A stretch of DNA of 37,431 nt from Candidatus Thorarchaeota archaeon (GCA_038893995.1 JAWAQK010000006.1:24367-61797), one strand, 5' to 3'; shown: positions 1 to 37,431, numbered from the stretch's first letter. Program-made: numbers and translations. The notes: generated by a model not told the origin, from the letters alone.

Positions 1-981
1 GAGTTCGAACACGTCTGGCTTTCCGGTCTCTCGAGAGAACAGATTGACAGTCTTGACGTCACGTCGTGCTTCCCCGAATTCCGGGCAGGGGTAGTTGCTG
101 AACTCTCTCTCAGGAGGCTCTCGGGAGCGTGGGTGCCCGTCTCAGCCAAGTCAGATTCCAAGTCGATGGTGGACAGCCCGATCGCCTCCCTCATCGACGG
201 TGTAAGAGACATTGACTCAATCACGAAGAGCAGTGGCATGAGGCCCGACGAGGTACTGGCCGAGATAGCACGTCTCTGGGCACTGGGATCAATCAAGTTC
301 AGGAACATCCTGAGCGGCCATGATGTACTTGCCAAGAGTCGTCGCCTGGACCGCCTACTCCAGTCACCTTCACTTCTTCGGTCTGAATTCGACAGTCATA
401 GACCCGAGCTGATTGCACTGGTGCCGAGGCTTGCAACAGTCGTCGATGGCCGGCGGACAGTCGATGCGATTGTGAACATCCTATCCGCTGAGTATGGTCG
501 CGATGCCGTCATTGAGACACTGGAATACCTGATGGACAGGAGGGCAATTGAAACACTCTCGCCCGAGAAACGACGCATTCTGCTGATGAAGGAGGCCACA
601 GAGATAGCTCTGCGTGTAGCCGAGACCGAGTACGGACGGGATGTGGCCTTTCAGCGTCTGGACTGGGCGATCGGTCGCGTACCGTTACCTGAGGTAGTGG
701 GTGACATAATCAACTCAGGAGGAAACTGGGTCATCGAGTACGACTCGAGAATGCTTGAGGGACTGAATCCGAGTCGTCTGATGGATGTATACGCGGGATG
801 GATGAGGCTCCTTGCAAACTTCATCGGGTCGCTTGACCAGAACAGACTGAAGAGCTATGCTGAGGTCCTGGCAGACACCTACTCGAGATATCTGCTCGAA
901 CGATACGCACCAGAGGACCTGCTTGGTTTCGAGGAGATCGCCTTCTGGCTGGACCTGAGATGTATGGAGAGGAGGCAGTGA
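1..981 (+). CDS. 5'-truncated protein with tandem winged-helix domains resembling the C-terminal half of NPRL2/NPRL3 (GATOR1), plus a helical C-terminal domain
   Basis: Frame 1 is open from base 1 (EFEHVWLSGLSREQ...), so the track start at 133 is not the real start. The segment VPV...PIASLIDGVRDIDSI...IARLWALGSIKF resembles my recollection of NPRL2 (VPV...[15 protein letters not shown]...[10 protein letters not shown]). A second wHTH-like repeat follows (VDGRRTVDAIVNIL...TLEYLMDRRAIE). Confidence 0.6.
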   Translation, partial: EFEHVWLSGLSREQIDSLDVTSCFPEFRAGVVAELSLRRLSGAWVPVSAKSDSKSMVDSPIASLIDGVRDIDSITKSSGMRPDEVLAEIARLWALGSIKFRNILSGHDVLAKSRRLDRLLQSPSLLRSEFDSHRPELIALVPRLATVVDGRRTVDAIVNILSAEYGRDAVIETLEYLMDRRAIETLSPEKRRILLMKEATEIALRVAETEYGRDVAFQRLDWAIGRVPLPEVVGDIINSGGNWVIEYDSRMLEGLNPSRLMDVYAGWMRLLANFIGSLDQNRLKSYAEVLADTYSRYLLERYAPEDLLGFEEIAFWLDLRCMERRQ

Positions 982-984
982 GAG

Positions 985-1317
985 ATGGTCCGAGATACCA
1001 GACCTGTATACTTGGTTGCTAAGACACTGAGCACTCGGGGTCAGACGATTCACGGACGTGAGAAGATCGTGGAGCTCTGTTCAAAGTCGGGTGTACTCCT
1101 ACTGGACGGTGTCGATGAGGAGATGCAGGAACAGGACTCGGAACAGGGTCTCATGAACTTCATCATCGGCTATTCCCAGCTCTCGCCGGCGTCTAGGCTT
1201 GCCGTGATGGTGCTCGCAAGGCAACACGGACTCGCATTGCCCGCACACCTGATGCAGAGGAAGAATGCACTGAAGACCCTCCTCGACAACCTGTCTCAGT
1301 ACTTTCCTCGCATCTGA
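985..1317 (+). CDS. Hypothetical 110-aa, probably helical, protein
   Basis: ATG lies 3 nt after the upstream stop, with GGAGG-like sequence just upstream. Composition is plausible for a real protein. No family recognised. Confidence 0.7.
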   Translation: MVRDTRPVYLVAKTLSTRGQTIHGREKIVELCSKSGVLLLDGVDEEMQEQDSEQGLMNFIIGYSQLSPASRLAVMVLARQHGLALPAHLMQRKNALKTLLDNLSQYFPRI

Positions 1318-1391
1318 GCCACATCGGTCACCGTCGCGGTGTTTTCAGAAAGATTGAACTAGCTGGCAGCAGGAAACTTCTCGAAGTTCCG

Positions 1392-1907
1392 ATGAGCCCC
1401 CAGTACCTGTTCAAGATAGTCACTGTAGGTGCCCCAGCTGTAGGGAAGACATCTCTCATTCTCAGGTACACGACGGGCCGATTCCGAGAGTACTATGCGC
1501 CTACACTGGGTGCAGACTTTGCTGTCAAGGCACTGAAGGTCGACGATGACACAGTCCGATTGCAGATCTGGGACCTTGGTTCTCAGGACTTCCTGGGCAG
1601 AGTGAGGGCACAATACTATCTGGGATCGAGAGCTGCCATATTTGTCTACGACATGACTCGGCGGGAAACACTTGAGCAGCTCAGACTGTGGAAACAAGAG
1701 GTCGAACGTCATGCCGGAAGGGTACACTCAGTCGTGATTGGAAACAAGTCTGACCTGGCAAGTCAGCGAGAGGTCTCTCGGGAGGTTGGTGAGGAGCTGG
1801 CACATGAGTTCGAGGCGGACTATCTCGAGGTCAGCGTGAAGCTCAATGAGAACGTCGACGAGGTCTTCAAGAGAGTCTCCGAACAGCTACTGGAGAACAT
1901 GGTCTAG
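1392..1907 (+). CDS. Rab-like small GTPase (Ras superfamily)
   Basis: G1 GAPAVGKTS, switch I YAPTLGADF, RabF2-like RLQIWD, variant G3 DLGSQ, G4 NKSD, G5 SVK. No C-terminal cysteines. Confidence 0.95.
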   Translation: MSPQYLFKIVTVGAPAVGKTSLILRYTTGRFREYYAPTLGADFAVKALKVDDDTVRLQIWDLGSQDFLGRVRAQYYLGSRAAIFVYDMTRRETLEQLRLWKQEVERHAGRVHSVVIGNKSDLASQREVSREVGEELAHEFEADYLEVSVKLNENVDEVFKRVSEQLLENMV

Positions 1908-2091
1908 AGTCCGACTGCTCGATCTCGATGCATTCTCTTGAGTGGCTATGGCCAATGTCCGCAGCCTCCAGTCAGCCACTCCACGCGCCCTGTCAAGTGA
2001 GTGCAACAATCTATGGCTCCTCCGAAAGGGCCATCTACAAGTGGGCTCACCACTCAATCGTGTGGACTTCATAGACGGAGGTGTCAGAGGA

Positions 2092-3294
2092 CTGAACGTA
2101 CGGCGCTGGCGGATCCCCACCGAGGACGAGATACTGAACGGCAGGACGACCGATGTGTACTTCTCCAGGACGAAACAGGTGCTTGATGCGGAGGGAGTCA
2201 ACCCTCTGGTCTATGCAGAGGTGACCGTGTCTTGGCATCCGCCAGAATACGGTGCACTGTTTGTTGCAGGAATAGACGATGTCCTGAAACTCTTCGAGGG
2301 TCGTAATGTGAACATATACGGTCTTCCCGAAGCAACCATGTTCAGTGCCAGGGATGATCGGGGGGTGTCTGTGCCAGTACTGAGCATAGAGGGCCACTAT
2401 GCAGACTTTGCAGAGCTTGAGACGCCAGCGCTGGGATTTCTGTGCTTCACATCCGGTGTTGTCACCAAGACGGCACATCTGAGGGCCATAGCCGGCCAAC
2501 GCAGGCTCCTTTCATTCGGTGCACGCCGAGTCCATCCTGCGCTCTCAGCTCAGCTCGAGTACGCCGCCTACATAGGCGGTTGTGATGGAGTATCCAGCAT
2601 CCTGGGCGCGGAGATGCTTGGCATTGAACCATCAGGTACAATGCCACACGCGCTGATAGTCGTCCTCAGGGATCATGTCCGAGCTTGGCAGGCCTTTGAT
2701 AGGCATATCAAGAGAGACGTGCCTCGAATTGCACTTACCGATACGTACCTTGACGAAGTACGTGAGGCCATCATGGCCGCTGAGAGTGTGAGGGACCTAT
2801 ACGCTGTCCGACTTGACACGACTGGCAGCAGACGTGGCGACATGGCCAAGATCGTCAGGGAAGTTCGCTGGGAACTAGATGTGCGCGGGTATAAGCACGT
2901 GAAGATCTTTGTGAGCGGTGGGCTTGATGCGGAAGAGATGAGGCGCCTGTCTGACGCACCGGTTGACGGATACGGAGTGGGGAGTGCAATAAGCAATGCT
3001 CGACCGATCGATTATGCGATGGACATTGTCAGTCTCTACGAGGATGGCTCGTGGACACCTGCAGCTAAACGGGGTAAGATGTCGGGCAGGAAACGTGTGT
3101 ACCGGTGTGAGTCATGCCTCCGGCTTCGAGTCATGCTAGTTGACGATCCTCCGCCGGCCTGTCCCGAATGCGGTAAGGTGATGTCCAGCCTAAGTGTTCA
3201 GCTCATGCACTCAGGCGTCCCCGTTTCGGAGGTGCATCCACCCGAAAGATTAAGAGAGCGAGTACTTCAACAGTTAACAATGATTAAGAGGTGA
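2092..3294 (+). CDS. pncB: Nicotinate phosphoribosyltransferase (archaeal type) with C-terminal Zn-ribbon-like Cys pairs
   Basis: Motifs TTDVYF, SFGARR, GTMPH, VRLDT, IFVSGG, GYGVG and AKRGK; CESC...CPEC near the C-terminus. The ORF is open from 1942, but the conserved part starts near the in-frame CTG at 2092, behind GGAGGTG at 2077-2083 (start inferred). Confidence 0.92.
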   Translation: MNVRRWRIPTEDEILNGRTTDVYFSRTKQVLDAEGVNPLVYAEVTVSWHPPEYGALFVAGIDDVLKLFEGRNVNIYGLPEATMFSARDDRGVSVPVLSIEGHYADFAELETPALGFLCFTSGVVTKTAHLRAIAGQRRLLSFGARRVHPALSAQLEYAAYIGGCDGVSSILGAEMLGIEPSGTMPHALIVVLRDHVRAWQAFDRHIKRDVPRIALTDTYLDEVREAIMAAESVRDLYAVRLDTTGSRRGDMAKIVREVRWELDVRGYKHVKIFVSGGLDAEEMRRLSDAPVDGYGVGSAISNARPIDYAMDIVSLYEDGSWTPAAKRGKMSGRKRVYRCESCLRLRVMLVDDPPPACPECGKVMSSLSVQLMHSGVPVSEVHPPERLRERVLQQLTMIKR

Positions 3295-3298
3295 TGGG

Positions 3299-3877
3299 AT
3301 GAGAGCCGGTGGGGTCACTGCACTCATAGTAGTAGACATGTTGAACGACTTTGTCAGGCCGTCAGGTAGGCTCCCCGTGAATGGGGCAGAGAGCCTACTT
3401 CCCGTACAGAGAAGACTGTTGGAAGTCGCTCGCGAACTCGGGTACCCGATTGTATATCTGGCTGACAACCATCTTCCTGACGATCCGGAATTTACCAAGT
3501 GGCCACCACATGCCATCGTCGGTACAGAGGGCTCGCAGGTCGTTTCTGAGATTGCCCCCCAACAGTCAGACAGAGTCATCCCCAAGAGGAGGTACTCGGG
3601 CTTCTTCGGTACGGACCTGGACCTGACCCTCAGAGAGAATGGTGTGAGCAGGATCATGCTCATGGGTGTGCTGACTGACATATGCGTGATGTATACATCT
3701 GCTGACGCCTCTGCCCTTGGTTACGAAGTAATCGTCGTTTCTGATGCGACGATGAGTACCGATGACGAGAATCACAGGTTCGCACTGCAGCACATGAAGT
3801 ATGTCCATGGTGCCTCAGTCATCACCGCAGAGGAGGCCGTTGGGGTACTTGAACAGGGATGCGCCTGTCCCGGGTAA
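3299..3877 (+). CDS. pncA: Isochorismatase-family cysteine hydrolase, likely nicotinamidase
   Basis: D-K-C triad motifs VVDMLNDF, PKRRYSGF and GVLTDICV; metal ligands D-x-H and WPPH. GAGGTGA SD overlaps the pncB stop, and the gene is operonic with pncB. Confidence 0.85.
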   Translation: MRAGGVTALIVVDMLNDFVRPSGRLPVNGAESLLPVQRRLLEVARELGYPIVYLADNHLPDDPEFTKWPPHAIVGTEGSQVVSEIAPQQSDRVIPKRRYSGFFGTDLDLTLRENGVSRIMLMGVLTDICVMYTSADASALGYEVIVVSDATMSTDDENHRFALQHMKYVHGASVITAEEAVGVLEQGCACPG

Positions 3878-3976
3878 CAGCAAGTCTCTGCATCGCCGAT
3901 TGGTAGAACTCTCATCCCCTCTCGTGCCCTAATGTACGTCCGCGGTCTATATCTCGGTTCGGGCCAAAGAAGACCA

Positions 3977-4201
3977 CTATCTGACCGTTATGGCTCCTAC
4001 AGGACATACCCGGACACAGTCGCCGCAACGGGTGCACAGATCCACAAATGCGACGTCTACCCGCCAGACCTTGGGGTCATTGCTGACATCATCGGGTGAG
4101 TAACACATGAAGAGCGCCTGGGGACATATCTGAAGGCATTTCTTGCATGTCCTTGGGTCCTTGCAGAGTCCGTGGTCCACGCGGATCTGCGTCCTTCTCA
4201 T
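3977..4201 (-). CDS. Small 2x[4Fe-4S]-type ferredoxin (about 74 aa)
   Basis: CKDPRTCKKCLQICP and CTRCGDCVRVCP motifs. ATG at 4201 overlaps the upstream TGA (TGATG coupling) and follows a GGAGGTG SD. Confidence 0.88.
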   Translation of the reverse strand: MRRTQIRVDHGLCKDPRTCKKCLQICPQALFMCYSPDDVSNDPKVWRVDVAFVDLCTRCGDCVRVCPVGAITVR

Positions 4202-5070
4202 CACCACACCTCCCTGAGGACGGGACTGGACGTCCGCTCGACCATCTCTATGGCCTTTTCGGGGCAGCTGAGGGCGCAGAGGCCGCATCCGAAACATCTC
4301 CACTGGTTGATGAACGGCCTGCTCATCGAGTCAACAAAGTTCAGTGCGCCAAACTGGCAGCGGGACGCACAGGTCCTGCAACCCGAACACTTTGAGTAGT
4401 CCACTCTTGCCACATACTCGCCCTTCCAGAGGGCCCTGATGTCATACGCGGTGCGCAATCTGGTTGCGGCGCATTCGGGGATCTCACAGCTGCACAGGGC
4501 TGCTATGTAGGGAGATGGCCCCATCCAGACTGTACTTACCCTGCCTACCTCTTGCATCTGTTCTACAAAGGCCTGTGCCTCGTCGACGTGCATTGGTTCA
4601 ACTCCGTGGTCAGGGACGTAGCGCGGGAGATTTGGGACGCTCTCAGCAAGCACGCCAAAAGTCAGGCAGCATGGTTCACGGATTCCCCTCGTCATGTGCC
4701 TACAGGCACAGTTGACCCGGACGATTGGATCCGCTAGCTCGAGTATCCTCCGTGCATCGTCGAGCGTGACCACCTGTCCCGGATGCCCCTCTGCGCGTCG
4801 TGGATTCCGACCCTTGAGGGGTCTCTCTTTCTTGAACCAGCCGTTGATATACCAGTGGATTGCTCTGCCAATGACTGGGATGCTGAACTTGTATCCTGGT
4901 CCCCGAGTCGAGATACCAAATATGCGTTGCAGGTAGACCTTCTCAAACTGTTTCCAGAGTTCGAAGATGTACTCTTCAGCACCCACCTCTTCTGCAGTCT
5001 CCCTCAGGTAGTTTCTCGAGTTGAGGTACCATTTCTTTCCCGCCCCGTGTTTGTAGCACCATTCGCACAT
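4201..5070 (-). CDS. Multi-Fe-S protein with C-terminal 2x[4Fe-4S] ferredoxin domain
   Basis: N-terminal MCEWCYKHG; central CACR...CC...CSC...C; C-terminal CSGCRTCASRC and CFGCGLCALSCP. Confidence 0.88.
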   Translation of the reverse strand: MCEWCYKHGAGKKWYLNSRNYLRETAEEVGAEEYIFELWKQFEKVYLQRIFGISTRGPGYKFSIPVIGRAIHWYINGWFKKERPLKGRNPRRAEGHPGQVVTLDDARRILELADPIVRVNCACRHMTRGIREPCCLTFGVLAESVPNLPRYVPDHGVEPMHVDEAQAFVEQMQEVGRVSTVWMGPSPYIAALCSCEIPECAATRLRTAYDIRALWKGEYVARVDYSKCSGCRTCASRCQFGALNFVDSMSRPFINQWRCFGCGLCALSCPEKAIEMVERTSSPVLREVW

Positions 5071-5210
5071 GCTTCGTCCAGTGGCCCCGCAGGTGATGGG
5101 TCGGGAATGTTGCTACCCTCTTATCTACTTTGACCGAGGTCGCTCACGGGGTCCTCGTTCGCCAAGCTTAAGAGTCGTACGCAGTTCGTCATCATAGCGA
5201 GGTCACTCAG

Positions 5211-7097
5211 ATGAGACTGCTTCAGATCCATTCGCAGGGTTTCTCCTACGCTGTCAAGCGAAAGGCGATCAAGAATGCTGAGGAGATAGAGGAGAAGTCG
5301 TACAGCACTGACGACACAGTCCTAGTGAACTTCATTGCGGCAGAGGCCTCCGACGCGGCAGACATAGCGAGGGCCTCGGAGATTGCCGCTGACATAATAG
5401 CGACATCCGCCCAGGAGGTCAAGGAGACACGGGTCATAGTCTATCCCTGGGTCCATCTGAGTGACAAACCCGCCCCTCCGTCTTCTGCGTTCAAGATCCT
5501 CAAGAACATTGAGAAGATACTGAGGGACAAGGGTCTGAGTGTGGTCCGAGCGCCCTTCGGATGGTACAAGGCGTTCACAGTCAACTGTATCGGTCATCCA
5601 TTGGCTGAGAGATCAAAGATAATCAGTATTGCTGCTGAGCCTTCGGCCACAGCTGCAGCTGCGCCCAAGGAGGATCTGACGGCCATCCAGGCCGAGGAGA
5701 AGGCCACATCGAGATTCTACATCATGGAACCCGATGGCAAGATGACTGAGGCGGACAAGTTTGACTACACGGGGTATGAGGAGCTCCGACTCTATGTCAA
5801 GTATGAGACTGCAAAGGACCGGACCTCAAAGGAACCACCACCTCACATCGAGATGATGAAGAACCTTGAGCTCGTCGACTATGAGCCTGGCTCGGACGCA
5901 GGTAACTTCCGCTGGCCGCCCAGGGGACTGACCCTCAAGAAGGTAGTCGAGGGCAGGATCACCGAGGAGATGCTGGCATATGGGGCTCATGTTGTGCAGA
6001 CACCATTGATCTACGACTACCAGCACCCGTCTCTCAAGTCATATCTTCAGAGGTTTCCATCACGACAGTACATCGTCAGGTCCGGTGATACAGACTACTT
6101 TGCACGCTTCTCGGCCTGCTTTGGTCAGTTCCTGCTTCTCTCTGAGGCGCAGGTGTCCTACAGGCAGCTCCCATTGAAGCTCTTTGAGATTGCTCCGTCT
6201 TACAGACGTGAGCAGAGTGGTGAACTGGCTGGCATGCGTCGGCCGAGGGCATTCACCATGCCAGACATTCACGAGTTCGTAGCGGACCTCAAGATGGCGA
6301 AGCAGTCCGTCCTGAACCAGATGGAGTTTGTTCAGAAGCTCATGGGCGAGCTCGAGGTCAGGTATGAGGTATCGTTCCGAGTCCTGCGGTCTTTCCTCGA
6401 GGAAGACCCAGAGTTTGTCCGCAGGGTAGTTGCCCGGGTCGGGAAGCCCGTGATGATAGAGGTCTTTGACCAGCGATATGCCTACTTTGTCTTCAAGGGC
6501 GAGTGGAACGTGGTCGATGCGCAGCAGAAGGCTGCATGTCTGGGGACGATTCAGATAGACGTTGAGAATGCAGAGAGGTTCCACATAACCTATGTCGACG
6601 AGGACGGTAAGGAGAAGCATCCCTTGATACTGCATACATCACCATCCGGCTCGCTGGAACGCATTCTCTATGGTGTGCTCGAGCAGGCAAACAAGGACAA
6701 GATGGCTGGAAAGAAACCGAAGATACCACTCTGGATGTCTCCAGTCCATGTCCGAATGTTGCCTGTCGATTCCTCGAAGGTCGAATACTGCATGCAGATT
6801 GGACGACTCCTCGAGGGTGCAGGAATTCGATACGAGATTGACGACCGTGACATGACAGTTGCAAAGAAGGTCCGTGCTGCAGAGAAGCTCTGGACACCGT
6901 ACATCTGCGTGATCGGCGAGAAAGAGACCTCAACCGGTGTGCTGACTGTCAGAAAGAGGGAGAGCGACGAACAGATAGAACTCACTCCCGAGGCGCTGGT
7001 CAGGGAGATACGCGAGAAGATATCCTTCGCACCTCCGCAGAGGCTACTACTCCCTGTACTAGTCTCTAAGCAGGCCATATTCTCAAGAGAGGTCTAG
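5211..7097 (+). CDS. thrS: Threonyl-tRNA synthetase, archaeal type with N-terminal editing domain
   Basis: N-terminal editing domain (MRLLQIH, VYPWVHLS, RAPFGWYKAF, CIGHPLAE); RFSACFGQF; YRREQSGEL; RAFTMPDIH; ILHTSPSGSLER; C-terminal anticodon domain. Confidence 0.97.
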   Translation: MRLLQIHSQGFSYAVKRKAIKNAEEIEEKSYSTDDTVLVNFIAAEASDAADIARASEIAADIIATSAQEVKETRVIVYPWVHLSDKPAPPSSAFKILKNIEKILRDKGLSVVRAPFGWYKAFTVNCIGHPLAERSKIISIAAEPSATAAAAPKEDLTAIQAEEKATSRFYIMEPDGKMTEADKFDYTGYEELRLYVKYETAKDRTSKEPPPHIEMMKNLELVDYEPGSDAGNFRWPPRGLTLKKVVEGRITEEMLAYGAHVVQTPLIYDYQHPSLKSYLQRFPSRQYIVRSGDTDYFARFSACFGQFLLLSEAQVSYRQLPLKLFEIAPSYRREQSGELAGMRRPRAFTMPDIHEFVADLKMAKQSVLNQMEFVQKLMGELEVRYEVSFRVLRSFLEEDPEFVRRVVARVGKPVMIEVFDQRYAYFVFKGEWNVVDAQQKAACLGTIQIDVENAERFHITYVDEDGKEKHPLILHTSPSGSLERILYGVLEQANKDKMAGKKPKIPLWMSPVHVRMLPVDSSKVEYCMQIGRLLEGAGIRYEIDDRDMTVAKKVRAAEKLWTPYICVIGEKETSTGVLTVRKRESDEQIELTPEALVREIREKISFAPPQRLLLPVLVSKQAIFSREV

Positions 7098-7173
7098 CCA
7101 CCGGGATGGTAACATCGCCAGACCATGAAGGAGACTGGTGATTGAGTGCGCCCGCGGTCTGCCGCGTGCCACC

Positions 7174-7617
7174 TCAAGGTTCCTCCTTGAGTGTGAAGAA
7201 ACAGCCGCAGGTGACTGTCTGTCCGACGCCCGGTATCTTCCTCAGTCGATTCACCACGAGATCACCAATCTCCTGGAGTGATGTTGCCCTGACCTTCACT
7301 ATGAGGTCCCATGTCCCTGAGACAACATGCACTTCGAAGACGCCCTCTATCTTTGCCAGTTCTTCGCCCACATCGAGTTGCGAGCGTGAACTGGTCGCGG
7401 AGTACGAGACCAGTATTATTGCTGTGACCGGGAGGCCCACTGCGGAGTAGTCTGGGATAGCGACGACTCTACGTATGATCCCCTGTTTCCTCATCCTCTC
7501 GATACGGTACTGCACAGTCGTCCGCCTCAGTCCCAGTCTTGATGCAATGTCCCTCACAGGTCTACTTGCGTCCTGCCTCAGTTCGTCTAGAATCATCCTG
7601 TCTACTTCATCGAGCAT
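7174..7617 (-). CDS. Lrp/AsnC-family transcriptional regulator
   Basis: HTH LDEVDRMILDELRQDASRP...TVQYRIERM and RAM domain VSGTWDLIVKV. Divergent from asnA. Confidence 0.95.
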   Translation of the reverse strand: MLDEVDRMILDELRQDASRPVRDIASRLGLRRTTVQYRIERMRKQGIIRRVVAIPDYSAVGLPVTAIILVSYSATSSRSQLDVGEELAKIEGVFEVHVVSGTWDLIVKVRATSLQEIGDLVVNRLRKIPGVGQTVTCGCFFTLKEEP

Positions 7618-7620
7618 GTA

Positions 7621-7704
7621 TTGTCACAATGACAACTATTGCATATTCAGATTTCTGATTTTCGTCATGCTGCCATTGGAATTGGCATAATGATTAACAA
7701 TCAT
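7621..7704. promoter_or_regulatory. AT-rich divergent promoter region with clustered inverted repeats (candidate Lrp operators)
   Basis: TTGTCA-caa-TGACAA (7621-7635), TCAGA-tt-TCTGA (7647-7658), TGCCA-N7-TGGCA (7671-7687) and ATGATT-aac-AATCAT (7690-7704). Confidence 0.6.
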
Positions 7705-7724
7705 GCCCAGATTTGACAACAGTC

Positions 7725-8717
7725 ATGCTTGCTGATAAGATGTCACATGTTGCACTGGAGCAGGCGGTGACACGCAGATACCTGTCCATACGTACTGACC
7801 GGGCTAGGGCGATACTCACGTTGCAACACCAGATCTCAAAGGCGGTCCGACGTTTTCTTGACGGTGAGGGATTCACTGAGTTCTTGGCGCCGATCATTGG
7901 TCCTGCGACTGACCCCGGAATCAGGGGCGCCAGAGCCCTTCGGGTCGACTTCTATGGCAAGGAGTATGTCGTGATGACGAGCATGATACTCTACAAGCAG
8001 ATGGCAGTGTCGAGCATCCCGAAGATCTACTCCTTCTCGCCGAATGTACGTCTGGAGCCAGCAGAGGGCGCGACGACTGGAAGACATCTGGCAGAGTTCT
8101 ACCAGGTCGACCTCGAGGTTGCAGAGGCGTCCCTATCAGCAGTCATGGACCTAGGTGACAGACTCCTGTCAAGTGTCATGGCAGAAGTGACTGATTCATG
8201 CAGAGAGCAGCTGGAGATGTTGGGTCGCACACTTAGACCCTCTCCCTCGCACCTGCCCAGGATCAAGTACTCAGAGGCCCTTGAATTCCTGAGTAGGGAA
8301 GGCATGGATGTTGAGTGGGGTCAGGAGATCCCGTGGGAATGCGAGAGTGTTCTCTCACAAAGGTTTGCCACGCCGTTCTGGGTGACAGACTACCCCGTCG
8401 GCTCACGGGGCTTTTACTACTTGGTTGACCCCGATGACCCCGAGATGTTGAGGTCTATGGACCTGATACTGCCGGAGGGATTCGGGGAGGTCGCTAGCGG
8501 TGGCGAGCGGGAACATGAGGCTGAGAGGGTGGTGGCCCGGATGAGAGAGAGTGGCGAGGACACGTCGAGGTACGCATGGTACATTGACATGCTGCGTCAG
8601 GGAGTACCCCCGTCTGCTGGCTTCGGCATAGGCCTCGAGCGCCTCACCAGATATGTGTGCGGAGCAAGGGAGATCTGGGAGTGTTCACCGTTTCCCAAGG
8701 TCCCAGGCATCGCCTGA
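7725..8717 (+). CDS. asnA: Archaeal asparagine synthetase A (AsnRS-like, no anticodon domain)
   Basis: Class II aaRS core only: SMILYKQM, SPNVRLE, TGRHLAEFYQVDLE, EVASGGERE, PSAGFGIGLERL. Start could be 7713, 7725 or 7740. Confidence 0.92.
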   Translation: MLADKMSHVALEQAVTRRYLSIRTDRARAILTLQHQISKAVRRFLDGEGFTEFLAPIIGPATDPGIRGARALRVDFYGKEYVVMTSMILYKQMAVSSIPKIYSFSPNVRLEPAEGATTGRHLAEFYQVDLEVAEASLSAVMDLGDRLLSSVMAEVTDSCREQLEMLGRTLRPSPSHLPRIKYSEALEFLSREGMDVEWGQEIPWECESVLSQRFATPFWVTDYPVGSRGFYYLVDPDDPEMLRSMDLILPEGFGEVASGGEREHEAERVVARMRESGEDTSRYAWYIDMLRQGVPPSAGFGIGLERLTRYVCGAREIWECSPFPKVPGIA

Positions 8718-8881
8718 TGTCTCTCTCGGGACTAGACATCTCGAGAGTTCCCATTGTTCATGCAGTCATGAAGATGGTCTAGGCAATCCCCTCTCTCGGA
8801 CGGGTGTCATCCTGCCGGGAGGCGCGACCATTCTTGCCCCCTCAGTTGTCATGTGCGAGTGATGAGGTACCCATGACAACG

Positions 8882-8892
8882 CTTTTATTAAG
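8882..8892 (+). promoter_or_regulatory. TATA-box-like element upstream of gdhA
   Basis: CTTTTATTAA about 50 nt upstream of the ATG, with a GGAGGAG SD in between. Confidence 0.55.
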
Positions 8893-8939
8893 GCGCGACC
8901 GGACCCGCACGTCCAGGATGTGGCCTGGAGGAGAATCCT

Positions 8940-10199
8940 ATGGTCAAAGAGGAAAACCCTTGGGAGAATTTTCTCATCCAGCTTAGGCAGACTGCTAAAG
9001 CGATCAATCTAGACGAGAACATATTGAAGATACTGGAGAAGCCCGCCCGCACCCTGGTCGTCAACTTTCCTGTGACGATGGACGACGGACGAATAGAGAT
9101 GTTTGAGGGTTACAGGGTGCAGCACTCGCGGGCCCGGGGTCCCTGCAAGGGTGGGATCAGATACTCACCTACGGTCAGCCTCGACGAGGTCAAGGCACTG
9201 GCTGCACTGATGACATTCAAGACTGCAGTTGTCAACCTCCCCTACGGCGGCGCCAAGGGCGGTGTGGTATGCGACCCCTTCAAGCTCTCGAAGAACGAGT
9301 TGATGAGGATCACCCGACGCTTCACATATGAAATGATGGACATGATCGGGCCAGAAGTTGACATCCCTGCCCCCGACATGAACACAAATCCACAGGTGAT
9401 GTCGTGGATTGTGGACACCTACTCGATGATGGTTGGAAGGACTGAACTTGGTGTTGTCACCGGTAAACCTCTTGAGGTTGGTGGTAGTGCCGGGAGGGTC
9501 GAGGCAACCGGACGTGGTGTCTTCACTGTGATGGAGGACGCCGTGAAACTCCTTGGAATGAACAAGTCCCATGCTACGATAGCCGTACAGGGGTTCGGAA
9601 ATGTCGGTAGCAACTTCGCAAAGATAGCTCACGCAAATGGTTACAAGGTCGTGGCCGTGGCAGATGCCTTCGGGGGTGTGTACGACCCAGAGGGTATCGA
9701 CATACCTGACCTGATCAAGTACGCAGAGGCACATCCCAAGCGCTCCGTAGAGGGCTACACAAAGGGTTCAACGATCACGAATGAGAAGCTCCTCGAGCTT
9801 GATGTATCGATACTTGCTCCATGTGCACTCGAGAACCAGATCACCGAGCACAATGCTGACAAGGTCAAGGCATCCCTGATCGTGGAGGGTGCAAACGGAC
9901 CCACGACACCCGGCGCCGACAAGATACTGAACGAACGCAAAGTGATGGTCGTTCCGGACATTCTAGCAAACGCCGGAGGTGTCACTGTCTCCTACTTCGA
10001 GTGGGTGCAGGGGCTGCAGAACCTGTTCTGGGACGAGCAGGAGGTCAATGAGAAACTCACAAAGATAATGAGTCGTTCCTTCCGCGAAGTGAGAGACACC
10101 CAGAAGAAGTACAATCTCAAGGACCTCAGGACTGCTGCGATGGCTCTCGCAGTAGAGAGGATCGCTAAGGTGATCCAGCTGAGAGGTATATTCCCATAA
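8940..10199 (+). CDS. gdhA: Glutamate dehydrogenase (Glu/Leu/Phe/Val family)
   Basis: RGPCKGGIRY, LPYGGAKGG, DIPAPD, VVTGKP, QGFGNVG, EGANGP, NAGGVTVSYFEWVQ. Confidence 0.96.
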   Translation: MVKEENPWENFLIQLRQTAKAINLDENILKILEKPARTLVVNFPVTMDDGRIEMFEGYRVQHSRARGPCKGGIRYSPTVSLDEVKALAALMTFKTAVVNLPYGGAKGGVVCDPFKLSKNELMRITRRFTYEMMDMIGPEVDIPAPDMNTNPQVMSWIVDTYSMMVGRTELGVVTGKPLEVGGSAGRVEATGRGVFTVMEDAVKLLGMNKSHATIAVQGFGNVGSNFAKIAHANGYKVVAVADAFGGVYDPEGIDIPDLIKYAEAHPKRSVEGYTKGSTITNEKLLELDVSILAPCALENQITEHNADKVKASLIVEGANGPTTPGADKILNERKVMVVPDILANAGGVTVSYFEWVQGLQNLFWDEQEVNEKLTKIMSRSFREVRDTQKKYNLKDLRTAAMALAVERIAKVIQLRGIFP

Positions 10200-10207
10200 G
10201 TGCTACA

Positions 10208-10235
10208 GGCAGGGCGGGACATGTTCTCCCCTGCC
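10208..10235 (+). terminator. GC-rich hairpin just after gdhA (terminator or 3' stability element)
   Basis: GGCAGGG...CCCTGCC arms with further G-U-containing pairing inside. No T-run follows. Confidence 0.4.
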
Positions 10236-10404
10236 ACAATCTCCCAGTCGTTGGAGTCATCCACATCTGACATTGCGTCCAGATATGGCACTGGACGACC
10301 AATGCTTCATATGCCTACTTCTTTCGTGAACTGATCGGCCTTAGCACTGCTGATGTCGGGCCAGACGAGATACCCTTTAGAATCAACGCTCCAGTCCTTG
10401 TCTG

Positions 10405-11874
10405 ATGCTAGGACTCCTACAACTCGTCATGCACATGGCCATCTACTCCCTCTCAGGGACAGTCCTGTACGCACTCAGGAACAGGCTGGGGCTTATTCCT
10501 TTCTACATCTATATCGGGATACTGCAGGTCCTGACTACTCTCATGAGCGGCTTCTACGTCCTTGACGTGGGATGGGGTGTGCAGATCGGCGGGGGAAGTA
10601 TCGCCTATGCGGGGGTCGTGTGGTGCGTCCTGCTACTCTACTTGGTCGAGAGAGACTTGGATACCGCAAAGGCGGTGATCCTTGGCATCCTTGCTGTTCA
10701 GTTCGTGTTCCTATTGCTCTATCCATACTACGCACTGCTGTTGACGTCCGAGTACGCGAACAACCCGCTGGCGATTCCATCGGCTCTATTCGATGTCAGT
10801 TTCGGGATATTCTGGGTCGGAAATCTCCTCGCTCTCCTTGAGATGGTCCTGATGATATTCATGGTGGAGAGAGCCATCAGGGCCATGCCGCATGTACCGT
10901 CTGCTGTCCTTGCAGCCCTCGTATACTGCACGATCATGGTAATCGACAGCATACTGTTTCCACTCTTCGCGTTTCCGGTCACTCAGTCGGTATCGATCAT
11001 CTTGGGTCTCAGTTCACTGCTCGGAAAGCTGATGCTGGGAGTCGGCTACGGGGCGGTTCTTACTGTGGCAGCAGGGTTCCTGGTCGAACAACATGTCATT
11101 CGCGATGGGAAAGTTGCAATTAGCTTTGCAGATATGATATCTCTTCCTAAGACAGAAGTCATACGTGCCTGGCGCAGAGCCGAGGAGAACCAAGAGATGG
11201 TCTGGCTTCTGCTTGATCTAATGGGCCACGATCTGAGGAACTACAACGAGATGACGCTCAAGATGTTGGAACTCCTGCAGTTTCTTCACCCTGATCTTGG
11301 CGCCGATGCCCTCGGTCGTCTGGACGAGATACGCCGTGTCGTGCAGCAGGCAGTGGACCTTGTAGACAACGTGCACACGCTCGGGATGCTCAACGATAGA
11401 AAAGTGGTACAGGAGAAGGTGGAACTCTACCAATTCTTCAGTAGTGCAAGAGACCGCCTGATGGCGTCTTTCAGCGATGTTTCAGTCGTCATCAACGGGG
11501 ATGAAGCACTGAAGGACATGACTGTCGTGGGCCATCCCCTGTTCGAGAGAGTCTTTTACAACATTCTCTCGAACATGGTGAAACATCGCAGACCCAGTGG
11601 CGACACTGTCCACATAGATCTGAAGGTAGAGAGTGAGGGAAGGTCTGTCCACGTGGTCCTGATGGATGACGGGCCCGGCATTCCAGATCGTGAGAAGATT
11701 ACTGTATTCGATAGTCTTAGAAAGAGACCACGTCATAGGGGTTTTGGGTTGTTCCTGGTCAAGGCCATAATGGACCTGCTTGGAGGCGAGATATGGATTG
11801 AGAACAGACCCGATGCGCGAGGGGACTACACCCTGGGCACGGCCTTTCACATGAGGTTCCTAGTCCCGCGTTGA
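10405..11874 (+). CDS. Membrane sensor histidine kinase; N-terminal multi-TM domain resembles VUT/YhhQ (Vut_1) transporters
   Basis: About 6-7 hydrophobic helices in the first ~230 aa; H-box LMGHDLRN, N-box VFYNILSNMVKH, G1 DDGPGIP, G2 GFGLFLV. Confidence 0.9.
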   Translation: MLGLLQLVMHMAIYSLSGTVLYALRNRLGLIPFYIYIGILQVLTTLMSGFYVLDVGWGVQIGGGSIAYAGVVWCVLLLYLVERDLDTAKAVILGILAVQFVFLLLYPYYALLLTSEYANNPLAIPSALFDVSFGIFWVGNLLALLEMVLMIFMVERAIRAMPHVPSAVLAALVYCTIMVIDSILFPLFAFPVTQSVSIILGLSSLLGKLMLGVGYGAVLTVAAGFLVEQHVIRDGKVAISFADMISLPKTEVIRAWRRAEENQEMVWLLLDLMGHDLRNYNEMTLKMLELLQFLHPDLGADALGRLDEIRRVVQQAVDLVDNVHTLGMLNDRKVVQEKVELYQFFSSARDRLMASFSDVSVVINGDEALKDMTVVGHPLFERVFYNILSNMVKHRRPSGDTVHIDLKVESEGRSVHVVLMDDGPGIPDREKITVFDSLRKRPRHRGFGLFLVKAIMDLLGGEIWIENRPDARGDYTLGTAFHMRFLVPR

Positions 11875-12145
11875 GTGACAAGCCTGTGGCCAAGACAAAA
11901 CACTTTTGTCCATCACCTCATCACTGCACTGATCCTGTGGCCCTTGTCTATCCCCGTCCTGCGACCCGTATCAGATACCATTGAGGAATCCTTATGTTGC
12001 TACTACCATTGACACATGCCTCACAGATGGCATACTAGGCGTCCGACACGTGTCTTGAGACCACGTTCTGTACCGGGGATTGCCAAGTACTGAACGCGTC
12101 AGTGGACCGATGCCCATTGTCTATGCTCATGGAGATGATCCAAGA

Positions 12146-13138
12146 GTGTCTGAAAGTGCAGTCGAGATAGTCGATCTCTCAAAGACATTCGTCTCAGTCC
12201 GAAGGAGGGCCATTATCATTCCGGTGGAGCATAGATTGGTCCACGCCTTGAGGAACGTGAGCCTAGACATACCGAGGGGCAAGACATACGGGATCCTCGG
12301 TCCAAACGGGGCAGGCAAGACAACTCTGATCAAGATACTGGCCACGCTCGTGCTCCCTACGTCAGGCACGGCCCGCGTGAATGGCTATGATATCCTCAGG
12401 GATCCCACATCCGTTCGCGCTTCAATAGGAGTCTGTCAGGGAAACGAGAGGAGTATCTACTGGAAACTGACACCGAGAGAGAATCTCATCTTCTTCGCCA
12501 AGCTGTACCGAATGAATGCTAAAGAGTCAAGAGAGAGGGCAGACGAGCTGCTTGGTCGAATGGGTCTGCTAGACAAGGCAGACGAGAAGGTAGAGAACCT
12601 GTCCCATGGAATGCGTATGAAGATAGTTTTTGCCAGGTCCCTGCTGCACGACCCGCCCATTCTGCTACTGGATGAACCAACTCAGGGTCTGGACCCTACA
12701 TTTGCCACCGACCTCAGAAACTACATCAGAGACGAGCTGCGGGACCGTACGATCCTACTGACCACACACTACATGCACGAGGCAGATCTGCTGTGCGACA
12801 AGATTGCACTGATAAATGATGGGGTGATACAGTCTCTGGGAACCCCCAAAGAACTCAAGGAGGCGGTACGGGACTATGACAGTCTTCACATCACTGTCAC
12901 CGGAACGCCGGACATAGAGGCAATACGGAAACTCGATCTCGTGATGTCAGCATTCACTAGAACAAGAGGCAGTCACACCGAGGTTGTTGTCACTTCCCAC
13001 GATGGGTATGAGCTCGCCCATAGGATATTGACACTGCTCCACGAGACGCCGGGTATTCGAGTGGAGCACTTTGAGGTCAAAGAACCGACGCTCGACGATG
13101 TGTTCCTACAACTGACAGGCAGGAGGATTGAAGACTGA
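12146..13138 (+). CDS. ABC transporter ATP-binding protein (DrrA/NodI-like exporter ATPase)
   Basis: Walker A GPNGAGKTT, signature LSHGM, Walker B LLLDEPT, TTHYMHEA, C-terminal EPTLDDVFL. Start inferred at GTG 12146; the ORF is open from 12080. Confidence 0.93.
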   Translation: MSESAVEIVDLSKTFVSVRRRAIIIPVEHRLVHALRNVSLDIPRGKTYGILGPNGAGKTTLIKILATLVLPTSGTARVNGYDILRDPTSVRASIGVCQGNERSIYWKLTPRENLIFFAKLYRMNAKESRERADELLGRMGLLDKADEKVENLSHGMRMKIVFARSLLHDPPILLLDEPTQGLDPTFATDLRNYIRDELRDRTILLTTHYMHEADLLCDKIALINDGVIQSLGTPKELKEAVRDYDSLHITVTGTPDIEAIRKLDLVMSAFTRTRGSHTEVVVTSHDGYELAHRILTLLHETPGIRVEHFEVKEPTLDDVFLQLTGRRIED

Positions 13139-13140
13139 CC

Positions 13141-14037
13141 ATGTCATCTGGCGTAGAGGCAGCGGTCTCACACCAGACCGGACGGGGACACTCCAGAGAC
13201 TTCAGATCCAGATATCTAGACTGGCATGCTGTGGGAGTCTTCGCTGCCAAGAATCTAAGGATTGCCGTCAGGTATCCTGCCAACTGGATAATCTGGGGTT
13301 TTCTGCCCGTATTGTGGTTTGCCCCGTACCTCCTGATGATGATTGCAATATCAGGTCCGGGGACGAGCCAGAGTTTTGAGCAGATCTCTGGCTTCAGTGA
13401 TTTCATTGCCTTTTCGATCATCGGTGTGTTTGTCTACCAGTACGTCGACAAGAGTGTGTGGAGCATAGGGAACAACTTCCGTTGGGAGCAGTTCAGTGGG
13501 ACACTCGAGCCACTCTTTGTGACTCCGGTCCCGCGGACCAGTATCCTGCTTGGTGCTGCGCTGTCGGACACAGTCCAGGTCACATTCTCCGCACTTGTGC
13601 TCCTAGGATTCTCCTCGTTTCTGTTTGGTGTGAGCTATGCCACCAGCACAGTCCTACCGATCCTAGTCATGCTCATCATGATGCTCCTCGGTCTGTACGG
13701 CTTCAGCTTTGTGCTTGCAGGTCTCATCATCGTCTTCAAAGACCCCAATGTACTGACGCAACTTGTTTCGAATGTCACCTACGTGCTCTCGCCGATCACC
13801 TACCCCCTACAGGCCCTGCCGGGTCCGGTCCGGTTCGCCGCTGTGTTTGTGCCATCGACAATAGCCATGATCACCATAAGGGATCTAGCCATGACGGGCT
13901 GGTTTGAACCAGTGAGCTATCTCAACGCTCTCTCAGTGCTGACGCTCGTAGTGAGTCTGTTCTGGTTGATCGGTCTACTGACCTTCAGGTACGCAGACAG
14001 ATGGGTCCGAGAGAGAGGAACTATGGGAGGTTTCTAG
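13141..14037 (+). CDS. ABC-2 type permease
   Basis: Six TM helices; EQFSGTLEPLFVTP and YPLQALP motifs; operonic with the ATPase. Confidence 0.92.
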   Translation: MSSGVEAAVSHQTGRGHSRDFRSRYLDWHAVGVFAAKNLRIAVRYPANWIIWGFLPVLWFAPYLLMMIAISGPGTSQSFEQISGFSDFIAFSIIGVFVYQYVDKSVWSIGNNFRWEQFSGTLEPLFVTPVPRTSILLGAALSDTVQVTFSALVLLGFSSFLFGVSYATSTVLPILVMLIMMLLGLYGFSFVLAGLIIVFKDPNVLTQLVSNVTYVLSPITYPLQALPGPVRFAAVFVPSTIAMITIRDLAMTGWFEPVSYLNALSVLTLVVSLFWLIGLLTFRYADRWVRERGTMGGF

Positions 14038-14038
14038 A

Positions 14039-14899
14039 ATGACTCTCAGGTACGACATACTGAACAGGGGAGGGGCGCGCTCGGAGATTAGGGCTGCACT
14101 GGCGATAGCCATCAACATATGGAGAGTCGAGCTCAGTTATCCCCTCAGTGTGTTGTGGTTCATCCTGATGCCGTTTCTCTGGTTCATACCCATGCTCATT
14201 ACTGGGCATGCCGTTGCAGGAGGACCGGAATCCTCCATACTGTACAGCTATACTGGTACGCGCGACTGGATAACTTATGTGGCCGTTGGAACATCCATCA
14301 CAGGGCTGACCATAAGTCTGATGTGGGGGACAGGGTTCTCATTGAGACGTGAGCAGAACTCGGGAACACTCGAGACACTGATGTCAACCCCTGTTGGCAG
14401 GAGTACTGTGGTGTGGGGGTCGATGCTGCATAACCTACAGCACGGTGGGCTGGGAGTCCTACTACAGCTCCTGGCAGCAGTGGTCTTCTTTGGCGTGACC
14501 ATCGACGCATGGGGTATCTTTCCTGCACTCGGAATCATTGCTCTTGCTGTGTTGGGGCTGCAGGGTATTGCATTTGCGGTAGCTTGTATAGTGCTGTTGG
14601 CGAAGCAGGGCTGGATGCTGGTAGACTTCATCTCAGGCACACTGATACTTGTTGCACCAATGGCGTATCCCCTGGCTGTCCTACCGCCCATTGTACAATA
14701 CATCTCCGTCATGTCTCCCCTGACGTGGAGCGTCGAGGGATTCCGCGGTTTCCTCATGAACGGGCTTGCATATCAGGGAGTAGTGCAAGCTGTAGCCAGT
14801 CTGCTAGTTGTCGATGCCGTCTTCTTTGCATTCGGTCTTGTGATGTTCAGGTACACGGAGCGGTACGTCAGAGAGAAGGGAGCACTCGAACACTTCTGA
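14039..14899 (+). CDS. ABC-2 type permease
   Basis: EQNSGTLETLMSTP, YPLAVLP and SPLTW motifs; paralogous to the preceding gene. Confidence 0.92.
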   Translation: MTLRYDILNRGGARSEIRAALAIAINIWRVELSYPLSVLWFILMPFLWFIPMLITGHAVAGGPESSILYSYTGTRDWITYVAVGTSITGLTISLMWGTGFSLRREQNSGTLETLMSTPVGRSTVVWGSMLHNLQHGGLGVLLQLLAAVVFFGVTIDAWGIFPALGIIALAVLGLQGIAFAVACIVLLAKQGWMLVDFISGTLILVAPMAYPLAVLPPIVQYISVMSPLTWSVEGFRGFLMNGLAYQGVVQAVASLLVVDAVFFAFGLVMFRYTERYVREKGALEHF

Positions 14900-15049
14900 C
14901 CGGCTTGATGGCGGAGTTGGTCACACCGCGCGCATGTATCACATTCTGTCCTCAATTCCAGATCCAAATCACATCTGAGGGTCTTCCGACAGACCCAATG
15001 CACATATGCCGTACCAGCCACTGTTCCTTCGGTTGTCCAACCGTGAACC

Positions 15050-16117
15050 CCCGCTATGAGTTAGACTCGTGGTTTGCAGGATACCTGAGACTGTGCATTG
15101 TGCTCTCACTCGCGTCCGCGTTGGGTTACAGGCTACGGGTCATCGATGCCACTGCGTTCGGAATTGTACTCGTCTCGACATGGGGGCTTTCCCCTGCTTC
15201 TAATGACACTCTCCGTCCTTGGTAGACGTCCGGGGAAATCCATCACCTAATCAATGTACTACTTGACGTTCTCTGAGACTCTTGGTGCTGGTGCAAGAGC
15301 ATAGACTCCGACGCATAGGGAGGTTGTTGAACGCAAGGTCCTGGTGGCAGGCTACGTATCGGTGTGCATGTTCACACTGTCCTATCCCTCCTGGCCTACC
15401 TAATGGTCCTGGGGGCCAATCCGACACCGGTGAGCATGCTCTCGCTACTATTCAGTATCATCGTATCTGGTGTCATTGGCTTTCCGCCGTTGTCCAGAAT
15501 GTCGGGATCACAGCCAAGTGATGTCAATGTGCCGGACCGGGTCCCCATCGTCGTCACACTCCTCTTTCTCACACTCGCTCCGTACATCTTGGCTGGTCTC
15601 GCGGTTCTCGACGTGGTGCTGGTCTCCGGATGAACCGTTCATGTGGCAGGAAGACAGCTCGCGACACCTGAATCGTCGACATGGAGAGCATTGACACGTC
15701 TGGTTCTACTGCACACTCTGTCGGATGCAGTCTGTCGTTGCTGCCGCTGGGGCTGGAAGTAGTGGCACTGGGCAGAGCCTGGTGGCTTTGCTGAGATACT
15801 CTGGTTTCTCCAGAGATGTTCCGCTGCCAGTCGCCTTTGGCATCTTCCACACGTCGTGGATGCTCACTACGGCCGGACTAGCGATGCGAGAACATATGTC
15901 GAGGGAGTCGCCGACGTCGTCCGGCCGCCTCATGTTGATGGGTTCGGTCTTCGCAAATGTGGAGGTCGCAAACAATGTTCAACGACTCACGGTTGATGTG
16001 GGTACCGTCGAGGGGGCTGGGCTGCTCATGCCTCTGGAATACCCTCTCTACCGGCTCATCAGGGCAGTCGTTCAGATCATAGCATTCGTTGCTGTTTTCG
16101 TCAAGACCGTGCGATGA
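15050..16117 (+). pseudogene. Probable decayed multi-pass membrane protein gene(s)
   Basis: Successive short hydrophobic plus-strand fragments in different frames (tail of 14509-15225, 15364-15633, 15725-16117) in an otherwise gene-dense window. No intact long ORF. Confidence 0.35.
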
Positions 16118-16367
16118 GTCTGGCGTGGAAGATCTACTCATCTACAACTCCTGAATCTATTCTGATGTGGTGAAAGTGTTGAGCTGACGACGGACTCGGT
16201 CGGGCATGGTACACACTCTAGCAGTACCGGACGCTAGAGGTCAGAGATCTGGTTCCACATGCAGCGCAGCTGCTCTCATGCCGTCGGCGGTATCCTGGGC
16301 CCCCTGAAGACGAGATCCGTAGACCTACCGACACTGTCTTAGGTTGACAGCATTCGCTCCATCACTC

Positions 16368-17279
16368 ATGCAGACTGTGGATACTCTGATAGGTGCATCG
16401 TTTGGCCTGCTCGGCGCCGTTCTGTTTGCTATCTCTGTGGTCGTATACAGGTCGCAGAGTGACAGGATTGCACCGATAGCAGTTGGCTCCATAAAGATGT
16501 GGGCCTCGATTCCACTCATGTTAGGCCTTGTCGTGATCCAGGGCACCGAGGCGCTCTTCGAGATGTCTGCAGAAACGACCATCATCCTGTCACTATCTGT
16601 CATGTTCAGTGCAGTCGTGGGCGATACCATCTACATACGCAGCCAGGAACTGGTCGGAGTCTCATACGCATTCCCGATTGCAATGTCCTTTCCCCTGATC
16701 ACATACATCATGACCGTGACTCTCCTAGGCGAACAGTTTGTTGCACTCAGACTCGTAGGAGCGGCAATCACGGTCGCTGGTGTGGTCATTCTCTCTAACG
16801 AACAACACAGAAAGAAGCGAGAGGACATGGAGACCTCGAGTCGGAAGAGTGTATTGGGTCTGGCGTTGGCCTTCGTCACTGCTCTACTCTGGGCCGGGGG
16901 CGTAGTCATACTTCAGGTGGGGGTATCCGAAGTAGACCCTGTGCCGGCCAATTTCATCAGAGTCATTGTTGGCTCTGTCGCCTTTGTGCCTATCTATGCC
17001 TTGGGACGGCACACCGGAATGCGATCCCCCAACTCAAGGACCGCCGCACTGGTGGCCATCACTGGCTTCTTCGGGATGGGTGTCGGGTCCCTAATGCACG
17101 TCTTTGCGGTCAAGCTGGCCGGCGCGGCCATCACATCAGTCGTTGGTGCCACCTCACCCCTGTTTGCAGTGCCCTTCTCGATGGTCCTCCTGAGAGAGAA
17201 GGTCGGAATGAGGGCTCTCGCCGGGATCATGGCAACCGTCGTCGGGGTCATCTTGGTTGTGATTGCTCCATATCCCTGA
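16368..17279 (+). CDS. DMT/EamA-family transporter
   Basis: Ten TM helices in two repeats (GDTIYIRSQELVGVSYAFPI...LLGEQ; SPLFAVPFSMVLLREKVG). ATG at 16368; ORF open from 16344. Confidence 0.92.
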   Translation: MQTVDTLIGASFGLLGAVLFAISVVVYRSQSDRIAPIAVGSIKMWASIPLMLGLVVIQGTEALFEMSAETTIILSLSVMFSAVVGDTIYIRSQELVGVSYAFPIAMSFPLITYIMTVTLLGEQFVALRLVGAAITVAGVVILSNEQHRKKREDMETSSRKSVLGLALAFVTALLWAGGVVILQVGVSEVDPVPANFIRVIVGSVAFVPIYALGRHTGMRSPNSRTAALVAITGFFGMGVGSLMHVFAVKLAGAAITSVVGATSPLFAVPFSMVLLREKVGMRALAGIMATVVGVILVVIAPYP

Positions 17280-17372
17280 GTCCTCTCGCAGATGGTCTGG
17301 CAGTGCCTTGCTGCTAGACGTGCGCGAAGGATACACCAGTCGGGTCGGAAGACGCTGGTAGACATGTACACA

Positions 17373-17400
17373 ACCGTTATAAATAATATATATTATTATC
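17373..17400 (+). promoter_or_regulatory. TATA box with overlapping perfect 16-bp AT palindrome upstream of the second GTPase
   Basis: TTATAAA followed by AATAATATATATTATT (17382-17397), ending about 20 nt before ATG 17418. Confidence 0.6.
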
Positions 17401-17417
17401 TCATAGGGTTCAGGGAG

Positions 17418-18005
17418 ATGATGAAGTCTGCTCAAACGACTGACCACATCTTCAAGGTGTGCGTCACTGGTGACGCCGCTGTTGGAAAGAGCAGCGCGAT
17501 ACGTAAGTGGGTCACCGATGGGTTCGATACAGAATACCAGGTGACTGTCGGGGTGCAGCACTATACAAAGTATGTTGATCTCTCAGGTTCTGGCATTGAC
17601 TCCACGGTGAAACTGATCATATGGGACCTGGGAGGACAGCAGACATTCAGTTTCATCAGGCCTCTGTTCTACCGGGCTGCACGAGGCGTGATTGTGATGT
17701 TTGACCTTGGCAACCGGGGATCTTTTGATTCTCTAAACAACTGGATCAGGGAGGCTGAGGTGAACGTTGGTCGGAGAGTCCCGATGGTAGTTGCAGGCAA
17801 CAAGGCGGACCTAGAACGTTATGAAGTTGATGTGGATGAGGCACGTGAGTTCTCAAGGACACTGGGTCTTCCGTTTCTTCTGACCAGCGCTAAGGCCGGG
17901 ATGAATGTGCCCGACCTGTTCATCACCCTCGCCATAATGATACTCCAGGAATCGACGAAGTGCTCAGGCCCCGTCAACCCTGGTGCCGCGTGCATGTTGG
18001 CCTAG
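17418..18005 (+). CDS. Rab-like small GTPase with CaaX-like C-terminus
   Basis: G1 GDAAVGKSS, G3 WDLGGQ, FYRAA, G4 NKAD, G5 SAK; ends KCSGPVNPGAACMLA*. Start placed at ATG 17418, after the TATA box. Confidence 0.94.
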   Translation: MMKSAQTTDHIFKVCVTGDAAVGKSSAIRKWVTDGFDTEYQVTVGVQHYTKYVDLSGSGIDSTVKLIIWDLGGQQTFSFIRPLFYRAARGVIVMFDLGNRGSFDSLNNWIREAEVNVGRRVPMVVAGNKADLERYEVDVDEAREFSRTLGLPFLLTSAKAGMNVPDLFITLAIMILQESTKCSGPVNPGAACMLA

Positions 18006-18946
18006 GGTGCATCTTGGAGCTGGATGTAGGTCTCAAAGATGTCGCGCTGACGTACGAATCTTACTGATATCTTGTCTCCCACTCTCTTTTTCATGATCAG
18101 TTTACGCAGACTCTCCATCCCGTCAATGTCCACATCGTCCACTGCGACGACTATGTCCCCGGGTCTCAGACCTGCCTTCATTGCTGGGCCCCTTGGGACC
18201 TGGACAAGCAGGGCGCCCGTGTCGACAGGCAGATCGTAGTATGACGAGATGCGCCTGTTCAGCGTGACGCCGACGACCCCCATCCACGGGGTCCTGACAG
18301 TGCCGGTCTGAATCAGCTCCTCAATGACGGACTTTATTCCGTCCACGGCGATCGCAAACCCGATACCCTGACTCCATGGTACCATCGCTGTCGGAACACC
18401 GATCAGTCGTCCCGCCGTGTCTACTAGGGCGCCGCCCGAGTTCCCCGGATTGATCTGCGCCGATGTCTGGATGAGTCCCTCGAGATACACATCATCCCCG
18501 CCTATGGTCCTGTCAACCGCACTGACCATGCCGAAGGTCACGGTCAGTCCTAGACCAAGGGGATTACCGATGGCTATTGCAAACTGGCCGACTCTCAGTG
18601 ATGACGAGTCACCGAGGACTATCGGTTTCAGGTCGGGCGCCTTTATCCTGAGTACCGCTATGTCTCTCTGGGGCGACCTTCCGACCAGAGCTGCCTTGTA
18701 CAGACTCCCGTTGTACAGAGTGACCTCGACATCACGCGACCCTGCGATCACGTGGTTGTTGGTCACAATGTACCCATCCGCACTGACTATCACTCCCGAG
18801 CCCTGGCCCTGGACAGGGACGACGCTATACAGCTGCGTCTGTGCCAGCTTCGTGACGGACACGCTCACCACGCTGGGAATCACTCTCTGGACCACATCTA
18901 CGAAGTTCTTCTCCATCTCGTAGAACGGGCATGACTCATCGGACAT
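18002..18946 (-). CDS. htrA: HtrA/DegP-family trypsin-like serine protease with one PDZ domain, no signal peptide
   Basis: GSGVI, TNNHV, DIAVL, AIGNPLG, INPGNSGG; PDZ GPAMKAGLRPGDIVVAVD. Confidence 0.93.
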   Translation of the reverse strand: MSDESCPFYEMEKNFVDVVQRVIPSVVSVSVTKLAQTQLYSVVPVQGQGSGVIVSADGYIVTNNHVIAGSRDVEVTLYNGSLYKAALVGRSPQRDIAVLRIKAPDLKPIVLGDSSSLRVGQFAIAIGNPLGLGLTVTFGMVSAVDRTIGGDDVYLEGLIQTSAQINPGNSGGALVDTAGRLIGVPTAMVPWSQGIGFAIAVDGIKSVIEELIQTGTVRTPWMGVVGVTLNRRISSYYDLPVDTGALLVQVPRGPAMKAGLRPGDIVVAVDDVDIDGMESLRKLIMKKRVGDKISVRFVRQRDIFETYIQLQDAP

Positions 18947-19125
18947 GGGGAGACCATAGAGTGTCTTCAGCTAATAGGTTCACCGGTGGGACTAGGGGAC
19001 CTGGTCGAGATAGTGCACCTCTTGCTGCCTTCTGAAGTACCATCAGCAGACTTGAGCGATCATCACCATGTCCGGAAGAGCCGTAGAACGTCAGGTACGG
19101 ATCTGGCGGACTCTCCAGACATGCT

Positions 19126-21366
19126 CTATGCCTTCTTGCGCTGCGACCTGGGGATTACTATCCGAAACTCTGCACCCTGGTCGTGGTGCCCCGGTACTCT
19201 ATCGCCTATCTCTATACGGCCTCCGTATTTCTCTGCTATCTGCGACGACTGATGAAGTCCGAATCCTCCAAACCTACGGGCCTTATCGAGGAGGACCGCC
19301 TTCGTTGAGTCAGGGACCCCTGGTCCGTCGTCGGCAACGGTCACTACGTAGCTCTGTGCCTCTTCAGACAGAGTGACCCAGACTCGCTTGACAGGCTTTG
19401 GATTGTGTTCGATGGCGTTGATGAGAATATTGGTAAGTAGGAGCTCGAGATACTCATCTGCCTCCACAATTGCCTCTGTAACGTCGTAGTGAGTCTCGAA
19501 CTGAACGTTCTCTGAACGGCTGCTCAGGGCCATCACACAACTGTCCAGGACCTCACGTAACGACCTCTCGACAAGGGGGACGTTCATAAGATGCTCCGTG
19601 GCTCGCACCTCGTCGATCAACCGCGAGCACTTCTTCACTGCGCCTGAGATTATGTCGAAGAACGATGATCTTGTCGTTTCATCATAGGACTCGCGAAGTA
19701 GTGCCGATGCACTGGCTATGACCTGTAGCTGATTCCTTATGTCATGGGTCATGATATCCAGATAGATGTAGGCCCTATCGCTGGCCGACTTCATCTCTCT
19801 CTCGACCCTTCGTCGGTCAGTGACATCGATGACGGCTATCTGCAGTGCAGGGGCACCCGCGTAGTCGACCACTGATGAGTAACTCTCGACCCATCTTACT
19901 TCTCCCGACGTTCTGATGAGCCTGTACTCTTGAGTTGTGGGTAGTGGCCTTCCAGCCAGACCCTTCAGGAGATTCTCTCTGAGCGTTTCTCTGTCCTCAG
20001 AGTGCACCATCTCCCAGACCTCGTCGATATGCATCTTTACTAGTTCGTCCACCTGACGCATGACTATCTTGGCGAAGGCCGAATTGGCGTAGAGGATTCC
20101 GTGCTCTCCGAGGATCATGATTCCCTGTGGACTATTGTCCGCAAGCTTCCTGTAGCGTGACTCAGACTTTATCATCTCGTCCTCTCGCATCTTCCGCTGG
20201 GTGATGTCCTGTGCTGTACCGAGGACACCGATCACGTTTCCATCGGAGTCCACGAGCGGGACTCGACTGATCTCCCACCAACACACCCTGCCATCGGCAA
20301 AACTGACTCTCTCGACCACGTGGAACTCCGGCGTGTTCTGTGTCATCACCCTCTCGTCTGCAGCCACAAAGGCCTCTGCCTGTGCCTCCGTCCATCCAAG
20401 GTCACGGTCGGTCTTTCCCGCTATACTCTCGGGACGCCCTGCGCCGGATGTCACAGCGAAGTTCGCATTGCATCCCATATAGACATGGGATCTGTCCTTC
20501 CAGAACACGAGCGCCGGGATGGTGTTCATGACCAGTCCGAGAAGTGTCAGTGACTCCTTCAGTCGATCCTGCATGCGTCGCATCTCACCGATATCATCGA
20601 ATGTGCACAGCACTTCGTGGACGTTCCCCTCATTGTCTAGCCGGGGATACATCTTGTACCTCAGATGGACGCGCCTGTTCCAGCAAGACACGAAATGATG
20701 CTCTCCGGTCACCACTGACTTTGTCTGGACACATCGCTGCAGCTCGTCTCTCAGGCGGGGATCCTGCAGCAGAGTGAGGCCTGCCTTCGTAAGGTCGTCG
20801 TATTGCTCCGCTGGTGCAGCTACGAGCTGCAGTGCGGCCCGGTTTGCGTCGGTCACCACTCCGTCAGGACGCACGATCACAATTCCGATCGGACTCTCAT
20901 TGAACAGAGTGCGGTACTTCTCCTCGCTGTGAACGAGAGCCTGACTTGTCCGGACAATTCCTGTGATGTCTGTGACCACCCTCAGAAAACCTACAGTCTC
21001 TCCCTTGTTCCCTATCAGTGGGGACTCAGACACAATGGTGGACACGGCCTCCCCGGTCCAGTGGATCCATTCGAGCTCGTACTGTGGGACTCTCTTTGTC
21101 TTGTCATCGACACTCTGTCCCGTCAATACTTCCTTGTACTTCGGACTGAGAAGTCGCAAGAGATCACTCCCAACAAGCTCGTCCGCGCGGAAACCGACCA
21201 TCTCGCAGAAACGCTGGTTCACAAAGAGTATGTCATTCTTGTTGTCTGTGACTACGACTCCGTCATTCATGAAGTCAATCAGTGCCTTGTAGAATTCTGG
21301 CGGAGGTTGCCTCCCCAAGTCCGCAGACGGCCACTTTGTCGGGCCATTTCCTTGCTCCACGGTCAA
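19126..21366 (-). CDS. Cytoplasmic multi-PAS (about 4 PAS/PAC) histidine kinase
   Basis: Repeated PAS/PAC units ending DIT, DIG, DIT and DVT; H-box IMTHDIRN, N-box NILINAIEH, DDGPG, GGFGL. Confidence 0.93.
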   Translation of the reverse strand: MTVEQGNGPTKWPSADLGRQPPPEFYKALIDFMNDGVVVTDNKNDILFVNQRFCEMVGFRADELVGSDLLRLLSPKYKEVLTGQSVDDKTKRVPQYELEWIHWTGEAVSTIVSESPLIGNKGETVGFLRVVTDITGIVRTSQALVHSEEKYRTLFNESPIGIVIVRPDGVVTDANRAALQLVAAPAEQYDDLTKAGLTLLQDPRLRDELQRCVQTKSVVTGEHHFVSCWNRRVHLRYKMYPRLDNEGNVHEVLCTFDDIGEMRRMQDRLKESLTLLGLVMNTIPALVFWKDRSHVYMGCNANFAVTSGAGRPESIAGKTDRDLGWTEAQAEAFVAADERVMTQNTPEFHVVERVSFADGRVCWWEISRVPLVDSDGNVIGVLGTAQDITQRKMREDEMIKSESRYRKLADNSPQGIMILGEHGILYANSAFAKIVMRQVDELVKMHIDEVWEMVHSEDRETLRENLLKGLAGRPLPTTQEYRLIRTSGEVRWVESYSSVVDYAGAPALQIAVIDVTDRRRVEREMKSASDRAYIYLDIMTHDIRNQLQVIASASALLRESYDETTRSSFFDIISGAVKKCSRLIDEVRATEHLMNVPLVERSLREVLDSCVMALSSRSENVQFETHYDVTEAIVEADEYLELLLTNILINAIEHNPKPVKRVWVTLSEEAQSYVVTVADDGPGVPDSTKAVLLDKARRFGGFGLHQSSQIAEKYGGRIEIGDRVPGHHDQGAEFRIVIPRSQRKKA

Positions 21367-21485
21367 CTAACCACTCATCGGATGTGTTCATTCTGACTAT
21401 TTGGCTGCCACCAATATATTTGCTTATGTGTCCTGGTCTACGTCGCAGTACGAGGCCCCATGGGTCTGTGACGTAGCGTCAGCAT

Positions 21486-23660
21486 TCATCTTTGTGTGTT
21501 GCACCTGGGCAGTCTGACGACGAAGCACGCGCCTTGGCCTGGCTGATCGTGCACACGATCCTCCACAGAGAGTCCTCCCCCGTATCTCTCTGCTATGCGC
21601 TTGACGAGAGTGAGCCCCATCCCATGCCTTGCTGCAAGTTCTGGAGGATTCACCCCCATTATCTGTTCCCTGACTGCATCAGGTATACCGGGGCCATCAT
21701 CCGCCACTTTCACGATGAGCATATCGTCGTCCGCGGGATCCTCCTCGACGTCGATGAAGATGCTGACGTCCGGTCGTCTAGAGTGTTTGACAGAGTTGTG
21801 TACCAGGTTGTAGAACAGGTCAAACAAGAACTCATCTCCCATGACCGAGATCTGTTCATCATGTCGGCGTACCAGATGGATGGTCTTGCTAGGAAAGGCC
21901 TGCATGACCGCATCAATCGCCCTGTTGACCACCTCCTCGAGATCGTAGGTCTTGTCGGCACGAGCGCTATCCTCGACGGATGAGAGACGTCGTACGTTCG
22001 ATGTCAGTTCGATACCACGTCTGACCTGATCCATTACGGACTCGAGTATCCACTGCTGTTCGGATGTGGGTCTGAACGAATCCTGCAGCAGCTCGAGACC
22101 GAGCAGTAACGCCTGATGTATATTCTGAAGGTCGTGGCTGAGGAGGTCGTTCAGGAGTACAGCTCTAGCCCTTGCATGTTCCAGCTCTCTGCGCGTCCGA
22201 TTGCGCTCTGTGACGTCTCGGATAGTGGTCAGGTATACCGGCGTGCCTCCAATCTCTACACGGTCTATGCTGATGATAGCGTCGATCCTGGCACCAGTTC
22301 TTGTCTTCAGCGATAGCGAGTAGTCTCGCAGTTTACCGGTCCGATCCGTTCTCTCGATGATCCTTGACCAGTTTGATATGCCCATCTCCTGTAGTCTGAA
22401 ACCCTCTCTTGCCTCTGGGTCACAGCCGAGTAGGTTGAGGAGATGCAGATTCATCTCCAACGCCTCTCCATTGCTGTTGAAGAGTCCGATAGCGATAGGG
22501 GCGGACTCGAAGAGCGTGTGGTACTTCTCTCTCTCCTCTCTGAGCTGTTCCATCATGGCCCTCTGCATGGAGATATCGTGTAGTACGACTACCACTTTTG
22601 ATGGCAGTCCTGATTCTCTCCGTTGCACCACAGATGACATGATAGCATAGATTGTTGTTCCGTCCCTTCTGAGGAAGGGCACATCACTAGTCACGCGCGT
22701 CTCTGACTCAAGCAGGACCTGTTGCGATAGCGGGGAATCCCCCGGTTCCATTCTGCTATGGTCAAAGAACTTCTCCAGCCTTCTCCCAACAATTTCTTCA
22801 ATGGGATAGCCGAGTATCTTTGAGGCCGACGGGTTGCAGGAAACCACTGACCCCTCCATGTCTAGGACCAACACTCCGTCGACCATGGTGTCGAGCATTG
22901 CCCTGAGTTCGCCCTGAGATCGTCTGAGTTCGTTCTCTGCCAACCACTGAGGAGTTGCATCTCTGACGTACTCAAGTACGCCGACTATTTCGTCTGTGCT
23001 GGGATCTCGCATGGGAGCACTGTAGAGGTCCAGCCATCCGACGGTCGTGTTCTCAGAGTCGGTGAGTGGCACACCTGCGTAGGCAGGCCTCCCCTCCCTG
23101 AGGGCCTTGAGGCTTGGACAGAATGTACAGGGCTTGTCGCGATTCTGGTAGACCACATGGCATTTCTTCCCCACGACCGGCATGTGATGCTTATACCATT
23201 CCTCCATTTTCCAGTTGACTGCAACAATGTTCAGGTTAGTATCGAGGAAACTCACACCGTCCTGGATACTCGAAAGGACCATAGACAGTAGCGGTTCCGA
23301 CTCGTCTATTGTCAGCGTGCTTCTTGGTTCTCGACATAGGACGACAAGGGCATGCGGTTGATGGTCGTCGTGTGTCACCGGAAGGACGGCCAGTGTCATC
23401 AGCTGCCTCTTGCCGCTCAGAATGGCCTCAATATGACGGTATCTCGCGCTTCTCTCGATGACGGCGGCGGAACAGAGACCGAGGTACGCCGACATGAAGG
23501 GTAATACCTCCGGTGCGGTGTGTCCGTCAATGTCATCATCGCTGATGTAGCCATCTAGCCATTCTGTAAGAGCCCGGTTATGTCTCTCGATCAGCATCTC
23601 CGCGTCTACGACGAACGCAGGACTCGTCATGGAATCAACAAGCTCTGCTAGTCTATCCAA
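21486..23660 (-). CDS. Cytoplasmic multi-PAS (about 4 PAS) histidine kinase
   Basis: PAS units ending DAT, DIS and DVT; Cys motif GKKCH...PCTFCP; H-box LSHDLQN, N-box NLVHNSVKH, DDGPG, GMGL. Confidence 0.93.
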   Translation of the reverse strand: MDRLAELVDSMTSPAFVVDAEMLIERHNRALTEWLDGYISDDDIDGHTAPEVLPFMSAYLGLCSAAVIERSARYRHIEAILSGKRQLMTLAVLPVTHDDHQPHALVVLCREPRSTLTIDESEPLLSMVLSSIQDGVSFLDTNLNIVAVNWKMEEWYKHHMPVVGKKCHVVYQNRDKPCTFCPSLKALREGRPAYAGVPLTDSENTTVGWLDLYSAPMRDPSTDEIVGVLEYVRDATPQWLAENELRRSQGELRAMLDTMVDGVLVLDMEGSVVSCNPSASKILGYPIEEIVGRRLEKFFDHSRMEPGDSPLSQQVLLESETRVTSDVPFLRRDGTTIYAIMSSVVQRRESGLPSKVVVVLHDISMQRAMMEQLREEREKYHTLFESAPIAIGLFNSNGEALEMNLHLLNLLGCDPEAREGFRLQEMGISNWSRIIERTDRTGKLRDYSLSLKTRTGARIDAIISIDRVEIGGTPVYLTTIRDVTERNRTRRELEHARARAVLLNDLLSHDLQNIHQALLLGLELLQDSFRPTSEQQWILESVMDQVRRGIELTSNVRRLSSVEDSARADKTYDLEEVVNRAIDAVMQAFPSKTIHLVRRHDEQISVMGDEFLFDLFYNLVHNSVKHSRRPDVSIFIDVEEDPADDDMLIVKVADDGPGIPDAVREQIMGVNPPELAARHGMGLTLVKRIAERYGGGLSVEDRVHDQPGQGACFVVRLPRCNTQR

Positions 23661-23994
23661 TCTCCTCAGTCGTCCTTATCTTGCATGGGGATGTGACTTG
23701 CGTCACCTGTTGCCCGCCCAAACCCATTGTGTTACGCTTCTCTCGAACCAAGATAAAGCAAGCTGTGACGGCCAGTGTCATCGTTTACCCCGATGCTCAT
23801 CTGGGTTGTTGTGAGGGTTTCCTGGCAGCGGTATGTCTGGTCGCAAGATCAGACGTATAGATCGCGGATGGTGGCATTGATCTGACTGAGGATCCACGAA
23901 GTACCAGAGCCGATGGTCCGTCACTCCCCCACTGACCTCTCCATAAGGCGTCACACACTTATATTCAACGAGCTAGTGATTCATCGGGGTCTAT

Positions 23995-24915
23995 GTGGAT
24001 TCGTCGCAAGACTTGCCGGCAATAAGGCTCACTATGGACATGTTCAGGTCGCCGGAGGAGGTGTGGGAACAGTTACTCGACCCTGTGCTCATGGTAGAAT
24101 GGCTCGGGAGCGAAATACGTTGCGATCTTAGAGAGGGCGGGATGATATCCTTCTATGGCGAGGAGGCCCCGACAACAGCGGAGATGGGTGATACATGGAC
24201 TCTGAAACGGATCAGACCAGGCCACGCAGTGTTGATGGGCTGGGAGATCATGGGTGTAGATACACTTGTCTATATCCGATTGACTCGTATCGGCCCGGGG
24301 ACACAACTGGAGCTGAGACATGGATCCATCCCCTCATCTGCCAGACCTCTGCACCTTCCCGAGCACTGGAGGCTGTTGATGGCTAATTTCAGATCCGTCC
24401 TTGAACTTGGTGAGCCTGCTGTCAGATTCAACTACCGCGAGTACAGGCCTGTGCATGTGACCCGTTACGACAAGCCCGAAGTGAGAGCCAGCGTCCTGTG
24501 CCGAACACCCCCCTCTCTCCCATTTGATGTATGGACCAACCCTGAAAAGCTCAGACACTTCCTGAAGATCGAGAGGCCGGTGGTCGATCGCAGGTTCGGC
24601 GGTATCTACACCTGGTGGGGTGAGGGAATGGGACCGGTCGTGTTCACTAGGATCGTTCAGGATAGAGAACTGGAGTTCACTTGGGCGTACCGTGACGAGC
24701 CGGAGAGTAGGGTGAATATTCGATTTGAGCCTGTTGAATCTAGCACTCTCGTCTCCCTACATCATTATGGATTCCGAGACACTCAGACTGCGGTCGGTTA
24801 CAACATTGGGTGGTCAAGCGTACTGGCTGAACTGAAGTTGACCTGTGAGCTAGGCGAGTCCGGCATCAGAGTGGACTACATGGGTGATGATATGGTCATG
24901 AGGAACTATCCCTAG
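23995..24915 (+). CDS. Tandem SRPBCC (AHSA1/Aha1-like) domain protein
   Basis: Two repeats of the pattern SPEEVWEQLLDP...W...DLREGG...W...ELRH...W. TATA-like CTTATA about 35 nt upstream. Confidence 0.85.
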   Translation: MDSSQDLPAIRLTMDMFRSPEEVWEQLLDPVLMVEWLGSEIRCDLREGGMISFYGEEAPTTAEMGDTWTLKRIRPGHAVLMGWEIMGVDTLVYIRLTRIGPGTQLELRHGSIPSSARPLHLPEHWRLLMANFRSVLELGEPAVRFNYREYRPVHVTRYDKPEVRASVLCRTPPSLPFDVWTNPEKLRHFLKIERPVVDRRFGGIYTWWGEGMGPVVFTRIVQDRELEFTWAYRDEPESRVNIRFEPVESSTLVSLHHYGFRDTQTAVGYNIGWSSVLAELKLTCELGESGIRVDYMGDDMVMRNYP

Positions 24916-24948
24916 TCAGTGAATAGCCTGCCCAGTGACGACGTGCAC

Positions 24949-25686
24949 TCACAACATTGGCGTACCTGGGAAGAGCATGATCCACATCGAGAATGAGGTC
25001 ACCACAGGAATCAAGAAGTTGTCTACCCACCTACGAGATAGGAGCTCTGTCATGGTCACGATGATTCCGACCAGAGCAATGTGGGGTACTACTGCCATGA
25101 CTTCGATGTCGGCGTACATGAAGAGTGATACCAGTACGGATATGCAGCTGAATGAGAACACAGCAATGCTCCCCTCCAGAGACTTCTTTCCAATCCTCAC
25201 GTCAAAGAGATGTCCTCCAAACAGTCTGCCGAACACCTCTCCTGCTCCGTCGGCCCACGACACGGAGAGTATCGCTGCGGTGATTATTGCTGGTTGATGC
25301 AGGAATAGCACGAAGCAGATTGCAAAGGAGAACAGGCCCATGAATCCTGCCATAAAGGTGCTCCACCTGGTCTCTCCCTCTCTGCTTCCAGCCATCAGTA
25401 GTTCTGACAACAGAGTGCTCTTGTGCGCCCATGCATAGGCAATGACACTCAGGAATATGACTGCAGCAAGGACAGGGCCGCTGAGACTTGAGTATCTCAC
25501 CACGGTGAGACCAATCACGCTTCCGTTCAGCACGTGGACCAACTTCCTACACTGCCACCTGGGCCAACCTCGACGTGACATCGTATGGGCGATGACGATG
25601 GATGCGACTGCTGCAGATCCTGTCAGGGTGGCCAGTATGACGTCCGCGACGGTCATCTCTGCTAGTATCAGCTCGACCATTAGCAT
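24949..25686 (-). CDS. Polyprenol/dolichol/phytol kinase-like CTP-dependent membrane kinase (SEC59/DGK1/VTE5 family)
   Basis: RKLVHV, WADGAGEVFGRLFG, KKSLEGS and DNFLIP motifs; multi-TM. Confidence 0.88.
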   Translation of the reverse strand: MLMVELILAEMTVADVILATLTGSAAVASIVIAHTMSRRGWPRWQCRKLVHVLNGSVIGLTVVRYSSLSGPVLAAVIFLSVIAYAWAHKSTLLSELLMAGSREGETRWSTFMAGFMGLFSFAICFVLFLHQPAIITAAILSVSWADGAGEVFGRLFGGHLFDVRIGKKSLEGSIAVFSFSCISVLVSLFMYADIEVMAVVPHIALVGIIVTMTELLSRRWVDNFLIPVVTSFSMWIMLFPGTPML

Positions 25687-25868
25687 CGACCGGTCGTAGC
25701 GGTGTATATTTTACCGTTGCTAGTGCTTACCATACACGTTCACGATACGACATGCTTATTTCAGATGTGCTCACTATTATAGAGTAGTGATATTAGGTCC
25801 CGCACGTAGACCCTCCGGGGGGTACGAGGAGGGCCATTGTTGGGAACCTGAAGTGAGAGAACAACGAT

Positions 25869-26453
25869 ATGAGAGACCAGAACGAGGGAAGCAGGATCTT
25901 CAAGGCAGTCCTCATAGGAGACGGAGCTGTTGGCAAGACCAGCATTCGCCGCAACTACCTTGGTGAGGACTTCATGGACGGTCACATAGCCACAATTGGA
26001 GTTGACCTTGCGACAAAACGGGTCCTGTACAACAAGGAAGTCGTGAAGTTCATAATCTGGGACCTGGCGGGTCAGCCGACGTTTGAGAAGGTGAGGGGGC
26101 ACTACTATCAGGGCGCCAACGGGATCCTGCTCGTCTATTCTGTCGTGGACCGCAGATCGTTCGACAACGCGTCGAAGTGGCTCGTCGAGGCATACCGGAA
26201 CATGAAGCGCCTTGTTCCAACTGTCATCATTGGAAACAAGATCGATCTCAGGAATGGCGTTCCTGAGTCCCAGCTTGTCACAACAGAAGAGGGGCAACGA
26301 TTCACGGAGTATTTCATCAACAAGCTCGGGATTCCTGCTGTGTTCATCGAGGTGTCAGCCAAGACCGGTGAGAAGATACAGGATGCCTTCAGTGAGCTTC
26401 TTCGGATGATGTCTGAGGCAGAGGACCGGGAGAATGCCTTCAGGGTCGGTTGA
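25869..26453 (+). CDS. Rab-like small GTPase
   Basis: G1 GDGAVGKTS, switch [26 protein letters not shown]. Confidence 0.95.
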
Positions 26454-26512
26454 AGTTTCCGCATTCGGAACCCTTATCACGCCCAGTAACTATTGTTAAT
26501 CACGCTGGGACT

Positions 26513-29125
26513 ATGAACATGAGTGAGCAGGCCAGAGAGTACCGTCCATCGAAGATGTCAATCAAGATCGAGGGCATGCATTGTGCCTCCTGTGTCGCGA
26601 CAATAGAGAGAGCGCTGTTATCTCAGGATGGTGTGATCAGTGCCAGCGTCAGTCTTCTTGACGAGAGGGCCGTCGTTGAGTACAGACCTGGATCCGTTGA
26701 TCGGACTCGTCTTGAGAAGGCGGTGGAATCGGTAGGATACCGACCAAGGCGACCGTCTGTGACTCTGAAGTTCCAGCGGGACGTCACACCTGATCACCTT
26801 GAACATGTCCGCAAGGCGTTGGCCGCGGTGGGTGGTGTTATCTCGGTGACAGTTTCGCCGCGCTCGACAAGCATGGTAGTCGAGTACGACCATGATCTAG
26901 TGACTCCACGGGCACTGGGCAAGACAGTAAGAGAGATCGGGTATGATGCGGAGATAGTTGAGACCAGAAACACGGACCGGGAGGCACGTACCCGTGAGGG
27001 GGAGATCCGGTACTTCAGGGCACGTCTGATCCTGTCAGCCCTGCTGACACTGCCTGTCACCCTGATGATGGTTGGCGTGTACTCGATGGGGAGTATGTTT
27101 CTCGACAATATTGTCATGCTAGTACTCGTGACGCCGATTCAGTTTGTGGGCGGATATCCCTTTTACGTCTCGAGTGTGAGAGCACTGAGACACTGGAGGG
27201 CCAACATGGACACACTTATCATGCTCGGTACAAGTGCTGCATACTTCTATTCGGTCCACGTGACCCTCTTTGCCCACGAGTACCCCTCCTTCTTCGATAC
27301 GTCTGCAATGCTGGTGACATTCATACTCCTTGGCCGCTATCTTGAGGCGAGGGCAAAGGGTCGCACGTCGGAGGCGATCCGATCGTTGTTAGACATGCAG
27401 GCGCATACAGCTGTCGTACTACGAGATGGCGTAGAGATGGTGGTCCCGGTGGAAGACATCGAGGTCGATGATCTCTTGCTGGTCCGACCTGGGGACAGGG
27501 TACCTGTGGATGGTGTGGTAGTCGCGGGTGAGTCATCGGTTGACGAGTCCATGATGACTGGTGAGTCCATCCCCGTCCGAAAGAGCGTTGGCGACACCGT
27601 GATTGGCTCCACGGTCAACAAGAATGGTGTGCTTCAGGTGAAGGCGATCCGTGTTGGTGAGGATACTATGCTCTCCCAGATCGTTAGAGTCGTGGAGCAG
27701 GCGCAGACCAGCAAGCCCGCCATTCAGCGGCGTGCAGATGCCCTTGCAGAGGTCTTCGTCCCGCTCGTCATGGTGATCGCCCTGGTGACTCTTGTCGCAT
27801 GGTACCTCGTGAGCCCGACCGAGTGGTTCCGTGCACTGAGTTTCTCCATTGCGGTGCTAGTTGCAGCTTGCCCGTGTGCACTTGGCCTTGCCACTCCGAC
27901 CGCTATTATGGTGGGTCTGGGCAAGGGGGCTCAGAACGGGATACTCATCAGGAACGGAGAGGCGCTCGAGACTATCCCACGGATCGATACGGTGGTCTTT
28001 GACAAGACTGGTACGTTGACAGTTGGAAAGCCGCGGGTGGCGGACATAGTGTATTTTGGAACTCGCTCGGCCGAGGAGATCCTGCGACTGATCTCGGCAG
28101 TCGAACGATTCAGTGAGCATCCACTGGGAGAGGCCATAGTTCACTACGCCGACGAAACGGGCGTTGAGGTCGCCTTTCCGGACGACTTTGTCGCAGACCC
28201 CGGCAGGGGTGTTCGGGGTAGGGTCGACGGCCATCAGGTCGTCGTTGGTAACGAGCCATTCGTAGAGGACCACTCGGTGAAGACAGAGGAGGCCAGGTCT
28301 GTCATGAGGATGTTTGAGGAGAGTGGCAGAACCGTCGTCCTTGCCTCGGTCGACGGAGAACTCTCTGCAGTGGTCGCCATATCTGACATGATCAACCCTG
28401 GCGCACAGGATGCAGTCCGCCGGTTGACAGAGATGGGCATTGACGTGTGGATGCTCACGGGCGACAAGGCTCGCACAGCTCAGTCAGTTGCTGAGATGCT
28501 CGGTATCAAGAATGTGATATCTGAGGTGCTCCCCACTGAGAAGGCATCGAAGGTGAGGGAACTCCAGGAAGGTGGTCGGATCGTCGCCATGGTCGGGGAC
28601 GGTGTCAATGACGCACCTGCGCTTGCCCAGGCCAACGTCGGAATTGCAATGGGGTCTGGTACAGATGTTTCCGTCGAGACTGGCGACATCGTACTGATCA
28701 GGAACAGACTGACTGATGTGGTGTCCGGTATCGACCTCGGACGCAGGACAATGACGAAGATAAGGCAGGGATTCTTCTGGGCCATGATATACAATCTAGC
28801 GCTCGTACCCCTTGCTGCCGGGCTGTTCTATCCTCTGACTGGAATTGCCCTGAGGCCCGAGTATGCTGGTCTTGCAATGGCCCTGTCGAGCGTGAGCGTG
28901 GTCTTGAACGCCCTGTCTCTGAATAGGGTCAAGATTGGAGCAGCATCGGAAGAGGGGACAGACTCGCAGACACGTGGGACCACTGCCATCGACCCGGTCT
29001 GCAAGATGACTGTCGACATAGCATCGTCGTCGCTCTACACAGATCATGCAGGGACACGCTACTACTTCTGCAATCCCATGTGCAAGAAGATGTTCGACGA
29101 GGACCCTGCTTCGTATGTCCCCTGA
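26513..29125 (+). CDS. copA: Cu(I)-translocating P1B-type ATPase with N-terminal HMA domains and C-terminal YHS domain
   Basis: GMHCASC, TGES, CPC, DKTGT, SEHP, GDGVND, YN and MALSS; YHS domain DPVCKMTV...YYFCNPMC. Start 26513 or 26519, after TATA-like CCTTAT at about 26472. Confidence 0.95.
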
Positions 29126-29491
29126 GACAGGAGTGCCTGTTTCACTCCTTGCAGAGTTGGACGTGCTCTCTTTCTGGTGGCCCTGTGCACCACGGAGGAA
29201 GTGAATCCCGTCTCGTGTCCAAGGTCAGTGTTTCGCATCCCGACCGATCGTGGCGCCCTGCGATCCATGCTCACAGAGCGGACACATTCAGTACTCTGAG
29301 CTTCGTGTGACGATTTCAGAGGGAGTAGGACCTGCGCTTCGAGCGGATCAATGTCCCTGTCGTCCGATGGCGAGGCTGTTCCAGATATCTATCGGGTCAA
29401 TGACGTAGCGGTCAGCATCGTCCTGGCTTTCTACGGCAAATGTGAGTGCCATGGCAACGATAATAGGGCAATACCTGCACAGTAGGGACTC

Positions 29492-30016
29492 GTGTTGAGG
29501 TTGCCTAAGGGGAGTTCATACTGTTTCGCATGTTTCGTCATGTTGGTCATGATGACTGCGATGTGTCCTCTGAACACATTCGTGCCAACAATGGCATCGG
29601 CCGGACAGGTCGGGAGGCTGCCGATGACAGCGATCGTCCGTGCATCTTACACGCCTCACGACCCTGTCTATGTCACATCTGACATGGACTTTGTGGTTCA
29701 GGGCTGGCCGGGCAATGGTACCGAGAGCGACCCATTCGTCATAGAAGGGTTGGACATAGCGACATCTGGGACTACATGCATTACAGTACAGAACACAACA
29801 GCATATTTCGAGATAAGGGGCTGTGTTACCTCTTCTGCGAGTGAACATAGCATATGGTTGCGCAACATCTCCCACGTATTGAACGCCCTTGTCGTGATGA
29901 GTTTCGTAGCTGCAGGCGCAGTTGTCGCCTACGCCTTGCTAGAATATGCTCCTCATTTGGTCCGCAAGAGGAGTGGCAGACCTGTTGAAGACTTGCTGCG
30001 AGATCGGTTGCAGTGA
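29492..30016 (+). pseudogene. Truncated or internally deleted surface protein (signal peptide, start of a NosD-like right-handed beta-helix, C-terminal TM anchor)
   Basis: YTPHDPVYVTSD...QGWPGNGTESDPFVIEGLDI...CITVQNTTAYFEIRGC is the typical N-cap of archaeal beta-helix proteins, and it runs almost directly into a TM helix and basic tail. Confidence 0.55.
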
Positions 30017-30165
30017 TCGTGGTGGGCCCGTACGGCCCTCTTCCGAGCAGAGAGTCACTGTGTCACAGGGTCGGCATGTGTTCTATCGAACCGGACTGAA
30101 TCACGAACCATTTAATAGTAGGTTTGCACGGCCGAACCGTATCACGGTCTTGAGGTTGTAGCAGC

Positions 30166-31521
30166 TTGCTCCCACTCTCTGGGAAGATCGCCTATGGCAT
30201 GGGCCGCTTCGGCTCTTCACTCCTTCTGACTCTTCTGAGCCTCACATCCTTTCTCGTGTATGGCACTGTCTTCGAGCTCAACTGGTTCCTAGCAGGGGTT
30301 GCACTCGGGATATCCTACGTCATCATTGGCCTCACTCACTGGCTCACTGGCTACTACAGTGACAAACTCATCTCTCCCCTCGGAAGGCGGAAACCGTTCG
30401 TGATAGTCGGCGCTCCTGGTCTTGCCATTAGCGGGATCATGGTCTTCATTCCCGATCGTTTCATCGACATCACTTCGCCAGGGATTGAACTCAGCGTATT
30501 TCTGTACTATCTTGTATTCCTCGGCCTGTTCAAGTTCTTCTACGCATTTCTGTTGACAGCATATCAGGCATGGCTTCCAGAGATCACTGACGAGGTCGAG
30601 CGTCCGCTCGTGTCGAGCATGCAGAATGTTTCCAACTGGCTTGCAAATGGCATTGGTGTGGTGTTCGCCTTCATCACTCCGCTTCTCTTTGTGACTAGCC
30701 CACCTGCACTGTCCGAGCTTGGGCTCACCATGTTTGTGGTCTTTGCAGTTGTGGAGATACTGTTCTACCTCCCCTCCATTGTCTTGATTCGAGAGAGACC
30801 CGGGCTCACTGTACCCCAGAGAAACCTCGTCTATGAGACCCGTGTCGCACTGCAGAACAGGACGTTTGTGGTTTGGACACTTGTGGTCGGTTTTCTGTCC
30901 TTCTCGTTCAGTGCAATAACGGCACAGGTAGTAGGGTTTGCCCAGAAGGTGCTCATGCTGAATACGATTGAACTGCTTCTTCCTCCTGCTCTCTCATTCC
31001 TGGGTGGAATCATCATCTTTCTATTTGTGTGGTTGAGGGCCATAAGGAGATATGGCAAGAAGCGCACGATGATGCTCTCTCTGGTGTTGCTGACCCTTCT
31101 CCTGCCACTGACTCCAGTGGTTGCAGCTGCAACATCTTTGATGTCTTCACAGATCTTGGCTGTGATGTGGCTGGTCCCTGTTGGTGCCTGCATGGCAGTC
31201 TACTATATCATGAGCTACATAGTGCCTGCTGACATTGCCCAGGTCGACGAGATCCTGACGCAGGAGAGCAGGTCCGGAATCTACACAGGCTTTATTGGTG
31301 TGCCACTCAATTTCTTTCAGGCGTGGGCTTCGATTCTGCTTGGCTTGTTCATGGATTTCACCAAGTCGTCAACTGGGTCCGATGTGTTTGGCCTGACGTG
31401 GTGGGGGCCAGTCTTCGCGCCATTCCTCTTGATTGCTGCATATTTTCTGTTGAAGATCGACATAGACCCGGATTTTGAGCACCTCCGGCGCGTACTTCGA
31501 CCACCCCCTGTTGACCCATGA
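30166..31521 (+). CDS. MFS transporter, GPH/MelB-like
   Basis: GYYSDKLISPLGRRKPF, AWLPEITD...ERP, YGKK, ADIAQVDE...RSGIYTG; 12 TM helices. Confidence 0.92.
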   Translation: MLPLSGKIAYGMGRFGSSLLLTLLSLTSFLVYGTVFELNWFLAGVALGISYVIIGLTHWLTGYYSDKLISPLGRRKPFVIVGAPGLAISGIMVFIPDRFIDITSPGIELSVFLYYLVFLGLFKFFYAFLLTAYQAWLPEITDEVERPLVSSMQNVSNWLANGIGVVFAFITPLLFVTSPPALSELGLTMFVVFAVVEILFYLPSIVLIRERPGLTVPQRNLVYETRVALQNRTFVVWTLVVGFLSFSFSAITAQVVGFAQKVLMLNTIELLLPPALSFLGGIIIFLFVWLRAIRRYGKKRTMMLSLVLLTLLLPLTPVVAAATSLMSSQILAVMWLVPVGACMAVYYIMSYIVPADIAQVDEILTQESRSGIYTGFIGVPLNFFQAWASILLGLFMDFTKSSTGSDVFGLTWWGPVFAPFLLIAAYFLLKIDIDPDFEHLRRVLRPPPVDP

Positions 31522-31644
31522 GGTCAGTCCTATGGGAAAGGGTCTGTGCAGGCAGGAAAATCAGATGAAATCCTTATATCTCGGATTGTCTTTCTTGGTC
31601 GCCCAGTCCAGCCTGCTAGGTCTGGACATGTGGTGACTCCAAAT

Positions 31645-33135
31645 ATGAAAGGAACATCAGCCATCCTTTCGCTCTGTCTTCTGGCACTGTTCATCGTGGC
31701 ATTGGCTCCTGTTGCTGCAGCTCCTACTCCTGCTGACAGCCTGCAGACCACCTTGGAATCGTACCAGATACGTGCGACTGAGAGCTACGTGGTCGAGAGT
31801 GCTCACCCGTACGCGAACAACTTTGACTACACCTGGACCATCAAGAAGACTGGTGCCACTCAGATAAGAGTGCACTTCACTTACATTGAGACTGAGAAGT
31901 ACTACGACTACATATACGTGTACGACTACGCTGGTGCTCAGCTCCACAAGCTGACCGGCCTATACTCCTCGGGAGGATGGTCGTCCTATAGCTACGGCGA
32001 CACCATAAAGGTCCGACTGAAGACCGATTCCAGTGTCACCAAGTGGGGCTTCAAGATCGACCAGATCGAATACACACTCGGCAGCAGCGGCAGTAATGTA
32101 CTGCAGAATGGCGTACCGGCGACCGGTTCGCTGTCGGGTACTGGCGCCTCACAGACCTGGACCATCCAGGTAGATGCCAACGCGATAAGCATGCGCTCAG
32201 TCCTTGAGTGTGGTAGTGCCGACTTTGACCTCTATGGCAAGCTCGGATCTCCTCCGACGACTAGCAGCTATGATTGGCGAGGCTACACGTCGGGTGGAGA
32301 GGACGTGACCTACAACAACCCAGGCGCAGGGACCTGGTACATCATGGTCTACTCCTACAGTGGATCCGGTACATACACCCTCACTGTTACCGTCACGTAC
32401 GGCAGCAGTGGTGGCGGCGGCGGAGACGGCGTCGTGAGGAGATGGGCTGTGATCGTAGGCATCTCAGACTACAAGGCAATTAGCGACCTGTCGTATTGTG
32501 ACGAGGACGCGACTGACTGGTACAACTACCTGAAGAATGTGATGCACTACGACTACATCAGGGTACTCGGCGACACGCACACCTCCAACTACCCTGTGTA
32601 CTATGCCCTTGCCACTGAGTACAATGTCAAGCAGAGCCTCTCCTGGCTGGCGGGTGCTGATGGCGATGATGTAGTGGCCTTCATCACTTCTGGCCACGGC
32701 TCCGGAACTGGAACTGGTTCGTCGTACCTTTGCATGTGGGACTCAGGCAGTGGTGAGAATGGTGAGAACGGTAACCTGTATGACACAGAGCTCGACGACT
32801 ACGTCGGTTCTTGGTCTGCAGCGAGGATCTTCATCTTTGTCGACCACTGCTACTCAGGCGGTCTCATACCTGAGATACAGGCACTTGCCAACAGTGCAAG
32901 GGTCTACATGACCACCACGTGCACGCAGAACGGATACGGTTACGACGACCCTACCCACAAGAACGGAGCATGGACCTACTACTTCCTGGAGTATGGTCTG
33001 ATCAGCCACTTTGGCAGCAACCCATCCACGACAATGGAGAGCTGCTTCAGCTACGCTCTTGCAGCATATCCGTACAGTGGCGGTGACACTCCACAGCAGT
33101 TCGACGGAAACACCAGCACAGGATTTACTCTGTGA
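31645..33135 (+). CDS. Secreted protease: signal peptide, CUB-like domain, PPC domain and caspase-fold (clan CD, C14/C13-like) peptidase
   Basis: Signal MKGTSAILSLCLLALFIVALAPVAAA; CUB-like ESAHPYANN...TWTI...ETEKYYDY...TDSSVTKWGF; PPC-like DFDLY...GTWYIMVY; catalytic domain WAVIVGISDY, SGHG, DHCYSGG. ATG 31645 follows a GGTGA SD. Confidence 0.88.
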   Translation: MKGTSAILSLCLLALFIVALAPVAAAPTPADSLQTTLESYQIRATESYVVESAHPYANNFDYTWTIKKTGATQIRVHFTYIETEKYYDYIYVYDYAGAQLHKLTGLYSSGGWSSYSYGDTIKVRLKTDSSVTKWGFKIDQIEYTLGSSGSNVLQNGVPATGSLSGTGASQTWTIQVDANAISMRSVLECGSADFDLYGKLGSPPTTSSYDWRGYTSGGEDVTYNNPGAGTWYIMVYSYSGSGTYTLTVTVTYGSSGGGGGDGVVRRWAVIVGISDYKAISDLSYCDEDATDWYNYLKNVMHYDYIRVLGDTHTSNYPVYYALATEYNVKQSLSWLAGADGDDVVAFITSGHGSGTGTGSSYLCMWDSGSGENGENGNLYDTELDDYVGSWSAARIFIFVDHCYSGGLIPEIQALANSARVYMTTTCTQNGYGYDDPTHKNGAWTYYFLEYGLISHFGSNPSTTMESCFSYALAAYPYSGGDTPQQFDGNTSTGFTL

Positions 33136-33168
33136 AAGGACCTAGGTCCTTTCACCCCTCTTTTTTTT
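33132..33168 (+). terminator. Perfect 24-bp palindrome followed by a T8 tract
   Basis: GTGAAAGGACCTAGGTCCTTTCAC (33132-33155) includes the stop codon and is followed by CCCTC and TTTTTTTT (33161-33168). Confidence 0.75.
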
Positions 33169-33299
33169 CTCTCCGGGCCAACAATGGTCACAGTCTAGCA
33201 CGTGAAGGCAGAGGGTCTTTCCGATGACTCCTGAAGGCGACAGGACTGTGTACTCACCAAGGGTGACCTCGATGTCTCTCCAGTCGGGATCGGGCTGAC

Positions 33300-34322
33300 C
33301 TAGAACGACTGTGATGTCTTGCACTCTGCGTCGGATGCGTCTCCGGCCGTTTGACGTTTGCTCCTGACGAGTCTAGCACGGACGATCAGTGTTAGAACCG
33401 CAACTAGAGCCCACAGCCCTAGTTCTGCAAGAGTGGAAGCGACATAGCTCACACTGCCCGTGATGACATCCCCCAGTCGGGCCATTCTGAGGACGGGATA
33501 GATGAGTAGAATCCCGAACGCGCTCTTGAGCCTGGACGAGCCAACTCTGCATGCGAGCTTACAGCCGACCGGAGCCCCAAGAAGCATTCCGGCGCCGACC
33601 GCAGTTCCATATATTGCTGTGCCGAGTGCAAGGTCTCCCACTGGCACCATGCTGATCTCTCCGAGGAGCACATTTGTGACGGTTCCAGATAGCGTCGTGA
33701 ACACCATCGTGAACATGGATGTTGCTACTGCCGTGTGCATGGGCACTCTCATCACGAGCGTCAGCAAGGGCACGATGACGACACCACCTCCTATGCCGAG
33801 CAGACCCGAGAGAACTCCAGCAGTGAACGCGCCGATCAGGGTGGCCATGACTGCCCCCCTGGTCGTACCGTGAGCCCTGAATTCCTCCAACTCGGTCTTC
33901 ACATCTTCTGCCTTGCCTCTGCTCACCGAGAACGCCATCTTGAGGGCTATTGGAAACAGGACTGCGGCAAATACGTACCTGAGTATGTTCTCGTCTATTC
34001 CCTGAAGATAGGTCCCAAGCCATGCACCTGCCATGGAGCCGGGGACGGTCACAGACATGAGCATCAGCCCAGTCCCGTAGAGTATGGGCCTGGGTCTCTG
34101 CCTACTGTACGAAACTGTGCTGGATAATGAAACGAAAACCGCAGCCATCAGGGAGACCGCCGATGCAGAGCGGGGAGTAAAGAGAAACATGACAACGAGC
34201 AGGGGGACAAGCAATGTGCCACCCCCAATGCCAAGCATGGATGAGACTACCCCAATGCAGGCCCCAAACAGCAGGAAGATGACAAGGACCAGCAGCTGCC
34301 CGTCCAATACTAACCATTCCAT
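33300..34322 (-). CDS. TSUP (TauE/SafE sulfite exporter-like) family transporter
   Basis: Two repeats, SMLGIGGGTLLVP and SGLLGIGGGVVIVP, and AVATS. Start inferred at ATG 34322, about 30 nt after TATA-like CTTAAGTATA. Confidence 0.92.
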   Translation of the reverse strand: MEWLVLDGQLLVLVIFLLFGACIGVVSSMLGIGGGTLLVPLLVVMFLFTPRSASAVSLMAAVFVSLSSTVSYSRQRPRPILYGTGLMLMSVTVPGSMAGAWLGTYLQGIDENILRYVFAAVLFPIALKMAFSVSRGKAEDVKTELEEFRAHGTTRGAVMATLIGAFTAGVLSGLLGIGGGVVIVPLLTLVMRVPMHTAVATSMFTMVFTTLSGTVTNVLLGEISMVPVGDLALGTAIYGTAVGAGMLLGAPVGCKLACRVGSSRLKSAFGILLIYPVLRMARLGDVITGSVSYVASTLAELGLWALVAVLTLIVRARLVRSKRQTAGDASDAECKTSQSF

Positions 34323-34438
34323 TCCTTGGCACCGGTTCGTGTCCGGCTGCACGTATACTTAAGCAAGACTGTAGCGGAAAGTATCCGATTGCTGAGGCTA
34401 CAGTCTGTGTATCGGACTAGTCCTTTCCGTCAAGATTC

Positions 34439-35134
34439 CTACCTGAACATCTGTCTTATGTGCGGCCTCGTCAGGTACAGCAGGACCGGTATCCCCAGGA
34501 TCGCTCCCACTACGGTCAGGCAGACCAGGAACGCAATGGCCATCACTACTCTACGCGCCCAGTCCTTCTTGCGTCCGAACTCGATGATGAGGGCCAACAT
34601 CAGCAGACTGAATGAGAGGAGCAGTGCGCTGGCGGGCGCTGAGTGGACAGTGATTGCTGCGTCTACGAAGAGCAGGACAACCGGTAGCATCCCGATCTGG
34701 ATGAGGAGGACACCTGCTGGTGTGGACATCTTGGCATGACTGATAGGAGGGGTTGACGATGATGTACTGGATTTGAGGCGTGTCTCACCATCAGCCGTAC
34801 TCTGAGCGGTCCCGCCAGTCTGCAGACTATGGTCAGTGACGGGCGACACAGGGGCCGGCTCATGAAGGACGATCATCTCCGTAGCTCTGCGGGGCTCGCT
34901 ACTGTCGGGTACGACTCTGACGAGAGAACCGATACGTGGTATTGTGTCCGCAGGGACAGGACCGAAGCGAAACTCGTACACCTGGTCCTCCACCCTCAGG
35001 GATAGGGTACCATACGAGACATCATCAAGCCTGCTCTCTTCGACTCTGACAACTGTTCCAGAAATCGATGTGCTCACGAGAGTTTCCCCGATGGATCGTT
35101 TTGTATACAGCCAATTGTGTACCGGTAAGCACAT
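34439..35134 (-). CDS. Hypothetical protein: beta-rich (OB-fold-like) N-domain, Ser/Thr/Pro linker and 3-4 C-terminal TM helices
   Basis: ISGTVVRVE...GTLSLRV...PRIGSLVRV; hydrophobic C-terminus ending LYLTRPHIRQMFR. True start may be GTG 35077. Confidence 0.65.
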   Translation of the reverse strand: MCLPVHNWLYTKRSIGETLVSTSISGTVVRVEESRLDDVSYGTLSLRVEDQVYEFRFGPVPADTIPRIGSLVRVVPDSSEPRRATEMIVLHEPAPVSPVTDHSLQTGGTAQSTADGETRLKSSTSSSTPPISHAKMSTPAGVLLIQIGMLPVVLLFVDAAITVHSAPASALLLSFSLLMLALIIEFGRKKDWARRVVMAIAFLVCLTVVGAILGIPVLLYLTRPHIRQMFR

Positions 35135-35335
35135 AAGTCATTCCGTTGTCGCCCCACAGATTCCGGAAGCATTCTCATTGTCACTGCATCTCTCCGGTCA
35201 ACCTTCTTATGGCACTACAAATGGGTTTTAATCGTGTCTCTCTTACTTGACCTGGCACGATGATGATACGGTAGAGCATGAGCCCTCACGCATGGCCTGA
35301 GCCGCCGCGAGTCATCAGGAGTATCACAAGGAGAC

Positions 35336-35872
35336 TTGAGAATGGTCACTGACGAATCTTCCATCGAAGACATACTGGCCCAGATGTCTGCTGAGATGGG
35401 CCCCGACTGTATTCTGGGCCGCGAACTGAGTCGTCAGCGTAGAGCCTTTGTCCGAGTTGCAAGAGACTGTCTACTGCGGGTCGCATCTAGGCTACATGAG
35501 GCCGGGTTCACTCATCTTTCTACAATAACGGGACAGGAGTTGGACGGAGAGGTGGAGCTCATCTACCATCTCATCAATGCAGGTACACATGTTGGACTGA
35601 GAGTCCGACTCCCCCTTGACAGTCTGAGCGTGCCCACCATGACCGCTCTGATCCCGGGAGCCGTGCTCTACGAACGAGAGGTGCACGAGATGCTCGGAGT
35701 GAACTTTGAGGGGCACCCTGACCTGTCGAGGTTGATTCTGCCCGAGGAGTGGGACCTGAATACTCCGCCGCTCAGGAAGCAGACCCCATCTGTGACTGGC
35801 CACGTCGACGTCACTCCAAGGAAGAGGAGCACCTCAGCTCAGAGCAGGAGGAGAAAGCCTGCTGACAAGTGA
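35336..35872 (+). CDS. NuoC/EchD-like subunit of a complex I / group 4 hydrogenase-related complex
   Basis: HLSTITG, ELIYHL, VPTMT...GAVLYEREVHEMLGVNFEGHPDLSRLILPEEW...PLRK. Confidence 0.9.
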   Translation: MRMVTDESSIEDILAQMSAEMGPDCILGRELSRQRRAFVRVARDCLLRVASRLHEAGFTHLSTITGQELDGEVELIYHLINAGTHVGLRVRLPLDSLSVPTMTALIPGAVLYEREVHEMLGVNFEGHPDLSRLILPEEWDLNTPPLRKQTPSVTGHVDVTPRKRSTSAQSRRRKPADK

Positions 35873-36039
35873 GTCTCAGGAGCACTCACTCGTATGGTTC
35901 TGATGAGCGATGGGACATGAGTAACGGTCGTCAGACAAGTGTATGTGTCATCAGTTTCCGTCTGCGAGATGTTGTCCAGTGACAAGACTATTATGAGGGA
36001 CTTGAGCCAGCAGCACTTCGTCCTATGTGAGGAGATAGC

Positions 36040-37431
36040 ATGGTCGATGTCTTGACAACTGTGTTGTTTGTAGTTGCACTCGGGCCTGCGGGTGGAGCTC
36101 TGGTTTCTGTGATGTCCAAGTTGAGAAGAGTTGACACAAATGCATGGTTCCTCCCCCCACTGATTTCACTGCTATCTCTGATAGGGACCATCTTCCTCTT
36201 GTCCGAGGTAAGCGATGGACCGGTGACTATCGTGGCCGCCAGTCTGTCCGTCCCATGGCTAAGCACAAGCATTGGATTTCACGTGGATGTTCTGGCCGTT
36301 TCGTTCTCGATAATCCTGTCACTATTCACTCTTCTCGGAACCTCATATGGGGCGTTCCAGTTTAAGATGACAAGGGTCGGGGAGGAGACAACGACCGCTG
36401 CCCGAATGTTGTCTTCCATGTTGGTGATGAATAGCAGCGCAATTGTGGTCTTCCTAGCACTTGATCTGTTCACCCTCCTTGTCGCATGGGAGGTCACGAC
36501 GCTTAGCCTGTACCTGCTGATAGTGACAGACCGAGAACCAGGCATTGCGTTCAAGGCCTTCTTGATGACCCATTTTGGTGGGATTCTGTTACTGGGACTC
36601 ACGATCGTATTGTCGACAAGCACTGGTACCCTGAGTCTGATCGAGATGCGGCTCCAACCGGGCCTGTTGGTCATGCTCCTCCCACTGATAGCACCAATGT
36701 TGATCTTGGCAGCACTGCCCAAGTCGATCCAGTTTCCGTTCCACACGTGGTTCACAGACAGTGCCAGAGCACCAGCCTCGTCGCTCCTCCTGATTCTCGC
36801 AGCCGATCTCTTGGGCGTCTACCTTCTGATGCGCATGATGCTTCAGACCCTCGCGCCCGGCCTTGCTCTGTTGCCTATCATCCCCATATCCCCTCTGGTC
36901 GGTGAGATGAATCCGGTTGGGCTTGTGGTGGCCATTGTGGGATGCATTACACTGATAGTTGGTGCAGTCAATGCACTGATCGAGTCCGATCTCCAGCGGA
37001 TCGTCACTTTCAGCGCCTCCTCTGAGCTCGGGTTTGTATTCATGATGTTGGGCTTCACATTTCCTCTCGCTACGACTGCAGCCATATTCTACGCGATATC
37101 TCACACCCTTGTGATAGGTCTACTTCTAGCCTGCGTAGGTGCTGTCATCTTGGGGACTGGAGCCCGGAGAATTGAGGAGCTTGGAGGGCTCTATTATGCG
37201 ATGCCCATCACTGCATCCTTCACTGCCCTGGGAGTCCTTGCTATAGGGGGACTGCCCCTCTTGAGCGAGTTTGTAGGAAAGTATCTGGTCACCATATCGA
37301 CCATAGTGATAGTTTCACCCCTGTTCCTGTTCGTCGCAGTCACTGGAGAACTCGTGCACATAGTGGTGGCAACGAGACTATTGTACTCGGTATTCCTCGC
37401 TCGTGGAAAGCCGTCGTCAGATCGAAGAATC
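36040..37431 (+). CDS. 3'-truncated antiporter-like membrane subunit (MrpA/NuoL/HyfB family); absent from the ORF track
   Basis: ATG 36040 follows GAGGAGA and the frame is open to the window end: LDLFTLLVAWE, AFKAFLMTH, PKSIQFPFHTWFTD, GVYLLMR, ALIESDLQRIVTFS, ELGGL...MP, LAIGGLP...FVGK. Confidence 0.9.
   Translation, partial: MVDVLTTVLFVVALGPAGGALVSVMSKLRRVDTNAWFLPPLISLLSLIGTIFLLSEVSDGPVTIVAASLSVPWLSTSIGFHVDVLAVSFSIILSLFTLLGTSYGAFQFKMTRVGEETTTAARMLSSMLVMNSSAIVVFLALDLFTLLVAWEVTTLSLYLLIVTDREPGIAFKAFLMTHFGGILLLGLTIVLSTSTGTLSLIEMRLQPGLLVMLLPLIAPMLILAALPKSIQFPFHTWFTDSARAPASSLLLILAADLLGVYLLMRMMLQTLAPGLALLPIIPISPLVGEMNPVGLVVAIVGCITLIVGAVNALIESDLQRIVTFSASSELGFVFMMLGFTFPLATTAAIFYAISHTLVIGLLLACVGAVILGTGARRIEELGGLYYAMPITASFTALGVLAIGGLPLLSEFVGKYLVTISTIVIVSPLFLFVAVTGELVHIVVATRLLYSVFLARGKPSSDRRI

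Follow-up and report, generated by a model that had tools for sequence, protein, structure and literature searches.

The gene at positions 10405 to 11874 of the window, by which we mean the whole 37,431-nucleotide stretch of a Candidatus Thorarchaeota genome analysed here (GCA_038893995.1, JAWAQK010000006.1:24367-61797), encodes, with a probability of about 85%, an orphan class-I sensor histidine kinase whose input is a VUPS (vitamin uptake-like sensor) membrane domain. The sensor domain is homologous to the Vut_1/YhhQ transporters, as four independent tests agree (profile comparison, bridging sequences, predicted fold and solved structures). The first-pass annotation of this DNA, working from the bare sequence, had proposed a transporter fold repurposed as the input of a histidine kinase, and this proposal is supported by the profiles, by the fold (TM 0.82) and by a map of the residues kept and lost. 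The Asgard kinase lacks PAS and is a divergent member, of Asgard-wide occurrence, of a family that is already catalogued, and the relationship between transporter and sensor is already stated by the Pfam name of that family; the idea was thus correct but not new.

The kinase gene and the VUPS family

The open reading frame runs from ATG to TGA on the plus strand and its translation has 489 amino acids, in which the four motifs quoted by the first-pass annotation occur in the order given there, at residues 62-93 (GGSIAY...VILG), 128-153 (LFDVSF...MIFM), 180-190 (IDSILFPLFAF) and 205-211 (LLGKLML). The start codon is sound, since 17 Asgard orthologues of about 488 amino acids align with the protein end to end from Met1, with identities of 38-51% across the whole protein and 42-64% within the sensor domain. 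These close orthologues carry Thor-, Loki- and Hodarchaeal labels, remoter ones are labelled Heimdallarchaeota LC_3, Odinarchaeota and Kariarchaeaceae, and the distribution of the orthologues of about 490 amino acids across Asgard lineages is patchy. An Asgard origin of the DNA is supported by these labels and by the presence of a Ras-family GTPase gene in the window. The parts of the gene are as follows.

10405-11874, plus strand: complete gene of the VUPS-type sensor histidine kinase (P0001), from the list of open reading frames, the translation and the orthologue alignment
10459-11067, plus strand: VUPS membrane domain, residues 19-221, from PF20973, the AF2 model and hhalign
11086-11151, plus strand: linker between helix 7 and DHp, residues 228-249, ending in Pro248-Lys249; pLDDT below 50, P248 and K249 invariant in 18 orthologues
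11149-11394, plus strand: DHp hairpin, residues 249-330, with the predicted phospho-acceptor His275 (codon 11227-11229), from the model and the KdpD alignment
11413-11862, plus strand: CA (HATPase_c) domain, residues 337-486, with N, G1, F and G2 boxes, from PF02518 and the orthologue invariants

A Pfam scan of the protein returned only two matches, VUPS at residues 19-221 (PF20973, E 5e-21) and HATPase_c at residues 380-485 (PF02518, E 1e-16), while NCBIfam recognised kinase cores only. Pfam finds neither PAS nor HAMP between the membrane domain and the DHp and CA regions that follow it, in agreement with the direct fusion to the kinase core that had been described; the 'HAMP domain-containing' label that NCBI attaches to orthologues is likewise unsupported by Pfam. 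The VUPS match scored 75.6 bits for the whole protein and 78.3 bits for residues 1-240 against a gathering cut-off of 27 bits, and covered positions 5-204 of the 206 in the profile. It was repeated in a profile search of the organism's own genome, and the same assignment is precomputed in the protein collection for this kinase together with its orthologues (18 of 18). The residues that define the family, namely F129 and D181 (invariant) and Y34, G64, G139, F185 and K208 (at least 90%), are all present, as the codons confirm, and VUPS domains additionally have conserved positions of their own (Y34, Y51, G64, Y68, D84, R/K89, N120-P121, F129, S132, G139, E155, P186 and Y215).

The use of the domain across proteins is modular. 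An exhaustive search of 1.84 billion representatives yielded 243 VUPS clusters at E<=1e-3, and in all 150 matches listed, which reach lengths of 1745 amino acids, the domain lay at the N-terminus or close to it. Among 74 non-orthologous members, every one carried VUPS N-terminal to its output, and the partners included HATPase_c (32 proteins), PAS (about 35), HisKA (25), GGDEF (18), EAL (13), REC (8) and GAF (4), as well as a sigma-54 activator, a Ser/Thr kinase (Pkinase) and an HD_5 domain in one protein each. The survey for other outputs that the first-pass annotation had suggested has thus found GGDEF, EAL, PAS-kinase, sigma-54 and Ser/Thr-kinase fusions, and such promiscuous pairing is a hallmark of an input domain. 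In the literature that could be searched, no experimental study of VUPS in this sense was found, and a sensor form of Vut_1 is absent from two papers on the transporters (PMC5372724, PMC11130926) and from two overviews of two-component signalling in archaea and in Asgards (PMC5847659, PMC10343646). A single known ligand of VUPS would allow hundreds of signalling proteins to be annotated, among them kinases, c-di-GMP enzymes, sigma-54 activators and Ser/Thr kinases, and the compact Asgard orthologue that dispenses with PAS would offer a simple construct for work on the domain.

The output half of the protein looks catalytically competent, because key residues of the H, N, G1, F and G2 boxes do not vary among the orthologues (H-box H275, D276, R278 and N279; N-box N386 and N390; G1 D421, G423 and G425; F435; G2 G448). 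The model of the full-length monomer places the end of helix 7 near residue 226, two DHp helices at 249-294 and 300-330, and behind them a CA domain of alpha/beta type; the path of coupling is undefined in this model, since the linker from helix 7 to DHp has a pLDDT below 50. The best solved match to residues 267-472 is the KdpD kinase (6lgq, E 1.5e-15), and this alignment places H275-D-L-R-N on the KdpD H-box (SHDLRT of 6lgq); the segment from residue 236 onward is the part of the protein that aligns with KdpD. Pfam HisKA gave no match to the DHp region. The label 'KdpD' on a Heimdallarchaeote orthologue is an annotation of the core only.

Relationship of the sensor domain to Vut_1/YhhQ transporters

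The YhhQ/QPTR proteins (PF02592, COG1738) are established importers of preQ0 and preQ1 (PMC5372724, PMC11130926). The Vut_1 HMM did not match the kinase even at E<=10, and the comparison was made between profiles, built from 60 diverse VUPS domains and 10 bona fide Vut_1 proteins from Asgard genomes. In local mode hhalign aligned VUPS 89-232 with Vut_1 91-235 at a probability of 91.3% (score 50.3, E 1e-6), and in global mode the probability was 92.7% over 233 columns. The signal is not a matter of membrane-protein composition, since one reversed and 15 column-shuffled controls scored far lower (score at most 15.4, probability at most 0.3%). Moreover, four of the 74 non-orthologous VUPS proteins also match Pfam Vut_1 at E<=1e-5, and a 511-amino-acid Asgard kinase (L014:1312-2844, plus strand, the same as L021; genome G030, contig C67) carries a sensor over both Pfam thresholds, with 93 bits for VUPS and 29.3 bits for Vut_1 (cut-off 27.2). 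Judged by these scores, this bridging kinase fits naturally between the transporters and the sensors.

The AlphaFold (AF2) model of residues 1-235 (pLDDT 94.7, pTM 0.90) consists of seven helices, in a bundle spanning residues 2-234, and a beta-hairpin at 52-62. Over 225 residues it superimposes on two ESM-Atlas models of VUPS-GGDEF clusters (TM 0.85 and 0.84, rmsd 2.3-2.5) and on that of a Vut_1 cluster annotated as 'queuosine precursor transporter' (TM 0.82/0.82, rmsd 2.7). Foldseek found no match for the sensor model in the PDB at E<=0.001, and the VUPS profile returned only noise against PDB sequences, so that neither VUPS nor Vut_1 was found among the solved structures by sequence. An exhaustive structural aligner placed ECF S-components in all of the top 12 positions among solved structures, over residues ~24-232 and with Z scores of 8-10.5, values that chance alone can give for helical bundles; although each Z taken alone lies in a grey zone, the consistency of the list appears telling. 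Altogether, the Vut_1/YhhQ homology claimed by the first-pass annotation is borne out by hhalign (91-93%), by the TM of 0.82 to the Vut_1 model and by the residue map described below. With regard to the outcome named there as fatal to the claim, a match to a known sensor family in place of Vut_1, such a family was indeed matched (PF20973) but the similarity to Vut_1 is present too.

The seven modelled helices and the alternation of Lys and Arg between loops suggest an N-out/C-in topology with a cytoplasmic kinase. Basic residues are confined to loops 24-30 and 83-84 and to the cytoplasmic linker that follows helix 7, apart from R156 and R159, which lie where helix 5 ends on the inner side; loops 49-62, 114-126 and 194-197 are free of Lys and Arg. 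The positions most conserved in the VUPS family fall on helices 5-7, which are also the helices that form the substrate pocket of ECF S-components.

The residues kept and lost relative to Vut_1 were mapped by laying the global alignment of VUPS and Vut_1 over the column statistics of the same 60 and 10 sequences. Three of the residues kept form a mid-membrane trio.

10840-10842, plus strand: Glu146, intramembrane acidic residue of helix 5; E or D in 59 of 60 VUPS domains, in an E-rich Vut_1 column (E156, with E in 6 of 10)
10945-10947, plus strand: Asp181, helix 6; D in 60 of 60 VUPS domains, 18 of 18 orthologues and 10 of 10 Vut_1 proteins (D190 of the reference)
11026-11028, plus strand: Lys208, helix 7; K in 59 of 60 VUPS domains, 18 of 18 orthologues and 10 of 10 Vut_1 proteins (K219)

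Together with Phe185, which corresponds to Vut_1 F194 and is kept in 59 of the 60 VUPS domains, these are the only residues of the Vut_1-invariant core that remain. Vut_1 K63, T86, D87, N90, E91, S148, D159, R178, Q215, D226 and T227, that is, 11 of about 15 polar positions conserved in Vut_1, have given way to non-equivalent and mostly apolar residues, in a register that is uncertain by about one residue in the N-terminal third, where E82 might still correspond to Vut_1 E91. The remark that several polar transport residues had been replaced was therefore well founded. As to the register of the motifs proposed for Vut_1, the last two hold (D181=D190, F185=F194, A189=A198, F190=F199 and K208=K219), while the first two are approximate. 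Because only four core residues are kept and eleven polar positions are replaced, the VUPS domain of this protein is probably a receptor rather than a transporter of the Vut_1 type, and the loss of the polar positions makes it less likely that the domain still carries the same substrate in the manner of Vut_1. The map also provides concrete targets for mutagenesis, both in the residues kept (D181, K208 and E146) and in the eleven transporter positions lost.

Genomic context and the nature of the signal

Upstream of the kinase lie genes for a threonyl-tRNA synthetase (ThrRS), a class-II aaRS-like protein and a glutamate dehydrogenase, and downstream an ABC-2 exporter, an EamA transporter and a Ras-family GTPase, with gaps of 205 bp on each side of the kinase gene. 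The neighbouring features recorded in the window are the following.

7713-8717, plus strand: 334-amino-acid protein with only a class-II aaRS catalytic core (tRNA-synt_2) and no anticodon-binding domain, adjoining ThrRS
12080-14899, plus strand: DrrA-like ABC ATPase and two ABC-2 permeases, directly 3' of the kinase
15725-16117, plus strand: 130-amino-acid open reading frame with no Pfam match
19126-21366 and 21486-23660, minus strand: two tandem multi-PAS histidine kinases of 746 and 724 amino acids, some 7 kb downstream of the kinase with VUPS
26450-29125, plus strand: P-type ATPase with two HMA domains and, at the C-terminus, a YHS domain

The aaRS-like protein may be either an asparagine synthetase of the AsnA type or a paralogue of an aaRS, the P-type ATPase is probably a copper exporter, and the first 250 residues of the 724-amino-acid multi-PAS kinase have no Pfam match. 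In three orthologous loci (L017, L018 and L019) no neighbour is shared with the window or between one locus and another; since the neighbours are entirely different, the context gives no clue to the ligand, and the adjacency of the ABC-2 exporter is probably coincidental.

No response regulator adjoins the VUPS kinase. The organism's own genome has 11 open reading frames with HATPase_c and five with REC over the cut-off, the latter on contigs C17 and C75 and none of them near the VUPS kinase. In one orthologous locus (L017:9659-15604, minus strand) the VUPS kinase stands beside a REC-PAS kinase, a REC protein and a GAF-PAS kinase of 1072 amino acids, and these three proteins are possible phosphorelay partners in that lineage only.

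The first-pass annotation had connected the sensor with preQ0 and archaeosine, a connection that proved to be one of analogy only, with no riboswitch, no conserved neighbourhood and no relation to QueC. No Rfam family, preQ1 riboswitches included, was matched over the whole window, and no queuosine or archaeosine gene adjoins the VUPS kinase here or in the three orthologous loci. The organism's own genome, which is 91% complete, has one VUPS gene and no Vut_1 gene by profile search; it has an arcTGT-type gene (C1:79627-80610) and a PTPS/QueD-like gene (C12:16125-16511), and its sole 'QueC' match (C1:37104-37295) comprises only a PP-loop motif in a generic ATPase. Of 17 genomes sampled from the same family, 15 likewise gave no QueC, although many of the 15 or their relatives are 95-99% complete, and most of the QueC-negative genomes of the family are also without VUPS. 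Across 121 sampled Asgard genomes VUPS was found in 9, Vut_1 in 15 and QueC in 45, and among the VUPS carriers G019, G030, G086 and G089 are QueC-positive whereas G000 (the organism's own genome), G037, G093 and G094 are QueC-negative. The co-occurrence of VUPS with the preQ0 pathway thus follows no pattern, with carriers both with and without QueC and both with and without Vut_1, and nothing ties the sensor to 7-deazaguanines beyond ancestry.

Two other accounts of the domain have to be weighed against a receptor, together with a particular choice of its ligand. The one to which we give least credence is that the domain is a true transceptor, still carrying a 7-deazaguanine (preQ0, preQ1 or queuine-like) or a vitamin and reporting the flux to the kinase. 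The Vut_1 fold across the whole domain and the retention of the mid-membrane trio D181, K208 and E146 would fit such a protein, as would a genome with an arcTGT-type gene, no clear QueC or Vut_1 and no evident route of preQ0 supply, but the replacement of the eleven polar positions and the failure of the Vut_1 HMM speak against it, and so do the roughly even division of VUPS-bearing Asgard genomes between QueC-positive and QueC-negative, the lack of VUPS in most QueC-negative relatives, and the absence of an Rfam match from the window and of queuosine or archaeosine neighbours from all four loci. The transceptor of the first-pass annotation is accordingly left unsupported, with 11 of about 15 conserved polar positions lost. 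That the Asgard VUPS kinases sense a 7-deazaguanine (preQ0 or a relative) or another scavenged nucleobase or vitamin is, in our estimate, very improbable as well. If it were true, an archaeon that has arcTGT and lacks a recognisable QueC or Vut_1 importer would tie a two-component pathway to the availability of a precursor for tRNA modification, and a 7-deazaguanine, nucleobase or vitamin would be the first ligand for the whole VUPS family.

Somewhat less improbable, though still unlikely, is that the bundle reads no soluble ligand but a neighbouring membrane protein, such as the ABC-2 exporter, or a property of the membrane itself. The ABC ATPase and the two ABC-2 permeases follow on the same strand only 205 bp downstream, in one orthologous locus an ABC ATPase and a 12-TM permease lie about 1.5 kb beyond the kinase gene on its downstream side, and the protein shows hardly any loops outside the membrane. 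However, the three orthologous loci have different ABC types or none, and buried polar residues conserved across many outputs fit a pocket better than a scaffold; besides, the homologous folds (Vut_1 and the ECF S-components) bind small molecules.

Proposed mechanism and comparison with known systems

For the preferred reading, a receptor kinase, the N-out/C-in bundle would bind a small molecule, or otherwise sense a signal, in a cavity lined by helices 5-7, where the residues conserved across the family (F129, S132, G139, E146, D181, F185 and K208) would lie. Movement of helix 7 would then pass through the linker of about 20 residues to the DHp helix that carries His275, where the signal may alter autophosphorylation by the CA domain, and the phosphate would go on to a receiver protein whose gene lies in another part of the genome. 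The loss of transport, the direction of the signal and the identity of the partner regulator are presumed in this scheme in the same conditional sense as the binding of a ligand.

Compared with the VUPS family as Pfam describes it, the Asgard kinase shares the N-terminal placement of the domain ahead of a signalling output and scores about three times the gathering cut-off. Its orthogroup, however, reaches 65-100 bits on the Pfam model against some 170-190 bits for bacterial GGDEF members, the orthologues of about 490 amino acids have invariants of their own (E82, D84, Q99, N120-P121, N140 and Q194), and the membrane domain joins DHp without the PAS domain present in about half of the other members. 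With Vut_1/YhhQ/QPTR it has in common the seven-helix fold over 225 residues, a significant profile match and the residues D181, F185, K208 and E146; unlike the transporters, the VUPS protein is fused to a kinase, is not matched by the Vut_1 HMM and has exchanged the eleven polar positions.

The structural match to the ECF S-components (RibU, BtuM, BioY, PanT, FolT, ThiT and CbiM among others) extends over about 165 aligned residues of helices 2-7 at an identity of 6-15%, but the VUPS domain has an additional N-terminal helix, and no EcfT/EcfA partner is implied. The likeness to KdpD (6lgq) is limited to the DHp/CA core, as the protein lacks the N-terminal domain of KdpD and its gene has no Kdp genes in the vicinity. 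Parallels in architecture are the transporter-fused sensor kinases, namely CbrA, which joins an SLC5-type domain to a kinase, and the ammonium-transporter kinases, for both of which transport has been reported. These proteins likewise use a transporter-derived membrane domain as the input of a histidine kinase, but they draw on unrelated transporter superfamilies, and the transporter residues that they largely keep are mostly lost in the Asgard VUPS kinase.
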